DNA from: Gammaproteobacteria bacterium
GTDB taxonomy: Bacteria > Pseudomonadota > Gammaproteobacteria > UBA4575
Reading direction: 5' to 3'
Assembly: GCA_965243395.1 (NCBI GenBank)
Contig: CBDEUS010000001.1
Span: 1,184,001-1,248,000 of the forward strand
Length of the DNA: 64,000 nucleotides
How positions within the stretch are numbered: the first letter of the stretch is position 1; each line of letters opens with the position of its first letter. The translations under genes and the position numbers were made by a program. The notes beneath the pieces are model-generated. The model made no database searches, was not told where the DNA came from, and saw nothing but the letters and a program-made list of their open reading frames with translations. This document shows positions 1-64,000 of this stretch, in pieces.

Positions 1-243
1 AGCTTCTGAATTTAATAATTTTACTAATTTTGGCGAATGTCTTGCGTAGGAAAGAGGAATTAAAGATCCATAACCTGCTTGAGCAAGTTTATTGCATGAT
101 TCTTTCCATAAAGGATAGTACTCTTTTGGGAAAAACGGCTTAGCTTTTTCAATTAAAAAAACTAATCGTTCATCTGGATCACCAGGTTCTTTATGTTGAG
201 GTAAAACAGCATATTTACCCCGCGTAGTGGAGGCAGCAGCCAA
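1..243 (-). CDS. 5' part of a probable CbbO/NorD-like VWA-domain partner protein (runs off the window start)
   Basis: Not in the ORF track. Hand translation from TTG at 243 (GAGGTG RBS just upstream) is open to base 1: MAAASTTRGKYAVLPQHKEPGDPDERLVFLIEKAKPFFPKEYYPLWKESCNKLAQAGYGSLIPLSYARHSPKLVKLLNSEA. It starts 8 nt after the CbbQ-like gene, where CbbO/NorD partners usually lie. The VWA domain itself would be outside the window. Confidence 0.6.
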   Translation of the reverse strand, partial: MAAASTTRGKYAVLPQHKEPGDPDERLVFLIEKAKPFFPKEYYPLWKESCNKLAQAGYGSLIPLSYARHSPKLVKLLNSEA

Positions 244-251
244 GACTCACC

Positions 252-1049
252 TCACGCACAAGCCTCAATGGCTGAACTCAGCGCATTGCGTATATCATGG
301 TCATCTGTAATAGGTAATACTAATGCAACTTCACAAGCTTCTTCTAAAGACACTCCCTGTGATATAAGTTGCGCAGCATAAATTAGCATTCTAGTCGATG
401 CTCCTTCATCTAAACCATGACCTTTCAAATTTCTAGAGCGATCTGATATTTGTACTAACTTCCTAGCTATATCAACATTGATTCCTGATTCATGTGCAAT
501 AATTTTTGCCTCTTCATCTGCTTTAGGATAATTAAAATCAATCGCACCAAACCTTTGTTTTGTAGACTCTTTCAAATCTTTCAAGACACTTTGATATCCG
601 GGGTTATAAGAAATCACAATTTGAAAATCTTGATTTGCTTTTACAACCTCATTTTTTTTCTCCAATGACAACATGCGACGGTCATCTGTTAATGAGTGTA
701 TAACAACACTCGTATCCTGCCTTGCCTCAACAATCTCATCTAAATAACAAATTGCTCCGTATCGTACTGCAAGTGTTAGAGGGCCATCGTGCCAAACTGT
801 TCCTTCAGCATCGAGGAGATAACGACCTACCAAGTCAGAGGCAGTCATGTCTTCATGACAAGAAACTGTGATAAGCGGTTTTTTTAACTTCCATGCCATA
901 TATTCAACAAAGCGTGTTTTTCCGCAACCTGTTGGTCCTTTTAGCATCATTGGCATCCTAGTCGCGTAGGCTGCTTCAAACAATTGAATCTCATTATGGG
1001 TGGGAGAGTAATAAGGTTCTTCAGTAATGAAGTAACTATCGAGATTCAT
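252..1049 (-). CDS. CbbQ/NirQ/NorQ-family MoxR-type AAA+ ATPase
   Basis: N-terminal EPYY motif, Walker A GPTGCGKT, Walker B CYLDEIVEARQD, SYNPGYQS..KDLKESTKQRF and GLDEGASTRMLIYAA are all hallmark CbbQ/NorQ motifs. Confidence 0.93.
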   Translation of the reverse strand: MNLDSYFITEEPYYSPTHNEIQLFEAAYATRMPMMLKGPTGCGKTRFVEYMAWKLKKPLITVSCHEDMTASDLVGRYLLDAEGTVWHDGPLTLAVRYGAICYLDEIVEARQDTSVVIHSLTDDRRMLSLEKKNEVVKANQDFQIVISYNPGYQSVLKDLKESTKQRFGAIDFNYPKADEEAKIIAHESGINVDIARKLVQISDRSRNLKGHGLDEGASTRMLIYAAQLISQGVSLEEACEVALVLPITDDHDIRNALSSAIEACA

Positions 1050-1070
1050 TCTGCTTTCCTTAATTTACAG

Positions 1071-1106
1071 AAAAATAAGGCGAAGACACAAGCGTGCCCT
1101 CGCCTT
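1071..1106 (-). terminator. 13-bp hairpin plus U-rich tail after amiE (leaky terminator or mRNA stabiliser)
   Basis: Minus strand reads AAGGCGAGGGCAC-GCTT-GTGTCTTCGCCTT-ATTTTT; two G.U pairs form only on the minus strand. Confidence 0.75.
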
Positions 1107-1123
1107 GATTTAAAGTAACTGAA

Positions 1124-2158
1124 TTAACGATGAGTTTTAGGGTTAGGTATTCCTTCAATCTCACACTCTTCAGTACCAACAGTTGTGCGCGTAATAGACT
1201 CAACCATTTCGCGTGTTGCATCTGGATCTGTAATCCATTTTTTGTAAAAGTCATATGGACATTCTGCAACACCTTGATCACCTTCACCAGAGTTAATTTT
1301 ACCGGTGTAACCTCTATGAAGAAGTTTAAATAAGTGATTTTGTGATTGTTGATTTTTACGTGCATCCCGAATGAGTGAAGTCGACAAGTTTGCATACTGA
1401 ACGCCCATGTCTTCCTCTGCACAAGCACCAAGTGTGCGTCCATCGAATCCAATTATTGAAGAATAACCAAAATATGAATACACACCATCAAATCCTGTTG
1501 CATTTGCAACAGCAACATAACAGTTGTTCATCCATGCCATTGCTTTGGCTACCATAATTTGCTGATCTTTCGATGGATACATATAGCCTTGACAACGTAC
1601 GATTAACTCTGCACCTTTCATTGCACAATCACGCCATATTTCAGGATAGTTTCCGTCATCACAAATGATTAGACTTATCTTTAAGCCTTTAGGACCATCT
1701 GAAACATAAGTGCAATTACCAGGATACCAACCTTCAATAGGTACCCAAGGCATAATTTTGCGATACTTTTGCACGATCTCTCCTTGATCATTCATCAAAA
1801 TTAAAGTGTTGTATGGCGCTTTGTTTGGATGATCTTCATGGCGTTCGCCGGTCAATGAAAATACACCCCAAACTTTTGCATTACGACATGCTTCTGCAAA
1901 AATTTCAGTTTCTTCACCTGGACATGTTGATGCAGTTTCATACATCTCTTTCTCATCATACATAATTCCATGAGTGCTATATTCAGGAAAAATTACCAGA
2001 TCCATTCCAGGTAAACCTACTTTCATACCTTCAATCATGCTTGCAATATTGCGCGCATTATCGAGCACTTCGGCTTTAGTATGCAGTCTTGGCATTTTGT
2101 AATTTACAACTGCAACGCCGACGGCATCTTTACTACTTGATATATCACCGTGATACAT
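1124..2158 (-). CDS. amiE: Aliphatic amidase (nitrilase superfamily)
   Basis: [23 protein letters not shown]-terminus and catalytic triad motifs [23 protein letters not shown] are characteristic of AmiE. GGAGG RBS present. Confidence 0.97.
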
Positions 2159-2268
2159 ATTTCATCCTCCTCGTCAGTCATTACCTAAAAACTGACATTT
2201 TTATAAAAATTAATTTCAAACCAGTTTGAATCTTTACCAAAATAGGTAAATTTTTTACTCACACGCAC

Positions 2269-2344
2269 AAAAAAAGCCCTCTAGGGAAAATTCCTAGAGG
2301 GCTTTTTTGCCCAAAACTTTCTGCAGAAGCGTTATTGGTTCTGC
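2269..2344 (-). promoter_or_regulatory. ANTAR-type dual-hexaloop leader overlapping an intrinsic terminator, upstream of amiE
   Basis: Minus strand: GCAGAA-C-C[AATAAC]G-C-TTCTGC (P1), linker, GGGC[AAAAAA]GCCC (P2). The 3' arm of P2 is the 5' arm of the terminator GCCCTCTAGG..CCTAGAGGGC-T7. Adjacent to amiR. Confidence 0.88.
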
Positions 2345-2381
2345 TGAATAATTCAATTAATACTAGCGATGTGTTAAGTGC

Positions 2382-2410
2382 TTTTTAGACCAATTCTTAG
2401 CAAACGTCAA
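2382..2410 (-). promoter_or_regulatory. Candidate sigma70 promoter for amiE
   Basis: TTGACG-N17-TAAAAA on the minus strand; predicted start about 30 nt before P1. Confidence 0.5.
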
Positions 2411-2463
2411 GAACTTCGTTAAATCCATTTAAAACGTATAGGTATAAAATTAACTTAAGTTCT

Positions 2464-3066
2464 TCATTCAACATTCACTTCTAAAGTTTTATCCGCAGCA
2501 ACTATTTCTTGTGCAACATCTTCCGTAGTTAAACGACGCTCCATGGCTTTAGACCTAATAAATTCATACGCTTGTTCGCGACTAATGTTATTTGCCCTTT
2601 CAAGTATCGCTATTGCATGCTCAACAGCATGAATATTTCTAATTTTCGTCTCGAGCTTTTGTACCCTAGAACCAAGTATTAATTCTTTACGCCAATGTGT
2701 TCTCGCGATCACCATATTGGCTAATAGGCCAAAAGGTCGAACAGGTGTATTCAGTATTGCATGTGCGCCCAATTCATACGCAGTTTGTAATACGGTCGGA
2801 TTTTCGTAATCAACTATAGCTATGATTGTTGGACTGTTTTTATCATCTGCTAACCATGTAGGCTTTTCAACAAATGGGTGATCTTGCAAAGTCTGCAAAA
2901 AAACTACATCGGTGTTCGATTTAATACGTTTGGGGCAAGGCCATACCATTCGCACCGAGCAACCAATACGTTCTATATGCTGACATATATCACTACCCTG
3001 CTCGTTATTAGGATGAACAACTAATATCCTAAGCTTGCGTAGATCTTTTAATATCTCAATCGCCAT
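2464..3066 (-). CDS. amiR: AmiR-type ANTAR antiterminator (pseudo-receiver plus ANTAR domain)
   Basis: AmiR-like N-terminus (LRKLRILVVHP..IGCSVRMVWP; IIAIVDYENPTVL) and C-terminal ANTAR (AYEFIRSKAMERR..VAQEI). Lies 2 nt downstream of amiC. Confidence 0.9.
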   Translation of the reverse strand: MAIEILKDLRKLRILVVHPNNEQGSDICQHIERIGCSVRMVWPCPKRIKSNTDVVFLQTLQDHPFVEKPTWLADDKNSPTIIAIVDYENPTVLQTAYELGAHAILNTPVRPFGLLANMVIARTHWRKELILGSRVQKLETKIRNIHAVEHAIAILERANNISREQAYEFIRSKAMERRLTTEDVAQEIVAADKTLEVNVE

Positions 3067-3068
3067 AT

Positions 3069-4235
3069 TTAACTCAGTTCGCTTTCAAAATATTTCATAC
3101 GACTCAAGCTCTTGTCCGAACCAAGATCAACGAGATATGGATCAGGTTTAACTGGACCATCTGTTTCTGCAACGATTTGGAATTGTCCTGATTTATTTAC
3201 TCGACCAATTTTTGGCCAAAGAAATGTGTGGTTGTTATCAGGATCAATTTGAATAGAACCTTGTGGCGCATCAAATATTGTGCCTAGTGTTGCTGTGCGG
3301 ACAATTTCTGTATCCAATGTGCCTACTCGACGTAACACATCTGCAAAAAGGTGGACTTGAAAATAAGCTGCTTCTGCACAAGCATTAGTACGCAATCTAT
3401 TGCCAAACATTGCTTTATATTTTTTGACAAATTTATAATTTGAAGGTGTTTGTACAGATTCAAAATAGGGTGCTGCAGTAATATGACCCTCCCCTACTTC
3501 CTCTCCCATCGCACTCACTTCTGCTTCACTTGTAGTTAGGCTAGCAATAGGCATTTGCTTTGGTTGCAAACCCGCATTCCAATAACTTTTATAAAATTTA
3601 CTTGTTGCAGACCCTACAATAGTACTGAAAATGACATTGGGTCGTTTTTCTAATATATCAACCAAAATTGGGTCAATATCATTTTTAGTTGCATCTAATG
3701 GAAGATATTTTTCTGCAACAACTTTGCCACCAGCTGAATTCAAAATATCCTTCATAATGCGATTTGACTCATAAGGATAAATATAATTTGAGCCTATAAA
3801 ATAAAATCGATTTCCATATTGATTCAATAAATATCGTGCCAAAAACATACTGTTTTGGTTGGGTGCTGCACCTGTATAAATTACATTTTTTGAATATTCA
3901 AAGCCTTCATAAAGTGTCGGATACCATAAAAGTCCATTATGGTTCTCAACAATCGGTAGCACAGCTTTGCGCGTGCTCGACATATAGCACCCAAAGATTA
4001 TGTTTGCTGAATCTTTTGTAATTAAACGATTTGCTAATCGTCGAAAGTTTTCAGGATTAGACTGGGGATCATAATAAATGGGTTTGATATTTCTACCATT
4101 AACACCCCCATTTGAATTAATTTCACGAATTGCTAATAAGGTAGCATTAAGTTGTGTTTTTTCTATTACAGATGTAACACCTGTTTTAGAAAATAAAATT
4201 CCAACTTTCCAAGAAGATTTGACCACATCAAACAC
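3069..4235 (-). CDS. amiC: AmiC-type cytoplasmic amide sensor (periplasmic-binding-protein fold, no signal peptide)
   Basis: VGILFSKTGVT, IFGCYMSSTRKAVLP, LWYPTLYEGFEYS, YTGAAPNQNS, YIYPYESNRIM; GTG start; coupled to amiR. Confidence 0.9.
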   Translation of the reverse strand: MFDVVKSSWKVGILFSKTGVTSVIEKTQLNATLLAIREINSNGGVNGRNIKPIYYDPQSNPENFRRLANRLITKDSANIIFGCYMSSTRKAVLPIVENHNGLLWYPTLYEGFEYSKNVIYTGAAPNQNSMFLARYLLNQYGNRFYFIGSNYIYPYESNRIMKDILNSAGGKVVAEKYLPLDATKNDIDPILVDILEKRPNVIFSTIVGSATSKFYKSYWNAGLQPKQMPIASLTTSEAEVSAMGEEVGEGHITAAPYFESVQTPSNYKFVKKYKAMFGNRLRTNACAEAAYFQVHLFADVLRRVGTLDTEIVRTATLGTIFDAPQGSIQIDPDNNHTFLWPKIGRVNKSGQFQIVAETDGPVKPDPYLVDLGSDKSLSRMKYFESELS

Positions 4236-4642
4236 CTCAGGTTACGGGTTGTAATTATTCTATGTGGTATTTAATTAATAAATATTACCTTACGTAACTG
4301 CTTATTTTGAACTAAATTACAAAGTCTCGTCTATGTTTTTAATAATATTTAGGATGATGTAATAACAAATTAATTTTTCTAATCACCACCCAAGCAATTA
4401 ATTTATGATGCTGAGCATGTTCTAATAGTGCAAAAACTAATGACATCTATTGGAAAATGTAATATTCAAGCTATTTCAATATCTAGGAAATAATTTTTCT
4501 TTGAATTTAGTCTTCACGAATATCACTACTTGGTAGTTTTAAAATTGCTTGCTTTTAAATTTATTTCGATGAATAATCTATTTTTATAGACACACTAAAA
4601 TATACTGCTGAAATACTTTAGAATTAATCATTAGCAGTAAAA

Positions 4643-4723
4643 ATAACGAAACCAACAGTGCTTTCGTTATCAGATTTGGCAAAAAAGCCCTCTAGAAACT
4701 AAGGTTTTCTAGGGGGCTTTTTT
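4643..4723 (+). promoter_or_regulatory. ANTAR-type dual-hexaloop/terminator unit 1 in the ABC transporter leader
   Basis: ATAACGAAA-C-C[AACAGT]G-C-TTTCGTTAT (P1, 4643-4670); GGC[AAAAAA]GCC (P2, 4678-4689) overlapping terminator GCCCTCTAGAAA..TTTCTAGGGGGC-T6. Confidence 0.88.
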
Positions 4724-4740
4724 GTTTGTGTAATATTTTT

Positions 4741-4814
4741 CTAACAAAACCAAAAACGCTTTTGTTAGCTGTAGGCAATAACGCCTCTAAAGAATTTTCT
4801 TTAGAGGTTTTTTT
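4741..4814 (+). promoter_or_regulatory. ANTAR-type dual-hexaloop/terminator unit 2 in the ABC transporter leader
   Basis: CTAACAAAA-C-C[AAAAAC]G-C-TTTTGTTAG (P1, 4741-4768); AGGC[AATAAC]GCCT (P2, 4773-4786) overlapping terminator CCTCTAAAGA-ATTT-TCTTTAGAGG-T7. Confidence 0.88.
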
Positions 4815-4889
4815 ATGCCAATTAAAAATAAATAAACATTTAAACAAACTTACTTAAGTACATATCAGTCAAGTTCAGGAGGCTTTCAA

Positions 4890-6194
4890 ATGAATCGACG
4901 CAAATTTCTAAAAAAATCTGCTGTCGTAGCGGGAACTGCAGCCGCAGCTACGATCTCTGACTTTCCTTACTTTTTCACAAGAAATTATGCGAAAGCAGCA
5001 GCAGGAGATACTATAAAAATTGGTATCCTGCATTCACTAAGTGGAACTATTGCGATTATTGAACGTTCACTGCATAACGCAGAGTTGTTAGCCATTGATG
5101 AAATCAATGCGGCTGGCGGTGTTATGGGTAAACAATTAGAGCCTGTAATTGAAGACCCACAATCCCTCGTTCAGGTATTCGCAGAAAAAGCGAAGAAACT
5201 TATTCTTGAAGATGAAGTTGTAGCTGTATTAGGTTGTTATACATCTGCGAGTCGTCAATCGGTTTTACCAGTATTTGAGCAACATAATAATGTTCTCTTA
5301 TATCCAACCCTTTACGAGGCACAGGAATGCAGTAAAAACTGTTTCTACACTGGCTGCGTTCCAAATCAGCAACTAGATGATTTTGTTCCATGGCTAATTG
5401 AAAATGTTGGACCTAAGTTTTATATGCTTGGGTCGAATTATATCTATCCAAAAGAAACCAATCGTGAAGTGAAAGCTTTGCTTAAAGCTCATGGTGGTGA
5501 GGATGTTGGAGAAGAATATGCGCCTCTTGGTCATACAGAATTTTCTACTAACATTAACAAAATTGCTTCTAAACAACCTGATGTCGTGTTCTCCGATCTT
5601 GTGGGTGACTCAGTTGTGGCTTTCTACAAACAATTCCGTCAGTTTGGACTAACTGCAGACGATATGATAATTGCCACACCCATTACTACCGAACAAGAGA
5701 CTGCGGCAATGGGACCAGAAAATGCATTAGGTCACTTAACTTCATTCAACTATTTCCAATCAGTTGATACACCAGAAAACAATAAGTTTGTTGAAGCTTA
5801 TAAAGCGAAATATGGTAAAAACGAAGTTACCAATGCAGTGATGGAAGCGGCTTATTTTCAAACACATATGCTTGCGCAAGCAATTGAAAAGGCGGGCTCA
5901 ACAGAAGCCGATGCATTAATTTTTGAAGGTTTACCTGGTCAAGAATTTACTGCTCCAGGTGGAAAAGTCAAAATTGATGAGAAAAATCATCACACGTGGC
6001 TATGGCCGAAAATTGGACGTGCTAATGAACAAGGCCAATTTGACATCATATGGCAACGTGATGATTGGGTGCGCCCTGATCCATGGGTAGACCTATTGTA
6101 TCCAAATAAGGATTGCGATTTTACTAATCCAAGTGTTCTCGAACGATTGAAGTCTGGTGATCCAGATCGTTCAGGAACATTCGATATAAGTTAG
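4890..6194 (+). CDS. Amide/urea ABC transporter substrate-binding protein (UrtA/FmdD-like) with Tat signal
   Basis: Twin-arginine motif NRRKFLK; IKIGILHSLSGT, GCYTSASRQSVLPVFE, YPTLYE; AGGAGG RBS. Confidence 0.9.
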   Translation: MNRRKFLKKSAVVAGTAAAATISDFPYFFTRNYAKAAAGDTIKIGILHSLSGTIAIIERSLHNAELLAIDEINAAGGVMGKQLEPVIEDPQSLVQVFAEKAKKLILEDEVVAVLGCYTSASRQSVLPVFEQHNNVLLYPTLYEAQECSKNCFYTGCVPNQQLDDFVPWLIENVGPKFYMLGSNYIYPKETNREVKALLKAHGGEDVGEEYAPLGHTEFSTNINKIASKQPDVVFSDLVGDSVVAFYKQFRQFGLTADDMIIATPITTEQETAAMGPENALGHLTSFNYFQSVDTPENNKFVEAYKAKYGKNEVTNAVMEAAYFQTHMLAQAIEKAGSTEADALIFEGLPGQEFTAPGGKVKIDEKNHHTWLWPKIGRANEQGQFDIIWQRDDWVRPDPWVDLLYPNKDCDFTNPSVLERLKSGDPDRSGTFDIS

Positions 6195-6214
6195 GTCAGC
6201 ATCATGTGTAAAAA

Positions 6215-6240
6215 GGTGGTAGTAATTTTTTACTACCACC
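6215..6240. other. Perfect 11-bp intergenic hairpin after the SBP gene
   Basis: GGTGGTAGTAA-TTTT-TTACTACCACC. No U-tract on +, but A5 precedes it (U-tract on -). Probably stabilises the SBP mRNA segment. Confidence 0.7.
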
Positions 6241-6284
6241 CCTTCTAACCTACGTGCCATTTTCTATAAAAAGAAAAATTTGAA

Positions 6285-7154
6285 ATGGAAGCAATCATCA
6301 CTCAATTTCTAAGTGGATTCAGTGTAGTAGCAATTTTAATTATTGCGGCTGTAGGTCTAGCCATAATCTTCGGTGTTGCCGGTGTCATAAACATGGCACA
6401 TGGCGAGTTCATTATGGTTGGTGCCTACACAGCAGCTGTTGTTGGGCAACTCGGTGGTAATACCTTTATTGCTATTCCAGTTGCGTTTGTAGTTGTTGCT
6501 TTACTTGGATTAATTGTAGAGCGATCTGTCATTCAGTGGATTTACGATCGACCGTTGGAAACGTTACTTGCTACCTGGGGTGTTGGGATCATTTTACAAG
6601 TGGTAATGAAATTAATATTTGGCCCAGAGCTATATTATGTTGGTGCACCGAAAATTCTTGACGGTGGCTTTCGAGTTATTGGCTTACTTCCTTTCCCATG
6701 GTACCGATTATTTTTAATCATACTTGCAATTGCACTAATGATAATTACATACCTGGTTATGTTCAAAACTGATTTAGGTTTAAAAGTTAGAGCAGTACGA
6801 AGAAACAGAACCATGTCAGGATGTTTAGGTATCGATACCGCAAGAGTCGATATGATTATTTTTGCGTTTGGCTCTGGATTAGCCGGAGTAGCAGGCGCAG
6901 CACTAGCCCCTATCAAGTCAGTTTCAACCACTATGGGTTTCCCCTACGCAGTGGATTCATTCATGGTTTTAGTGTTAGGAGGTGTTGGAAATCTTTGGGG
7001 TGTGGTTGCAGGTTCATTTTTAATAGGGGAAGCAGAAACGATATTGTCATTTATTTATAACAATGTAATTGGAAAACTTTTAGTTTTCATTTTTATAGTT
7101 TTAGCTATACGTGTATTCCCTAGGGGATTATTTGGGTATCACGAACGAACTTAA
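6285..7154 (+). CDS. ABC transporter permease (UrtB/LivH-like)
   Basis: GLAIIFG..GVINMAHGEFIMVGAY, RPLETLLATWG, FGSGLAGVAG; multiple TM segments. Confidence 0.92.
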   Translation: MEAIITQFLSGFSVVAILIIAAVGLAIIFGVAGVINMAHGEFIMVGAYTAAVVGQLGGNTFIAIPVAFVVVALLGLIVERSVIQWIYDRPLETLLATWGVGIILQVVMKLIFGPELYYVGAPKILDGGFRVIGLLPFPWYRLFLIILAIALMIITYLVMFKTDLGLKVRAVRRNRTMSGCLGIDTARVDMIIFAFGSGLAGVAGAALAPIKSVSTTMGFPYAVDSFMVLVLGGVGNLWGVVAGSFLIGEAETILSFIYNNVIGKLLVFIFIVLAIRVFPRGLFGYHERT

Positions 7155-7166
7155 CAAAAGGAACTA

Positions 7167-8330
7167 TTGAGAAGTGTAGCAATGGTGAATGAAAGAAGTA
7201 TAAATAAAGCACCAATGTTTCCATTACTATCTGTTGTAGTCGCAACAGCTATTGTGCTTGCTATTGCAACATATCCTATGTATGGAGCCGAGTATGTTAC
7301 ATCTTTATTAGGAAAGTTCTTATGCTATGCAATTTTTGCATTAAGTCTAGATTTGATTTGGGGTTTCACTGGAATTTTAAGCTTAGGACAAGCAGTTTAT
7401 TTTGGTATCGGGGCCTATTCAGTCGCACTGTCTCTTAAAATAGATTACGCCTCTACACACCCTACACGTTACGGAGGCACGATCCCTGATTTTATGGAAT
7501 GGAATGGCCTCACTGAGTTGCCAAATTTCATGGCGCCATTGCAAAATTTACCTTTTGCAGTATTTGTTGGCTTAGCATTCGCTACATTTATTGCATTTAT
7601 ATTTGGTGTAATCACATTTAAACGTCACATTTATGGTGTGTATTGTGCAGTAATCACGCTCGCTGAATCTCTCATCCTGCAAGAAGCCATAATTGAATAT
7701 CAGGCCTACACCGGAGGATTCAATGGCATCACAGATTATGGAACACACGCTACTAAATTCTATCTTTGGTTTATTTTAGCTGTAACCATCTTCTTCTTCG
7801 CACTCGGAAGAGTTTTAACTCATTCACGCGTCGGAACAGTATTAAAGTCTATTCGAGATAATGACGTGCGCGCAGAATTTATGGGTTATAACGTTGCCAA
7901 CTATCGAATTTTTGTTTACTGCTTATCAAGCTTTATGGCGGCTAGTGCGGGCGCTATGTATGCAGCGTGGAACGGTATCATATCATTCTTAGATGCGGGG
8001 CCTATATTTTCTATTGAAGCTGTAATTTGGACTGCAGTTGGTGGACGCGGGACTATCATTGGTCCATTCATAGGAGCCTTCTTAGTGAAGGGCTCAGAAT
8101 TTTTCTTAAGTGGAAAACTTGCATGGACTTGGCAACTCATTATGGGTGGTTTGTTTATATTTGTAGTTCTTGTTATGCGAGATGGAATTGTAGGAACAAT
8201 TGGAAAATGGTGGGCGGCAAGAAAAAAACATGCATCTATCAAAGGCACAGTTGCTGAATCAGATGCTACTGCATCTGATCGACAAAAAGACTGGCAACCT
8301 GGACAATCGAAAGGACCTGATGAAATTTAA
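7167..8330 (+). CDS. ABC transporter permease (UrtC/LivM-like); start may be the ATG at 7182
   Basis: GKFLCYAIFALSLDLIWGFTGILSLGQ, PDFMEWNG, TGGFNGIT, IRDND.R..FMGY, AVGGRGT. Confidence 0.92.
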   Translation: MRSVAMVNERSINKAPMFPLLSVVVATAIVLAIATYPMYGAEYVTSLLGKFLCYAIFALSLDLIWGFTGILSLGQAVYFGIGAYSVALSLKIDYASTHPTRYGGTIPDFMEWNGLTELPNFMAPLQNLPFAVFVGLAFATFIAFIFGVITFKRHIYGVYCAVITLAESLILQEAIIEYQAYTGGFNGITDYGTHATKFYLWFILAVTIFFFALGRVLTHSRVGTVLKSIRDNDVRAEFMGYNVANYRIFVYCLSSFMAASAGAMYAAWNGIISFLDAGPIFSIEAVIWTAVGGRGTIIGPFIGAFLVKGSEFFLSGKLAWTWQLIMGGLFIFVVLVMRDGIVGTIGKWWAARKKHASIKGTVAESDATASDRQKDWQPGQSKGPDEI

Positions 8331-8358
8331 CAAATAAACTTTTTCATAAAAATTATCA

Positions 8359-9099
8359 ATGACAAACATTCTAGAAGTACAAGGACTCACCACTGAAGTA
8401 AGTGGTTATACAATTCTCGATAACCTGGATTTTAGTATCGAAGAAAATGAGTTACGTGTAGTACTCGGACCCAATGGCGCAGGAAAAACGACGTTGATCG
8501 ATATGATAACTGGTCGTTATAAACCAAAATCTGGAAAAATAATTTTTGACGGTGAAAACATTACCAATAATCCACCTGATAAAATTTTTGTCAAAGGTAT
8601 TAGCCGAAAATTTCAAGTCCCAAATTTATACGAGACATTATCTGTGTACGATAACATCATGGTTTCTTTAAAAGGACGTCGTAAAGTTTTTAAATCATTA
8701 TTTGGAAAAGTAACTAAAAAAGACAATGAAAGAATTTGGGAAATATTAGATTTCATAATGTTGGCAAACAAAGCCGAAGACAGTGTAGATACCCTGGGTC
8801 ATGGGCAAAGACAATGGCTGGAGCTCGGAATGCTTATTGCAGCAGAACCAAAGTTACTGTTATTAGACGAACCAACTACTGGCATGACCGCTGATGGTAA
8901 AGAAAAAACGGCTGAACTCATTCAGAAAATTGCAGAAAACCACGCTGTCATGTTAGTTGAACATGATATGGACATCGTTCGAAAAATTGCGAAAAACGTA
9001 ACTGTGCTTGCACAAGGTCAAACATTAGCAGAAGGTCCGCTTGCTGAAGTAGTAGAAAATGAACAAGTAAAAGCAGTTTATTTAGGTAAAGGACACTAA
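8359..9099 (+). CDS. ABC transporter ATP-binding protein (UrtD-like)
   Basis: Walker A GPNGAGKT, RKFQVP, LGHGQRQWLELGM, LLLLDEP, VEHDM. Confidence 0.93.
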   Translation: MTNILEVQGLTTEVSGYTILDNLDFSIEENELRVVLGPNGAGKTTLIDMITGRYKPKSGKIIFDGENITNNPPDKIFVKGISRKFQVPNLYETLSVYDNIMVSLKGRRKVFKSLFGKVTKKDNERIWEILDFIMLANKAEDSVDTLGHGQRQWLELGMLIAAEPKLLLLDEPTTGMTADGKEKTAELIQKIAENHAVMLVEHDMDIVRKIAKNVTVLAQGQTLAEGPLAEVVENEQVKAVYLGKGH

Positions 9100-9798
9100 A
9101 TGAGCTTGGAATTACAAAACATAGATACTTTTTACGGCACGAGCCATATTTTACATGGTGTATCTTTGAATATACCTGAAGGTGCAATGGTAAGTATTTT
9201 GGGCAGAAATGGAGTTGGAAAATCAACTTTACTGAAAAGTATTACAGGAATTAACCCTCCCCAAAATGGCTCGATCCTTTTTAATAATAATGAAATTACT
9301 AACCAAAAAACACATGAGCGTACTCATTCAGGAATAAGTTATGTACCCCAGGGAAGAGAAATTATTCCTGACATATCGATTTATGAAAATTTATTGGTTG
9401 CCATGCGTGGCAAAAAAAATAAAAGCAAAGCAATACCCAATTTTATTTTTGAATATTTCCCGGCCTTAGAACCTATCCAAAAACGCAAAGGTGGTGTTCT
9501 TAGCGGTGGACAGCAGCAACAATTGGCCATTGCACGAGCATTGGTACAAGAACCTAATCTATTATTATTAGATGAACCTACAGAAGGTCTTCAGCCTTCT
9601 GTTGTAGAAGAAATTGACGACATCATAAAACGCATTCATGCGGAAAGAAATTGCTCTATTCTCTTAGTTGAACAAAATTTGGATTTTGTTAGAGACGTTA
9701 CGCAACATTTTGCCATTATGGATCATGGGCAAATTGTTGAAGAAGGAGAAATTGAAAAACTATCAGATCAGCTTGCTAGCCAATACTTATCTGTATAA
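9100..9798 (+). CDS. ABC transporter ATP-binding protein (UrtE-like)
   Basis: GRNGVGKS, YVPQGREI, LSGGQQQQLAIARAL, LDEPTEGLQPS. Confidence 0.93.
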   Translation: MSLELQNIDTFYGTSHILHGVSLNIPEGAMVSILGRNGVGKSTLLKSITGINPPQNGSILFNNNEITNQKTHERTHSGISYVPQGREIIPDISIYENLLVAMRGKKNKSKAIPNFIFEYFPALEPIQKRKGGVLSGGQQQQLAIARALVQEPNLLLLDEPTEGLQPSVVEEIDDIIKRIHAERNCSILLVEQNLDFVRDVTQHFAIMDHGQIVEEGEIEKLSDQLASQYLSV

Positions 9799-10110
9799 TC
9801 AGAATCTATGAACAAAATTTCTGGCTTGTTGGTCATTGAGTAGTTTAATCACATCAAATAGATAAACATTTCCATCTAAATCAACAGCCTCGATTTTTCC
9901 GGTTCGAGTCCAATTTCCTGCAAAACTAGCAGTAACATTATGTTTGAGCATAACAAACCCACTCACTCGATATTCATTACTATTAGTGAAGACCGCGCCT
10001 TGAATAGGTCCAGAGCTCGATTGGGCTTCTACAAGATATGTTGCTTCCTCAGCAAAAGCTGACGTGCAAAGAAGTAGTAGGATTAGTGCAATCCCTTGCT
10101 TGAATATCAC
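9799..10110 (-). CDS. Small secreted hypothetical protein
   Basis: GTG at 10110 preceded by GGAGG, preferred over the track start at 10125; Sec signal ending SAFA; no recognised domain. Confidence 0.65.
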   Translation of the reverse strand: MIFKQGIALILLLLCTSAFAEEATYLVEAQSSSGPIQGAVFTNSNEYRVSGFVMLKHNVTASFAGNWTRTGKIEAVDLDGNVYLFDVIKLLNDQQARNFVHRF

Positions 10111-10248
10111 GAGACCTCCATTCAAATAATGGTATATCGAGCTTATCGGAACTTACTCTTATATATATAGAGAATATAGGCTGAATAAGCCTATTTAATA
10201 ATATGAGTGGTTATATTTATTCAGATTAGATACGAAGTGTAAATATGC

Positions 10249-10758
10249 TTAATTGAGCCTATAAATAGACTCTTTATTGAATACTTTATCGATAAAGATA
10301 TTGGCTTTGATATACATATATTTCCATTTAGAGACAGCAATTTCATGGCTACTAAATGATAAATAGGCATTCCCATTTTCAATGCTTATACCTTTTTCAT
10401 GACAGGCAAAATTCAATCGATCATATATATCACAAGCAGAGCTTAATATTCCCGTCCCCTTGCTTGAAAAAACAACCTTTTGCTTATTTGGGAAAACTTT
10501 ATAATTCAATTTAAGTGTACTAAGCTGGTTGGTTCTGCATAGCCTTTGTTCACTTAATTTTTTGTCTTTCTCTCTATACTCCCATACAGATTCGGATTCA
10601 TATTCCTTTTCACATAAAAGTACAAAGATAACTCCCGAGTTAGTGAATATTTTCCATGGTTGCCAATATAAAATAATAAATGCAGTTGCAATTAAAATTA
10701 AAGTAATAATACTTTTATATTTCTGCATTGATAATAAATAACTATTTAACTCAACCAA
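10249..10758 (-). CDS. Hypothetical membrane-anchored protein (start uncertain)
   Basis: 169-aa ORF with an N-terminal TM segment and four Cys; the track start overlaps the nitrilase stop. Confidence 0.55.
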   Translation of the reverse strand: MVELNSYLLSMQKYKSIITLILIATAFIILYWQPWKIFTNSGVIFVLLCEKEYESESVWEYREKDKKLSEQRLCRTNQLSTLKLNYKVFPNKQKVVFSSKGTGILSSACDIYDRLNFACHEKGISIENGNAYLSFSSHEIAVSKWKYMYIKANIFIDKVFNKESIYRLN

Positions 10759-11698
10759 GATTTAAAAGTTTTCTAGTAGATTTTTGATAATATTCTTTAC
10801 CAAATGTATTTAATTTATCCCATTCAGCAATAAACGCTTTTGGCATTTCAGGGATCCAATATTCATCAGAAATTTGCGTGCTAGGATCATGCACTTCATC
10901 TAAATTGATATCAGCGATAATAATACCTTCACCATCTTCTCGGGTCAGATTTGCAACTACATTACCCGCACTATCTACGATCATAGACTCGCCCAAATAA
11001 TGACTTACATATTTTTTTTCTTCACTAGGTGCAGCAAACCCTTCAAAATTTCCAGCATGTCCTGCATGAATAACAGGAACACCGAGTAAATTTGCAAAAT
11101 TAATAGGTGCTGATTTAAGTAACTCTAACGACTTTAATCGTAAAGAATTAAATTTATCAGGTGCAGACTCTGGTAGATTCCACCAACAAGAACCACTTAA
11201 TACAAACTTCACTTTACCAAGCAAACGTTTTGCAGTTCTTGTACGTAGCATTTCCCAACACAATGCAACTCCCACATCTCCAACACTTGTTTCCAACACA
11301 CCATCATCATCACCGCCTATGTAGTAACAATTTTCCCACATAGTAGGTATATCTTTATTGTGCAAACAAATGTTTCCATCAGGAAACACAAGTATAAATG
11401 TGTTAAAAACATCCTTATTTTGTTTAGCAAGAAATGACCCGCCAATAACAACATCAAGCTCACTTGAAAGTTTCTTAAATCGCGTTGCTACTTCACCTTC
11501 TAAAGGCAAAATAGAATCAACCATCTTTGGATGAAATGCACATGCTGAGGTAAAAAATTCAGGTAAAACAATCCAGTCAGCACCCTGCTCCGCAGCTTCG
11601 CGAATAAGTCGCTGTGCTGTTTCTATGTTTCTTTCAACATTGGCTAAATCAGCTTGCATCTGAACAGCCGCAAATTTAATTGTATGAATTTGTGACAT
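10751..11698 (-). CDS. Carbon-nitrogen hydrolase (nitrilase superfamily)
   Basis: AAVQM, VLPEFF (Glu), HNK (Lys), ALCWEM (Cys), GESMIVD. Confidence 0.9.
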   Translation of the reverse strand: MSQIHTIKFAAVQMQADLANVERNIETAQRLIREAAEQGADWIVLPEFFTSACAFHPKMVDSILPLEGEVATRFKKLSSELDVVIGGSFLAKQNKDVFNTFILVFPDGNICLHNKDIPTMWENCYYIGGDDDGVLETSVGDVGVALCWEMLRTRTAKRLLGKVKFVLSGSCWWNLPESAPDKFNSLRLKSLELLKSAPINFANLLGVPVIHAGHAGNFEGFAAPSEEKKYVSHYLGESMIVDSAGNVVANLTREDGEGIIIADINLDEVHDPSTQISDEYWIPEMPKAFIAEWDKLNTFGKEYYQKSTRKLLNLG

Positions 11699-11789
11699 TA
11701 TGGCTAATTCTTATTTATAATAGACAACATAATAACAACAAAAAGCACTAACAGTTGTTAATTAAATTAGTGCAACACGAGGGGGTTAT

Positions 11790-13745
11790 ATGGAAGCTAA
11801 AGTAATTTGGCTTTTCATTTTCGTATTTCTCTACTGGGCTTATTGCATCTATTGGGGAGTAAAAGGTGCGATCTCTGCTAAAACCGCCAGTGATTATTTC
11901 ATAGCAGGACGCGGAATTTCGATTTGGGTCTTTGTTCTTGCTGCTACAGCGACTTCATTCTCGGGATGGACTTTTATGGGTCATCCGGGTCTTTTATATA
12001 GAGACGGCTTTCAATACGCTTATGCATCCTTTTATGCAATAACGATTCCGCTTACAGGTGTAGTTTTTCTTAAACGACAATGGATATTAGGCAAACGTTT
12101 TGGGTTTGTAACACCTGGAGAAATGTTGTCAACCTATTTTAAGTCTGACTCTATAAGATTATTAGTTGTTTTAGTCGCACTCGTATTCTCTATACCTTAT
12201 TTAGGTGTGCAACTACGCGCTTCAGGATTTTTATTCAACGTGCTTACTGACGGTTTGCTTGGGGTTAACGTAGGAATGTGGTTACTATCAGCAGTAGTCA
12301 TAATCTATGTTGCTTCGGGTGGATTAAGAGCAGTTGCCTATGTTGATACGCTTCAAGCGATTTTGCTGGCATTTGGTATTGTTGCAATTGGTTTTATTGC
12401 ATTGAACTATGTAGGTGGATTTGAAAAGTTAAATGAAGGTATTGCAGCACTATCTACTATAGATGATAAACGCACACCTGCAGACTACAGTCACTACATC
12501 GCGATACCTGGTGTAATTCAGTTTGTAAGTAATGGTCCATCTGCCACAGGTGGTGCATGGACCGGCATTATGATTTTAACTTACATGTTTGCACTCATGG
12601 GTATTCAGTCTGCGCCTGCGTTTTCTATGTGGGCGTTTTCTAACAACGACCCTAAACCATTTGCACCACAGCAAGTTTGGGCATCTTCGTTTGCAATTGG
12701 CTTGATCATGATGGTATTTACTGCAATCCAGGGAATGAGTGGACATTTCCTTGGAGGAGATTTGAATTTCCTGGCAGCGCATCCTGAACTCGTAAACAAT
12801 GTGATGGCTGAAGGACTTCAAGGAAAAGATTTAATGGAGTCTGCTGGTAAACAAGGAATGTTAGTACCACAACTGATTCATTTATTAGGTGATACTGTTC
12901 CTTGGTTTGTGGGTTTGTTGGCCGTGTGCGCATTAGCAGCGATGCAATCAACTGGCGCTGCCTATATGTCTACTGCAGGTGGAATGTTGACGCGTGACAT
13001 TTTAAAAAGATATGCCATGCCGCACGCAACACATAAGCAACAAATCTTTTGGGGACGAGTTGGAGTTGTGTTAATCGTTCTCGCAGCATTAGTTGTAGCT
13101 ACCACTAGTAAAGACGCTCTTGTATTACTGGGTGGTTTAGCTGTCGCTTATGGTTTTCAAATGTGGCCAGCTCTCATCGCAGTTTGCTGGTGGCCGTGGC
13201 TAACACGCCAAGGAGTCGTAATTGGCCTCATCGCTGGTTTAATAGCTGTAACATTAACTGAAAGTATCGGCTCCCAATACATGCCTTGGGGAAGATGGCC
13301 CTGGACAATACATTCCGCAGGCTGGGGCATTTTCTTTAATTTGGGCTTAGCAATAATCATATCTGCCATGACGCAGTCAAATAACGATATGTCACATAAA
13401 ATGAAGTTTCACAATTTTTTGCGTGAACATACTGCTACAACAATGGCACATAGACAAAACTTAAAACCCATTGCTTGGATTATTGTTTTAGTTTGGTTCT
13501 TCTTTGGTATTGGTCCTGGCGCTGTGATTGGAAATACGATTTTTGGTAATCCTAATGATTCAACTTCTTGGATATTTGGAATGCCTTCAATTTGGGCCTG
13601 GCAACTCCTGTGGTGGGCCATCGGTGTCTTCATGATGTGGTTCTTAGCTTACAAAATGGGAATGTCTACGGTTCCTGATAAGGCAATTGAAGTTTTATAC
13701 GATGATATTGGTGATGTTGAAGATGCATCGTTAGATAATAAGTAA
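11790..13745 (+). CDS. Sodium:solute symporter (SSS) family protein
   Basis: DYFIAGR, ATATSFSGWTFMGHPG, GGLRAVAYVDTLQ, ALAAMQST; many TM helices; GAGGGG RBS. Confidence 0.92.
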   Translation: MEAKVIWLFIFVFLYWAYCIYWGVKGAISAKTASDYFIAGRGISIWVFVLAATATSFSGWTFMGHPGLLYRDGFQYAYASFYAITIPLTGVVFLKRQWILGKRFGFVTPGEMLSTYFKSDSIRLLVVLVALVFSIPYLGVQLRASGFLFNVLTDGLLGVNVGMWLLSAVVIIYVASGGLRAVAYVDTLQAILLAFGIVAIGFIALNYVGGFEKLNEGIAALSTIDDKRTPADYSHYIAIPGVIQFVSNGPSATGGAWTGIMILTYMFALMGIQSAPAFSMWAFSNNDPKPFAPQQVWASSFAIGLIMMVFTAIQGMSGHFLGGDLNFLAAHPELVNNVMAEGLQGKDLMESAGKQGMLVPQLIHLLGDTVPWFVGLLAVCALAAMQSTGAAYMSTAGGMLTRDILKRYAMPHATHKQQIFWGRVGVVLIVLAALVVATTSKDALVLLGGLAVAYGFQMWPALIAVCWWPWLTRQGVVIGLIAGLIAVTLTESIGSQYMPWGRWPWTIHSAGWGIFFNLGLAIIISAMTQSNNDMSHKMKFHNFLREHTATTMAHRQNLKPIAWIIVLVWFFFGIGPGAVIGNTIFGNPNDSTSWIFGMPSIWAWQLLWWAIGVFMMWFLAYKMGMSTVPDKAIEVLYDDIGDVEDASLDNK

Positions 13746-13762
13746 ACCATTTTTATCAATTC

Positions 13763-13990
13763 TTGAATTACTACTTCTTACTGTCTTTTCTTATTCTTGC
13801 CGTACTATTATTCATTCCTGTTAGCAAGCTGGTTTGGGTTACGAGTGTGCGCCGACTTGAAAAGAAAAATAACTCTAAACTATCTGAATCCGAAGTTAAG
13901 GGTCAGTTAAAACGTGCACGTATTATTGCAATTTTAATAGTTTTAGTTTTTTCATACTTGTTCAATTTAAGTTTAGGTATTCAGCCATAA
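13763..13990 (+). CDS. Small two-TM protein in the SSS operon
   Basis: TTG start; two hydrophobic segments around WVTSVRRLEKK; stop overlaps the TPR start (TAATG). Confidence 0.75.
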   Translation: MNYYFLLSFLILAVLLFIPVSKLVWVTSVRRLEKKNNSKLSESEVKGQLKRARIIAILIVLVFSYLFNLSLGIQP

Positions 13991-14568
13991 TGGAAAAAAC
14001 ACATTACAACTATTTAACTCGTGCAGCTTTATTACTAACTATAATATTTATTGGATGGTCTATTTATGATGGCGCATTAAAAGAAAAAACTTTAGGCGAA
14101 AGTACTTATCATGCCGCTAATAAATATTTTGAAGACGGCAGATATAAAGACGCTCTTCAATCATATAAACAAGCTGTAATTGATAACCCCAATTTGATTC
14201 ACGCGCATAGAGGAATCGCACGCTCATTAATGCAGCTTGGGCAACATAAAGAAGCATTACAAAAGTTTGATGAAGTCATTAATGAAGAGCCTGAATTTGG
14301 AGCTAGCTATGCAAATCGCGGGATCCTGAATGACCGAATAGGTAATTATGAAGCGGCCATTAGAGACTATGAAAAAGCTATAAAGCTAGACCCTAAATTA
14401 TCAGAAGGCCCTTCATGGATAACACGATTCCTTAGAAATCAAGCAGAGAAACCGCCTACAATAATAGATCGATTAACTTATTTGCAATCTGAAATGCAAA
14501 AACCAAAACATCAACGTCTATTAAAAATACCTGAGAAAGATAAACAGCAAAGGCCTTATAAGCTCTAG
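13990..14568 (+). CDS. Membrane-anchored tetratricopeptide-repeat protein
   Basis: N-terminal TM segment and about 3 TPRs (YANRGILNDRIGNYEAAIRDYEKAIKLDP). Confidence 0.88.
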   Translation: MEKTHYNYLTRAALLLTIIFIGWSIYDGALKEKTLGESTYHAANKYFEDGRYKDALQSYKQAVIDNPNLIHAHRGIARSLMQLGQHKEALQKFDEVINEEPEFGASYANRGILNDRIGNYEAAIRDYEKAIKLDPKLSEGPSWITRFLRNQAEKPPTIIDRLTYLQSEMQKPKHQRLLKIPEKDKQQRPYKL

Positions 14569-14729
14569 ATCAACTTAAATATATCGATAAACAAAACTCG
14601 CAAGCAAAATAATAACGCAATACAACCAAATAATAGATGTACAAAATTGCTATCGCCATTTACATCACGGTAAGTTAAACCGTGAAAAGCAATTGCAGCC
14701 GTTACTATTACAAATACCCAATCAAACAC
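14565..14729 (-). CDS. Unannotated 54-aa two-TM small protein
   Basis: Hand translation: MFDWVFVIVTAAIAFHGLTYRDVNGDSNFVHLLFGCIALLFCLRVLFIDIFKLI. Its GTG overlaps the upstream TAG (TAGTG) and it fills the gap exactly. Confidence 0.7.
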   Translation of the reverse strand: MFDWVFVIVTAAIAFHGLTYRDVNGDSNFVHLLFGCIALLFCLRVLFIDIFKLI

Positions 14730-15493
14730 TATTCGACTTTATAAAGTGAAACTGCATTTTTGTATAAGATATTTTCAACATCAGCTTGATCAAAATTATT
14801 CAATATAATTTCAATATCTTTACTATTAAATGGTCTTGGAGCACGAGTAGACGGGAGATCTGTGCCAAACATAAGACAATGAGTATTCACAGAGTATAAC
14901 TTTTGTAGAGCATTGGTCACATCAAAATCAACACGCCCAAATCCCGATGCTTTTACACGCACTCCTTTACTCGCAAGCTTTAATAGTTCGTTGAAACCTG
15001 ATTTTGTTAGCCCCAAATGATCAATAGATACTGAAGGTAACTTAATCAATTCTTGATACAAATCCATTAAATCATTTGAATCCAGGTACAATTCTATGTG
15101 CCAACCCGCAATTTCGTACACTCGATGTGCCAAATTGACTAACTCACTCATTTTGAAATTATTCAGTCTTTTCAAATTAAAACGAATAGCACGCACTCCA
15201 AGTTCATGTAAATCTGATATCTCATCGTCAAAAATGTTAGGTGATACTTGTATTACACCCACATAAGCAGGCCCAAGTTCTTTCAGTGCAGCTTTTAAAT
15301 AGTTTTGATCATATCCTTGAAAAGACCCGGAAATTACAGCACCTCCTATCAGGTTAACTCCCTCTAATTGAGATAAATACTCATTACAAGAGAAATTGTT
15401 GGGTAAATATCCATTATTCTCCACAAGCGCAAAGCGAGGGTCTATAATATGAAAATGGGCATCGAATATACGAATGTCTTTATATAAGTACAA
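14729..15493 (-). CDS. Amidohydrolase family 2 (2-pyrone-4,6-dicarboxylate lactonase-like)
   Basis: FDAHFHIIDP metal motif, SGSFQGYD, GVRAIRFN, IDHLGL, KASGFGR, FGTDLPSTRA. Confidence 0.87.
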   Translation of the reverse strand: MYLYKDIRIFDAHFHIIDPRFALVENNGYLPNNFSCNEYLSQLEGVNLIGGAVISGSFQGYDQNYLKAALKELGPAYVGVIQVSPNIFDDEISDLHELGVRAIRFNLKRLNNFKMSELVNLAHRVYEIAGWHIELYLDSNDLMDLYQELIKLPSVSIDHLGLTKSGFNELLKLASKGVRVKASGFGRVDFDVTNALQKLYSVNTHCLMFGTDLPSTRAPRPFNSKDIEIILNNFDQADVENILYKNAVSLYKVE

Positions 15494-15548
15494 AATTTCG
15501 AATCAATCTGTATCTACAAAATTATAATTATAACTTGAGGAGTAAATC

Positions 15549-15938
15549 ATGGCAGATGATAACAAAGCAAAGATATTAAAAATCTTTTTAATTGTTACCG
15601 GAATATTCTTTATTGTTGGAATTTATCCAATGATGAATATTATCGCACCAGAAAGCTGGGGATGGACGCCAAGACAAAGCGAATATGAAGAGATGATTAT
15701 CGTCATCTATGCAACACTGGGAGTATTCTTAATACTTGCCGCTAAAAATCCTAGCGAACATCGAAGCCTGTTATGGTTTACAGTTTGGTCCAGTATTGCA
15801 CATGGTGGCATCATGGCTTATCAAGCTATTACGAGTGAAGGTGGGCATGAACACGCTAATTTATTTGGAGATGTGCCTGCTTTGTTTGCAGTTGCGATTA
15901 TTCTTTGGTTTTTAATGCCCAAACGCACAGATGCGTGA
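15549..15938 (+). CDS. Four-TM membrane protein (DUF6632-like)
   Basis: IYATLGVFLILAAKNP.EHRSLLWFTVWSS..HGGIM and GDVPAL motifs; GAGGAG RBS. Confidence 0.75.
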   Translation: MADDNKAKILKIFLIVTGIFFIVGIYPMMNIIAPESWGWTPRQSEYEEMIIVIYATLGVFLILAAKNPSEHRSLLWFTVWSSIAHGGIMAYQAITSEGGHEHANLFGDVPALFAVAIILWFLMPKRTDA

Positions 15939-15945
15939 GTATTTG

Positions 15946-15965
15946 TTGCATCAGGGATGATGCAA
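15946..15965. terminator. Hairpin between convergent genes
   Basis: TTGCATCA-GGGA-TGATGCAA; weak U-tracts. Confidence 0.45.
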
Positions 15966-16007
15966 ACATTTTCACGCTTCAGATATTTGTGCGAAGCAGT
16001 AGTAACA

Positions 16008-16943
16008 TCAACTAAGGGCTAAATCATAATTAGCTGAGCAGTCCCACCTACATTCCTTTCGAAACCTGTCAGTAAGGAAGTCAATAAAACTCCTCACTTT
16101 TAGCGGTAAGTGCTTTTGGTGTGGATAAACTGCATATATTGGACTGGTATTTGGAGAAATCTCATGTTTTTTCAGAATCTCTTTTAATACACCTTGCTTG
16201 AGTTCGCCCCCAACAATCCAATGTGGAACGCAGATTATTCCAAGTCCTGCTATTGCAGCAGAAACCAAGGATTCCCCATCATCGACAACCACAGGTCCAG
16301 AAACTTTTATAGGTGTCGCTCCACGATTATTTTTAAACTTCCATACATGGCTACGATAATGTGAACCAAAATTAATACAGCTATGTCCCAGTAAATTCTC
16401 AGGAACTTTAGGTACATTGTTTTCCTTTAGGTATTTAGGACTGGCACAAATAACAATTCGAGCATCCGCAATTTTTTTTGCAATAAAACTAGAATCACTT
16501 AATTCGCCAACACGAATGGCTAAATCAATACCTTCATCTACGATATCAAGGTACTGATCGGAAACTATCATAGTTATTTTTACTGCAGGAAATTGTTTTT
16601 GATAGGCAGCTATCGCTGGAACGATGTGCCTTCGACTTAATCCCGCAGGAGCAGTAACACGAAGTACGCCACTCGGTGCTCCATCAATTTGTGAAACTGC
16701 CAGCTCGGCTTCATCTACCGCCTGAAGGATATTAGTGGCGTGATCGTGGAAAATGACTCCTGCCTCGGTCAAATTTAGCTTTCGAGTTGTCCGATGAAAT
16801 AACCTTGCACCAAGCTGATTTTCAATCTCATTAATCTGACGTGATACAGAAGATGGTGCTATATCGAGCTGTCTTCCAGCAGCAGAAAAGCTACCGGTTT
16901 CTACAACTCGTACAAACGACCTTAACGATTCCAAGTTTTCCAT
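16008..16943 (-). CDS. LysR-family regulator (CrgA/DmlR-like)
   Basis: HTH FVRVVETGSFSAAGRQL..SSVSRQI..LFHRTTRKLNLTEAG; DLAIRVG; KVRSFIDFL. Confidence 0.95.
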   Translation of the reverse strand: MENLESLRSFVRVVETGSFSAAGRQLDIAPSSVSRQINEIENQLGARLFHRTTRKLNLTEAGVIFHDHATNILQAVDEAELAVSQIDGAPSGVLRVTAPAGLSRRHIVPAIAAYQKQFPAVKITMIVSDQYLDIVDEGIDLAIRVGELSDSSFIAKKIADARIVICASPKYLKENNVPKVPENLLGHSCINFGSHYRSHVWKFKNNRGATPIKVSGPVVVDDGESLVSAAIAGLGIICVPHWIVGGELKQGVLKEILKKHEISPNTSPIYAVYPHQKHLPLKVRSFIDFLTDRFRKECRWDCSANYDLALS

Positions 16944-16954
16944 GAATTTATCTT

Positions 16955-16967
16955 TGCGTATTATGCA
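16955..16967. promoter_or_regulatory. LysR T-N11-A box
   Basis: TGC-GTATTAT-GCA inverted repeat in the divergent lysR/SDR promoter region. Confidence 0.55.
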
Positions 16968-17056
16968 TAAATGTTTATCAGAATATGCTGTTTATTGCAA
17001 TAGGTAATTTCTCTATTCTGTACCCATATTATTTAAATTACTCAAATGAGGTATTT

Positions 17057-17791
17057 ATGATGTTACAAAATGAAACAGTATTAATTACGGGTGCATCAAG
17101 TGGAATTGGGCTTGATATAGCACGAGGATTTTACGAGCAAGGTGCAAACCTTGTACTCAATTCACGCAACGAAGAAAAATTGAGAGAAGCTGCTAGTAGA
17201 CTTGGTTCTCCAAATAGAATCTTAGAAGTGCCTGGTAATATTGGTGATCCTGCTACAGGAAAATCAATAGTTAAAGCAGCGTTAAATCAATTTGGAACGA
17301 TTGATGTTCTGGTTAATAACGCAGGCACATTTGAAGTAAAGCCTTTTTTGCAGAATTCAGAAGAAGATATCGATCACTTTATTGATGGCAACTTGAAAGG
17401 CACGTACTTTGTCAGTCAAGCCGTTGTAAAAGCCATGAAAGAACAAGGTGGTGGTTCAATTATAAACATAGGAACCGTACTGGTAGACCACCCTTCAGCA
17501 AGTGTACCCGCATCAGCTGCATTAATTTCTAAAGGTGGAATTCATGCACTTACTAAAAGCTTAGCTGCAGAACTTGCTAAAGATAATATTAGAGTAAATC
17601 TAGTTGCGCCCGGTGTTATCCGCACCCCTCTTCATACTGATGAAGTAGATGAATTTGGAGAAGTTGCTCTAATGAATCGTGTAGGTGAGGTACAAGAGAT
17701 TACGGATGCAGTATTACATCTCGCATCTGCAACATTTACCACAGGAGTAGAACTTGCCGTTGATGGCGGATATCTACACGGTAGAGCATAA
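17057..17791 (+). CDS. Short-chain dehydrogenase/reductase
   Basis: TGASSGIG, NNAG, VAPGVIRTP, VDGG. Start moved to 17057 (GAGG RBS). The catalytic YxxxK appears as ALISK. Confidence 0.9.
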   Translation: MMLQNETVLITGASSGIGLDIARGFYEQGANLVLNSRNEEKLREAASRLGSPNRILEVPGNIGDPATGKSIVKAALNQFGTIDVLVNNAGTFEVKPFLQNSEEDIDHFIDGNLKGTYFVSQAVVKAMKEQGGGSIINIGTVLVDHPSASVPASAALISKGGIHALTKSLAAELAKDNIRVNLVAPGVIRTPLHTDEVDEFGEVALMNRVGEVQEITDAVLHLASATFTTGVELAVDGGYLHGRA

Positions 17792-17820
17792 ATTTATTAA
17801 TCAAATAAAAGGAGAAAACT

Positions 17821-18018
17821 ATGCCATATGTAAATTTCAAGCTAACGCCTGAAGGACTAACAAGGTCTAAAAAAGAAACTCTAATAAAAAAGGTGACCGA
17901 GCTACTGGTAACAGAGCTTGATAAGAAACCTGAAACAACATTTGTAACGATAGAAGAAGTCGATACAGATAATTGGGGAATTGGCGGAGTTCCGGTAACT
18001 GAGATTCGAAGAAAATGA
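17821..18018 (+). CDS. 4-oxalocrotonate tautomerase-family protein
   Basis: N-terminal Pro (MPYVN), IEEVDTDNWGIGG; AAGGAG RBS. Confidence 0.92.
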   Translation: MPYVNFKLTPEGLTRSKKETLIKKVTELLVTELDKKPETTFVTIEEVDTDNWGIGGVPVTEIRRK

Positions 18019-18123
18019 CCAATAGTATGTTAGCTGGTTTTATTGATTGCAGGATTGGGGACGCTTGTAATACCTAGCGCAGAAATCCTAGCTTGAAATA
18101 GAAAAACTGATTATAATTTAATC

Positions 18124-18360
18124 ATGCATGCATTTGTAACCATTTTATTTGCTGTCGTAACAGCATTTCTAGTTGCTGGAATACTTGCACTTATCAAAAT
18201 AGGTTCAAGTGCACTTTTGCGATTTGTTGACAAAAGATGGAAATCAACCGGAGTGATAATACTTATTTTATGTTGGGTATTATTATTACCTGTTATGGTT
18301 TTAGTAAGTATTGTTGTTGGATTCTATTTATACCTTACTGTTAAACCATCTTACGTTTAG
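18124..18360 (+). CDS. Small hydrophobic hypothetical protein
   Basis: 78 aa with 2-3 TM segments; no clear RBS. Confidence 0.5.
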   Translation: MHAFVTILFAVVTAFLVAGILALIKIGSSALLRFVDKRWKSTGVIILILCWVLLLPVMVLVSIVVGFYLYLTVKPSYV

Positions 18361-18397
18361 CGTCCTTAGCACTTTTTTAGTATTTATTATTCGCTGT

Positions 18398-18784
18398 CTA
18401 TAACGAGTCAAAATCATGCACTCTAATTTTTTTTGATAATGGCTTTATTATGTTTTTTACTGTTTCTTTATGTTTTGGATGAATTAAATATCGATTCATA
18501 GCTTTTGTATCATCGAAAATCATATATATACCGATATCAAAACTATCATCAACAATCTTTCGATCACTCGAAATTGACTCTCCTACCCGAAGTTGTTTGA
18601 GTTCTTTAATTTCCTTTAATTGCTGGGTTGCTTCTATTATTTTTTGAACATGCTGTTCATTTTGAGGCTCCTTCAACCACACTAATACAATATGCACAAC
18701 CTGAGTATCTGAAGTACTATTTAACAACGATGAGCACGCTGCCAGACTTAAAATAAAAATCAAAAGTATCGAAGTACGTAACAT
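18398..18784 (-). CDS. Dabb (stress-responsive alpha/beta barrel) lipoprotein
   Basis: VVHIVLVWLK, DDSFDIG, YLIHPKH, VHDF; lipobox LAAC; ATG at 18784 overlaps the pdsS stop (TAATG). Confidence 0.82.
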   Translation of the reverse strand: MLRTSILLIFILSLAACSSLLNSTSDTQVVHIVLVWLKEPQNEQHVQKIIEATQQLKEIKELKQLRVGESISSDRKIVDDSFDIGIYMIFDDTKAMNRYLIHPKHKETVKNIIKPLSKKIRVHDFDSL

Positions 18785-20970
18785 TAAATCGTTTTTGTAG
18801 AAGATGAAACTGGTAACCATATAGAAGCAATCACCCCAGTTTTATTAAAATTATTTTCAATTGTGATATACCCTTGATGAAACTCGGCGATTATACGAGC
18901 AATATATAAACCAATACCTAGGTGGGTCTCCCGTTGCTTGTTTTGTTCTCGTACTGAAACCATTGATTCAAAAAGTCTCCCTTGCATTTCATCCGTAAGT
19001 AATGGGCCTATATTTTCTATAGTTAACTTTGCCTGCCCCATTTCTTTGCTAAGAGCAATATTTATTTCATCTTCTTGTGAACTAAATTCGACCGCATTAG
19101 CAACCACTTTATCTATTAGCTGCGCAATATTCTCTGGTACGCCATTTACTTGCAGGTCAATATTACATATATCTGTCGAAAATAAATTTTCACCATATGC
19201 AGATCGATAACCTGCTATACATCCATTTACTAATTCGGTTAAATTAAACAACTCTTTCTCACTTGACTGTAGCGAATACTCTAATTGTGTCGCTTCACTC
19301 ATATTAGTAAGAATAGTGTTCAATCGTTTAATACCTTCTTGCGCACGTTCCATATAGACTTTAGCTTCTTTATCATGTTCTAGCATTGCTAAATTATCTA
19401 AGGAAGAACGAACGACTGTAACTGGGGTGCGAAATTCATGCGAAAGACGCGACGTCATATTTTCCAAGTAACTATTATATTGTCCTAAACGACTAACGAT
19501 ATTGGAAAAACTTCTAGATAAATCACCGATCTCATCCTGTACGGTTGAACCTTTGAAGCTTGTATGAATTCTGCCCTGCTCATCAATTGCCTGTTCAGCT
19601 TGTGTGCGTAATTTACGAATACGGTAAGAAATTCGAGACGCAAATAAAAATAAGGCTAATGTGCTAACTAGCATTACTGCCAAAATAACTGTAAACAACT
19701 TTTCCAATGCTTTATTTCGTATTGTGCGAATTCCATTTGTAGTTTCTTCTGCAACCACAACACCCATTACATTTTCATCCACCCAAATAGGATGTGCTGC
19801 AGACAATACGACAGCTTTTTTATCTGGTGTTAAATACCATGAAGACTCTACCTCTCCTTCAAGAGCTGAATTGATCTGCGAACCCACAAGTTCCGTAGCT
19901 TCTTCTAGTTCATCAATAAAATCTTGTGGAGGGCGTGTAAGCAATTGATAATAAAGTGGGTGTAAATATTTTTCTTCAAGCTGTTGCAACCAGGACATAG
20001 CAGTACGCTGGGAAGCTTTCGAATCTTCTATAGTTCCTGAGGCAGAACGAATGTCGCCAATTTTTGCTAGCACACGGCGTTTGGCGTCGATTACCCAAAT
20101 CCTTGAGTTTGAGCGGGCCAGACCTTTTAAAATTTGTTCAATTTCAGGAGACGGCACTAATACCGTACCTAGTTGATCAGATCGTTGAGTATTGGAAGTA
20201 CCAACAACATTAATAGTGTTACGCGTTAGCGAATCATCTACATCATAAATAGCAAAGCCTAACTTGCTGCCAATCATCTCTAATGGAATACGAATTTCTA
20301 TATTGTAACCCTGAGGTGTTTCTTTCCAATTACCTTGTATTTTATTTTCAGGACGTAATGGATATACGCTCCCTTCATCAGGTTCTGTAAGGAAAGCATT
20401 TACCCATCCTGGATTTTCATTTGAAATGATAAAGCGCTGAAATTGATTCTCTTTATCAAGAAAAGCTATATGCAAAGCATCATTACGATGCACATTAAAA
20501 GTATTTGCACTTTTATATACAATGTAATCATCGACCACTTCAAACATCACATATAAAAAGTTTTCGTACTTAACCACCATGTGATTAAAACTAAGTGATT
20601 TGGGTTTATAACTTTCTCTATTTTCTATTACAAAATCATTGCCATAAAATTGAGGTTGATATTGAAAGTTTTGCCATTCTTGCAAGTCCCCGTCTAATTG
20701 GATTGGAGTAGTAACATCAATAGCATATAAGTCTTTACCTTGGCGTACATCGCTTAAAAAACTTGCTTGTAAATTAAATAAATTAGGACGCTCGTGTAAT
20801 GCTGTTGCTGCTGCGCTTACAGTCCCCACTAATGTTTGTTCTTGCCCTTTACGCAAGTATTTTTCCATCTCCCAGACATATTTGTAACCCAACCATGGAA
20901 TAGCAAATAAAAAACTGGAAAGAAAAACCAGCTTTAGACGTAAGCCAAAACGAGGCTTTGGAAATTTCAT
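18784..20970 (-). CDS. pdsS: Proteobacterial dedicated sortase system histidine kinase
   Basis: GLRLKLVFLSSFLFAIPWLGY.YVWEME.YLR.GQEQTL..ATALHERP N-terminus, HAMP, RLSHEFRTP H-box, HLGIGLYI. Confidence 0.9.
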   Translation of the reverse strand: MKFPKPRFGLRLKLVFLSSFLFAIPWLGYKYVWEMEKYLRKGQEQTLVGTVSAAATALHERPNLFNLQASFLSDVRQGKDLYAIDVTTPIQLDGDLQEWQNFQYQPQFYGNDFVIENRESYKPKSLSFNHMVVKYENFLYVMFEVVDDYIVYKSANTFNVHRNDALHIAFLDKENQFQRFIISNENPGWVNAFLTEPDEGSVYPLRPENKIQGNWKETPQGYNIEIRIPLEMIGSKLGFAIYDVDDSLTRNTINVVGTSNTQRSDQLGTVLVPSPEIEQILKGLARSNSRIWVIDAKRRVLAKIGDIRSASGTIEDSKASQRTAMSWLQQLEEKYLHPLYYQLLTRPPQDFIDELEEATELVGSQINSALEGEVESSWYLTPDKKAVVLSAAHPIWVDENVMGVVVAEETTNGIRTIRNKALEKLFTVILAVMLVSTLALFLFASRISYRIRKLRTQAEQAIDEQGRIHTSFKGSTVQDEIGDLSRSFSNIVSRLGQYNSYLENMTSRLSHEFRTPVTVVRSSLDNLAMLEHDKEAKVYMERAQEGIKRLNTILTNMSEATQLEYSLQSSEKELFNLTELVNGCIAGYRSAYGENLFSTDICNIDLQVNGVPENIAQLIDKVVANAVEFSSQEDEINIALSKEMGQAKLTIENIGPLLTDEMQGRLFESMVSVREQNKQRETHLGIGLYIARIIAEFHQGYITIENNFNKTGVIASIWLPVSSSTKTI

Positions 20971-20975
20971 GAATA

Positions 20976-21674
20976 TTAGTTGGTACTGTTGTTCCAGCGA
21001 TATCCCATACCATATACCGTTTCAATACAATCGAATGTTGCATCAATTTGTATAAATTTTTTACGAATACGTTTGATATGGGAAGTTATAGTACTGTCAT
21101 CAACCACCATTTGGGATTCCTGCATTAGTTGTTGCCGGTTCTTTACATGCCCAATATATTTTGCCAATGCATGCACCATCCAAAACTCAGTAACAGTTAG
21201 GTCTACCTTCTGATCTTTCCACTTTGCAACCATACGTTGCGAATCCATGGTTAAATCTCCTTGCTGTAGCTCCGCTTGATCTGAAACAGGTTCACGCATC
21301 GCATCTGAACGACGAAATAATGCAGCAATACGTGCTAGTAAATGTGGGAGACTAATATCCTTAGTTAAGTAATCATCTGCCCCAATGCGTAAACCGCTCA
21401 CCGTATCTACATCACTATCACGCGCAGTTAAAAATATAATAGGTAAAGCTTCAGACATCGAACGTAACGAATGGCACAATGTAAATCCTCCATCTACTTC
21501 ATCCTCCAAACCAATATCAATAATGGCTAAATCAGGCAAACGCTGCTCAAAAACGGCCATCGCATCTTTTCTATTTGCAAAAGTTTGTACAGTGTAACCT
21601 TGCTTACGCAGCACATCTGCATAATTCTCCCGCAGCGCATATTCATCTTCTATTACAGCTACTCGGCGGCTCAT
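20976..21674 (-). CDS. pdsR: Proteobacterial dedicated sortase system response regulator (OmpR family)
   Basis: PDLAIIDIGL..DGGF.LC, DDYLTKDISLPHL.ARI, LTVTEFWMVHALA, DDSTITSHIKRIR. Confidence 0.92.
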   Translation of the reverse strand: MSRRVAVIEDEYALRENYADVLRKQGYTVQTFANRKDAMAVFEQRLPDLAIIDIGLEDEVDGGFTLCHSLRSMSEALPIIFLTARDSDVDTVSGLRIGADDYLTKDISLPHLLARIAALFRRSDAMREPVSDQAELQQGDLTMDSQRMVAKWKDQKVDLTVTEFWMVHALAKYIGHVKNRQQLMQESQMVVDDSTITSHIKRIRKKFIQIDATFDCIETVYGMGYRWNNSTN

Positions 21675-21759
21675 GAGGATACTTATATATGTGTATATCG
21701 ATATGTTTATAGCTAAAACTATACGGATTAATAGCCTGATAGCCAGGGTGCAGACCAGA

Positions 21760-21808
21760 TTGCCTTTTTGTTGACATATTTAAACAGCAAATTGCCCATT
21801 TTCTCGCC
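21760..21808. promoter_or_regulatory. TTGCC-like direct repeats, candidate PdsR sites
   Basis: TTGCC (21760), TTGAC (21771), TTGCC (21792), TCGCC (21804): roughly helical-turn phasing as for OmpR-family sites. Assignment to PdsR is inference. Confidence 0.45.
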
Positions 21809-21871
21809 CAAAAACGTCATAGACGTTTTATTTAATGGTCTCAACGCAACTTAATCTACATGAGGCTATAT

Positions 21872-22678
21872 ATGAAATATACCTACACAAAGACTATTCT
21901 AACGACTGCTTTAATACTATTTGTGACACCCCTTTTCGCTAACAACCCCATTGATGAAAAAAAAATCAGTCATACTGAACAAGGCGTAGGCCTAGGAGCT
22001 GGATCAATCGCAGGTGGTTTAATTGCAGGCCCGGTTGGCATAGTAACCGGTGCTGTTATCGGTAGTTTAGTTGGTCAAAATGTTGCTGATGAAAACGCGA
22101 AACAAAAACTGTCTCAATCAAATACCGAATTAAGTAACAAATTAACTATATCATCAAAAAAAATAAAGACGTTTGAAGAAACTTCCTCACAGCATACTGC
22201 TTCTCTAAATGACGCACATCGTACTATTGAGAAATTGCTCACTCAAAATCAGGAACTTAAAAACCACGCATTAAACTTTGATGTGCAGTTTAGAACTGAT
22301 TCATTCTTAATCGAAGACCAATATCAAGAATATTTAATTGATTTAGCAAATGCACTCAATGAAACACCTAATATAGAGCTTGAAGTTGCAGGATTCGCCG
22401 ATCGGATGGGTGACGAAGAATATAATATGGAATTATCAGATAAGCGTGCACAACGAGTCAAAGAATTTCTAATACAACAAGGTATTAAAGAAGAACGGAT
22501 TACTACTCTGGCATTTGGCGAAACTCAACCACTGCATGCAGAAGAAAGTTTAGAAAATAACTTTTTTGACAGACGCGTAACAGTCTATTTAAGACCCATT
22601 GAAATCAGCACAAAAAATATTTCTCAAGAAATTAAAGTATTGGAAGATGAGCTTTCTGTTGCTGCTAATGAAAAATAG
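21872..22678 (+). CDS. pdsO: Sortase-associated OmpA-like protein
   Basis: Signal peptide, glycine zipper (GLGAGSIAGGLIAGPVG), coiled coil, OmpA C-domain (VQFRTDS, GFADRMG, YNMELSDKRA, FFDRRV); divergent from pdsR. Confidence 0.88.
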   Translation: MKYTYTKTILTTALILFVTPLFANNPIDEKKISHTEQGVGLGAGSIAGGLIAGPVGIVTGAVIGSLVGQNVADENAKQKLSQSNTELSNKLTISSKKIKTFEETSSQHTASLNDAHRTIEKLLTQNQELKNHALNFDVQFRTDSFLIEDQYQEYLIDLANALNETPNIELEVAGFADRMGDEEYNMELSDKRAQRVKEFLIQQGIKEERITTLAFGETQPLHAEESLENNFFDRRVTVYLRPIEISTKNISQEIKVLEDELSVAANEK

Positions 22679-22806
22679 ACTGAGAGAGTTGACATTTACG
22701 AGGTCAGATAAAGATGAATAAACTCAAAAACTACACTTACACCTAAATTTTGCTTACAAATGCAAGTTGCTCCATATCAATCTCTTTTTCTTCATACTCC
22801 TCCATT

Positions 22807-22831
22807 AGGCGATCTTCGGGTCGCCTTTTTT
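22807..22831 (+). terminator. Intrinsic terminator downstream of pdsO
   Basis: AGGCGATC-TTCG-GGTCGCCT followed by a T run. Confidence 0.88.
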
Positions 22832-22852
22832 ATTATATATTTTGAAATCAAA

Positions 22853-23812
22853 TCAGGCTGCTTGATTACTGTCTGCGCCGCTTAATTCAAGTGTCATTTT
22901 AGCCATTTCTGCTACCGTCTCAAGAATATCTGGATCATCAATTTCTACATCAAACAAGTTTGCAGTTTCTAAAAATTCTTTAGTTACCGTACCAATTAAA
23001 TTCATAAAATCTAAAATATCAATACCAAACTCTTTTTCTGCACGATCTGCTTCCTTTAAATAGCCTTCATCAGTATGATCAAAACAAATACAATCTGCCA
23101 AAATACCCGCAAATGCCACACACTTTGCAGCTTCTTTATTATCGTCGTCAATAAAATCTAAAGCACTACCATGACTCGTTTCAACCAGTTGAGTGATTTT
23201 TTCTGGGATGTCCCACTTATTTAATAGCCACGCACCTACTACGGCATGATCAAAACCTAGTTTACTCTTCTCAAAGGCAATCAAGCTCTCATGATCCTGC
23301 TGTTTATCTTTTATTCCTGAATATAAATCAGGATGAACTTTATCTAATGCAAGCATACCAATATCTTGCAATAAGCCTGGGAGAAATAATTCTTCCTTTT
23401 TCGCATAACCCGTGGCGCCCGCTAAACAGCGACATGCTACTGCAGAGGCTAAAGAACGCTTCCAAAAATAACTATAATCAAGCCCGTCCCCATTATCATT
23501 TAAGTTCCCGACTAGTGAGAAGCTAAGCGCTAAATTCAACGTTCCTTCCCAACCAAACATTACTACTGCCTGTTGTATATTTTCAGTTTTAGCTCGTCGC
23601 GCATATAAAGATGAATTTGCAATACGTAAGATTTTTGCTGTCAGGGCTGGGTCGAAACTAACGATTTCTGCAAGTGTATCAATATCTGAATTAGCATTAG
23701 AACTAAGATGTATGATTTGATCAGCAACACCTGGAGGACTTGGTAAATCTCCACATTCTTCTAATAAGCTAAACGTTTCACTATCCATTAAATCTTGTAA
23801 ACATAAATCCAT
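22853..23812 (-). CDS. Stand-alone HDOD-domain protein
   Basis: LPSPP, DPALTAKILRIANS, GLLQDIGML, DHAVVGAWLL..W; no output domain. Confidence 0.9.
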   Translation of the reverse strand: MDLCLQDLMDSETFSLLEECGDLPSPPGVADQIIHLSSNANSDIDTLAEIVSFDPALTAKILRIANSSLYARRAKTENIQQAVVMFGWEGTLNLALSFSLVGNLNDNGDGLDYSYFWKRSLASAVACRCLAGATGYAKKEELFLPGLLQDIGMLALDKVHPDLYSGIKDKQQDHESLIAFEKSKLGFDHAVVGAWLLNKWDIPEKITQLVETSHGSALDFIDDDNKEAAKCVAFAGILADCICFDHTDEGYLKEADRAEKEFGIDILDFMNLIGTVTKEFLETANLFDVEIDDPDILETVAEMAKMTLELSGADSNQAA

Positions 23813-23836
23813 AATTTATTTCCGTATAGTCTTTGA

Positions 23837-25378
23837 TTACCCAGTCGCTACCTGAACAGGATTTTGTTGCTGACAGACTTTGTATTGATTACGTCCACTT
23901 TGCTTCGCATCATACAAACTTTCATCTGCTGCTTTAAGCAAGTCGCTATAACTTTCATATAAATGTCCCTCACTGTGAATAGCAATACCAGCAGAAGCAG
24001 TTATAGCTATACTTTTCTTTTGAATATGTTCAAATTTATTTTCATTAAAAGATTTGATAATTCGTTCTGAGAGACTAAGTGCCCCCTCTATACCTGAGTT
24101 AGGTAGTAAAATTACAAACTCTTCTCCTCCATAACGAAAAATTAAATCTGTATCACGTATACAAGTCTTCAATAACTCTACTGAATATTTTAAAACTTCA
24201 TCGCCACAATCATGTCCGTAAGAATCATTTATGTTTTTAAAATGATCTAGGTCAACCATGACAAGAGAAAGTGGATAATTTCCTTTATTTGATAATTCAA
24301 ATTCACGCTCTAAGGAAATTTCAAGATATCCACGATTATAAATTTTTGTAAGAGCATCTATTTTCGCTGAATCTTCTAGTTTTTTAGCCTTTGACTCTAA
24401 ATATTCTGCTTCTTGATGCAATTCTTCTGCTGTTTTCAATGTCTCCATACTGCGCAATAACAACAACTCTTTTGCCTGCTCAGCAATACAATTTAATATT
24501 CTTGGGTCACCGACATCTAATTCAAAAATTGCTGCAGTATCCTGAATTTCATCTACAATAGCTCCTAAATTATCTAAAAACGCATTTTCATTCATACCAA
24601 GTAAGTTCTGACATACTTGAGCAGCATAATGATAATCTTTTTTTTCTTCGTCACTACATATACAGTCTGCAATTACGTTTGACGTTTCAATACAATTCTC
24701 TGCAGGTGTGGTATTCCCTATTTTTTTATATCTTTCCTCATGATGACTAATCGCGACCAAATCAATAATTCTTTGAGGTAAATTCCAACGTTCTAGTAAC
24801 CACGCACCAACAGACGCATGATCAATTCCTAACATCTCATGCTCAATTTGTTGAACGACTTTATGCTGATGCTGGTCATTGCCAATTTCACTATATAGTT
24901 CAGGCACAGCTTTATCTAATGCAAGCATTCCCACATCTTGCAACAAGCCTGGCAAGAAAAGATCCTCTTTTTTGCTATCAATACCCATAACTCTTGCTAA
25001 ATGCTTTGCCGTTACTGCTGCCGAAATAGAACGCTTCCAAAAGAAGTTGTAATCCAGTCCATTTTTTGAAACTGGATCAATTTTTGAAACTAATGAAAAA
25101 CTTAAGGCAAGATTTAGAGTGCCATTCCAACCGAACATCATCACAGCTTGCTCAAGTGACTCTACTTTGGCATGTCTCGCATACATGGGTGAATTTGCCA
25201 TGCGAAGTACTTTCACAGTCAGGGCAGGATCAAGACTAACCACCTCAGCTAGTACTGAAATGTTGCTAGTAGCATCGGTGCTTAAGCCAATAATTTGCTC
25301 AGCCACGCCTGGAGGTGTGGGCAAATCTCTACAACGTTCTAAACGAACTACTAAATCTTGGTTTTCGAGTAATGTCAC
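23837..25378 (-). CDS. HDOD-GGDEF diguanylate cyclase
   Basis: HDOD, coiled coil, DALT..NR, DLDHFKNIND.YGH, I-site RDTD, intact RYGGEEF; GTG start. Confidence 0.93.
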   Translation of the reverse strand: MTLLENQDLVVRLERCRDLPTPPGVAEQIIGLSTDATSNISVLAEVVSLDPALTVKVLRMANSPMYARHAKVESLEQAVMMFGWNGTLNLALSFSLVSKIDPVSKNGLDYNFFWKRSISAAVTAKHLARVMGIDSKKEDLFLPGLLQDVGMLALDKAVPELYSEIGNDQHQHKVVQQIEHEMLGIDHASVGAWLLERWNLPQRIIDLVAISHHEERYKKIGNTTPAENCIETSNVIADCICSDEEKKDYHYAAQVCQNLLGMNENAFLDNLGAIVDEIQDTAAIFELDVGDPRILNCIAEQAKELLLLRSMETLKTAEELHQEAEYLESKAKKLEDSAKIDALTKIYNRGYLEISLEREFELSNKGNYPLSLVMVDLDHFKNINDSYGHDCGDEVLKYSVELLKTCIRDTDLIFRYGGEEFVILLPNSGIEGALSLSERIIKSFNENKFEHIQKKSIAITASAGIAIHSEGHLYESYSDLLKAADESLYDAKQSGRNQYKVCQQQNPVQVATG

Positions 25379-25445
25379 GGTTATCCTTATTTCTTGCGAC
25401 TTTATCCTACATACAACGAGCAGTTTCTTGATTCACTTCATTAAG

Positions 25446-25471
25446 TTAACGGTCAAATTGGGGAATTCTTG
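25446..25471 (-). promoter_or_regulatory. Possible sigma28 promoter for HDOD-GGDEF
   Basis: TCAA-N14-ACCGTTAA; spacer one base shorter than consensus. Confidence 0.35.
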
Positions 25472-25487
25472 AGTTATGCAGTGTCAT

Positions 25488-27980
25488 TTAAGTCACTCTT
25501 TCTGGCTTTCCTATACCATAGCCTTGGGCATAATCTATGCCTATATCCTTGAGAATATCTAATATCTCGTTACTCTCAACAAACTCTGCGATTGTCTGCA
25601 TACCCATCACTTTCGCCACCTCATTTATGGAACGTACAATCGCACGATCTTTCTCATTTTTGACCATATTTTTTACAAATGCCCCATCAATTTTAAGAAA
25701 ATCGACGGGAAGATCTTTTAAATAACCAAATGATGAAAGCCCACTACCAAAATCATCTAGTGCAAACTTAACACCAATTTCTTTAAGCTCTGTAATCACA
25801 TTAATTGCTTTCGTAATACTAGATATTGCAGCAGTTTCAGTAATCTCAAAACAAACATGACTTGGGTCTAGTTTTGTTTTTTCTAATTCTCTTTTTATGA
25901 AATCTAAAATATATGGATCACTTATAGTATTTCCAGATAAATTTATAGAAATAACAACATCACTATCACTATAAGCTTGCATGTGATACTGAAATGCTTT
26001 CTTAATTACAAAACGATCTACCCCAGCAATCATTCCATATCGTTCTGCTACACGTATAAACTCATTTGGAGGTATAATGTTGTCTTTTACATCTAGAATC
26101 CGAGACAACACCTCATAATGAGGGATATCTTTCTCCTCATTAGTAACTGAAATAATTGGCTGACTCATTAAAAAAAGTCGATCATTATTAAGTGCATCTG
26201 TAATTGCACTTACATAAGCAAATTCAGAAGATCTTTCTATTATTGCTGTGTCATCAGTATGAGCAACATGCATTTGATTACGTCCAAGTTCTTTCGCGCG
26301 GTAACAAGCCATATCAGCTTGACTCATAATCATTGCTTCATTGGCTGAATTATCCGTTATCATCGCTATACCAATGCTTACACCTATTTTAAAACTTTGC
26401 TTATCCCATTCGAAAACAAATTGATTAATACTTCGTTGAATTTCTTCGCAAACACTCATTGCATTATTCAGCGGGCAACTTTCTAAAATAACGCCGAATT
26501 CATCACCTCCCAAACGAGCAACAATATCCGAAGCGCGTACTTTGTCCTCAAGCATGTGAGCTAAACGAATAAGTAATTGATCACCAGCACTGTGTCCCGC
26601 CGCATCATTAACAACTTTAAAATGATCTAAATCCAAATAGCATAAAATAGAATCATCATCAGTATCTTTAGCTTTTTGAAGTACACGCTTTAACTGTCTG
26701 TCAAATTCATTTCGATTAACCAGCCCAGTTAAAGAATCATGCTTGGCGTCATATGCAATTCTTTCTAATAAAGCCTTTTCCTCTGTAATACTTCTTATAA
26801 CTCCACGATATCCCTGAAATTTCTTTTTCTTATTAAATATTGGTTTTGCATTAATTCTAAAAATATCAACTTCTTTATTTTCATTTTTGACGTTGAATGT
26901 GAAATTTGTAATATCTTCTTTTTTATTTAATATTTGCTTATATGCATCAAAGTCAAATTCGCATTTTGAATGATTAGAAAAAAGCGTATCAAAACTTTTA
27001 CCCAGAGGATAAATAGCTGATTCACCTATAAGATTTTTAATACTCCCGGAAATATATGTGTAATTAAATCTTTCATCTAATTCCCAAAATATATTTGCCG
27101 CAGTTTCAGCGAAATCTTTGAATCTTCTTTCACTCTGGATAAGTTTTTCTTTAGCTAACCTGTGTTGAGTTATATTTGTACTAACACCCAACAAATATAA
27201 TTTATCTTGTGATTCATCAATGAATGGTTGCTTAGTTGTTTGTAACCATATTTTTTTGCCATTCTTATCAGTTATTGTTTCTTCTAAAATTGTCCTTTCT
27301 TGTTTTTTCTGCATCACCATTGTATCTATCTCTATACAACTCTCTATTTTCCATGGACGGTGCTCTAGCTCATCCTCACATTTGCCAATTAGTTCATTTA
27401 CTCGATATCCATATACTTTTGCAGTGGCTTCATTGACAAAAATAAATTTTCCTGAAGCATCACGAACAGAAATTAAATTTGGAACCTTATTTACTACTTC
27501 TTCCAATAATTGCTTTTGTTCTGTAAGTTTATTAACTTGATTCTTTAGAGACGTCACATCTCTCAAATATAAATAGACCCTAGCTTCTTGTTCACTTTCT
27601 TCATCTCTATTGAGAACACAAATTGCTTCATAATGAACTTCAGAATTATCTTTTCCTGATACATTAAGATTCATTTTCTGAATTTCATTTGTATTTATAC
27701 ATTTATCTAAACATGGTTTAATGATTGCTTCGTATTGTTCTGTACCAAAAGTTTCACGTATACAGACACCTGAAAATTCCTGATATTTTTTGCCAAATTT
27801 ATTTTTATAATGATCATTAATATTGATATATCTATATTCTTCATCAAGAATAGCGGTCAAATCTGGACTTGAAAGAATGATATCCTTACACAACTCAAGC
27901 GCACTAATAGATTGGTCAGATGTATTATGGTTAATATCTTCATTATGAATAGATACAATTTTTTTAGTATTTGACTGCAT
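25488..27980 (-). CDS. PAS(x3)-GGDEF-EAL c-di-GMP cyclase/phosphodiesterase
   Basis: Three PAS-like repeats, HDSLTGLVNR, RASD..RLGGDEF, EVL, EITE, LDDFGSGLSSF, IAEFVE, YAQGY. Confidence 0.94.
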   Translation of the reverse strand: MQSNTKKIVSIHNEDINHNTSDQSISALELCKDIILSSPDLTAILDEEYRYININDHYKNKFGKKYQEFSGVCIRETFGTEQYEAIIKPCLDKCINTNEIQKMNLNVSGKDNSEVHYEAICVLNRDEESEQEARVYLYLRDVTSLKNQVNKLTEQKQLLEEVVNKVPNLISVRDASGKFIFVNEATAKVYGYRVNELIGKCEDELEHRPWKIESCIEIDTMVMQKKQERTILEETITDKNGKKIWLQTTKQPFIDESQDKLYLLGVSTNITQHRLAKEKLIQSERRFKDFAETAANIFWELDERFNYTYISGSIKNLIGESAIYPLGKSFDTLFSNHSKCEFDFDAYKQILNKKEDITNFTFNVKNENKEVDIFRINAKPIFNKKKKFQGYRGVIRSITEEKALLERIAYDAKHDSLTGLVNRNEFDRQLKRVLQKAKDTDDDSILCYLDLDHFKVVNDAAGHSAGDQLLIRLAHMLEDKVRASDIVARLGGDEFGVILESCPLNNAMSVCEEIQRSINQFVFEWDKQSFKIGVSIGIAMITDNSANEAMIMSQADMACYRAKELGRNQMHVAHTDDTAIIERSSEFAYVSAITDALNNDRLFLMSQPIISVTNEEKDIPHYEVLSRILDVKDNIIPPNEFIRVAERYGMIAGVDRFVIKKAFQYHMQAYSDSDVVISINLSGNTISDPYILDFIKRELEKTKLDPSHVCFEITETAAISSITKAINVITELKEIGVKFALDDFGSGLSSFGYLKDLPVDFLKIDGAFVKNMVKNEKDRAIVRSINEVAKVMGMQTIAEFVESNEILDILKDIGIDYAQGYGIGKPERVT

Positions 27981-27991
27981 AATTAATATCT

Positions 27992-29023
27992 CTATACAGC
28001 CTTAATATAGGGAGCTCTATTGACTTTAAGATGATCAGAAAGCTCATTACCACAGTGAGGACACTTGCTCTGCACATATATCTTTTGTACTTGTTGCTTT
28101 TCTTTTTCATTAGCTAAAATTTGTTCTGCAACATCTTTCGTAATACCCAATTCCTCACGTAATGAATCAAGCTCAGCTTTTTCATCTCTTGTTAGAATGC
28201 CGTCTTCATACGCCTTATCAGCCATGTTTTCGTATTTGTTATTACGCAAACGTACTTGTTCAGAGAATGCAGAAGCTAAAATTCCTGTTGGTAAAGCAAC
28301 CATTCCAACCCCAATAACTGTTATAAGGGCACCAAATGCTTTGCCACCAGCAGTGATAGGTGTTACATCCCCATATCCAACTGTTGTTAATGTCGAAAAT
28401 GCCCACCACATTGAAGCAACAATACTAGAAAACTTTTCTGGTTGATTTTCATGTTCAAAATAATACATGCCTGAAGCAGCCAGAAGCATAACCACTAATA
28501 AAACAAAAAATGCTGCTGCGAACGCTCGTAGGTTTTCTCTAAAAACTGTAGTCAGAATATCAAAAGATGCAGAATACCTGGTTAATTTAAATATTCTTAA
28601 TAAACGGAAAGCACGAAGAAATCTCATGTCTGTGTTTCCAAACAAACCAAACATCATGAAGTAGAAAGGTAAAATCGCAAGCAAATCTATTATTGCTGAA
28701 AATGACAAACTGTAACGAAATCTCTTTTTAACATTAGTATCTTTACTTTTTTTAATATCAACACTATCAACACAAGACCAGATTCTTAATAAATATTCGA
28801 TTGTAAAAATTGCTACAGAAATAACTTCAAACCAAAAAAAATACGCATGATATATATCATTTATAGACTGAACAGACTCTAAAATAATTGCGATTACACT
28901 AAGCAGGATCAAAGCAATTAATCCTACATCTACAACACGGCTTAATTTGTCACCTGCTGAGGCAATTTCTAAAACTTCGTAAGTACGCTTTCTAAAAGAA
29001 ATTTTGTTCAATGCATACTCCAT
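27992..29023 (-). CDS. Six-TM voltage-gated K+ channel-like protein with C-terminal extension
   Basis: S4 LRAFRLLRIFKLTRY, pore TLTTVGYGDV; C-terminal AYEDGILTRDE helix-loop and CPHCG knuckle. Confidence 0.92.
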   Translation of the reverse strand: MEYALNKISFRKRTYEVLEIASAGDKLSRVVDVGLIALILLSVIAIILESVQSINDIYHAYFFWFEVISVAIFTIEYLLRIWSCVDSVDIKKSKDTNVKKRFRYSLSFSAIIDLLAILPFYFMMFGLFGNTDMRFLRAFRLLRIFKLTRYSASFDILTTVFRENLRAFAAAFFVLLVVMLLAASGMYYFEHENQPEKFSSIVASMWWAFSTLTTVGYGDVTPITAGGKAFGALITVIGVGMVALPTGILASAFSEQVRLRNNKYENMADKAYEDGILTRDEKAELDSLREELGITKDVAEQILANEKEKQQVQKIYVQSKCPHCGNELSDHLKVNRAPYIKAV

Positions 29024-29145
29024 TGCATAAAAATATGTGCATGATTTTATTTTCAGCTCATGCAGGCAGGTTTATATGTTTTGAAATTAGTCAGTTATGA
29101 CTAAATGGTAGATATGCTCACCTCTTAACCGATAACCTTATTTAT

Positions 29146-29172
29146 TTATCGGCTTTAAAGAAGACTACTTTA
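29146..29172 (-). promoter_or_regulatory. sigma28 (FliA) promoter for the K+ channel / PAS-GGDEF-EAL operon
   Basis: Perfect TAAA-N15-GCCGATAA on the minus strand. Confidence 0.88.
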
Positions 29173-29228
29173 AATATCATAAAGTACTGATATATATGAA
29201 CTTTTTTAATTTATTGGGCAGTTTTATG

Positions 29229-29405
29229 CTAGTCCATTCGATTTTTTAAAGAATTTTTGCGCCTGAAAGCTTGCCCATAAGCAGACAAAGAGCAGGCAGC
29301 ATCGCAGTAGACTTCAAAACCTGGTTGTAATTTTTCAAACCCTTGTGTGTAGTAAATTGGCTTAGAAATTATTTTCGCCTTACACCACGTACATTTGTAA
29401 TACAT
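29229..29405 (-). CDS. 58-aa Cys4 small protein (CxxC...YCxxxC, putative metal-binding finger)
   Basis: MYYKCTWCKAK...EVYCDAACSLSAY. ATG at 29405 has an AAGGGA RBS; the track's longer start lies inside its promoter. Confidence 0.65.
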   Translation of the reverse strand: MYYKCTWCKAKIISKPIYYTQGFEKLQPGFEVYCDAACSLSAYGQAFRRKNSLKNRMD

Positions 29406-29431
29406 ATCGGTACATCCCTTTATTGCGAGAC

Positions 29432-29458
29432 ATATCGACAAAAATATAAAAATCTTTA
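29432..29458 (-). promoter_or_regulatory. sigma28 promoter for the Cys4 small protein
   Basis: TAAA-N15-GTCGATAT. Confidence 0.75.
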
Positions 29459-29507
29459 GTTTGTTATATAAGTACCTGAATATATTAAACGTGATCTGAA
29501 CAGAAAT

Positions 29508-29969
29508 TTATGCGGCTTTTGTATTTGAATGCAATGCAAGTATTAATTCTGCTTCTGACTCGGTAAGTGAGCATAAGGAGATAATATCCTCTCGTGCATA
29601 TCCACGTCGTGCCAATTGTACGGCTTGACTATAAGGCGCATTATTAAAAAGCTTACCTTCATTGTTGGTCTCATATGCAGATTCAACTTTGATTTCTGAA
29701 GTGTGAATATTTTTATTGAATTCATCTTGCTGATTTTTTAGAGCCCCTAACTCTTCATCAATTAAGCGGCTATAGCTAGTTATATCATCAATATCGTTAA
29801 ATTGTATATTCTCTAATTTTAGAATTTTTCTGCTTAAAGAATAAATAGCAATTAGTACTACCAACATTGAAAAAAACAAAATAGATTGTTCATAGTTAGA
29901 AGTGAATAATAATGATAATTCACTAATTATGTTTACAAAATATTCAAAATTTAAATTATATGCTTCCAT
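29508..29969 (-). CDS. DUF2802-family protein (TM, coiled coil, C-terminal helical domain)
   Basis: PYSQAVQLARRG..EDIISLCSLTESEAELILALH matches the DUF2802 C-terminal pattern found at the end of flagellar/che loci. Confidence 0.8.
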   Translation of the reverse strand: MEAYNLNFEYFVNIISELSLLFTSNYEQSILFFSMLVVLIAIYSLSRKILKLENIQFNDIDDITSYSRLIDEELGALKNQQDEFNKNIHTSEIKVESAYETNNEGKLFNNAPYSQAVQLARRGYAREDIISLCSLTESEAELILALHSNTKAA

Positions 29970-29986
29970 ATCAAACTCTCTTTAAA

Positions 29987-30160
29987 TCATACATATTCAT
30001 CAATTATTGTATCTCCAGGATCTTTAGGTTCATCATTTTTTGATTTCGACTCATCATCCTGTTTATTTCGGTGTTTCTTGTTCTGATCAGGTCGATCTTT
30101 TTTGACAGACGGAGTAGGCCAGGTTCTGGTTAAGGGACCAATTTTATTGCTATCAACCAT
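29987..30160 (-). CDS. Unannotated 57-aa hydrophilic protein ending IIDEYV
   Basis: Hand translation: MVDSNKIGPLTRTWPTPSVKKDRPDQNKKHRNKQDDESKSKNDEPKDPGDTIIDEYV; fills the fliA-DUF2802 gap. Confidence 0.7.
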   Translation of the reverse strand: MVDSNKIGPLTRTWPTPSVKKDRPDQNKKHRNKQDDESKSKNDEPKDPGDTIIDEYV

Positions 30161-30222
30161 TTCAAAGCTCTCAGATCATGTCATTTCCTTAATAGTCCTT
30201 TATATGGATTTAATTCGTCCTT

Positions 30223-30960
30223 TTACTCACTTTTGCTCTCTAACCATTCACTTAATTTAGCTCGAAGCATAACCAATGCTTTACCATGTATTTGACATAC
30301 ACGTGATTCGCTTACATCTAAAAGGCTGCCGATTTCACGTAAATTCATTTCTTCTTCATAATAAAGAGACATAACCAAACGTTCTCGTTCGGGTAATTGG
30401 TTAATCGATGTAGTTAGTTCTGAATGAAATTGCTCATCAATATATTCTTTGTCCGGGTCCGAGTCTGAACTCATTTCTATTTTATAATCTGAAGACTCTT
30501 CACTATCATCAATGCTAAAAATCTGCGCTACTGAGGAATCACGTAAAATTTTATTATATTCACTTAACTCTATTCCCATTTCTAATGCAATTTCGCTATC
30601 TGTTGCGCTAGATAAAGTTCTATTCTCTACTTTTCTAATCGCTTCCATCATATCTCTGGATTTGCGGTGCACAGATCGCGGAGTCCAATCTCCACGCCTA
30701 ATTTCATCTAGCATTGCACCACGAATTCGTATACCCGCGTATGTTTCAAAGCTCGCGCCTTGTGTGGGGTTAAAATTCTTTGCAGCTTCTAATAATCCAA
30801 CCATCCCAGACTGAATTAAATCGTCAACCAGAACCGTATCAGGCAATCTGCCTTTTAAGTGATATGCGATTCTTTTCACCAAAGAAGCATGTTGAGTTAC
30901 AACATTTTCAATATCTAAATTTTGTACTGCAGTATAGCTTGCTGCTGCTGATTCACTCAT
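30223..30960 (-). CDS. fliA: Flagellar sigma factor sigma28
   Basis: LVKRIAYHL..RLP, DDLIQSG, FETYAGIRIRGAMLDEIRRGDWTPRS, VSESRVCQIH. Confidence 0.97.
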   Translation of the reverse strand: MSESAAASYTAVQNLDIENVVTQHASLVKRIAYHLKGRLPDTVLVDDLIQSGMVGLLEAAKNFNPTQGASFETYAGIRIRGAMLDEIRRGDWTPRSVHRKSRDMMEAIRKVENRTLSSATDSEIALEMGIELSEYNKILRDSSVAQIFSIDDSEESSDYKIEMSSDSDPDKEYIDEQFHSELTTSINQLPERERLVMSLYYEEEMNLREIGSLLDVSESRVCQIHGKALVMLRAKLSEWLESKSE

Positions 30961-30964
30961 ATTA

Positions 30965-31855
30965 TTATTTTTGATTAACTTTCTGGTTAGTGAGTTGTTG
31001 TTCTAAAAACAATTCAATAGACCCGTTTGGATTCGACTCTCTGACCCAGCCATTGATTTTTCGAGCAAGGCGCGTAAATCCTAATGAAGAGCGACTAGTT
31101 GGATATGCATCTATTACTGATTGTTGTCTTTGAATGGCTTTCTTTACATAAATGTCGTTTGGTATATAGCCACAGTATTCTAAAGTTACATCTAAGAAAT
31201 GATTAGATACTTTTTCTAATTGCATAAACAATCGTTCGCCATGTGCGCTAGATTCAACCATATTGCTTAATATATGAAATTTTTGATTAACGCTTTTTTT
31301 GCTTAATACTTTTATCATTGCATAAGCATCAGCGATTGAGGCAGGTTCGTCACATACAACGACCAAGATATTATTGGCTAAATGACTAAATAATGAAACA
31401 TCATCACTTATACCGGCAGCAGTATCGATAATGAAATAATTAAGCAAAGGATTAAGTTCTGCAATCGAATCAATTATTCCCATATGCTGACGGGCATCTA
31501 AGTTTGCCATCTCCTTAACACCAGAAGCAGAAGGAATAATTTGTATGCCTCGCGGGCCAGTAATTACTATGTCTTCAACTCTACATTCATTTTTTAAAAC
31601 ATTATGTAATGTTTTTCTTGCACGAAGACCTAACATTACATCAACATTTGATAAGCCGAAATCAGCATCTAATAACATTACTTTATTATTTAGATCCGCA
31701 AGAGCAATTGCTAAATTAATTGCTACATTCGTCTTGCCTACTCCACCTTTCCCACCTGTTATCGCTAAAACATTAACTTCGTCAATAGTATTTATTCTTC
31801 TCAGCGAAGAAGCCTGATCAATAGGTGTTACATTTTCGTTAACTTGTTCAAACAT
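30965..31855 (-). CDS. flhG: FlhG/FleN MinD-like ATPase
   Basis: DQASSLRR, TGGKGGVGKTN, DTAAGI, DEPASIADAYA. Confidence 0.95.
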   Translation of the reverse strand: MFEQVNENVTPIDQASSLRRINTIDEVNVLAITGGKGGVGKTNVAINLAIALADLNNKVMLLDADFGLSNVDVMLGLRARKTLHNVLKNECRVEDIVITGPRGIQIIPSASGVKEMANLDARQHMGIIDSIAELNPLLNYFIIDTAAGISDDVSLFSHLANNILVVVCDEPASIADAYAMIKVLSKKSVNQKFHILSNMVESSAHGERLFMQLEKVSNHFLDVTLEYCGYIPNDIYVKKAIQRQQSVIDAYPTSRSSLGFTRLARKINGWVRESNPNGSIELFLEQQLTNQKVNQK

Positions 31856-33035
31856 TTTTTATAAGCTCGCTATATAATTCAGTTGAGTGTATAGATTCCA
31901 TACTTCCAAATCTTTCACCCAAAACTAACGCTTTAGTTAATATTTGTTCTTGATTTGGTCGAGCAATATCTTCTGGTACTCTTTGTCCAGTAGTCTCATA
32001 AGCTATTGGCAAATTTTGCTCGATTAGCGAAGTCAAAATCCCTCCAATCTGCGATGCCTCATCAGTTTTACTCATTACTACGCCATTAAGATTGTCTGAC
32101 ATAAAATTATTTATAACTTCTTTTTGGACGCACAGCTGAGTATTAGCAGAGACAACTAAATAAGTAGTTAAATCTTTAGATAACTTGCTTAATGCTTGCA
32201 TGATTTCTTTTATACGCGTATCACGTTGGCTCAAGCCAGCAGTATCTATCAAAACAAGCTTTTTATTTTTTACAACATTAAGTGCTTTACGAAGCTCCGG
32301 CTCATTGTTAGCTATAACTACCGGAACATTTAGTATGCTCCCATATATGCTTATTTGATCATGAGCTCCAATTCTAAAATGATCTGTACTGATAATCGCA
32401 ATATCGCTATTACTGTTTTGCATAGCATATTGAGCTGCGATCTTCGCAATAGTAGTTGTTTTACCAACACCAGTAGGTCCAACTAAAGCAACCATTCCGC
32501 CTTCATTAATAATATTTTCTTGAGTAATAGAAATATTTCTTTTTAAATCTTTTTCTATTTCGTTCCATGCATGATTAAAATCTTTTATTTTTTTCACATT
32601 CCCTAATAGTTTTTTACTCAGATTAAAACCAAACCCACATATAGATAACTTTTGCAACAACTTTCTTGATGCTGTGTTTTGTGCTATGAGCTTTCTCCAA
32701 CTTATAAGCTCGGTTTGTGATTCAATCATTGCGCGTAATTGACTTATTTCATTTTGTAAACCAACCGCGTCATTTACAGAGATACTTTTTTCAGTCATTT
32801 TGCTTTGTTTAATTTCTGAATTAGAATGTTGCACAGCTTGTGAACTATCGCCATGTGTTTCAATGTTTGATACAAAATCACTATTTGCAACCGCTTCATA
32901 GTCGGTTGCGGCAACGACTTCAACCCCACTTAAACTTTGGTTAGATGAAATGATTACTGCATCTTCCCCTAATTTTTCACGGATCTTTTGTAATGCTGCA
33001 TGCATATTTTTTTCATGAAATCGTTTCATATTCAT
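31848..33035 (-). CDS. flhF: SRP-family GTPase FlhF
   Basis: GPTGVGKTTTIAK, DHFRIGA, IDTAG, SKTDE, GQRVPEDI. Confidence 0.96.
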   Translation of the reverse strand: MNMKRFHEKNMHAALQKIREKLGEDAVIISSNQSLSGVEVVAATDYEAVANSDFVSNIETHGDSSQAVQHSNSEIKQSKMTEKSISVNDAVGLQNEISQLRAMIESQTELISWRKLIAQNTASRKLLQKLSICGFGFNLSKKLLGNVKKIKDFNHAWNEIEKDLKRNISITQENIINEGGMVALVGPTGVGKTTTIAKIAAQYAMQNSNSDIAIISTDHFRIGAHDQISIYGSILNVPVVIANNEPELRKALNVVKNKKLVLIDTAGLSQRDTRIKEIMQALSKLSKDLTTYLVVSANTQLCVQKEVINNFMSDNLNGVVMSKTDEASQIGGILTSLIEQNLPIAYETTGQRVPEDIARPNQEQILTKALVLGERFGSMESIHSTELYSELIKNV

Positions 33036-33078
33036 ATTTTTTACCTTTAATTCTTTAACTAATTTATATTCAATTTAG

Positions 33079-35193
33079 TTAAGCTGCACTTGCAGGCAAT
33101 TGTTGTATATCATCATGCTGGTCACCAACACTTGCTATGATATTGATTCTTTTACTTTCTGGTATTTCATCAAAAGATAAAATATGCAAATTTTTAACAC
33201 TGGTTTTAAATAATTTAGACAACATAATGCGCAAACCACTAGTGACTAAAAGTACAGGTGGCAATCCTACTGCCTCTTGTTGCTCCGCTAACTCTCGTAC
33301 TGAATCTTGCATTTTTTCAGCTAATGTCGGTTCTAAAGCAAAATAACTTTCGGGTCCTTCATGTATAGTCTTTTGCAATAACTGTTCCAACTTTGGTGAC
33401 AGCGTAAAAACAGACAAATCTTTACGCATGCCATTGATTTCTTGGACAATTGCCCTTCTCAATGCAACTCGAACAATCGCGGTTAAGGCGTCAGTATTTT
33501 GGCTAGTGTTTGCCGCTTCCGCCAAAGTTTCAACAATCGTTCGTATATCTCTAATCGGAACACCTTCTTGCAATAGATTTTGCATAACCTTAACTATTGC
33601 ACTCATGGGCAAGGTTTTCGGCACAAGATCTTCTACTAGTTGCGGAGAACGCTCTGCTAATTTATCCAAGAGCTGTTTAGTTTCGTCATAACCTAAGAAG
33701 TAATGGGCGCTTTCACGTAATATTTTGCTAAGGTGAGTAGCAACCACAGTACTAGGATCTACAACGGTATAACCTAATGTCTGTGCTTGATCGCGTTGGC
33801 TAGGCTCAATCCAAATCGCTTCCATCTCAAATGCAGGATCTTTAGTTACGATACCTTCTATCTTGCCGTTTACATTACCCGGATTAATGGCTAGCTCTCG
33901 CTCAGGATAAATCTCACCTTCACCTTCAGTTACTCCTTGAATCACAATGCGGTAATTATTTGCCGGCAAATCTAGATTATCGCGAATATGCACAGGTTGA
34001 AGTAGGAAACCAAGGTCTTGTGAAACTTTTTTACGCACACCTTTTATGCGCCCTATAAGTTCACCTTGCTGTTCTTTATCAACTAGTGAGATAAGCCGAT
34101 AGCCTACTTCCAATCGAATAACATCAACGCTCTGCATATCACTCCAACCCAATTCAACATCCTCTGGTACCGTTTCTGTTTCTTCATCTATTTCAGGCTC
34201 AGTGCCTTCTTCTTCCTGTGATTTATTTAACGTAATTCGTGAGAAAATAACGCAAATACCTGCAATCGTTAAAAACACAACATTTGGCATACCTGGAATT
34301 AAACCCATACCACCAATAATTGCTGCCGTAACAGTCCATACGCGTTTGTCACTGAAAACTTGGTTTACGACGGTATCACCCATATTCTGAGATGCAGAAA
34401 CACGTGTAACAATAATTGCTGTAGCAGTGGACAATAGTAATGATGGAATTTGTGCAACTAAACCATCACCGATGGATAACAATAAATAGTTTTGCGTAGC
34501 AACACTGAAACTTAAATTATGCTGACCTATACCCACTGCTAAGCCACCAATAATATTTATAAAAATGATTAAAACGCCTGCAATTGCATCACCACGAACA
34601 AACTTGCTTGCGCCATCCATAGAACCATAAAAATCAGCTTCCCTCGAAATATCTTCTCTTCTTCGCAAAGCCTCTTCTTGAGAAATTAATCCAGAATTTA
34701 AATCTGCATCAATTGCCATTTGCTTACCGGGCATCGCATCCAAAGTGAATCGTGCACTCACTTCCGACACACGTCCTGCGCCTTTAGTCACCACTACAAA
34801 ATTGATGATGACTAAGATAGCAAACACAACAAAGCCTACGGCATAGTTACCTCCAACGACAAAGTTCCCAAATGATTCAATAACATTACCTGCTGCGCCC
34901 GTACCAGTATGACCGTGTAACAACACCACACGCGTAGATGCAACGTTAAGCGCCAAACGCAACATTGTTGCTATAAGAAGTACTGTAGGAAACACTGCAA
35001 AATCAAGTGGCCTCAAAGTGTAAATGCTCACTAAAATAATGATCAATGCCAGTGCAATATTAAAAGTAAATGCAAGATCTAATGCGAAGGGTGGTAATGG
35101 CACAATCATCATGCTAAACATCATGACCACTAATAGTGGTGTGCCAAGACCATTTTTAGTGAATTCTCTGAAGGTATTTAAAACATTATCCAC
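33079..35193 (-). CDS. flhA: Flagellar export gate protein
   Basis: RLALNVASTR, ARFTLDAMPGKQMAIDADL, FYGSMDGASKFVRGD. Confidence 0.98.
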   Translation of the reverse strand: MDNVLNTFREFTKNGLGTPLLVVMMFSMMIVPLPPFALDLAFTFNIALALIIILVSIYTLRPLDFAVFPTVLLIATMLRLALNVASTRVVLLHGHTGTGAAGNVIESFGNFVVGGNYAVGFVVFAILVIINFVVVTKGAGRVSEVSARFTLDAMPGKQMAIDADLNSGLISQEEALRRREDISREADFYGSMDGASKFVRGDAIAGVLIIFINIIGGLAVGIGQHNLSFSVATQNYLLLSIGDGLVAQIPSLLLSTATAIIVTRVSASQNMGDTVVNQVFSDKRVWTVTAAIIGGMGLIPGMPNVVFLTIAGICVIFSRITLNKSQEEEGTEPEIDEETETVPEDVELGWSDMQSVDVIRLEVGYRLISLVDKEQQGELIGRIKGVRKKVSQDLGFLLQPVHIRDNLDLPANNYRIVIQGVTEGEGEIYPERELAINPGNVNGKIEGIVTKDPAFEMEAIWIEPSQRDQAQTLGYTVVDPSTVVATHLSKILRESAHYFLGYDETKQLLDKLAERSPQLVEDLVPKTLPMSAIVKVMQNLLQEGVPIRDIRTIVETLAEAANTSQNTDALTAIVRVALRRAIVQEINGMRKDLSVFTLSPKLEQLLQKTIHEGPESYFALEPTLAEKMQDSVRELAEQQEAVGLPPVLLVTSGLRIMLSKLFKTSVKNLHILSFDEIPESKRINIIASVGDQHDDIQQLPASAA

Positions 35194-35210
35194 TTTACTA
35201 TCGTCCTTAA

Positions 35211-36338
35211 TTAGTTCGTCCTAAATTCATTTGGAATTTCTAATTCATCTGGAGGGTTTGGATAATTTCCAGGAACAGCATTCTTAAGCTGAAACACATA
35301 TGCCAAAACTTTTGCTACAGAAATATATAAACCTGAAGGTATTTCTTTATCGACTTCTGTACTGTAATAAACTGCTCTGGCGAGTGCCGGTGCACAATAC
35401 ACACTTACTTCATTATTTAACGCAATCTCTTTAATTTTCTCAGCTACAAAATCGATGCCTTTTGCAACCACTATAGGAGCACTTGACATATCCGCATCAT
35501 ATTTAAGAGCTACAGCAAAATGTGTTGGATTTGTTATTACTACATCAGCATCAGGAACTGCTTCCATCATCCTCTTCTGTGCAAGTTCTCTTTGTAAATT
35601 ACGTAAACGACCTTTATTCTCAGGATTTCCCTCTGTCTCCTTAAATTCGTCTTTGACTTCTTGCAATGACATACGTAATTGCTTTTTGTGTTGCCAAAAC
35701 TGATATGGCGCATCAACGAGTGCTACTATTATTAAACCAGCTGAAGAAACAGTAAAAATTATCAATAATAATTTATACGCATGAGCAATACTTTCTTGTG
35801 TTGGTTCAAATCCTAAATTTAAAATTTCTGTAATAAAAACATTGAGCAACAAGTAAACAATGGAACCGATCAACGCAACTTTTAACAATGCTTTTACAAG
35901 TTCTACAAGGCCCTTCAAGCCAAACATGCGTTTCAAACCAGAAAGAGGGTTCATACGATTCATTTTGAATGCCATCGCACTTAACGAAAATGACATACCA
36001 CCAATAAGCATAGGGCCAAATAAAGCTACTATAAACATCAAAACTAAATATGGAGTAATCCCAACTAAGGCATGCATACCACTCTCAGTAAAATGTGGAA
36101 TAAGATAACTCTTATCCATAATATGAGAAATTGGTAATTGAAAATTATGCAAGAATATTCCATGCAAATGTTGCGCAATGTATTCTGTTGTAAATATCAA
36201 TCCAATCGCACCAATAAAAGTTACTAACATGGTGTTTAATTCACGAGACCTTGGAATTTGACCTTTTTTACGTGCATCTTGAAGCCGTTTCTGCGTAGGC
36301 TCCTGAGTTTTATCATATTGTGAATTTTGATCGGCCAT
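35211..36338 (-). CDS. flhB: Flagellar export specificity switch
   Basis: KTQEPT..RL.DARKKGQ; autocleavage motif TNPTHFAVAL. Confidence 0.97.
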   Translation of the reverse strand: MADQNSQYDKTQEPTQKRLQDARKKGQIPRSRELNTMLVTFIGAIGLIFTTEYIAQHLHGIFLHNFQLPISHIMDKSYLIPHFTESGMHALVGITPYLVLMFIVALFGPMLIGGMSFSLSAMAFKMNRMNPLSGLKRMFGLKGLVELVKALLKVALIGSIVYLLLNVFITEILNLGFEPTQESIAHAYKLLLIIFTVSSAGLIIVALVDAPYQFWQHKKQLRMSLQEVKDEFKETEGNPENKGRLRNLQRELAQKRMMEAVPDADVVITNPTHFAVALKYDADMSSAPIVVAKGIDFVAEKIKEIALNNEVSVYCAPALARAVYYSTEVDKEIPSGLYISVAKVLAYVFQLKNAVPGNYPNPPDELEIPNEFRTN

Positions 36339-36345
36339 TTTTTAA

Positions 36346-37113
36346 TTAGTTGATTAATGGCATTTGCTCAAATGCATTATTTAATAAATTCTGAAATACA
36401 GTCGTAATACTCGGTAGAGTTAACGCAATTACTGCAAGTCCAAGCATGATTGTGATTGGAAAACCCACTGAAAAAACATTTAATTGAGGAGCTGCACGTG
36501 TCATCAATGCTAGAGCTGAATTTGCAACCAGTAACGCGGTTATTGCTGGTATAGCCACCATCAGCGCCCCTGAAAACATATTCGTCCCCCAACTAACTAC
36601 ATCCCATATAGCTGTTTGAAATTCAAATGTGTAACCAACCGGAATATAAGTAAAGCTATCAAATAGCATGTTTATTAATGCTAAATGTCCATCAAGAGCC
36701 AAAAATATTAATGTTGCAGTTATTGTTAAAAACTGGCTAACAATAGGTACTGTAACTCCATTCACAGGATCAGTGATTTGTGCAAAACCAAGTCCCATTG
36801 TCACAGCAATATTTTCGCCTGCTATTGTAAGTGCTGAAAAAACTAAACGTAAAATAAAACCCATCAACAGACCAATTAACAAATTAATGCCGATCTGAAT
36901 AAACCCAGCGGATGAAAATAACTCAATCGTCTGAGTTTGTTCTAATAGCGGTACGATAAATATTGTAATTACAGAAGCTATTGCTATTTTTATTCTGGTA
37001 GGTAAAAAAGGACTACTTAGGACTGGTGCTACCGAAAATAATGCTGCGACACGCGTAAATGGCATTATAAATTGATGCAGGTTCGCCAATATTTCGTTTA
37101 ATTGAAAGAACAT
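36346..37113 (-). CDS. fliR: Flagellar export protein
   Basis: MGLGFA..DP.NG, LDGHL, RAAPQLNVFSVGFP. Confidence 0.96.
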   Translation of the reverse strand: MFFQLNEILANLHQFIMPFTRVAALFSVAPVLSSPFLPTRIKIAIASVITIFIVPLLEQTQTIELFSSAGFIQIGINLLIGLLMGFILRLVFSALTIAGENIAVTMGLGFAQITDPVNGVTVPIVSQFLTITATLIFLALDGHLALINMLFDSFTYIPVGYTFEFQTAIWDVVSWGTNMFSGALMVAIPAITALLVANSALALMTRAAPQLNVFSVGFPITIMLGLAVIALTLPSITTVFQNLLNNAFEQMPLIN

Positions 37114-37134
37114 ATGGAATTTCTTGACACAATC

Positions 37135-37404
37135 TTAAATAAGAAAGTTTGGGATATTAGTTATTAAGTTCGTAACGTAGTTAACCAATGTTTTTAACAT
37201 CCAAGGCCCTGCAAACAACAACGCGAGAAAAAGTACAATAAGCTTTGGAATAAAACTCAGTGTCATCTCATTAATTTGTGTAGCAGCTTGTATCATTCCG
37301 ACAAATACACCGATTACTAACACTGAAATCAGCAATGGTGCTGAGATGATTACTGTTATCCATAAGGCATTGTTTAATAATGTCAATGTTGCTTCAGAGG
37401 TCAT
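37135..37404 (-). CDS. fliQ: Flagellar export protein
   Basis: QAATQINEMTLSFIPK; start moved to the ATG at 37404 (AAGGGA RBS) to avoid overlap with fliP. Confidence 0.95.
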   Translation of the reverse strand: MTSEATLTLLNNALWITVIISAPLLISVLVIGVFVGMIQAATQINEMTLSFIPKLIVLFLALLFAGPWMLKTLVNYVTNLITNIPNFLI

Positions 37405-37415
37405 ACAAATTCCCT

Positions 37416-38156
37416 TTATACAATATAAAAACTCGAAGCTAGCATTCCTAATACTAGCGACCACCCATCAACCAGTACAAATAACATTAGTTTAAATGGT
37501 AACGAGATAATTAAAGGCGATAACATCATCATACCCATCGACATTAATACGCTGGCAACGACTAAATCGATAATCAAAAAAGGAATAAACAAAATAAATC
37601 CTATTTGAAAAGCTGTCTTTAACTCACTTGTAATAAACGCAGGTAATAAAACTGACATTGATATATCTTCAGGTTTTTCAATTTCTGCCCCACCAGAAAG
37701 CTCCACAAATAGAGAAACATCATTCTCTCGCGTTTGTGCAATCATAAATTTCTTTATTGGATCTATAGCATTGTGAACTGCCGTCTGTGCATCGATATCC
37801 TCAGAAATATATGGTTGGAGTGAGTTCGTATAGACCTCGGTTAAGACAGGAGTCATAACAAAAAATGTTATAAATAATGCCAATCCGAGCAATATTTGAT
37901 TAGATGGTGTTTGAGCTGTTCCTAATGCTTGTCTCAATATTGCTAAAACAATGATAATGCGTGTAAACGAGGTCATAGTGAGTAGCAGACCTGGTAACAA
38001 CGTGATAACTGTCATCAATACCAGCACTTGTAAACTCAACGAGTATGATTTACCCCCACTATCAGTAGACTCTATTGTTAATGCGGGTAACCCAGATTCA
38101 GCGAACACATCTGGCGCAATCATGAAAATAAAAGCTATTAAAATGTATTTAAGCAT
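37416..38156 (-). CDS. fliP: Flagellar export protein
   Basis: [41 protein letters not shown]. Confidence 0.97.
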
Positions 38157-38607
38157 TTCGATGTTTGCCTACTATATTCATTAATACATTTGCAAAGTCA
38201 TTCGATTTAATATTTTTTTCAGAGGTTATTTTATGAATGTAATCATTATCCAAAACGTGTAACTTCCTTATTCCTGTGTTGGATACCCCCAATAACAAAT
38301 ACTCCTTCCCTATTTTGGCAATAAGTAATTTATCTCTTGAGTTAATAGCATAGTTATAGACAATATCGATAAGACCCGTGTTGTCTGGGTTGCTTAAATT
38401 CGATTTCTTTACTAAAAACAAACCAACAACGACTAGTATTATTAAAAATAATACTGCGTAGATAATTTGTTCATAATCAATTACGGGCTTCCCGAAACTA
38501 TCAGCAAACTGCTCACCGGAGAGCTCTTGTGAATAGGAATTTGTTGTTATTAAGAGCAATATAATCAGATGTAAACCTGATATTGCTATCTTTGAATATC
38601 TATTCAT
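38149..38607 (-). CDS. fliO: Flagellar biogenesis protein
   Basis: TM segment plus [19 protein letters not shown]; lies between fliN and fliP. Confidence 0.85.
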
Positions 38608-38964
38608 TTAATTTGGCTTATTCTTTAGCTTCTCAACACGCTTCTCTGGACTTACAATGCTTGTTACACGCGCACCAAATTTATTATCAACTACGACTAC
38701 TTCTGCTTTCGCAACAAGTTTCCCATTCACTAATACATCTACTGGTTCATCAACTAATCGATTTAGCTCAATAACGGATCCTTGGCTCAATTCAATCAAG
38801 CTTTCTAAATCTACTGTTGCACGCCCAAGTTCGAGCGAAACATCTACAGGAATGTTTAAGACAACATCCAAATTATTTACGCCAGGCAACGCTTTTGCGG
38901 GCACATCATTGGATTGTCCTGCTTGTGCAGCATCGGTCTGTTCGTTTATTTGCTCATCACTCAT
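38608..38964 (-). CDS. fliN: C-ring protein
   Basis: LDVVLNIPVDVSLELG, GSVIEL, EVVVVDNKFGARV. Confidence 0.95.
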   Translation of the reverse strand: MSDEQINEQTDAAQAGQSNDVPAKALPGVNNLDVVLNIPVDVSLELGRATVDLESLIELSQGSVIELNRLVDEPVDVLVNGKLVAKAEVVVVDNKFGARVTSIVSPEKRVEKLKNKPN

Positions 38965-38983
38965 ATTTCTACCTTAATAAAAT

Positions 38984-40102
38984 TTAGCTTTTATTGTTTT
39001 TAATCCATGAATTAATACTTACTGCAACAGAATCATTAACTGATCCTATCTTGCCAGTGAAAATTGGGGTTGTGCTTGAGTACACGGTGACTGAATCAGG
39101 CATAGAAAATGGAATTACGTCACCTGTCTTAAGCTTAATAACTTCATCGACTGTGAGATTAAATTCTGTGAGAACAGTATTTAATTCAATAGGTGCTGCT
39201 TTGACACTGTTAAAAAGCTGCTTTTTCCATTGCATATCAGCTTCACTATCTTGTGCAGGAACCATACTTCTTAGGCTATGCTTTATTGGCTCCAGTGCTT
39301 TATATGGATACGCTATCCTTATATAACTAGCTTCTTCATTTAAGGAAATTTTAAACTGAGATATGACAACAAGATCAGATTCATCTATCAAATTTATAAG
39401 TTTCGGTTGCAATTCTCTCTGTACAAATTGAAACTCTAGTGGTTCTGTTTTCTCCCACGCATTTTTATTCGCTTGCAGGAAAATTTCTAACATTTTATTG
39501 CTTAAATTTATTTCTGTTCCTGTAAATGTCTGTTTCTCATTTATATCGCCTAACTTTCCTTCGCCTCCAAAATATGAATCCATAATGATTTCAATAAGTG
39601 CGCCATCTATACAAACTAATGCCTGTGCATCAATTTTGCTAACATTAATAATGGTTGTATCTGTAAGAGTTGGTAACGAATAAATAAAATCACTATATCG
39701 ATTTATTTCGATATCATTTACTGTTACCTCTATTTCTCTTTGTAATAGGTTCGTAAAATCTTCGCTAATAATTTCAATTATCTTTTCATTGATAATCGCT
39801 AAAGCTGGAAGACTAGACTTATTTATATGCGCAGGCGAATAAAAGTCATAAGTCATTACACCGGCTTCATCCGTTAATTCTTCAACATCACCTGATAATG
39901 CTTCGCGTTCTTCAGGACTCAGTACTTCATCATCATTCTTTTCTGTATCACTCCAAGGGCGATCTTTTGAGCGTCGCTCCTCCCCATCCCACTCACCATC
40001 ACTATTTTTTGCATGCTCTTTTTTTGTTTCGTTAGAATCATCAGTCTTAAGGTCTTTTTCACCTTCTGGCTCTTGATTAGCTTGTTCTTCGGCAGTACTC
40101 AT
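38984..40102 (-). CDS. fliM: C-ring switch protein with atypical N-terminal extension
   Basis: YDF, FliG-binding YFGGEG, PY..LEPI, C-terminal SPOA (LKTGDVIP); about 58 extra N-terminal residues. Confidence 0.92.
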   Translation of the reverse strand: MSTAEEQANQEPEGEKDLKTDDSNETKKEHAKNSDGEWDGEERRSKDRPWSDTEKNDDEVLSPEEREALSGDVEELTDEAGVMTYDFYSPAHINKSSLPALAIINEKIIEIISEDFTNLLQREIEVTVNDIEINRYSDFIYSLPTLTDTTIINVSKIDAQALVCIDGALIEIIMDSYFGGEGKLGDINEKQTFTGTEINLSNKMLEIFLQANKNAWEKTEPLEFQFVQRELQPKLINLIDESDLVVISQFKISLNEEASYIRIAYPYKALEPIKHSLRSMVPAQDSEADMQWKKQLFNSVKAAPIELNTVLTEFNLTVDEVIKLKTGDVIPFSMPDSVTVYSSTTPIFTGKIGSVNDSVAVSINSWIKNNKS

Positions 40103-40126
40103 GATGATTTTTTAGGATATTTACTT

Positions 40127-40588
40127 TTATTGCATTACAAGCTTAGTAAAATAAATATCTTCTACTAAATTCTCCCCGTAAATATCCTGCATTACTGACT
40201 GAGCAGTCATAAGTGCATCTTTTCGCAATTTCTCTTTTGACTCCATCGTAGACAACTCATCACTATTTCTTCCAGACATAAGCATAAGTAAGTTATTACG
40301 CACAACTGGCATATGCATTTTGAATTGATCTCTTGCTTGCATGTCATAGAATTTTGCGACCATGTAGACCTGCATAAATTTTTTCTTTGAGTCATCATTG
40401 AAATTCACAGTGAATGCTGGGTGCAAATCTTCATAAATGGCTTCTTTAACCTCTTGTTCCATTTCTTCTTCTGCAATCATCTCTTCACCATCAGGTGTTT
40501 CCGGTGACTTCAGAAAAAACATTGCACCACCAATACCTGCACCTACTAATACAATTCCCGCAACCGCAAAAATAATAATTTTTTTCAT
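40127..40588 (-). CDS. fliL: Basal body-associated protein
   Basis: N-terminal TM segment, PAFTVN, HMPVVRN, KEKLR, YFTKLVMQ. Confidence 0.93.
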   Translation of the reverse strand: MKKIIIFAVAGIVLVGAGIGGAMFFLKSPETPDGEEMIAEEEMEQEVKEAIYEDLHPAFTVNFNDDSKKKFMQVYMVAKFYDMQARDQFKMHMPVVRNNLLMLMSGRNSDELSTMESKEKLRKDALMTAQSVMQDIYGENLVEDIYFTKLVMQ

Positions 40589-40631
40589 TTGTAAACCTTC
40601 ATATCAGAAACGTTTATTCACATTTAACTTT

Positions 40632-40648
40632 TGCAACCAACGTGCCAA
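40632..40648 (-). promoter_or_regulatory. sigma54 promoter of the fliL operon
   Basis: TTGGCACG-TTGG-TTGCA, the consensus -24/-12 element. Confidence 0.92.
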
Positions 40649-40707
40649 CTTTTCATAGTCATTTAAGACTATAAATTTCAAGCACTTATATGGAGTGTTA
40701 TTAAAAA

Positions 40708-40721
40708 GCCAATAAATTGAC
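40708..40721. promoter_or_regulatory. FleQ-type binding box upstream of the fliL promoter
   Basis: GCCAATAAATTGAC, one mismatch from the Pseudomonas FleQ box GTCAATAAATTGAC; further half-sites at 40732-40764. Confidence 0.7.
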
Positions 40722-40793
40722 TAAAAGAATTGGAAACTATTTTGACTAGCGTCAAAGATTTGTACTTATTTGATTACAAACGATGTGAAACCC

Positions 40794-42221
40794 TCAGGCA
40801 TATGCATCAAGCAAATATAATGACGAAGGAATATCAGATGCTTTACCCCACCCGACAATATCTTCTTCCTGTGCCGTGAAACTAGAATTCTCACTAATAG
40901 GACTTTCCGTATTATCACTCAAGTCAGAAAACTGGGAGCTTTGATCCGTTTGACTTGAGAAATGTGTCTCAACATTTACTTCTTTTAGATTTATACCGCT
41001 TTCATGAAAATGATTACGTAAATTAGAAACACTGGTCTCAATAAGCTCTTTTGTAATGTTGCTGCTTGCTAAAAAGTTGATTTTTAGATTTGAATCTTCA
41101 AGGCTTAGCGCAATATTCACTTGCCCCAACGATTCTGGATAGACGTTAATTTTTGCATTCTGTGTATTATTATTAATTAACCATTTAATATTTTGTGTGA
41201 TGGATTGATCCACACTTTTCTGCACCTGCTCTAAACCTAATCCTTGTTTAATTTGCAATGGTATAGGTGCCTCAATGCTTTTATTACTCAACCCTAAAGT
41301 GTTCAGATGATTATAGGTATCAACACCGGTATTAGCATTTACGTTTTGTGCTACCGGATCAGATTTTATGGCGCTGATGTTTTGCTGAAATACTTCTGTA
41401 TTTATAGCAAAATTTTTCGTAATTTTTCTGTTTATATTATCTTCCGAAAATAATGTGGTTACAAAATCATTTAACTTATCTATTTTATTTTCTTTTACAC
41501 CAAGCTTTTGATCAGTTGTATAAATCACAGGTTCTTCAGATTCAACTTGAAAACTGTTAGCAAGACTATTAAGTTTTTCAATGCCCTTGGACTGTTCATC
41601 AATTATTGTATTTAGTTGAGAATTAACTAGATTGGCTATTGAACTTAAGTTATCAACTTGTGCGGGTTTTGCAGAGATATTATTTGTTTGTATAGCTGGA
41701 TTTGAGGGATTTAATTCGCTATCAAGTAGTTTTGCTATAAGTTCGTTTGCATTTAAAGATGTTTGGGGAATTACATTCTGGATCGATTGAATAATATCTG
41801 ATAAATCTCTTTGGTTCAGAATTGCCTGTAGTTGGCTTTCTGTCACAGGCAGATGTTCGAGCTGTAGTCCAAGATTGGCTAAATTTGAGCTAGGTCTTGT
41901 GTTAATGGCTTCATCAATAGATTCCGTTATGATATCTGTCTCAATATCACCGGTTTGAAGCTCATTTGCTAATGATTGTAATTTTAATCTATAGTCATTG
42001 AATAAATGCGGCAATGTTACCTGCGGCAAACTATTGCCATCATCAGGCAATACTTGCCCGCTATTGGAATCAATACTCTGCTTGAGTGAGTTATGCAAAA
42101 ACTCACCAAAATTGCCGTTTACACCTTGATTTGAACCAAAAGTTTCAGGATGAATACAGTTTTCACATAAACCAGGGGTAATTTGCAAATTACTATTCAA
42201 TAATATTTGTGTTTCTGCCAT
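40794..42221 (-). CDS. fliK: Hook-length control protein
   Basis: Low-complexity N-terminus, T3S4 domain AKINVYPESLGQVNI..F..SGINL, ends LLDAYA; lies between fliJ and fliL. Confidence 0.9.
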   Translation of the reverse strand: MAETQILLNSNLQITPGLCENCIHPETFGSNQGVNGNFGEFLHNSLKQSIDSNSGQVLPDDGNSLPQVTLPHLFNDYRLKLQSLANELQTGDIETDIITESIDEAINTRPSSNLANLGLQLEHLPVTESQLQAILNQRDLSDIIQSIQNVIPQTSLNANELIAKLLDSELNPSNPAIQTNNISAKPAQVDNLSSIANLVNSQLNTIIDEQSKGIEKLNSLANSFQVESEEPVIYTTDQKLGVKENKIDKLNDFVTTLFSEDNINRKITKNFAINTEVFQQNISAIKSDPVAQNVNANTGVDTYNHLNTLGLSNKSIEAPIPLQIKQGLGLEQVQKSVDQSITQNIKWLINNNTQNAKINVYPESLGQVNIALSLEDSNLKINFLASSNITKELIETSVSNLRNHFHESGINLKEVNVETHFSSQTDQSSQFSDLSDNTESPISENSSFTAQEEDIVGWGKASDIPSSLYLLDAYA

Positions 42222-42248
42222 ATCTAAACAATTCCTTGCATTAGATAC

Positions 42249-42265
42249 TGCATTATTCGGGCCAA
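42249..42265 (-). promoter_or_regulatory. sigma54 promoter of fliK
   Basis: TTGGCCCGAATAATGCA (GG-N10-GC). Confidence 0.78.
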
Positions 42266-42309
42266 TTTAGGTGTAATTATTAATAATTATTCTATTTATT
42301 TTTATACAC

Positions 42310-42738
42310 TCATTTTTTTAACATCGTAAGAATCTGGCTATCTAATTCTTTTTGTTCATTACGCTCTTTTACTTCTAATTCCTGTTTATGATAGCGTTTA
42401 ACAAGTGCTCCAAGGGCACTATTTTGAGCACGATCTTTTTGCAATAATGAAATCTGCTGGTTAACTTTATAATCTAGTTCTTGCACCACCTTTTCCTGAA
42501 TATCGATCGCTTCTTCTAATTTGCTCATCAGCTTATGATGAATTTGTATTTCAGAAATTGTTTGGCTAGTTTTATTTTTTTGAATTAATTCATAATTAGC
42601 CTGATAATTTAATAAGCCTTGTAATTTTTGATCGTTCTCAATTTTATGATGCATAAGTTCTACTAAAGACGAGAATTGCTTATTTAACTTGAAATCTAAG
42701 ACCTCTAGCGCTGCATTAAGTTTTTCTGAACGTGTCAT
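42310..42738 (-). CDS. fliJ: Flagellar export protein
   Basis: 142-aa coiled coil after fliI; LEEAIDIQ, ERNEQKELD. Confidence 0.88.
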   Translation of the reverse strand: MTRSEKLNAALEVLDFKLNKQFSSLVELMHHKIENDQKLQGLLNYQANYELIQKNKTSQTISEIQIHHKLMSKLEEAIDIQEKVVQELDYKVNQQISLLQKDRAQNSALGALVKRYHKQELEVKERNEQKELDSQILTMLKK

Positions 42739-42750
42739 GGAAATATATTA

Positions 42751-44130
42751 CTAATTTTCTTGCGTATCGGGTTGTAAGGCTAAACCCATCTCTTGTACTG
42801 AGGACTGATAGTCAAAAGGTTGCAGCATGTCTTGTTTAAGGAAATTCATTAATTTTGGATAATATGTAATTGCTTGATCAATACTTGCATCTGTACCTAG
42901 TTGGTAAACACCTAAATTAATCATATCCTCATGTTTTTTATAGCGTCCATAAATCTCTCTAAACTGCTGTGCTAAATTAACTTGTTCTGTATCGCATACA
43001 GTATGAAATAATCTACTCACTGAAGTTTCAACATCAATAGCTGGAAAATGACCGGTCTCAGCTAGCGTCCTTGATAAGGTAATATGCCCATCTAAAATTG
43101 CGCGAGATGCGTCGGCAATAGGATCATTTTGGTCATCTCCTTCTACTAATACTGTATAAAATGCAGTGATCGAACCACCTAAAGTACTCGAATTACCTGC
43201 GCGTTCTACTAATGCTGGTAATCTGGTAAATACAGATGGCGGATAACCTTTTGTTGCAGGCGGTTCACCAATGGCAAGTGCAATCTCTCTATAAGACTGT
43301 GCTACACGAGTAAGTGAATCCATTAACAACAAAACTTGCTTGCCTTGATCGCGAAAATATTCAGCAATCGTAGTGGAATACTTTGCTGCATGAACTCTTT
43401 GTAAAGGTGAGCAATCGGCTGGTGCTGCAACTACTACGGTCTTTGTTAAGCCTTGTTCACCCAAAATCTGGTCAATGAATTCTTTTACCTCTCTACCACG
43501 CTCACCAATTAAACCAACAACAATGACATCTGCTGCAGTGAATTTTGTCATCATACCCAACAAAACACTTTTACCTACTCCACTGCCAGCAAATAAACCC
43601 ATGCGTTGGCCAGTACCTATACTCAATAAAGCATTTATGGCTTTCACACCTACATCTAGAGGTTTTTCAATAGGCATACGCTCAAATGGATTAATATTTT
43701 TACCTTCTAAGTCACGAAATTCTTTCGCTTGTACCGGACCTTTCTTATCTAATGGCTGTCCTGCTCCATCAATCACACGACCTAATAATTCCTGGCCTAC
43801 TGGTAATTTATGATTGTCTTTTGTTGGAATTACACGTGCTCCAGGAACAGCGCCCTGCATATTCTCAATAGGCATTAAATAACTTTTAGTCCCAGAAAAA
43901 CCGACTACCTCGGCTTCCATTTTCTGTTCGTTTGGAGAAACAATTAAACAACGACCGCCAATATTTACCTGACAACCTTGAGCTTCAATTGTCAAACCAA
44001 CTAAGCGTGTCAATCTTCCTTCAACTGTATAAGTATAAGGCGATAGTGACTGTCCTGATTGATTGATCGCATCAATCCAATGTTGTTTTCGTTTAGAAAA
44101 ATATGGTAACGAACGAAGTAATTCAGTCAT
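42751..44130 (-). CDS. fliI: Flagellar export ATPase
   Basis: FAGSGVGKS, GERGREVKEF, LLLMDSLTR, GEPPATKGYPPS. Confidence 0.98.
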   Translation of the reverse strand: MTELLRSLPYFSKRKQHWIDAINQSGQSLSPYTYTVEGRLTRLVGLTIEAQGCQVNIGGRCLIVSPNEQKMEAEVVGFSGTKSYLMPIENMQGAVPGARVIPTKDNHKLPVGQELLGRVIDGAGQPLDKKGPVQAKEFRDLEGKNINPFERMPIEKPLDVGVKAINALLSIGTGQRMGLFAGSGVGKSVLLGMMTKFTAADVIVVGLIGERGREVKEFIDQILGEQGLTKTVVVAAPADCSPLQRVHAAKYSTTIAEYFRDQGKQVLLLMDSLTRVAQSYREIALAIGEPPATKGYPPSVFTRLPALVERAGNSSTLGGSITAFYTVLVEGDDQNDPIADASRAILDGHITLSRTLAETGHFPAIDVETSVSRLFHTVCDTEQVNLAQQFREIYGRYKKHEDMINLGVYQLGTDASIDQAITYYPKLMNFLKQDMLQPFDYQSSVQEMGLALQPDTQEN

Positions 44131-44725
44131 CAGTACGATCTGTTGTGCGTTGACTGCCTAATAATTTCGCTGCAATTTGGGCTACTTGTGAATCGATAGT
44201 TGCATCAATAAGTGAATCATCAGTCGCTAGCTTACAACCTCCTCTTTGAATAGAAGGGTCTTCGATTAGTGAATAACTATGTTCAATATCGTCTTGATTA
44301 AAGACTTTTTGTACAACACTAATATCATTAGGATTCAAATGAATAATTAAACGACCCTTTTCTAATGGCAATAGTTTAATTGCTTCGCGCACTACAGAAA
44401 CAACTTGTTCTGAATTAATTTGAAGTTCTCTTCTAATAATTTGTTTGGATATAGAAACAGCTAGCTGTGTTATTGATTGGATAATATCTTCATCAATCAC
44501 TTTTAGTGCATGGTCAAAACTAGAGAATATTTCTTCAAAAGTTTGCTGATATTCATTTATAGTTTGTTGTGCCTGTTTAAGGCCATCTTCATAGCCATTT
44601 TTTAATTTTTCATCATAAGAATTTTGCGAGCCTGAAACTGATAAATCTCGATCCAGATAAGGTCCTTCCTTGTTTATTGAAAACGTGCTTAATGAAGCTG
44701 GCTGCCATGATTCTTGATTACCCAT
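44123..44725 (-). CDS. fliH: Flagellar assembly protein
   Basis: GYEDG repeat, KQIIRREL, IHLNPND, EDPSIQRGGC. Confidence 0.93.
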   Translation of the reverse strand: MGNQESWQPASLSTFSINKEGPYLDRDLSVSGSQNSYDEKLKNGYEDGLKQAQQTINEYQQTFEEIFSSFDHALKVIDEDIIQSITQLAVSISKQIIRRELQINSEQVVSVVREAIKLLPLEKGRLIIHLNPNDISVVQKVFNQDDIEHSYSLIEDPSIQRGGCKLATDDSLIDATIDSQVAQIAAKLLGSQRTTDRTDD

Positions 44726-44740
44726 AACTTTGTTTATACT

Positions 44741-45760
44741 CTAAAGAAAATCATCGCCTTTCCCGCCTAGCATAATAGTTCCTTCTTCGGCGAGTCTTAG
44801 TGCAACTTCTAATATTTCTTTCTGCGCATCTTCCACCTCAGCTAGACGCACAGGACCTGCTGTTTCAAGATCATCTTTGAGTAACTCAGCTGCACGTTTG
44901 GACATATTCTTAAATATTTTATTTGCAATTTCCGCACTAGCTCCTTTAAGTGCAACCACTAATTTATCCTGAGGCGCTTCTCTTAATATAGTTTGCATAC
45001 CTCGATCATCTACAGTGAGTAAATTATCAAATACAAACATTTTTCCTTTAATTTCTTCACATAGCTCTTTATCTATTCCGTTTAAAGCTTCTACAATATT
45101 ATTTTCAGTATCTTTATCGACATTATTTAAAATATCAGCTGCAGCTTTAATACCTCCAAGGTTTTTAATTTTGCTATCTGTTTCCTGAGAAAATCTATTT
45201 TCAATTAGAAGTTCGAGTTCTTTCAAAGCAGAAGAATTGACATCCCCTAATCTTGCAATTCTCATGACTACATTTGCTTTTTTTTCCTCATCTAATAGTT
45301 CTAAAATATTTCCTGCTTGTTCATCTTTTAAATGTACTAACAAGATAGCAATTAATTGTGGATGTTCGTCTTTAATCGCATCAGCTATAACAGAAGGATC
45401 TATCCACTTGAGCGTTTCGATTCCACTAGCATTTGGGCCTAGTTCTATTCTAGACATTATGCTATTGGCTTTTTGCGGTCCTATCGCCTGGAATAAAATT
45501 TTCTTGAGATAGTCTTGTGCGCCAATATCAAGTGGCGTGTGTTTAGTATTGACTTCACTAAAGTCATTTAAAACATCATAGATGTTATGTTGTGTAACAT
45601 CTTTTAACGCACTAATTGCGGTGCCAATAAGTTCAAGTTCTTCAGGATCCATGAACTTTAGTACTTTAGAAGCTTCCGTCTCTCCCAACACCATCATGAG
45701 AATGGCGGCACGTTGTGCACCATCTAATGGACTAGCTTGTACTGCTTCTTCACTCGCCAC
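44741..45760 (-). CDS. fliG: Rotor protein
   Basis: AAILM, EHPQ, GGIKAAADILN, MFVFDNL, NMSKRAA, GPVRLAEVE. Confidence 0.97.
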   Translation of the reverse strand: MASEEAVQASPLDGAQRAAILMMVLGETEASKVLKFMDPEELELIGTAISALKDVTQHNIYDVLNDFSEVNTKHTPLDIGAQDYLKKILFQAIGPQKANSIMSRIELGPNASGIETLKWIDPSVIADAIKDEHPQLIAILLVHLKDEQAGNILELLDEEKKANVVMRIARLGDVNSSALKELELLIENRFSQETDSKIKNLGGIKAAADILNNVDKDTENNIVEALNGIDKELCEEIKGKMFVFDNLLTVDDRGMQTILREAPQDKLVVALKGASAEIANKIFKNMSKRAAELLKDDLETAGPVRLAEVEDAQKEILEVALRLAEEGTIMLGGKGDDFL

Positions 45761-47396
45761 TTGGAGCTACCCAGCTTTTAACTATCTTGGCCACTTGCTT
45801 AGGGTCCTGTGATACGAGTTCTTTAGCCATAGCAAGTTGTTGTACATAATTTGGATAACTTCCTGCAGCGCTAGCAGGCAGGGCTGCTTGTCCAGAAGTA
45901 CCTTCTAATAATGGTTGTGATGCAGAACTTGTACTTGATGCCCCAGATTTGTGTTTACCCATTAAGGTTTTCATTGCGGGACGTACAAACATAAACAATA
46001 TGATCAATACAGATATTCCTGCAAACACTTGTTTGATAATGGCTAACAACCATGGTTGTTTCCAAATAGGAGTTGCTTCGGGCTCTTCTAAAACTTCTTC
46101 TGGAAGGAAACTACTATTGTATACAGTGATACTATCACCACGTTCTTCATTAAATCCTATTGCACCACCCACAATACCTCGAATTAAATCAAAATCCTCT
46201 TCGGCAAGTGGCGTTTTAACTGTTTCACCTGCTTCGTTAACAACTTCTTTATCATCTACAACAATTGCCACTGATATTCGATTTATTAAGCTTTTCGCTT
46301 CCTGTGTATAGCGCATGGTCTTATCTAATTCGTAATTTCTGGTGGTATTTTGCGAAGTTGACACCGGTGTTGAATTAGAAGAAGCACTTTCGTCACCTTC
46401 TTGCGTATCATCTTGCTGAACGGTGCCAGCTGCGGGAGGTTGATTAGTTAATGCACCAGGGATGCCTATTGCAGCAGTAGAACTTCCTTGGTTACGTTGA
46501 TCAGAAATTTGTTCGCTACGAACCTGACTCTCTCCGGGATCATATAGTTCTTCTGCACTCTCGCTTTTTGTAAATTCTATATCGGCATTCACTTGTGCTT
46601 TGATTTTATTACGCCCATAAATAGGCGAAAGTAATTCTTCTATACGGCTTGCATAAGTTTGTTCTACAGATTTTTTATAGGCTAACTGCTTATTAGATTG
46701 TGCAATTACATCATCGTCATTCGTAGAACTAAGTAGTTGTCCCCATTGGTCTACAATCGTTACGCTGGAAGCCTCTAAATAAGGAACGCTTGATGCTACT
46801 AGATGAGTAATAGATGCGACTTGTCCTGATTCCAGTACTCTTCCAGGCATCAACTTAATCATGACGGAAGCAGAAGTCAGCCCCCGGTTTCTCACGAAGA
46901 CTGATTGTTTCGGAGTTGCGATATGCACTCTAGCATTTTCAATATTTCTCATACCTGCAATGGTACGACTCAGCTCTGTTTCTAGAGCATGTTGGTATCG
47001 TGCAGTTTCCATGAATTGGCTGGTACCTAAAGCTGGCTTATCTTTTAGCACTTCATAACCTGTTCCATTGGATTGAGGTAATCCTTCTGAAGCAAGCAGA
47101 ATTTTTGCTTCGCCGATTTTATCATTTGCTACCAATATCATTCCCGACGAAGAATCAATTCGAAACGGAATGTTAGATGTACGCAAAACATCAGCCACCA
47201 TACTTACATCGGATTGTGTTAAGTTTGAATACACAGGGGTGTACTCTGGTTTTATAGACCAAAGCGTCACGCCCACGCCAAGTGCTAACACTGCCGCTAA
47301 ACTAAAAATTAATCCTAAATGTGAAAATAGTGAACGTAGAAACTCGCCAAAATTAAATGAATTAGGAACTTGATTCGCCTCTAATGTAGCATCCAT
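45750..47396 (-). CDS. fliF: MS-ring protein
   Basis: GTSQFME, ALETELSRTI, ARVHIA, ASVM, GIPGALTNQPP, TRNYELDK. Confidence 0.97.
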   Translation of the reverse strand: MDATLEANQVPNSFNFGEFLRSLFSHLGLIFSLAAVLALGVGVTLWSIKPEYTPVYSNLTQSDVSMVADVLRTSNIPFRIDSSSGMILVANDKIGEAKILLASEGLPQSNGTGYEVLKDKPALGTSQFMETARYQHALETELSRTIAGMRNIENARVHIATPKQSVFVRNRGLTSASVMIKLMPGRVLESGQVASITHLVASSVPYLEASSVTIVDQWGQLLSSTNDDDVIAQSNKQLAYKKSVEQTYASRIEELLSPIYGRNKIKAQVNADIEFTKSESAEELYDPGESQVRSEQISDQRNQGSSTAAIGIPGALTNQPPAAGTVQQDDTQEGDESASSNSTPVSTSQNTTRNYELDKTMRYTQEAKSLINRISVAIVVDDKEVVNEAGETVKTPLAEEDFDLIRGIVGGAIGFNEERGDSITVYNSSFLPEEVLEEPEATPIWKQPWLLAIIKQVFAGISVLIILFMFVRPAMKTLMGKHKSGASSTSSASQPLLEGTSGQAALPASAAGSYPNYVQQLAMAKELVSQDPKQVAKIVKSWVAPSGE

Positions 47397-47424
47397 ATAA
47401 ACTTATTCTCTTTTTTAAATAAAA

Positions 47425-47751
47425 TTAAACCGGCATACGCATTACTTCTTGGTACGCATTTACTAACTGATTGCGCACCTGTTTAACTGCCTCAAATGAA
47501 ACTCGTGCCTTTTGCATTTCAATCATAACTCTGGATAATTCAACACTGGAATCGCCGCGTTCAAACCGATCTCTTAATTCACCTGCGTGCATTTGTTGAT
47601 CATTTACATTATCAATTGAGTTTTTTAATAAAGAAGAAAATTTTTCACTTTCATTATCGTTTTGATTGATATTTATATTCGGTTCTAGCTGACTTGAAAT
47701 ACTTCTAATCTGTGAAAGCAATTCATTTATTTTTATATCGCTCATAGTCAC
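47425..47751 (-). CDS. fliE: Hook-basal body protein
   Basis: VMIEMQKARVSF..VRNQLV.AYQEVMRMPV. Confidence 0.96.
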   Translation of the reverse strand: MTMSDIKINELLSQIRSISSQLEPNININQNDNESEKFSSLLKNSIDNVNDQQMHAGELRDRFERGDSSVELSRVMIEMQKARVSFEAVKQVRNQLVNAYQEVMRMPV

Positions 47752-47765
47752 ATCCTTATTTATTT

Positions 47766-49124
47766 TTACGCGCTTCTATATGCAGAGGGCACAGGAACAC
47801 CCTGATCTTTCATTTTTGCAATTTTATATCTAAGTGTTCTTGGACTAATTCCCAGACGTTCTGCAACAAGCTTTCTATTCCCATGTTCTGCCACTAATGC
47901 TTGCAATATCAATTCTTGCTCATGTGACTTTAGATCTGTATTTAAATTTGTAACCGTTTTTTCATTAGTTAAATCTTGTTCTTCAAGTTCTAATAAGTCT
48001 TCCTCTATAACATTATTACTGCATAATACTATTGCTCGTTGTATGACATTTTCTAACTCTCTAACGTTACCGGGCCAATGACTCCTGATTAAACGCTCAC
48101 GTGCTTTTTCAGAAAGCTCTAATGATTTATTCGGAGAATGCTTGTTCAATATCATATAAGCCAAAGGTAAAATATCATCTACGCGTTCACGCAAAGGAGG
48201 CAACGTAATTGGGAAAACATTTAGTCGATAAAATAAATCTTCTCTAAAAGTTCCTTTCTTCACTTCATCTTTTAAGTTTCTATTAGAAGTAGCAATAATT
48301 CTTACATCCAGGTCAATGACCTTTTTACCTCCTAATCTTTCGACCTGTTTTTCCTGCAATACTCTTAAGAGCTTTGCTTGTAGCCCTAGATCCATCTCAG
48401 AGATCTCATCCAACAACAAAGTCCCTTGTTGTGCTTCTTCAAATTTACCTGCTTTAGATTGATGAGCGCCTGTATAAGCCCCTTTTTCATGACCAAATAA
48501 AACAGCTTCGAGCATATTTTCCGGTATAGCAGCACAGTTGATGGCAACAAACGGGTGATTACTACGCGGAGAATTTGCATGGATAAATCGTGCCAATACT
48601 TCTTTACCGGTACCACTTTCTCCACGTATGAATACTGAAACAGCAGTAGTAGCAACACGTCTAGCAATTTTTTTAGTTTCAATTGATTTTTTATCTACTG
48701 AAATATAGTTACTAGTGTCTGTTTTCTTTGAGAACTTTACTTGGATATTACTTTTAATAATATTCAATAGAAGATCTACATCGAAAGGTTTTACTAGGTA
48801 ATCACTTGCTCCACTTTTAATACATGTAACTGCTTTTTCTATCGTTCCATAAGCAGTCATTAAGACAACTGGTAAAGATAGATATTTTTGTTTGATTGCT
48901 TCTAATAATTCGTATCCATCAGCGATAGGATCATTTTCACTGTCTGTGTTATCAAATTGTATATCGCTAAGCACCATATCTATTTTCTCTCTTCCAAGAA
49001 GCCCCATCGCACTCATAGGTGTTGCTGACTCAAATGCATTAAACCCATGATCACGTATCGTTCCAGCTATGGCATGACTAAGCTTCATGTCATCTTCAAC
49101 AATCAATATATTTTTTCCCTGCAT
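47766..49124 (-). CDS. fleR: sigma54-dependent response regulator (FleR/FlrC)
   Basis: Receiver, [44 protein letters not shown]. Confidence 0.93.
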   Translation of the reverse strand: MQGKNILIVEDDMKLSHAIAGTIRDHGFNAFESATPMSAMGLLGREKIDMVLSDIQFDNTDSENDPIADGYELLEAIKQKYLSLPVVLMTAYGTIEKAVTCIKSGASDYLVKPFDVDLLLNIIKSNIQVKFSKKTDTSNYISVDKKSIETKKIARRVATTAVSVFIRGESGTGKEVLARFIHANSPRSNHPFVAINCAAIPENMLEAVLFGHEKGAYTGAHQSKAGKFEEAQQGTLLLDEISEMDLGLQAKLLRVLQEKQVERLGGKKVIDLDVRIIATSNRNLKDEVKKGTFREDLFYRLNVFPITLPPLRERVDDILPLAYMILNKHSPNKSLELSEKARERLIRSHWPGNVRELENVIQRAIVLCSNNVIEEDLLELEEQDLTNEKTVTNLNTDLKSHEQELILQALVAEHGNRKLVAERLGISPRTLRYKIAKMKDQGVPVPSAYRSA

Positions 49125-49169
49125 GATTTACCCTTTATTATTTATTTAATTTCAATAAGCCTCAAAAAT

Positions 49170-50351
49170 TTATGAGTTCGAACTGGATATTGGAGAAAAT
49201 TCTGAGTATTTAGGAATCCGCATGTCTACACATAAGCCTTGTGGCACTTCTTCTTTAGCTTCAACCGTTCCTCCATGTGCTTCCATAATAGATTTAACAA
49301 CAGATAAACCTAAACCAGTTCCACCTGCTTTAGTTGTAAAAAAAGGCTCAAATATTTTTTCTTTAAGTTCATTTGATATGCCCTTACCTTTATCATGTAT
49401 GGAGAACACAATATCTTTTCCTTCAGATTTAATTTCGATCAAAACTTTTGTATCAAACTCACTTGCCTGGATAGCATTGTGGACTACATTTTTGAGCGCT
49501 CCCCAAAAAGCAATATAATTAACCGAAATTTTCATTTCGTTACTAGAAATTTTTTCATCTATATCAATTAAGTAATTACCAAATTCCCGTTGAATATCTT
49601 TACGAAGCTTACTAACTAGCTGTTTTACTTCAATTTGGTCATTTAACTGCCACTCTCCTTTTGCAAAAGACAGCATGTCATTCACCGTTTCCTCTAAGTT
49701 ATGTAAGCAGTGCTTTACATTTTCAACTAATTGAAAAGAAAGCTCATGTTTGTTAATGCGTTTTTCTAGGCTTGATAAATAAAGAAAAGCTGCTGATAAC
49801 GGTGTGCGAACTTGATGAGCCAGTGAAGCCACCATGTTTCCTAGAGATTCAAGCCTCTCTTTTCGATTAAGAGATTCGTGATAATTATATTCAGCAGTAA
49901 CATCGTTAATAATTATGACTTTTCCTTCACTGCGTTGCTGAGATTCAATTTTTAGTGATATACGGTTTCCATTTTTTAAACAAATTTCACTATTTCCGGA
50001 ATATCCTGCTGCTAGGTATTTTTTAGCTACTTCGCTCCAAATTTGACCCTTTAAAAATGTCCCAATTAATTTGTCTGCGATTTCATTGTTCTCAATGATA
50101 GTTCCATAATCATCAAGTACGACAATTCCAACAGGCAAGGTGCGAAGTAGGACAGATAATCTATCAGCAAGCTTTTCTTTTTCGACCAACTGATGAAACT
50201 TCTCATTTCTTGTTTCAATCAGTTCTTTTTGGAGACTTTCTACTCGACCTTCGAGTTGATCGTAAGCAGAAGTTAAATCTTCTGAAAGACGATTAAAATT
50301 ATCGAATGCACTCTCTAGTGCTAGCTTCCTATTATCAACAGCAACATCCAT
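49170..50351 (-). CDS. fleS: PAS sensor histidine kinase (FleS/FlrB)
   Basis: AFDNFNRLS.DL..AY, EKEKLADRL, ASLAHQVRTPLSAA, FFTTK..GTGLGL. Confidence 0.93.
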   Translation of the reverse strand: MDVAVDNRKLALESAFDNFNRLSEDLTSAYDQLEGRVESLQKELIETRNEKFHQLVEKEKLADRLSVLLRTLPVGIVVLDDYGTIIENNEIADKLIGTFLKGQIWSEVAKKYLAAGYSGNSEICLKNGNRISLKIESQQRSEGKVIIINDVTAEYNYHESLNRKERLESLGNMVASLAHQVRTPLSAAFLYLSSLEKRINKHELSFQLVENVKHCLHNLEETVNDMLSFAKGEWQLNDQIEVKQLVSKLRKDIQREFGNYLIDIDEKISSNEMKISVNYIAFWGALKNVVHNAIQASEFDTKVLIEIKSEGKDIVFSIHDKGKGISNELKEKIFEPFFTTKAGGTGLGLSVVKSIMEAHGGTVEAKEEVPQGLCVDMRIPKYSEFSPISSSNS

Positions 50352-50412
50352 CTGGCATATCCTTACATAGTAATTTTTTAATACGCATTAATTTGACGCG
50401 TATTAACTACTA

Positions 50413-50428
50413 TGCAAACAATATGCCT
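50413..50428 (-). promoter_or_regulatory. sigma54 promoter of fleSR-fliEFGHIJ
   Basis: AGGCATATTGTTTGCA (GG-N10-GC). Confidence 0.8.
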
Positions 50429-50481
50429 ATTTTTGTTTTACTATATTTAACAGGAACTTAAGAAAATATTAAGTTTGTGAA

Positions 50482-50495
50482 GTCAATATTATGAC
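50482..50495. promoter_or_regulatory. FleQ-type enhancer box for fleSR
   Basis: GTCAATATTATGAC (GTCA-N6-TGAC), overlapping the fleQ stop about 55 bp upstream of the -24 element. Confidence 0.72.
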
Positions 50496-51604
50496 GGAGT
50501 GGCACGTTGAAATTGATGTTTTTTCAATTTTTCGACGAGTGTAGTTCTCCGTAAACCAAGTAACTTTGCAGCTTGCGCCACGACACCATTAGCAAGATCC
50601 AAAGCTTGCTGAATGTAAAACTGTTCTACAGAGGCAATATGTGATTTTAAATCTACGCCTTCTTGAGTAAGCAACGGTAAACCAACTGTTCTATTCATTA
50701 GGCTGGTTTCAGTAACATCCATTTCTGGAAATGAGTCGATATGCATTTCTTCGTTTACGGAATTATTATTTTGCGTGTTTTTTATAGCACCATACTTACT
50801 TGGAAGTTTAGTTACATCAACAACTTTATCAGGATACAGGATACTTAATCTTTCAAGTAAATTAGAAAGCTCGCGCACATTCCCAGGCCAGGTATAACGT
50901 GCTAAAGCCGACATAGCATCAGAAGTTACTTTTACATCTGTACCTGTTTCTTGTTTAATTTTATCTGTGATGGCATATACCAAAGATGGTAAATCTTCAG
51001 CTCGTCTGCGTAATGGCGGTAACTCAATTGGATATACATGTAAACGATAATAAAGGTCCTCTCGGAATTCACCTTTTTTCACCATCTCTTCTAAGTTTCG
51101 ATGTGTCGCAGCAATTACCCGAACATTAGCACTAATCGATTTGCCGCTTCCCACGCGCTCATAGACTTTTTCTTGCAGCACTCTCAAAAGTTTGGCTTGC
51201 ATATTGAGGTCCATATCGCCTATTTCATCAAGAAACAGCGTTCCTCCTTCAGCTAATTCAAATCTGCCTTTTCGGTCTGTTATCGCACCCGTAAAAGCGC
51301 CTTTGACATGGCCAAATAGCTCGCTTTCGAGCAGTTCCTGAGGAATCGCGGCACAATTGACGGGGACAAAATATTTAGATGCTCGATTTGAAATTGTATG
51401 AATACTGCGGGCAACCACTTCTTTGCCCGTACCAGATTCACCAAGAATTAAAACATTAGCATTCGTATTGGCTACACGCTCGATAAGCTCACTTACTTGC
51501 TGAATAGCTTGACTATGCCCATCTAAAAGTAATTTATTATTTTTACGACGACCTAGATTTTCTCTAGTATCAGAATAGAGGTTCTGTGTGGATTCAACCT
51601 GCAT
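50489..51604 (-). CDS. fleQ: Flagellar master regulator FleQ/FlrA, lacking the N-terminal domain
   Basis: [43 protein letters not shown], FleQ-typical [20 protein letters not shown]; lies between fliT and fleS. Confidence 0.92.
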
Positions 51605-51685
51605 TACTCTAACCAGCCTTTTTAATAAAAAATTTTCTAAAGCTTGAGACTAAGAGATTGTGCGCACTCCACAAGATTATTGCGC

Positions 51686-51706
51686 TGACAGCATCCTTGT
51701 CTGTCA
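51686..51706 (-). promoter_or_regulatory. CsrA/RsmA-type GGA-loop hairpin in the fleQ leader
   Basis: TGACAG-A-CA[AGGA]TG-CTGTCA; contains the CANGGANG consensus. Confidence 0.65.
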
Positions 51707-51761
51707 TTTCCCCTTTAAAATCATATGTAAGCTAATTAATTCTACCTTAAATAACTAATTT

Positions 51762-51792
51762 TTTTCGGACTAAAGTTATTTTCGGACTAAAG
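51762..51792. repeat. 14-bp direct repeat (2 copies, 17-bp period) upstream of fleQ
   Basis: TTTTCGGACTAAAG at 51762 and at 51779. Confidence 0.85.
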
Positions 51793-51959
51793 ATACAATA
51801 CTTTTTCTAAGGATACAAAAGTATTCGCTGCTAATGTATGTTTAAAAACAAACAATTATAAAATTAATTATTTTGTAAAGTACAAGCAAATTAGATAACA
51901 AAATATTCGTGCTTAACACGCATTTGTTAAAAAATTAAACAACTTAATTTTGTAAAGTA

Positions 51960-52265
51960 TTAATAATTATTGTTATATTGCTGAATAGCTGTTTGTGTGT
52001 GTTTATTATTTTGTATTTGCGTCAAAACTTTGGCGCGTAGATCAATTACTTGATCTTTTATTATGGTATTTGTCTCGGTAATTTTTTCGATATCACTACT
52101 CATCGTAATAAATTGTTCAGCAGTTAAACTATTAATAAATGCACGTACATCTGCATCCCATTTCTGACTCAGCTCTATAGCTTCATCCCATGACTCATTA
52201 TTTATAGTCATGAGCAGCTCTTCTGCCAAGTATTTGACTTGTGATAACTGCTTTTGAGTACTCAT
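51960..52265 (-). CDS. fliT: FliT-like flagellar chaperone
   Basis: About 100-aa helical protein after fliS; WDEAIEL, AIQQY C-terminus. Confidence 0.7.
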   Translation of the reverse strand: MSTQKQLSQVKYLAEELLMTINNESWDEAIELSQKWDADVRAFINSLTAEQFITMSSDIEKITETNTIIKDQVIDLRAKVLTQIQNNKHTQTAIQQYNNNY

Positions 52266-52287
52266 CTAAAGGCCAATTGAACAATTT

Positions 52288-52689
52288 CTATACACGTGCT
52301 TCCTCAGGTATAGAGTTCCACGCTTCTTGAATCTCTCGTAGTAAATCCATTACCTCGTCAGTAATTTTTGTATCATCATCTGCATTCGCAACAACAAGAC
52401 GTCTTTGCATATAGTCATATAAATCATCTAAATTTTGTGCAATTTCGCCACCCTCTACAATATTAAGGCTGGATCTTAAACCATCTAATATTGCGATAGC
52501 CTTTGAAATTCTAATCGCTTTTTCTTGCTTCTGATTTCGCTCAATATGCCCATTTGCAGCTAACAAATGATCAATTGCGCCTTTGAAAAGTAAGTTTACA
52601 AGACCATGTGCATCAGATCGTTCAACGCTACCTAACACCCCGCTACTTCTATATTCACCTATCGCCAGTGCTGCTGCTGTCGTGTTCAT
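52288..52689 (-). CDS. fliS: Flagellin chaperone
   Basis: LLFKGA, GGEIAQNLDDLYDYM, IQEAW. Confidence 0.96.
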   Translation of the reverse strand: MNTTAAALAIGEYRSSGVLGSVERSDAHGLVNLLFKGAIDHLLAANGHIERNQKQEKAIRISKAIAILDGLRSSLNIVEGGEIAQNLDDLYDYMQRRLVVANADDDTKITDEVMDLLREIQEAWNSIPEEARV

Positions 52690-52714
52690 ATCTAGTTTCC
52701 TTTCATGTAATAAG

Positions 52715-54103
52715 TTAAGAGTTATCCCTTCGATTCAATATATTATTTGTCGGCAGATTTGCGAGTTGTTGAGTTAAAAATGTACTGGTTGCATTCAATT
52801 GGCCGACCAAGCTGTCAAGTGCAGTATATTGTCTGCGTAGTCTTTGCTCAGTTAGCGCAACGCGGTCTTCTATTCGCTCAATATCATCATCAATTTGAGA
52901 GCGACTTTCACTCAAACCATCTGTGCGCGCTTCGATGAGACCTCCAGTCTCTACATAACTTGACAAAACGGTATCAAGAGCTTGTGCAAAACCATTTTCA
53001 GGATCTGTAAATAACTGAACAACACCGTTGAAGTCATCTGCAGTGACTTGATCAAATTTATCGCTATCTAAACTAAGTATTCCATCACGATCAAACGTGA
53101 TTCCAACATCAAATAAATATTGCAAGTTGCTTCCTGCAACATTAAATCTATTTCCAAGAACTTGCCTCACACGTGTTTCGATACCAAGCAACAATGACTC
53201 ACCTTGTAATGTAGATTCACGTTGAGTATTCAAACTGATGATTAAGTCGTTATAGGCTGTAATGAAAGCTTCAACAGCATTTTTACCTACTGAGCGATCT
53301 TCACTGATAGATAATGATGCAGTACCTATATCTTTCAAAGTCAAAGTTACCCCTTCAATAACATCGGATATTTCATTTGAAGAGCGCGTGACACTAAACC
53401 CATCCACAATGAATGTAGCATCTTGTGCCACATCAATTTCTTGTAAATTTTGTGTGCCCCCTTCAACGAATACTAAATTTGAAAGACCTGCAGCGTCATT
53501 ATCATTCCCATCACTATCACCGGTAACCGTTACACTTAATGCATTTGCTGTTCCGCTTTCTTCAGATGTTAGTATTAAATGACTTCCATCATCTGCAGAA
53601 ATAATAGATGCAGAGACACCTATATTATTTAAATTGTCATTAATAGCGTTACGAATACCCTCCAAAGTATTGTTATTATCATCAATGCTAATAGAGAATG
53701 ATTCAGCACCTACAGATATATTTAATTGCCCATTACCGACAATACTTCCACCACTAGCAAATGCAGATGACGCTAGTTTATTTTTTTGTGCTAGCGTCAA
53801 TACTTCAATATCACTAGAGATAGGAACAGAACCCTCACCTGCTTCTGCAGTAAGAACTTCATCGTCACTTGATGTTACCGAGAAGGATTGAAATCCACTA
53901 GTAAGTTCTAATCCCGAAATACTGGATTGAAAATTTGATACAGATTCTTGTACTAATCCCAAGGAACTAATCTGAATATCGATCTCAGCTTGACGAGATT
54001 CCAGAAACTGAATAGGCCGACGTTCAACCGCAACTAATTGATTAACGATTGATTCGATATCAATACCTGAACCAATACCTAACGATGTTATTGAACCTGC
54101 CAT
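52715..54103 (-). CDS. fliD: Filament cap protein
   Basis: SLGIGSGID, AQDA, SNEISDVIEGVTLTL, LRRQYTALD. Confidence 0.96.
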   Translation of the reverse strand: MAGSITSLGIGSGIDIESIVNQLVAVERRPIQFLESRQAEIDIQISSLGLVQESVSNFQSSISGLELTSGFQSFSVTSSDDEVLTAEAGEGSVPISSDIEVLTLAQKNKLASSAFASGGSIVGNGQLNISVGAESFSISIDDNNNTLEGIRNAINDNLNNIGVSASIISADDGSHLILTSEESGTANALSVTVTGDSDGNDNDAAGLSNLVFVEGGTQNLQEIDVAQDATFIVDGFSVTRSSNEISDVIEGVTLTLKDIGTASLSISEDRSVGKNAVEAFITAYNDLIISLNTQRESTLQGESLLLGIETRVRQVLGNRFNVAGSNLQYLFDVGITFDRDGILSLDSDKFDQVTADDFNGVVQLFTDPENGFAQALDTVLSSYVETGGLIEARTDGLSESRSQIDDDIERIEDRVALTEQRLRRQYTALDSLVGQLNATSTFLTQQLANLPTNNILNRRDNS

Positions 54104-54139
54104 ATTTGTTTAAAATTCATCAATCCTTGATGATTGTTA

Positions 54140-54156
54140 GGCAATTTTAATGCCAG
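54140..54156 (-). promoter_or_regulatory. sigma54 promoter of fliDST
   Basis: CTGGCATTAAAATTGCC (GG-N10-GC). Confidence 0.8.
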
Positions 54157-54162
54157 TTTTAT

Positions 54163-54561
54163 TTAGCCTTGTGCTGCCAGTAATAATCCAACTTTTTCTA
54201 CATCAGATGAAGTAGATTCACGGATTAAATTTGCCACAGCAAGGACTTCTTTTGCCGGAATTTGACGTATGACTTCCCCACTTTGAGTATCAATAACGGT
54301 AATTATTGATCGACCACTAGCTTCGTCAACCGAAAAGCTCAAATTTGTTTGAATTTTTTGTGCGAATTCATTTAAATCTTTAGCAGCTTCACGCACAACT
54401 TCAATATTTTGTGCTGCTTGTTTAGCCAGTTCTTTAGCTTTTGCACGATCTGCTTGAATATTTTCTGAAGTAGTAGCCACTACTTTCGCTGCCGAACCAG
54501 ACTGTCCGGTTTGAAAATTATTTGTTGCTACAGAAGATAATTTAACTACTTGTGCAACCAT
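54163..54561 (-). CDS. flaG: FlaG protein
   Basis: LSFSVDE.SGR..TVID..SGEVIRQIP. Confidence 0.94.
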   Translation of the reverse strand: MVAQVVKLSSVATNNFQTGQSGSAAKVVATTSENIQADRAKAKELAKQAAQNIEVVREAAKDLNEFAQKIQTNLSFSVDEASGRSIITVIDTQSGEVIRQIPAKEVLAVANLIRESTSSDVEKVGLLLAAQG

Positions 54562-54589
54562 GCTAAATCTCCTATCAACACCCTTCGGC

Positions 54590-54626
54590 TATGCATCCAG
54601 AATGATAAAAACATTCCAGATGCATA
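54590..54626 (-). other. 15-bp hairpin between fliC and flaG (mRNA stabiliser or attenuator)
   Basis: TATGCATCTGGAATG-N7-CATTCTGGATGCATA on the minus strand, with two G.U pairs; no U-tract. Confidence 0.72.
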
Positions 54627-54647
54627 AACACGAAAGTTAAGTATCCA

Positions 54648-55997
54648 CTACTGAAGTAGTGACAATACGTTCTGAGGCAAAGAGTTTGCCTGTGCAACGA
54701 TTGCAAGACCCGCCTGTTGCAGAATCTGAGCACGAGTTAAGTTCGCAGTTTCTGCCGCAAAGTCAGCATCTTGAATACGTGAACGTGCAGCCGTTAAGTT
54801 CTCTACTGTAACTTGTAGATTTGAAATAGTGGATTCAAATCGAGTTTGAACAGCACCTAGCTCAGATCGCAAAGTGTTGATTTGGTCTAAAGCAAAATCA
54901 ACTGTTAACAATGCGGAAGTAGATGAGCTTTGCGTAAGAACGTCCGTACCATTTACAGTTTGATCCGCTTGAGACGCACCTAGAGCGGTTTGCCCTGTTT
55001 CAACTGCAAATGTACCTGTAGCTGTAAATGCAGTGCCAACTTCACCAGCTAAGGTAATACCAGCACGGAAAGTTTCGGCAGCACCACCGTTAAGGTTTGC
55101 ACCACCTACTGCAATTGCAGAACCATCAGTATTTGCTAATTGAATATTGGCTCCACTTACAGAAGCTGTTACACCAGTTTGAGCACTTAATGCATTAATA
55201 GTTGCCACATCCGTTGCAGCTGTACCGGTTAATGCAACTTGTACACCATTAATAGTACCTGAACCTACAGCAACAGCAATGTCACCAGTTTGTACGGTAG
55301 TATTAAGTTGTGCAGTTACACCACTTTGTGCTGTAACCTGGTTAATAGCATTTACAATTTGCTGGGTAGTATCACCCGCTGACAATCCAGAAAGATCAAC
55401 TGAAATACCCTGTATGACCAAGTTATCTGCAGCAATTGATGCGTCAATAGCAGTCTGATCAATTGAACCACTCACAGATACTCGTGCACCCAAAATTTCA
55501 CCACGTGCATCAACACCATCAACACTGATAGTCTGATTTTGGTTTGCACCTACTTGAAACACTAACGTACTAGAAGTTCCATCAAGTACATTCTGGCCGT
55601 TAAATTGTGTGCTGTTAGCAATACGATTAATTTCAGCTACTAATTGCTGTACTTCGTTATTGAGAGCTTGACGATCTGATGATGAGTTTGTGTCATTAGC
55701 AGATTGTACAGATAGCTCACGAATACGTTGTAAAGCATTAGTTGCAGTTGATAATGCGCCTTCAGCAGTTTGCGAAAATGAAATACCATCATTAGCATTT
55801 CGAATTGCTTGGTTTAGACCGCGAATCTGTGCGGTAAATCTTTCGGCAATCGCAAGGCCTGCGGCGTCGTCCTTTGCGCTGTTTACTCGCAAACCTGAAG
55901 ACAAACGCTGTAATGAGGTCTGTAACGAACTCTGCGTTGTATTTAGGTTTCGCTGAGCATTCAACGAGAACAGGTTAGTATTAATAATTTGAGGCAT
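54648..55997 (-). CDS. fliC: Flagellin
   Basis: [45 protein letters not shown]. Confidence 0.98.
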
Positions 55998-56099
55998 TTT
56001 ACTTACTCCTTAGTAGTAATCCATCCTTAAAAAGTCTGAAATCTCAAAATGAGATTTCGACACCGCAAAGAACCAAGCCTCTACGTTGTCCTGCTATGC

Positions 56100-56126
56100 T
56101 TATCGGCGTTAATTTAGATTACTTTA
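56100..56126 (-). promoter_or_regulatory. sigma28 promoter of fliC
   Basis: Perfect TAAA-N15-GCCGATAA. Confidence 0.93.
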
Positions 56127-56248
56127 AGGATTTATTGAAAAATATCTAAGAAATTCAAACAACTACACATGGCAGCAAGCTCAATTTCTTTAATGGTGAA
56201 ACTAATAGAAAGCAGATTTACCCGATGAAGGGTCGAACTGAAATAAAT

Positions 56249-57451
56249 TTAAAGTAAGTTAAATAAACTTTGACCACGAACTTGCGCAAACGCACCTTGA
56301 ATGGCTTGCAATGTAGTTTGCTGTAGCTGCAATTGTGTAATCGCTTGAGCAAAATCTAAGTCTTCTATTTGTGAGCGCGTGGTTTGTAGCTCAATTTTAG
56401 CCCCTTCATTTTCAATATTCGCGCTATCTATTGAATTTTGTCGTGTACCGATAAATGTACGCGTATTCAGGATATTCTGTAATGCCTGATCGACATCGCT
56501 AATAGTGCGATCTAATGCTTGTGTTAATTGCGCTTGATCGGCTGGGTTTGCAGGATCAATATCTAAAGCATTAATAAAGGTTTGCAAAGTTGTAAAGACA
56601 TCCTGCCTACGACTTGCATTCACTGAAAACTCATCGCCGGTTTGTGGATCTCCTGATATCGCTACCTCAACACCATTGAAGTTAATCGCTTGGTCCGGAA
56701 CATAAGTCTGACCTGCCAAAATTGTAGTAGCAGTAGTGTTGTTAACAACATCAAATGTCGTAGGAGAAGTAAAAATAATACTGAAATCATTAGCTTGAAA
56801 AGCGCCATTATCTATAACCGAACCTACTGTTATTACACCATCACCTGTATTGCCAGCATTAGATGAAGTTACAAAACTCCCATTACCATTTTTTATATTT
56901 ACAAAAATATCGTAACCGGATTCAGACGCAACAATCGTACGATTACCTGAAATTTTCAGTGACAATTGATTTTGGTCACCGTTGTAAGCCACTCCTGCTG
57001 CAGTTTGCGTAAATGGTTCTGTACGGTTTTTAGAGCCAGCAAACAAATAATTTCCATTACCATCTCGAGCATTCGCAAAATCAAGTAATTCTTGCAGCCG
57101 TTCCTCTACTTCGGCCTTAATAATTGCACGTGTATCAGCAGTTTGACTTCCACTATTTGCTTGCAATGCAAGTTCACGCACTCTTTGAAGCGAATTGTTC
57201 ACGCTCGACAAGGTCGCATCTTCCAAACCTAAACGTTGATTGGCAAAAATACTATTACGTTGAAATTGATCTATTCTGCCAATAGCTTGATTTAAATCGA
57301 TGATACGTGCCGTTTCAGCAGGGCCATCAGATGGTTTGTTAATACGTTTACCTGTACCAATCTGATTTTGAATTTGTGCAATTTCAAACTGTTTTTGAGC
57401 GATATCTACCGCAGTCTTTTGAAACAAGTAAGCTGTAGTAATTCTAGTCAT
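56249..57451 (-). CDS. flgL: Hook-associated protein 3
   Basis: TGKRINKPSD, YLFAGS, IGTRQN, SQIEDLDFA, SLFNLL. Confidence 0.96.
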   Translation of the reverse strand: MTRITTAYLFQKTAVDIAQKQFEIAQIQNQIGTGKRINKPSDGPAETARIIDLNQAIGRIDQFQRNSIFANQRLGLEDATLSSVNNSLQRVRELALQANSGSQTADTRAIIKAEVEERLQELLDFANARDGNGNYLFAGSKNRTEPFTQTAAGVAYNGDQNQLSLKISGNRTIVASESGYDIFVNIKNGNGSFVTSSNAGNTGDGVITVGSVIDNGAFQANDFSIIFTSPTTFDVVNNTTATTILAGQTYVPDQAINFNGVEVAISGDPQTGDEFSVNASRRQDVFTTLQTFINALDIDPANPADQAQLTQALDRTISDVDQALQNILNTRTFIGTRQNSIDSANIENEGAKIELQTTRSQIEDLDFAQAITQLQLQQTTLQAIQGAFAQVRGQSLFNLL

Positions 57452-57461
57452 AATGTATTTA

Positions 57462-59363
57462 CTATCTAATTGCCGCTAAGAATGTATCAAATAGCCTATT
57501 TGCAGTAGAAATTACTTGTGCTGCCGCTTGATATGCCTGCTGATATCTCAGCAAATCAACCGCTTCTTCATCTAAATTAACACCTGATACATTATCACGC
57601 GCCTGCACCGCGTCTTCGTATAATGCTTGCTGAGTTTGGCTACTGATACTGGTTTGACGACTCACTGTACCAACTTGACTCACCAAAGAACCATAGCCTT
57701 CTTGTAAAGTTGCCGTGCCACCAACTGTCTGAGAAGTTTGTAATCCAAGCAACGCTACTACATTAGAGTTATCTCCTACACCTCCAGAATTACGTTCAAT
57801 CGTAAATACATCACCTGCTTCGGGTTGATTCTGAACTTGTACGCGAATGCCATTAAAATCAATGTTTGCATTATTAGTATAAGTAACTCCTGCAGCAATT
57901 ACGCTGGCATCTGTTACGTTAAAAATATCGAAAGTAGTTGGAGGGGTATTAAATCGAATTTCTACAGTGTCAAATATATCTGGATTATTGATATCCAAAA
58001 TTTGTGGGTTACCTACCACGCCATCTCCCAAATTCGCTGCACTTTCAAGGCTACGCACGGGTGATGCCGCCGCGATTTGACTGGTATTGTTAAGCAACAC
58101 ACCAATGCCCGACGCACCATTAATTGTAGGCTGCACTAAAAAGCGATCGCCCGCAGCAGCTGCACCAACAATATCAACTTGAATTCCATCTATATTTAAT
58201 GGACCCGCTGCACCACTAACATTAACTCCATCACTTAATCTGGTTAATGTGTAATTCGCACCATCATAACTTAACTCGTAATCCGAACTGCTCAGCTGAG
58301 TAACATCAGTAATGCTCGTCGTTACAGTAGCAGCTCCAGTGTTATTCTGGTTTGCTGTCGTTTCAGGACCAGCGATAGAAAAATACTGTGTGCCTAGTGC
58401 ACCATTAGTATCTAATCCTGACTGATGTTGTGCATTAAATTGATCTGCTAATACTAATGCTAAACGTCCAGTTTGATTGCGGATTTCACTTAGTTGCTCA
58501 GATCTAAAATCTAACAATCCGCTTACACTGCCACCCGTAATTTTATCTGTGATATCAAATGAACTTGAACCTACTTCAATACCCACTCTTAATTGGCCCG
58601 GATTTGCAGGATCATTTGTAGTCAGTAAATTTCTTGATAAGCTTCCGATTACAATGGATTCACCACCACCGATGAAAACATTAACCGAACCATCACTAAG
58701 CTCTACTGTATTCACCGCAACACGCTCAGATAAACGACCTAGCAATACATTTCTTTGATCTACTAAATCATTAGGCAAACTCTCACCGGAGGATGAGGCC
58801 GCTTTAGCCTCAACAATTGACCTATTTAAATCAGCAATTCCACTCGTAATGCTATTGATGTCATTTATATCGCCCCTTAATCGCGTATTAATTTCTTGAT
58901 TAATACTATTGTAGCTATCATCCAAATCTCTAAAACGTGCTACCAAGGTCTCCGAATTACTTAACACAACTTGTCTAGCTGGTATGGATGCAGGATTATT
59001 ACTGAGATCTTGTAAGCTATTAAAAAAGTTCTGTAATGCAGTATCTAAACCACTTTGAGATCCTGATACCAAGTTTTCTACACGTTGTATAAGACTTAAA
59101 TAGGAATCTAATCGAGCAACATCGCCTGCACTTGACTGTACACGTGCATTAAGAAACTGATCTTCAATGCGTTGAACCCCTGAAACTCTGGAGCCACTAC
59201 CAAAAAACCCATCACCAAAGGTTTGTGATGGTCGTGTAACAATATCTACGCGTTGACGCGTATACCCCTCAGTACCTGCATTGGCGACATTATTTGCAGT
59301 AGTTGCAATCGCACGCTGAAATACCTGCAATCCTGTTATCGCTACTCTTGACGGGTCAGTCAC
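57462..59363 (-). CDS. flgK: Hook-associated protein 1
   Basis: NNVANAGTEGYTRQRV, NDLVDQR, SGVNLDEEA..YQQAYQAAAQ. Confidence 0.97.
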   Translation of the reverse strand: MTDPSRVAITGLQVFQRAIATTANNVANAGTEGYTRQRVDIVTRPSQTFGDGFFGSGSRVSGVQRIEDQFLNARVQSSAGDVARLDSYLSLIQRVENLVSGSQSGLDTALQNFFNSLQDLSNNPASIPARQVVLSNSETLVARFRDLDDSYNSINQEINTRLRGDINDINSITSGIADLNRSIVEAKAASSSGESLPNDLVDQRNVLLGRLSERVAVNTVELSDGSVNVFIGGGESIVIGSLSRNLLTTNDPANPGQLRVGIEVGSSSFDITDKITGGSVSGLLDFRSEQLSEIRNQTGRLALVLADQFNAQHQSGLDTNGALGTQYFSIAGPETTANQNNTGAATVTTSITDVTQLSSSDYELSYDGANYTLTRLSDGVNVSGAAGPLNIDGIQVDIVGAAAAGDRFLVQPTINGASGIGVLLNNTSQIAAASPVRSLESAANLGDGVVGNPQILDINNPDIFDTVEIRFNTPPTTFDIFNVTDASVIAAGVTYTNNANIDFNGIRVQVQNQPEAGDVFTIERNSGGVGDNSNVVALLGLQTSQTVGGTATLQEGYGSLVSQVGTVSRQTSISSQTQQALYEDAVQARDNVSGVNLDEEAVDLLRYQQAYQAAAQVISTANRLFDTFLAAIR

Positions 59364-59380
59364 GTTACCATCCCTTAACT

Positions 59381-60433
59381 TTAATGAGAGTTCCTAGTTT
59401 CGACATTCGAAACCAGTTTTTCTGCTGTTTCTGTTTCATGCAATGAATAAATAGCATTCTTCAATATGCTTCCATTCAATATAGAATTTACCTTTTTTGC
59501 ATAATTTGGGTCTGTTGCGTAACCTGCTTTTTGCAATTCCGCAACAAAAGCTTTGCTATCACTACTATGACTAACTGCATCTTCATAGCGTGGATTTGTT
59601 AACAAAAAATCAACAAAATCATTAAAAGAATCTGCTGGAGATTGATAAGCTCTAAAATTATCTTTAATCATAATCATTTTTTCGCCATCAAATTCTTGGG
59701 TCATATTTGTTACTGTCTGACCTTGCCAATTTTTTGCCTTAATCCCAAAATAATTAAAAGATTCTTGGCCAGAATTTGCTTTGGGCGTATGTGCACCCCA
59801 GCCTGTTTCTAAAGCCGCTATAGCTACTAATACATCGGCAGATGTGTTCAATTTTGAAGCCGCTTGTTTTGCATATGGATAAACCTGTTGAACAAACTGT
59901 TGCGGTGTAGAAATATCGGATGAATGTGAAACTTTAGTGTTTTCTGATATTTTTTTAGTAACTAGTTGTTTTAACTTGGTTTTGACTGGATCAATGCCAT
60001 TCGTTGCAGTTGCTCCTAAGGAAGCCACTACCGTCGCATCAGCAGAATCGTTGGACCTGCCTATAGCAGCAAAAGAACTACGCTTGAAAAGTGCATCGCT
60101 ACCCAAACTAGTACTTGGTATCGGTGATTTGTTATTACCTGGAAATTGTTTTCGTAGTAATTTTGCTACCGCAAAAGTTTCCTTTGAAGCCAGATTTCCA
60201 GCAAGTTGCTGATCATGCCAGTCCTGGTAAAAGTTAGATTTATCGCTATCTAACAAACCTGTTGACAACGATGCGCTACGCATACTTTTCAGCATGGACT
60301 GAATAAAAAACGCTTCAAACTTTTGTACCGCATCCACTAAAGATGAGGATTTTGTTAGTCCAGTCAAAGTATTCAATTGATTGGGTTGCAATAAACTACC
60401 GAAAGTTTTAGCTACATTTACGTGCGATTCCAT
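59381..60433 (-). CDS. flgJ: Rod cap / peptidoglycan hydrolase
   Basis: FEAFFIQSMLKSMR, AALETGWG, NYFGIKA, AGYATDPNYA. Confidence 0.95.
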   Translation of the reverse strand: MESHVNVAKTFGSLLQPNQLNTLTGLTKSSSLVDAVQKFEAFFIQSMLKSMRSASLSTGLLDSDKSNFYQDWHDQQLAGNLASKETFAVAKLLRKQFPGNNKSPIPSTSLGSDALFKRSSFAAIGRSNDSADATVVASLGATATNGIDPVKTKLKQLVTKKISENTKVSHSSDISTPQQFVQQVYPYAKQAASKLNTSADVLVAIAALETGWGAHTPKANSGQESFNYFGIKAKNWQGQTVTNMTQEFDGEKMIMIKDNFRAYQSPADSFNDFVDFLLTNPRYEDAVSHSSDSKAFVAELQKAGYATDPNYAKKVNSILNGSILKNAIYSLHETETAEKLVSNVETRNSH

Positions 60434-60449
60434 TGCACCGATCTTTTAT

Positions 60450-61562
60450 TTAGATAATGACAAGCTCTGCACGCAAAGCACCTGCTTGTTTCAGAGCTTC
60501 CAAGATTGCAACCAAATCTCCTGGAGCTGCACCCACTTGATTTACCGCATTAACTATTTCATTAAGTGTTATACCAGGCGCAAACACAAACATTCGATTT
60601 GATTGCTGTTCTACTTCAATATTTGTTCGATCCACAACAACTGTTTCGCCTAATGAAAGCTCATTAGGCTGACTGACTATTGGATCTGAAGTGATCGTAA
60701 CCGCGAGACTACCATGAGTTACCGCAGCTGGTGTAACACTAACGTTGGAACCTATTACTACTGTACCCGTTCTGGAGTTGACGATAACTTTTGCTGGTGC
60801 TTCACCAGGTGTTAATTCAATATTCTCAATATCTGCAACAAATGCCACTTTTGATACTTGATCAAAAGGCGCATTAACTTTTACCGTTACTGCATCAATT
60901 GCTTGTGCAAGATTTTGCTTGAAGTGTTTGTTAATTTGGTTTTGTACTCGTCGAGCAGTTGTAAAATCTGCTGCATGTAAGTTCAAGTACAGCTCATCAC
61001 TCGAAACGAATGGAGATGGAACTGCACGTTCTACTGTTGCACCGTTTGGTATTCGCCCCGCGCTTGGAATATTGATACTAATACTTGAACCATCGCTTCC
61101 TTGTACTCCTAAGCCCCCTACTACAAGATTACCCTGTGCAATGGCATACACTTGGCCATCGATACCGCGCAAAGGAGTAATTAATAAACTTCCTCCACGT
61201 AAACTCTTAGCATTACCGAGTGAGGAAACCGTTATATCAATAGTTTGTCCGGGTTTAGCAAAAGGCGATAAATCTGCATGCACCGTAACAGCAGCCACAT
61301 TTTTTAGCTGCGGATTAACATCAGGCGGAATAGTTACACCGTATTGCTTTAAAAAACTTTTTAAGCTTTGAATAGTAAACGGAGTTTGTGAGGTTTGATC
61401 ACCCGTACCATCTAATCCAACAACTAATCCATAACCTAATAATTGATTACTCCGCACACCTGCAAAAGACGAAATGTCTTTAATTCTTTCGGCATGAACA
61501 TTACCTGAAATTATTAGCACAGCTATAGCAGTGCATAAAACTATTGTTTTTTTAATTTTCAT
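60450..61562 (-). CDS. flgI: P-ring protein
   Basis: [36 protein letters not shown]; start moved to MKIKK. Confidence 0.97.
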
Positions 61563-61567
61563 AATGA

Positions 61568-62230
61568 TTAATATGGCCAAATCGCGCTGTAGAAAAATCT
61601 AGTTAGCCATCCTGCTTTACTACTGTCACTCACAATGCCTTTTCCTTTATAAGTTATTTGTGCATTAGCTACTTGGTTTGAAAGTACAGTGTTATCTGTT
61701 GTTACATCTGTTGGACGAACAATCCCGGAAACTCTGACGATTTCACTACCTTCATTAAGCTCAATTAATTTTTCCCCCATTACTAATAAATTACCATTTG
61801 GATAAACTTTATGAACCATCACGGTAATATTGCCTTCAATACTATTTTCTTGAGTAGTTTCACCTTCACCTTCAAACTCTCGAGTTGAATCAATATCATT
61901 TACTATTTCATTTAAACGATTATCTCTACCAAATAATGTTGGATTTGGAAGATCAATCGAAGAGTCTTTGTCTGCTTCTGTACTTGCAGATTTAGATGCA
62001 TTAATACTTTCTTCTAAAACAATTGTAATCAAATCACCTACTCTTCTTGCTTTTACATCTTCAAACAAAAATAAGTTATATGAGGGATCATAGATAGCAC
62101 CATCTACAGTCTCTTTTGCCTCAGGTATCACAGCTTCACTAGGCGCATAATCGGGATCTTTAAGACTACCCACACTAGAACATGCCGTGGCAAACAAGCA
62201 AAAAATAAGGATTGTAAAATTACATTTCAT
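61568..62230 (-). CDS. flgH: L-ring lipoprotein
   Basis: Lipobox [34 protein letters not shown]. Confidence 0.97.
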
Positions 62231-62237
62231 AATTTAA

Positions 62238-63023
62238 TTAAAGCGTGTTATTTGCGAATTCAAGCATGCTGCTAATCGTTTCAATTGCACGTGAATTTAC
62301 TTCATACACACGCTGTGTTTCGATCATGTTAATCAAATCTTCAACGATATTTACATTTGAGGTTTCTAAAGAACCTTGTTCCAAAGTCCCTAACCCGTTT
62401 TGCCCGGGTGTACTCACTTGTGGTGTTCCTGATGCGGCAGTTTCAAATAACAAGTTACCACCACGCGCTTGTAAGCCAGTTGGGTTTACAAAATCAACTA
62501 ATTGTATGTTACCAACCTGTGTAGGCGTGGCGCTCCCACTCGTTTGAGCAGATACGGTTCCATCTGCACCAATAGTAATATTAATTACATTCGGCGGAAT
62601 CGTTATGGATGGCTGTAAAACATAACCACTTGAATTAACAATTTGTCCAGTAGAGTCTAGAGTAAATGTACCATCGCGCGTGTAGCCAATTGTTCCATCG
62701 GGTTGTAAAATTTGGAAAAACCCATTACCTTGAATAGCAAGATCTAAAGCACCTTCTGTTCTTGTAAGATTACCTTGTGTAAATAACTTTTCTGTCGCCA
62801 CCAAACGAACACCCGTGCCAACTTGTAATCCAGTTGGAAATTGAGTGTCTTGCGAAGATTGTGCACCTGGTTGACGAACTGTTTGATAGATTAGATCTTC
62901 AAATACAGCGCGATCACGTTTAAAACCAGTGGTGTTTGCATTCGCTAGATTGTTTGCGATAACAGCAATACGAGTTTGTTGTGTATCCAAACCTGTTTTT
63001 GCATTCCAAAGTGCTGTAGACAT
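62238..63023 (-). CDS. flgG: Distal rod protein
   Basis: ANNLANANTTGFK, FEDLIYQ, LETSNVNIVE, QRVYEVNSR. Confidence 0.97.
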   Translation of the reverse strand: MSTALWNAKTGLDTQQTRIAVIANNLANANTTGFKRDRAVFEDLIYQTVRQPGAQSSQDTQFPTGLQVGTGVRLVATEKLFTQGNLTRTEGALDLAIQGNGFFQILQPDGTIGYTRDGTFTLDSTGQIVNSSGYVLQPSITIPPNVINITIGADGTVSAQTSGSATPTQVGNIQLVDFVNPTGLQARGGNLLFETAASGTPQVSTPGQNGLGTLEQGSLETSNVNIVEDLINMIETQRVYEVNSRAIETISSMLEFANNTL

Positions 63024-63047
63024 ACTAATTCCTTGCTATCTTATATC

Positions 63048-63788
63048 TTAGTTAATTCTTAATAATTGTGATGTTGCTGAATCATTTTCTTCAATTGATC
63101 GCATCATCTTAATGTGCATTTCAAAGTTACGCGTTAATTCAATCATGTCTAATAACTCTGCTACCGTATTGACATTACTAGATTCCAAAATACCAGAAGT
63201 AACAGTAACCGATGCATCCGCCTCAATAGATGCATCGGGAACCGCCCTTAACAAACCATCTTCACCTTTGTAAAGATCTTCTGGTTTTGCGTTTACTAAT
63301 TTAATGCGGTCAATGGTTGCAAGTGTTGTCGCTTCCTGACCTACAGGTAATATCGAAATGGTTCCATCTGCTGCAATTTCGAGTTTTTCAAAAGGTGGTA
63401 AAGCGATGGGCCCATCATTACCTAATACTGGGTGACCTGCCCCAGTTTCTAACAATCCTGTAGAAGTGGTATGTAAATCTCCCGCTCGTGTATAGGCTGT
63501 GTTCCCATCAGGTGCTTGAATTTCAATAAAACCGTTCCCGCTTACAGCAATGTCAAGCTCTCTACCGGTTTGTTGCAGTGCACCACTTGAAAAATCTACG
63601 CCGCTGTGTTCGTCCTGACTATAAATACGACTTTCATATCCTGGACCTTGTACAGGCAAACTATTTATCGCATTAAAGTCAGCACGAAAACCAGTAGTGC
63701 TTGCATTGGCAAGATTATTTGTATTTGTGGCTTGATGCAGTTGTACTTGTTTTGCACCATTCATTGCCACATACAATGCGCGATCCAT
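63048..63788 (-). CDS. flgF: Proximal rod protein
   Basis: MDRALYVAM, NNLANASTTGFRAD, YTRAG, LESSNVN. Confidence 0.97.
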   Translation of the reverse strand: MDRALYVAMNGAKQVQLHQATNTNNLANASTTGFRADFNAINSLPVQGPGYESRIYSQDEHSGVDFSSGALQQTGRELDIAVSGNGFIEIQAPDGNTAYTRAGDLHTTSTGLLETGAGHPVLGNDGPIALPPFEKLEIAADGTISILPVGQEATTLATIDRIKLVNAKPEDLYKGEDGLLRAVPDASIEADASVTVTSGILESSNVNTVAELLDMIELTRNFEMHIKMMRSIEENDSATSQLLRIN

Positions 63789-63810
63789 TTTGATAATTCC
63801 TTAAATTTTA

Positions 63811-64000
63811 TTAACGAATATTAATAATGGTTTGCGTAATGGTATCTGCTGTACCAATTACCTGTGCGTTCGCCTGAAAGTTACGTTGAGTTTGAATCAG
63901 GTTGATCAACTCACCTGTAACATCCACATTTGATTCTTCTAGTGAACCAGATTGAATCAATCCTAAATCTGCAGAGCCAGGCGCACCAATTAACGGTTGA
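63811..64000 (-). CDS. flgE: Hook protein, 3' end (truncated by the window edge)
   Basis: Hand translation ends ..IQSGSLEESNVDVTGELINLIQTQRNFQANAQVIGTADTITQTIINIR*. Confidence 0.93.
   Translation of the reverse strand, partial: QPLIGAPGSADLGLIQSGSLEESNVDVTGELINLIQTQRNFQANAQVIGTADTITQTIINIR

What the first reader, a model, noticed from the sequence alone, without database searches (positions are those of the whole stretch)
2269..4814. Re-coded ANTAR RNA motif: all six hexaloops have A4 instead of the canonical G4, and every P1 has a C.C mismatch
Seen: three leaders share one architecture: long stem, C.C mismatch, C-G pair, hexaloop (P1); short linker; GGC-hexaloop-GCC (P2) overlapping a terminator. 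The loops are AATAAC/AAAAAA (amiE), AACAGT/AAAAAA and AAAAAC/AATAAC (transporter), giving consensus AANANN. The P1 stems differ in sequence but keep their pairing, which is covariation. Established: ANTAR targets of EutV, NasR and AmiR are dual hexaloops with conserved A1 and G4. Inference: this is a variant recognition code that standard ANTAR RNA models may miss and that could be insulated from other ANTAR proteins in the cell.
Basis: partly seen in the sequence, partly recalled or inferred. Interest (0 to 1): 0.85.

Follow-up and report, generated by a model that had tools for sequence, protein, structure and literature searches.

The report
AmiR antiterminator leaders with A4 loops
Three RNA leaders that switch on an amide-utilisation gene cluster look like classic ANTAR antiterminator targets, except that the guanine normally read by the protein is an adenine, and the regulator protein next to them has changed at the matching contact residues.

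Summary
Three leaders (one before amiE, two in tandem before a Urt-like ABC transporter) flank amiC-amiR. Each has a P1 hairpin (Y.C mismatch, C-G closing pair, hexaloop), a short linker, and GGC-hexaloop-GCC overlapping an intrinsic terminator.

A covariance model finds only these three in the 2.58-Mb genome: 56-68 bits, next best 14 bits.

In relatives I found 24 distinct leaders. Loop position 1 is A in 48 of 48 loops; position 4 is A in 47 of 48 and never G. P1 shows compensatory changes in 6 of 9 pairs.

AmiR of this clade has I/V and R/H where EutV's G4 contacts K149 and E160 lie. Of 22 other AmiR_N proteins, 19 keep E.

Leaders of those E-type AmiRs have G4 in 13 of 16 loops and A4 in 3.

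So this is a lineage-wide variant of the ANTAR RNA-protein pair, probably a co-evolved specificity shift. Binding is untested.

The C.C mismatch is not part of the re-coding: one G4-type amiE leader also has it. The insulation idea is not supported.

The parts
252..1049 (-). AAA ATPase (AAA_5 + CbbQ_C), in the amiB position downstream of amiE
   Evidence: Pfam
1124..2158 (-). amiE, aliphatic amidase
   Evidence: CN_hydrolase; NCBIfam NF009802 aliphatic amidase, 714 bits against a cut-off of 427
2269..2302 (-). Intrinsic terminator of the amiE leader: stem 2302-2276 and U-tract 2275-2269. Its first three bases are the 3' arm of P2.
2299..2312 (-). P2 of the amiE leader: (G)GGC-AAAAAA-GCC(C), with loop L2 at 2308-2303
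   Evidence: GGC/GCC is invariant in 19 of 20 leaders
2321..2346 (-). P1 of the amiE leader: C.C mismatch (2338/2329), C-G closing pair (2337/2330), loop L1 AAUAAC at 2336-2331
2464..3066 (-). amiR: AmiR_N pseudo-receiver plus ANTAR domain. It has I152 and R163 at the positions of EutV K149 and E160; Y167 and M175 are kept.
   Evidence: Pfam; PDB alignments; alignments
3069..4235 (-). amiC-like cytoplasmic ligand sensor (Peripla_BP_5)
4643..4723 (+). Transporter leader 1: P1 4643-4670 (L1 AACAGU 4654-4659), P2 4678-4689 (L2 AAAAAA 4681-4686), terminator 4687-4717 and U-tract 4718-4723
4741..4815 (+). Transporter leader 2: P1 4741-4768 (L1 AAAAAC 4752-4757), P2 4774-4785 (L2 AAUAAC 4777-4782), terminator 4783-4808 and U-tract to 4815
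4890..9798 (+). Urt-like ABC transporter operon: UrtA-like binding protein (below the UrtA cut-off), UrtB, UrtC, UrtD-like and UrtE

Best explanation
The three elements are AmiR-dependent transcription attenuators of the ANTAR dual-hexaloop kind.

Without inducer, AmiC holds AmiR. Each leader then folds into its strong intrinsic terminator, and transcription stops before amiE-amiB or, twice in series, before the Urt-like transporter operon.

With an amide bound to AmiC, the AmiR dimer binds the P1 and P2 hexaloops. It holds the weak GGC/GCC P2 hairpin. P2's 3' arm is then unavailable for the terminator stem, and RNA polymerase reads through.

What differs from the textbook system is the read-out. 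In this clade of uncultured gammaproteobacteria every loop carries A at position 4, the base that in EutV flips out and stacks on Tyr164. The two AmiR residues aligned with EutV's G4 hydrogen-bond partners have changed from Lys/Glu to Ile(Val)/Arg(His).

I read this as a co-evolved shift of base preference from G to A in the same binding pocket.

Shown here: the anatomy, its uniqueness in the genome, its conservation, covariation in P1, the gene context, and the protein substitutions.

Inferred, not shown: AmiR binding, antitermination, and that R/H163 reads the adenine.
For: Anatomy and overlap of P2 with the terminator.

Gene context: amiC-amiR-leader-amiE-amiB and a divergent transporter.

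Specificity: only 3 R1 hits in the genome, at 56-68 bits, with the next at 14.4 bits. R1 hits occur in 10 of 41 related genomes. Nine of those ten also have an AmiR orthologue; the tenth, G019, has none.

Conservation: 20 leaders in 11 genomes plus 4 new metagenome leaders give A1 in 48 of 48 loops, A4 in 47 of 48 and G4 in 0 of 48. Positions 3 and 6 vary freely.

P1 covariation: 6 of 9 pairs.

Canonical rule and its chemistry: G4 stacks on Tyr164 and bonds to Arg142, Lys149 and Glu160. E160A and Y164A cost 60- and 55-fold in affinity (PMC8934654, sections 21-22).

The ungapped alignment puts I152 and R163 of this AmiR at K149 and E160. P. aeruginosa AmiR, Rv1626 and EutV all have K and E there.

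Within the clade these positions are I/V and R/H.

Outside the clade:
- 19 of 22 AmiR_N proteins have E, 2 have D and 1 has A.
- Of the 150 best cluster representatives, 91 have E.
- I/V together with R/H occurs in only 3 representatives, and 2 of those belong to this clade.

E-type AmiRs with identifiable leaders (8 leaders) have G4 in 13 of 16 loops, and at least one G4 loop in every leader.

The clade is one branch (SH-aLRT 100, stem 0.84) among E-type proteins in a quick tree.
Against: No binding or expression data exist; no RNA run holds the locus.

P2 never varies, so it has conservation but no covariation.

The loops are A-rich overall: position 2 is A in 38 of 40 loops and position 5 in 34 of 40. 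Position 4 therefore does not stand out as sharply as in canonical motifs. The genome is 38-39% G+C.

A4 occurs in 3 of 16 loops of E-type leaders, so E-type AmiRs may tolerate A4.

I/V at position 152 is not special to this clade: V occurs in 9 and T in 3 of the 22 other AmiR_N proteins. Only R/H163 is distinctive.

Residue roles are transferred from EutV by sequence alignment alone.

The leaders counted are related sequences, not independent events.
Confidence: 0.62

Rival explanations
1. Relaxed specificity plus A+T drift. AmiR-type ANTAR domains do not need G at position 4, the loops drifted to A in a low-G+C genome, and the E-to-R/H change is incidental. The leaders are still AmiR targets, but there is no new code.
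For: A4 is present in 3 of 16 loops of leaders beside E-type AmiRs. The loops are A-rich at positions 2 and 5 as well. The genome is 38-39% G+C. A third AmiR subfamily has loops in which position 4 varies, so position 4 is not universally read.
Against: There are 0 G4 in 48 loops across two sub-clades whose AmiRs are only 57-60% identical, while positions 3 and 6 vary. Every E-type leader keeps at least one G4 loop. The one residue that is unique to the clade, position 163, is a base-specific G4 contact whose loss costs EutV 60-fold in affinity.
Confidence: 0.27
2. The elements are ordinary intrinsic terminators with an unrelated upstream hairpin, or an attenuator driven by something other than AmiR, such as a leader peptide or the second ANTAR protein.
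For: Rfam gives only sub-threshold resemblance to leader-peptide attenuators (His_leader 38.3 bits against a gathering score of 49). L2 AAAAAA can also pair with the U-tract in the minimum-energy fold. G019 carries a leader-like element although no ANTAR gene was found in its genome.
Against: The elements occur only at the ami locus in the genome. They co-occur with amiR in 9 of the 10 genomes that have R1 hits. GGC-N6-GCC is kept even where L2 is not an A-tract (AAUAAC, AGCAAC, AACAAC, AACAAG). The architecture matches the ANTAR definition in every feature but G4. The G019 copy has a broken closing pair, which fits decay after loss of the regulator. The Rfam hits come from the terminator part only.
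Confidence: 0.06
3. The variant code evolved to insulate AmiR from a second ANTAR system in the same cell.
For: The window's genome has a second ANTAR protein, a 207-aa ORF about 55 kb away.
Against: G001 has the A4 code and only one ANTAR gene. The second protein has I, S, F and R at the K149, E160, Y164 and M172 positions, so it is not a canonical G4 reader either. No convincing canonical G4/G4 leader was seen in the genome by a loose descriptor scan.
Confidence: 0.05

Closest known systems
ANTAR-target dual-hexaloop RNA (EutV/eutP, NasR/nasF, AmiR/amiE; Ramesh et al. 2012, PMC3369931; Walshe et al. 2022, PMC8934654)
   Same: Two hairpins with hexaloops, a short linker, the P2 3' arm shared with an intrinsic terminator, A at loop position 1, and an ANTAR protein gene alongside.
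   Different: Position 4 is A, not G, in 47 of 48 loops. P1 has a conserved Y.C mismatch under the closing C-G pair. P2 is an invariant GGC/GCC.
Pseudomonas aeruginosa AmiC/AmiR amidase operon (PDB 1QO0)
   Same: AmiR_N pseudo-receiver plus ANTAR regulator, an AmiC-like Peripla_BP_5 sensor, an aliphatic amidase AmiE, and an AAA ATPase after amiE.
   Different: The gene order here is amiC-amiR-leader-amiE-amiB, with a divergent Urt-like transporter under two further leaders. This AmiR gives a modest match to 1QO0 (84.7 bits). It carries I152/R163 where P. aeruginosa AmiR has K/E. The P. aeruginosa leader is stated to have A1/G4 loops (text of PMC3369931). I did not see its sequence.
AmiR_N loci with E-type ANTAR domains found here (G306, G545, G692, G475, G700)
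   Same: Leaders directly after amiR or before amiE or the transporter. Tandem double leaders before the transporter occur in G692 and G475. G700 P1 has a C.C mismatch.
   Different: Their loops have G4 in 13 of 16 cases, and their AmiRs keep K and E. Model R1 scores none of them.

Membership tests
ANTAR-target dual-hexaloop RNA | Two stem-loops of at least 3 bp, each capped by a hexanucleotide loop | tested here: met
   P1 has 9-10 pairs and P2 has 3-4 pairs
ANTAR-target dual-hexaloop RNA | Linker of about 2-25 nt between the hairpins (criterion in PMC8164766) | tested here: met
   5-15 nt in the 20 aligned leaders
ANTAR-target dual-hexaloop RNA | The second hairpin is mutually exclusive with an intrinsic terminator | tested here: met
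   The GCC of P2 is the start of the terminator 5' arm in all three leaders
ANTAR-target dual-hexaloop RNA | Adenine at loop position 1 | tested here: met
   6 of 6 loops in the window; 48 of 48 in the clade
ANTAR-target dual-hexaloop RNA | Guanine at loop position 4 | tested here: not met
   0 of 6 loops in the window; 0 of 48 in the clade, where 47 are A and 1 is U
ANTAR-target dual-hexaloop RNA | Bound by an ANTAR protein, with antitermination as the result | not testable with these tools
   No RNA-protein modelling or assay is available, and no RNA run holds the locus
AmiC/AmiR amidase regulon | Regulator with AmiR_N pseudo-receiver and ANTAR domain | tested here: met
   PF21332 at 1.2e-37 and PF03861 at 1.3e-10; 1QO0 at 4.7e-23
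AmiC/AmiR amidase regulon | AmiC-like cytoplasmic binding protein and an aliphatic amidase in the cluster | tested here: met
AmiC/AmiR amidase regulon | ANTAR residues that contact G4 in EutV (Lys149 and Glu160 equivalents) are conserved | tested here: not met
   I152/R163 here and I/V with R/H in the clade, against K/E in 1QO0, 6WSH and 1S8N
AmiC/AmiR amidase regulon | Stacking aromatic residue (Tyr164) and loop plug (Met172) equivalents | tested here: met
   Y167 and M175 are invariant in the clade

The most novel reading that the evidence does not exclude
A natural specificity switch in the ANTAR pocket: replacing the Glu that reads the flipped G4 by Arg or His, and the Lys by Ile or Val, turns the domain into an A4 reader.

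The AmiR family as a whole would then speak several mutually unintelligible RNA dialects:
- A1/G4;
- A1/A4, as here;
- an AGG..U hexaloop followed by a GGCU-tetraloop-AGCC hairpin, in the Thr172 subfamily.

If so, searches seeded on A1/G4 systematically miss part of the ANTAR regulon space. The dialects could also serve as orthogonal antitermination parts.
Probability: 0.4. Interest if true: 0.75.

Novelty: new variant of a known kind. Interest (0 to 1): 0.62.

Why it matters
The ANTAR literature I read (passages or sections of PMC3369931, PMC8934654, PMC8164766, PMC10783516, PMC12591593 and bioRxiv 10.1101/660928) treats A1/G4 as the recognition rule and uses it to seed searches.

Here a whole clade keeps the architecture but has no G4 at all. 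Its regulator has changed at the residue whose mutation costs EutV 60-fold in affinity. That gives a ready-made natural experiment on how ANTAR domains read the flipped base: two residues and one nucleotide to swap.

It also offers an explanation for why canonical motifs are sometimes not found beside AmiC/AmiR-like pairs. One preprint says so for a Mesorhizobium amide operon (10.1101/2024.02.22.581678, passage read).

The biology regulated, amide uptake and hydrolysis, is ordinary.

Tried and rejected
Rfam. There are 31 matches at E up to 10 in 2100-4950, all below their gathering scores and all driven by the terminators. Canonical AmiR leaders of L050 give no match at E up to 1. I did not build a canonical model of my own. 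The 8 canonical leaders are too divergent for a MAFFT alignment, and I may not type a hand-made one.

Loose descriptor scan of the whole genome: A1 hexaloop pair plus terminator. It gave 54 candidates with every combination at position 4. It is too unspecific to count on, so I rely on the covariance model instead.

Search for the P. aeruginosa amiE leader itself. Searches with representative P0073 in the families of G400 and G700 found only 30-36% identical proteins. The P. aeruginosa loops are therefore taken from the text of PMC3369931 only. Its Figure S1 and Tables S1/S2 are supplements I could not open. They may hold A4 examples that bear on novelty.

Leaders could not be identified for G171, G400, G155, G116 and several alphaproteobacterial loci. 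These loci are left out of the 8-leader count. L121 leader 2 was read by eye but not recovered by the scan, so I dropped it.

Rows dropped before counts: the reverse-strand echo of the amiE leader (L025 7696-7747; L142 and L143 minus-strand rows), and metagenome rows identical or nearly identical to genomes already counted (L139, L140, L142, L143).

Expression: no RNA holder is listed for the locus, and read laying was not used.

Literature for an A4 precedent: searches found none. That covers only the open-access library searched.

The tree is the quick version with a midpoint root; the careful search did not finish.

I did not run Pfam on the second ANTAR ORF or on its neighbour. 'Receiver-like' is my reading by eye.
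Full report
**Layout.** The left end of the window holds an amide-utilisation cluster.
- On the minus strand: amiC (3069-4235, Peripla_BP_5), then amiR (2464-3066, AmiR_N plus ANTAR), then a 305-base gap.
- After the gap: amiE (1124-2158; NCBIfam aliphatic amidase, 714 bits against a cut-off of 427) and an AAA ATPase (252-1049, AAA_5 plus CbbQ_C).
- On the plus strand, after a 654-base gap: a Urt-like ABC transporter operon (4890-9798). UrtB, UrtC and UrtE pass their cut-offs. The binding protein stays below the UrtA cut-off.
- The relatives named are uncultured Gammaproteobacteria or 'Thiotrichales' genomes assembled from metagenomes. The window's genome is 2.58 Mb with 38-39% G+C.

All three leaders have the anatomy described. 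There is a P1 stem of 9-10 pairs, interrupted next to the loop by a C.C mismatch and closed by one C-G pair. A hexaloop caps it. A 5-9-base linker follows, then GGC-hexaloop-GCC. The GCC opens the 5' arm of a strong terminator with a U-tract.
- The loops are AAUAAC/AAAAAA, AACAGU/AAAAAA and AAAAAC/AAUAAC.
- The folds are far more stable than shuffles, with z-scores of -5.9, -6.7 and -4.0.

**More than chance.** I built covariance model R1 from 15 leaders of the window and relatives.
- In the whole genome it finds the three leaders at 68.4, 63.7 and 56.1 bits. Nothing else scores above 14.4 bits.
- In 41 related genomes it hits 10. Nine of these also have an AmiR orthologue of 57-89% identity.
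- The tenth, G019, has a copy with a broken closing pair and no ANTAR gene in a 99%-complete genome.

**Conservation and covariation.**
- Twenty leaders from 11 genomes, after dropping one reverse-strand echo, give: position 1 A in 40 of 40 loops; position 2 A in 38; position 3 mixed; position 4 A in 39 and U in 1; position 5 A in 34; position 6 mixed.
- The single U is in a decayed copy with a GCU arm and a weak U-tract.
- Four further leaders from metagenome contigs not already represented (L141, L144-L146) add 8 loops, all A1 and A4.
- The total is 24 leaders and 48 loops, with no G at position 4.
- P1 is supported by compensatory change in 6 of 9 pairs.
- P2 is invariant, so it is supported by conservation only. 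GGC and GCC are kept while the linker and the loop change.
- The mismatch is C.C in 16 and U.C in 4 of the 20 leaders.
- These sequences are related, so the counts are not independent events. However, they span two sub-clades whose AmiRs are only 57-60% identical, and three paralogous leaders per genome.

**What is known.** The papers I read state that ANTAR targets are dual hexaloops with A1 and G4, and that this also holds for nasF and P. aeruginosa amiE. I read passages of PMC3369931, PMC8164766, PMC10783516, PMC12591593 and bioRxiv 10.1101/660928, and sections 21, 22 and part of section 26 of PMC8934654.
- G32A and G56A reduce eutP induction and EutV binding.
- In the EutV-RNA crystal, G4 flips out and stacks on Tyr164. 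It is hydrogen-bonded by Arg142, Lys149 and Glu160.
- E160A and Y164A cost 60- and 55-fold in affinity, and M172A abolishes binding.

**The protein has changed at those contacts.** The ANTAR helices align without gaps.
- EutV K149, E160, Y164 and M172 correspond to I152, R163, Y167 and M175 of this AmiR.
- P. aeruginosa AmiR (1QO0), Rv1626 (1S8N) and EutV (6WSH) all have K and E at the first two positions.
- In the clade, position 152 is I or V and position 163 is R or H. Y167 and M175 are invariant.
- Outside the clade, 22 AmiR_N proteins from sampled Pseudomonadota have E (19), D (2) or A (1) at position 163.
- Among the 150 best representatives of a 1.84-billion-protein library, 91 have E at position 163, and the K/E pair occurs in 66. 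I/V with R/H occurs in 3, and 2 of those belong to this clade.
- I/V at position 152 is not distinctive, because V and T are common elsewhere. R/H at position 163 is distinctive.
- A quick tree puts the clade on one long branch (SH-aLRT 100) among E-type proteins (midpoint root, careful search unfinished).

**Controls from other AmiR loci.** Beside E-type AmiRs I could identify 8 leaders: two each in G306, G545 and G692, and one each in G700 and G475.
- Of their 16 loops, 13 have G4 and 3 have A4 (AACAAG, AACAGC, AAUACG).
- Each leader keeps at least one G4 loop.
- R1 finds none of them in 370,053 bases.
- So G4 is the norm but not absolute in this family. The clade studied here is the extreme case, with all loops A4.
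- The G700 amiE leader also has the C.C mismatch under a C-G closing pair, with a G4 loop above it. The mismatch is therefore an older feature of some amiE leaders, not part of the change at position 4.

**Mechanism.** The shown facts fit the standard ANTAR model, in which AmiR, once released from AmiC, holds P1 and P2 so that the terminator cannot form.
- The inferred new step is chemical. A Glu carboxylate accepts hydrogen bonds from the N1-H and N2-H of guanine, whereas Arg or His can donate to the N1, N3 or N7 of adenine. A Lys that would face the O6 of guanine is replaced by an aliphatic side chain.
- This reasoning is mine and is not tested.
- The rival reading, that AmiR-type domains tolerate A4 and the loops drifted in an A+T-rich genome, is kept at about one in four.
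- The insulation idea is weak. G001 has the code without a second ANTAR gene. The second ANTAR protein of this genome is itself atypical.

**Verdict.** This is a real, conserved, lineage-specific variant of a known RNA-protein regulatory pair, with a matching change on the protein side. It is new as far as the searched literature shows. It is directly testable with a few mutants, but no biochemical evidence exists yet.

Noticed in passing
L111, L113, L115-L119 (downstream of amiR; e.g. L116:9201-9322, L113:5505-5626 minus strand): AmiR_N proteins with Thr at the EutV Met172 position and V/T at the K149 position have a different conserved leader. One or two hexaloop hairpins (AGGUUU, AGGGCU, AGGAAU, AGUGUU, AGCGUU) have A1, G2 and U6 conserved, while position 4 varies. 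A GGCU-N4-AGCC tetraloop hairpin follows, and its 3' arm opens the terminator. This looks like a third dialect of AmiR-type leaders.
   Followed up: partly
L081:8070-8121 (G019): A leader-like element (R1 41.5 bits) with a broken closing pair (C.A) sits before a CN_hydrolase and a Urt-like transporter. No ANTAR gene was found in this one-contig, 99%-complete genome. It may be a relic left after loss of amiR.
   Followed up: partly
window 4643-4815; also L120 and L121 downstream of amiR: Two complete leaders in tandem precede the transporter operon here, in L033, G001 and G021. The same is seen in distant E-type AmiR loci of G692 and G475. Serial attenuators look like a conserved design for the transporter.
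   Followed up: partly
window 2255-2268 (minus strand); same place in all amiE leaders of relatives: A conserved box (GUGCGUGUGAG; AUGCGUGUGAG in relatives) directly follows the U-tract of the amiE-leader terminator. A similar GUUUGUGU follows transporter leader 1. Its function is unknown.
   Followed up: no
G000:C1:1130861-1131019 (L030:1432-2055, minus strand), about 55 kb before the window: The genome's second ANTAR protein is 207 aa and lies downstream of a 306-aa ORF. At the EutV K149, E160, Y164 and M172 positions it has I, S, F and R. It is unlikely to read canonical hexaloops, and its targets are unknown.
   Followed up: partly
L110:11490-11560 (G700, minus strand): This amiE leader belongs to an amiE-first operon with an E-type AmiR. 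P1 has the same C.C mismatch with loop AAAGCU, and P2 is GGGC-AACAAG-GCCC. It has one G4 loop and one A4 loop, so it looks like a possible intermediate state.
   Followed up: partly
window 2348-2377 (minus strand): A sigma-70-like match (TTAACA, 18 nt, AATTAT) ends just before P1 of the amiE leader, so amiE may have its own promoter as well as read-through from amiCR. Promoter-like sites are no more frequent here than in shuffles: 7 found against a mean of 11.3.
   Followed up: no

Follow-up and report, generated by a model that had tools for sequence, protein, structure and literature searches.

Do all ANTAR proteins read the same base in the hexaloops of their target RNAs? The question is raised by an amidase locus in a 64,000-nt stretch of gammaproteobacterial DNA (the whole of which is called the window below), where an AmiR-type protein with an altered ANTAR domain stands beside leader hairpins that carry A at the fourth loop position. 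In the portions of the literature available to us, ANTAR–RNA recognition is described via one motif, A1/G4 (PMC3369931; PMC8934654; PMC8164766). According to Ramesh et al. (2012; PMC3369931), A1 and G4 are present in each of the two loops of the eut, nasF, and Pseudomonas aeruginosa amiE leaders. For EutV and NasR, mutating A1, or G4 in either loop, reduces binding and induction (PMC3369931), and an actinobacterial survey gives more than 50% conservation for both A1 and G4 (PMC8164766).

Gene content of the amidase locus

The amidase regulon forms the left end of the window, which has a G+C content of 36.8%. Its regulatory gene amiR (2464..3066, minus strand) encodes 200 amino acids, comprising an AmiR_N pseudo-receiver, a coiled coil, and an ANTAR RNA-binding domain. 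The Pfam profile AmiR_N (PF21332) was matched at 128.7 bits and covered in full. The ANTAR profile (PF03861) was matched at 41.3 bits against a curated cut-off of 27.3 over residues 137–189 (2500..2658, minus strand), a segment that aligns without gaps to EutV (6wsh). In a phmmer search of solved chains, the best relative was P. aeruginosa AmiR (1qo0; E = 4.7e-23). When 400 other genomes of the class were sampled at random, AmiR_N was matched in only 3 of them.

Directly upstream, and ending 2 nt before the start of amiR, lies amiC (3069..4235, minus strand; Pfam Peripla_BP_5, 488 bits). It would encode the cytoplasmic ligand-sensing partner, which has a periplasmic-binding-protein fold. By eye, the AmiC N-terminus is not signal-like, unlike that of the binding protein of the transporter described below; the pairing of AmiC with AmiR is predicted from gene adjacency and the Peripla_BP_5 match. 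On the other side of amiR, a spacer of 305 nt leads to the regulated gene amiE (1124..2158, minus strand), an aliphatic amidase by its match to NCBIfam NF009802 (714 bits). This is followed by a gene for a CbbQ/NorQ-type AAA protein (252..1049, minus strand; Pfam AAA_5 and CbbQ_C). A CbbQ/NorQ-type gene also lies downstream of amiE on the Paraburkholderia plasmid pBN4, which is discussed below.

Beyond amiC, a 654-nt spacer separates the regulatory genes from a plus-strand urea/amide-type ABC transporter operon that starts at 4890. Its first gene encodes a substrate-binding protein (4890..6194, plus strand; Pfam Peripla_BP_5, 495 bits) and is followed by genes for UrtB-like and UrtC-like permeases. 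Among the NCBIfam models, the UrtA-like match was below its cut-off, and the UrtB and UrtC matches were above theirs. The locus shares with the P. aeruginosa AmiC/AmiR system (1QO0) the AmiR_N, coiled-coil, and ANTAR architecture, an adjacent AmiC-type sensor, and an aliphatic amidase as target. The gene order differs, being amiC-amiR, leader, and amiE here, with a divergent transporter operon preceded by two further leader modules.

Leader RNA modules

The window contains three modules that each combine a dual hairpin with a terminator: a single one precedes amiE, and a tandem pair precedes the transporter operon. The amiE leader is preceded by a promoter-like sequence (TTGACG, 17 nt, TAAAAA; 2382..2410, minus strand), which is a consensus match only, unlisted by a simple scan and kept in orthologous loci. 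The first hairpin, P1 (2323..2344, minus strand), reads GCAGAA-C-C[AATAAC]G-C-TTCTGC, with its hexaloop at 2331-2336 and the fourth loop position (A4) at 2333. The second, P2 (2299..2312, minus strand), reads GGGC[AAAAAA]GCCC, with its hexaloop at 2303-2308. The 3' arm of P2 lies within the 5' arm of an intrinsic terminator (2269..2302, minus strand; GCCCTCTAGG ... CCTAGAGGGC followed by T7), such that the terminator is overlapped by the hairpin pair as in the P. aeruginosa amiE leader. The leader folds as P1 plus terminator, with a minimum free energy of -37.6 kcal/mol and a z-score of -5.9.

Of the two transporter modules, the first (4645..4723, plus strand) comprises P1 AACGAAA-CC[AACAGT]GC-TTTCGTT, P2 GGC[AAAAAA]GCC, a terminator, and a T-run. 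The second (4743..4815, plus strand) comprises P1 AACAAAA-CC[AAAAAC]GC-TTTTGTT and P2 AGGC[AATAAC]GCCT, with its terminator at 4783-4808 (plus strand) and a T-run after it. Position 1 is A in all six hexaloops of the window; position 4 is also A in all six, and G in none. The leaders are thus A1/A4, whereas the P. aeruginosa amiE leader is A1/G4 in both loops (PMC3369931). The motif GGCAANAANGCC occurs seven times genome-wide, and it is accompanied by P1 and a terminator only at the three sites of the amidase locus.

An Rfam search of positions 1-9000 of the window, with matches accepted up to E = 10, gave no ANTAR-target RNA family; sub-threshold matches to His, Thr, and Phe leaders and to small RNAs were judged spurious and terminator-driven. 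A dual hexaloop was also looked for in the spacer downstream of the gene for the second ANTAR protein of the genome, and none was seen there.

Residues of the ANTAR pocket

Residues 146-160 of AmiR read HAVEHAIAILERANN and include I152 (codon 2611..2613, minus strand) and E156 (codon 2599..2601, minus strand), the latter one helical turn past the former. A preliminary description of the sequence had placed these residues at the Lys and Met columns of P. aeruginosa AmiR, and the phmmer alignment bears this out. We mapped the residues through a phmmer alignment of AmiR with EutV that is ungapped across 120 residues. Column 152 is occupied by Lys in all three solved ANTAR proteins (AmiR 1qo0, EutV 6wsh, and Rv1626 1s8n) and by Ile here. 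Column 156 is Met in 1qo0, Val in EutV (Val153), Gln in Rv1626, and Glu here. Since only Lys is common to the three solved proteins, Met at 156 is a feature of the AmiR group and not of ANTAR domains at large. The statement that both positions are normally conserved therefore holds for Lys among the solved proteins and does not extend to Met; even for Lys it is weakened by the wider family, where 40 of 117 representatives lack it (see below).

A third substitution had been overlooked. Column 163 is Glu in each of the three solved proteins and Arg in the AmiR studied here (codon 2578..2580, minus strand). At the two G4-contact columns, P. aeruginosa AmiR carries Lys and Glu, and this protein Ile and Arg; at 156 the former has Met and the latter Glu.

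The positions of I152 and R163 can be read against the crystal structure of EutV bound to RNA, a complex built into averaged density at low to medium resolution, in which G4 of the hexaloop is flipped out, stacked on Tyr164, and hydrogen-bonded by Arg142, Lys149, and Glu160 (PMC8934654). I152 maps onto Lys149, and R163 onto Glu160, such that the guanine-contacting Lys and Glu (EutV K149 and E160) are both absent from AmiR. The position of Arg142 is unconserved in the AmiR group, being Ile or Gln there. In the binding measurements reported for EutV, E160A lowered binding 60-fold, Y164A 55-fold, and R142A 8-fold, and binding was abolished by M172A and by the N173A/R175A/R177A triple mutant (PMC8934654). 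In NasR, K347R made binding about tenfold weaker (PMC7496416); going by the numbering, K347 may be the equivalent of EutV Lys149.

The second half of the domain, AYEFIRSKAMERR, is canonical, as had been noted earlier. Y167 (codon 2566..2568, minus strand), R171, M175, and R178 are kept and correspond to EutV Y164, R168, M172, and R175, with Y167 preserving the aromatic residue at the base-stacking position. Residue 176, at the position of EutV Asn173, is altered. Given the ungapped alignment and the EutV contacts, both conserved guanine-reading side chains have been replaced, and the stacking residue, the plug, and two backbone-contacting residues have been kept.

Enterococcus faecalis EutV and the eutP RNA (6WW6/6WSH) thus share with the present system the Tyr stack, the Met plug, and two backbone Arg residues, as well as hexaloop hairpin targets of which the second lies inside the terminator. 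The two differ in that EutV is a phosphorylated response regulator and AmiR carries the AmiR_N pseudo-receiver, and in that the Lys149 and Glu160 that contact G4 in EutV are both replaced in AmiR, where loop position 4 is A.

Conservation across the Ile/Val-type clade

Homologues of AmiR fall into two sets by sequence identity. All 49 of the 82 homologues found that share at least 45% identity carry I or V at 152, E or G at 156, and R or H at 163. The remaining 33, at 43% identity or below, have AK.ILM and Glu163, with one showing AR and two showing I for M. Judged from these sequences, the substitutions at 152, 156, and 163 are not noise.

We then searched for leader modules with the hairpin frame fixed and the loop letters left free, covering the window and 27 clade loci taken from related genomes and metagenomes; the order was represented by 56 genomes of one family. 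The search recovered 24 distinct modules (48 loops) across the clade. A1 and A4 were present in all 48 loops, and G4 in none (0/48). Positions 3, 5, and 6 are variable, A2 occurs in 46 of the 48 loops, and A5 in all 24 P2 loops. The P1 helix itself shows covariation across the 24 modules: 97% of cells are paired, compensatory changes occur in four of seven pairs, and the covariation score was 0.313 compared with 0.167 in shuffles, none of 500 of which scored as high.

It had been proposed that the altered residues are paired with A4 loops. Within this clade the pairing stands, in 48 of 48 loops; as shown in the next section, loss of Lys on its own does not track A4. The contribution ascribed to the Met-to-Glu change is weak, since a Gly156 sub-clade has the same A4 loops as the Glu156 members and EutV has Val at this position.

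Relatives with Lys152 and Glu163

For comparison, a scan of genome contigs gave 80 alphaproteobacterial loci with AmiR proteins of the Lys/Met/Glu type, 75 of which entered an automated table. In these 75 loci, G4 was found in all 71 P2 loops and all 69 P1 loops that could be assigned; the P2 frame used there was GGC-N6/7-GCC, and in the other loci neither a terminator nor a hairpin could be recognised within 330 nt. These counts come from anchored detectors, which mis-assigned some P1 and P2 hairpins, left the register ambiguous in L021-L023, and missed P1 in L005 and L140 owing to a U-U mismatch. A generic hairpin-pair detector had been dropped in their favour, being far too permissive in AT-rich DNA. 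The P1 frame is the same in both groups, [C/U]C-loop-G[C/U] with a pyrimidine-pyrimidine mismatch under the closing C-G pair, and the loop positions are therefore homologous.

G4 is the sole invariant loop position in the Lys-type alphaproteobacterial leaders. This bears on a reading in which AmiR binds its RNA in a different register or mode, reading another base (e.g., A1/A2 or A5), and in which the changes at 152 and 163 belong to a broader redesign of the interface. The near-invariance in the Ile/Val-type clade of A1 (48/48), A2 (46/48), and A5 of P2 (24/24), set beside leaders that are invariant at G4 only, is in keeping with such a change, as is the alteration of residue 176. We nevertheless regard it as improbable, because the hairpins keep their frame, their loop length, and their closing C-G pair, and the protein keeps its stacking Tyr and Met plug; with the frame, Tyr, and plug in place, the most economical interpretation is an unchanged geometry in which the pocket takes up a different base.

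Loss of Lys152 could also be assessed in a broad sample of the AmiR-like family, for which 1.84 billion representatives were searched and 117 full-length rows tabulated (50% identity clusters). Lys152 is present in 77 of the 117 representatives and absent from 40, and 20 of the latter have Arg or Lys at 153. Unusual pockets were noted in further representatives, among them Gln/Lys (P0120 and P0131), His163 (P0231 and P0259), Lys152/Arg163 (P0148), and the 'A-T/V-R' types. An AmiR with Val152/Glu163 from a Rhizobium plasmid has G4 in both loops, and so do AmiRs with Thr152/Glu163 from Cupriavidus and Comamonas plasmids. Loss of Lys is therefore neither rare nor sufficient, and Ile152 alone proves little. 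The expectation that loss of Lys would correlate with A4 loops thus fails for these lineages. The better correlate of A4 is the replacement of Glu163 by Arg, His, or Lys. Across all examined loci, G4 occupies at least one loop wherever the protein has Glu163, with a single exception (L118), and the loops are exclusively A4 where residue 163 is basic and Lys152 is missing.

The exception belongs to a third AmiR-like group, comprising seven loci from the same bacterial family that encode Lys152/Met156/Glu163 proteins and lie before a binding-protein gene. Its loops were counted by eye, the automated table being unusable for this group: P1 has G4 in six of the seven loci, and P2 has A4 in six of the seven. 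L118 is without G4 in either loop, and its terminator is doubtful. The preliminary description had held that Lys/Met homologues with A4 leaders would speak against a switch; such homologues exist, with A4 in P2 and G4 retained in P1. A comparable case is presented by another group of the Lys/Glu type (L142-L148 and L194), drawn from metagenomes and one Variovorax replicon, in which the P1 loop is ATGTGT in the family frame and the P2 loop is AATGAA. Together, these two sets indicate that canonical proteins can live with one non-G4 loop and that A4 is not exclusive to the Ile/Val-type clade. Among Lys-type leaders in the same AT-rich family, G4 is nevertheless present in at least one loop in seven of eight loci; base composition is not the cause of A4.

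A second A4 lineage and co-resident systems

Plasmid pBN4 of Paraburkholderia aromaticivorans BN5 encodes an AmiR with Gln152/Lys163. Its amiE leader contains, before the terminator, P1 CC[AACATT]GC and P2 GGC[AACAGA]GCC, and is thus A4/A4. The system resembles the one in the window in having a basic residue at 163 and no Lys152, and in its P1 frame CC-loop-GC with A4 in both loops. It differs in its residue pair, Gln152/Lys163 as opposed to Ile/Val with Arg/His, and in its GC-rich replicon and P. aeruginosa-like gene order (amiE-CbbQ-VWA-amiC-amiR). The pBN4 protein is annotated only as 'ANTAR domain-containing protein'. A search of plasmids for further Gln152/Lys163 loci returned H62, H63, H64, and H66, all of the Lys/Glu type, and so the Gln152/Lys163 lineage rests on one locus.

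In two cases, an A4 system shares a cell with a G4 system. In strain BN5, plasmid pBN1 encodes an AmiR of the Lys/Glu type, and G4 is present in both loops of its leader (AAAGAT and ACAGAA). Genome G028 encodes an Ile-type system with A4 loops and, ahead of urease genes, an AmiC/AmiR pair of the Lys type; the P2 loop of this urease-side leader, AAAGGG, has G4.

In a tree of 59 rows, the Ile/Val-type proteins formed one clade (SH-aLRT 99), and their monophyly implies one change event within the AmiR tree. In a tree of 106 representatives, the Gln-type rows fell with 11 Lys-type rows in a clade of 99% support, apart from the Ile-type clade. When the Ile-type and Gln-type rows were held together, a group chosen after the tree was seen, an AU test did not reject their common origin (delta lnL 31.4, p = 0.163). 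The two A4 lineages are likely independent on the strength of the tree topology. The association of residues with loops thus comprises one event in the Ile-type clade and one Gln-type locus.

The second lineage is of use in weighing whether the substitutions might serve protein-protein contacts, at the ANTAR-ANTAR interface or in sequestration by AmiC, with A4 loops arising by coincidence. When EutV is free of RNA, a hydrogen bond involving Glu160 joins the two ANTAR domains (PMC8934654), and in the P. aeruginosa complex AmiC is described as blocking access to the ANTAR domain (PMC12591593). Such a role would not explain why the change in every loop falls on the very base that these residues touch, nor why the same RNA change accompanies a Gln/Lys pair in the second lineage, and we consider it very unlikely.

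The main rival to a switch is relaxation, in which the loops drifted from G to A in AT-rich genomes and the protein accepts either purine, without orthogonality. A protein of this kind would rely on stacking by Tyr167, the Met175 plug, and backbone contacts, and these shape and backbone residues are indeed intact. The low G+C content of the window fits such drift, Lys/Glu-type proteins of the same family tolerate A4 in P2, and one hexaloop is reported to be enough for binding (Walshe et al., PMC8934654). On the other hand, G4 is found in none of the 48 loops, even though only a transition separates A from G and there is free variation at positions 3, 5, and 6. Residue 163 is consistently basic (R or H, and K in the second lineage), which is more than mere loss, and the GC-rich Paraburkholderia leader is A4/A4, which rules out AT pressure as a general explanation. 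On balance, we judge relaxation to be unlikely, while giving it more weight than the other alternatives.

Discussion

We favour, with confidence somewhat above even, the interpretation that the AmiR of the window is a G4-to-A4 specificity variant of the known AmiC/AmiR antitermination system with a remodelled position-4 pocket. By analogy with the P. aeruginosa paradigm, an amide would bind AmiC and free an AmiR dimer, which would capture the nascent leader RNA. AmiR would bind the hexaloop hairpin P1 and stabilise P2, thereby keeping the 3' arm of P2 out of the terminator stem. RNA polymerase would then read through into amiE and, past the two modules arranged in tandem, into the genes of the ABC transporter. 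The remodelled pocket would prefer adenine because the acidic acceptor for guanine N1-H and N2-H has given way to a basic donor that could face the ring nitrogens of adenine; the Lys that donates to guanine O6 would have been dropped. One consequence would be insulation of AmiR from co-resident ANTAR leaders of the G4 type.

The broader proposal is that ANTAR proteins use at least two natural codes, in which replacement of Glu by a basic residue together with loss of Lys switches the flipped base from G4 to A4, in an uncultured gammaproteobacterial family and in Burkholderiaceae. We put this forward tentatively, with a little less than even confidence, from the residue and loop comparisons above. 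In the portions of the literature available to us, which include a 2025 review (PMC12591593), we found neither an A4 class nor the paired residue changes described; supplementary alignments could hold cases. Motif or covariance searches that fix A1/G4 would miss A4 targets.

As the base and the two residues that contact it have changed together, the locus offers a two-residue, one-base hypothesis for base reading by ANTAR domains. G028 and BN5, with two systems each, supply natural pairs in which cross-talk could be measured. If the preference is real, an A4-reading AmiR would give genetic circuits an additional antiterminator channel that is insulated from the first. If the proposed codes hold, the one third of AmiR-like representatives without Lys152 would point to more codes that have gone unrecognised, and cells such as G028 and BN5 may run two AmiC/AmiR circuits without cross-talk.

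Leader architecture

Two complete modules, each comprising a first hexaloop hairpin (P1), a second hexaloop hairpin (P2) and a terminator, lie in tandem in the leader of the transporter operon (window 4640-4815, plus strand), an arrangement also present at collected loci L135 and L157. With two full modules in series, transcription into the operon would require AmiR to act at both. Immediately under the closing C-G pair of P1 sits a pyrimidine-pyrimidine mismatch (C-C or U-C), found at window positions 2329-2338 and 4652-4661, at collected loci L019-L098, and at L200 (1549-1558). This mismatch is kept alike in the leaders of Ile-type AmiR (the clade of the window), Gln-type AmiR, and alphaproteobacterial Lys-type AmiR, and it seems to be characteristic of P1 hairpins in the AmiR family. 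Searches against Rfam returned sub-threshold His_leader matches on the AmiR leaders, one on the minus strand at window 2268-2372 (38.3 bits) and one on the plus strand at 4625-4725 (32.5 bits), where the gathering score is 49; these are accounted for by the terminator hairpins, and a histidine leader identity was rejected.

Variation among ANTAR regulators and their operons

The guanine-contact columns are highly variable across the AmiR-like family (representatives P0112-P0260). Lys152 is missing in 40 of 117 rows, with recurrent variants that include A-T-R, A-V-R, and A-I-R, in which the basic residue is displaced by one position, and residue 163 is recurrently Gly, Ser, or His. A third AmiR-like group from the same bacterial family (L012-L015, L114, L118, and L119) is canonical at all three protein positions (Lys, Met, and Glu). 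The loops in its leaders are mixed: position 4 is G in P1 and A in P2. Binding-protein/transporter genes form the operon under its putative control. This group did not co-occur with Ile-type AmiR in any genome searched.

The only other ANTAR protein in the genome besides AmiR is a receiver-ANTAR response regulator encoded outside the window (G000:C1:1130795-1131415, minus strand; L099 1432-2055), adjoining a histidine kinase gene. Its first helix reads SIAIGILM, likewise without the Lys, and further on Ser replaces the Glu, Phe replaces the Tyr, and the Met plug is an Arg; these altered residues are kept in all 12 orthologues, at identities down to 41%. No dual hexaloop was seen in the spacer downstream of its gene, where a target RNA was sought.

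After amiE lies a CbbQ/NorQ-type AAA gene (window 252-1049, minus strand), and the ORF beyond it extends past the window edge. On the Paraburkholderia plasmid pBN4, amiE is likewise followed by a CbbQ/NorQ-type AAA gene and then by a VWA-domain gene. At another locus, L160 (G028:C9:87500-98500), urease genes (ureF, a gamma-beta fusion, ureC, and ureG) are directly downstream of a Lys-type AmiC/AmiR pair, which suggests that urease expression is under ANTAR control there.
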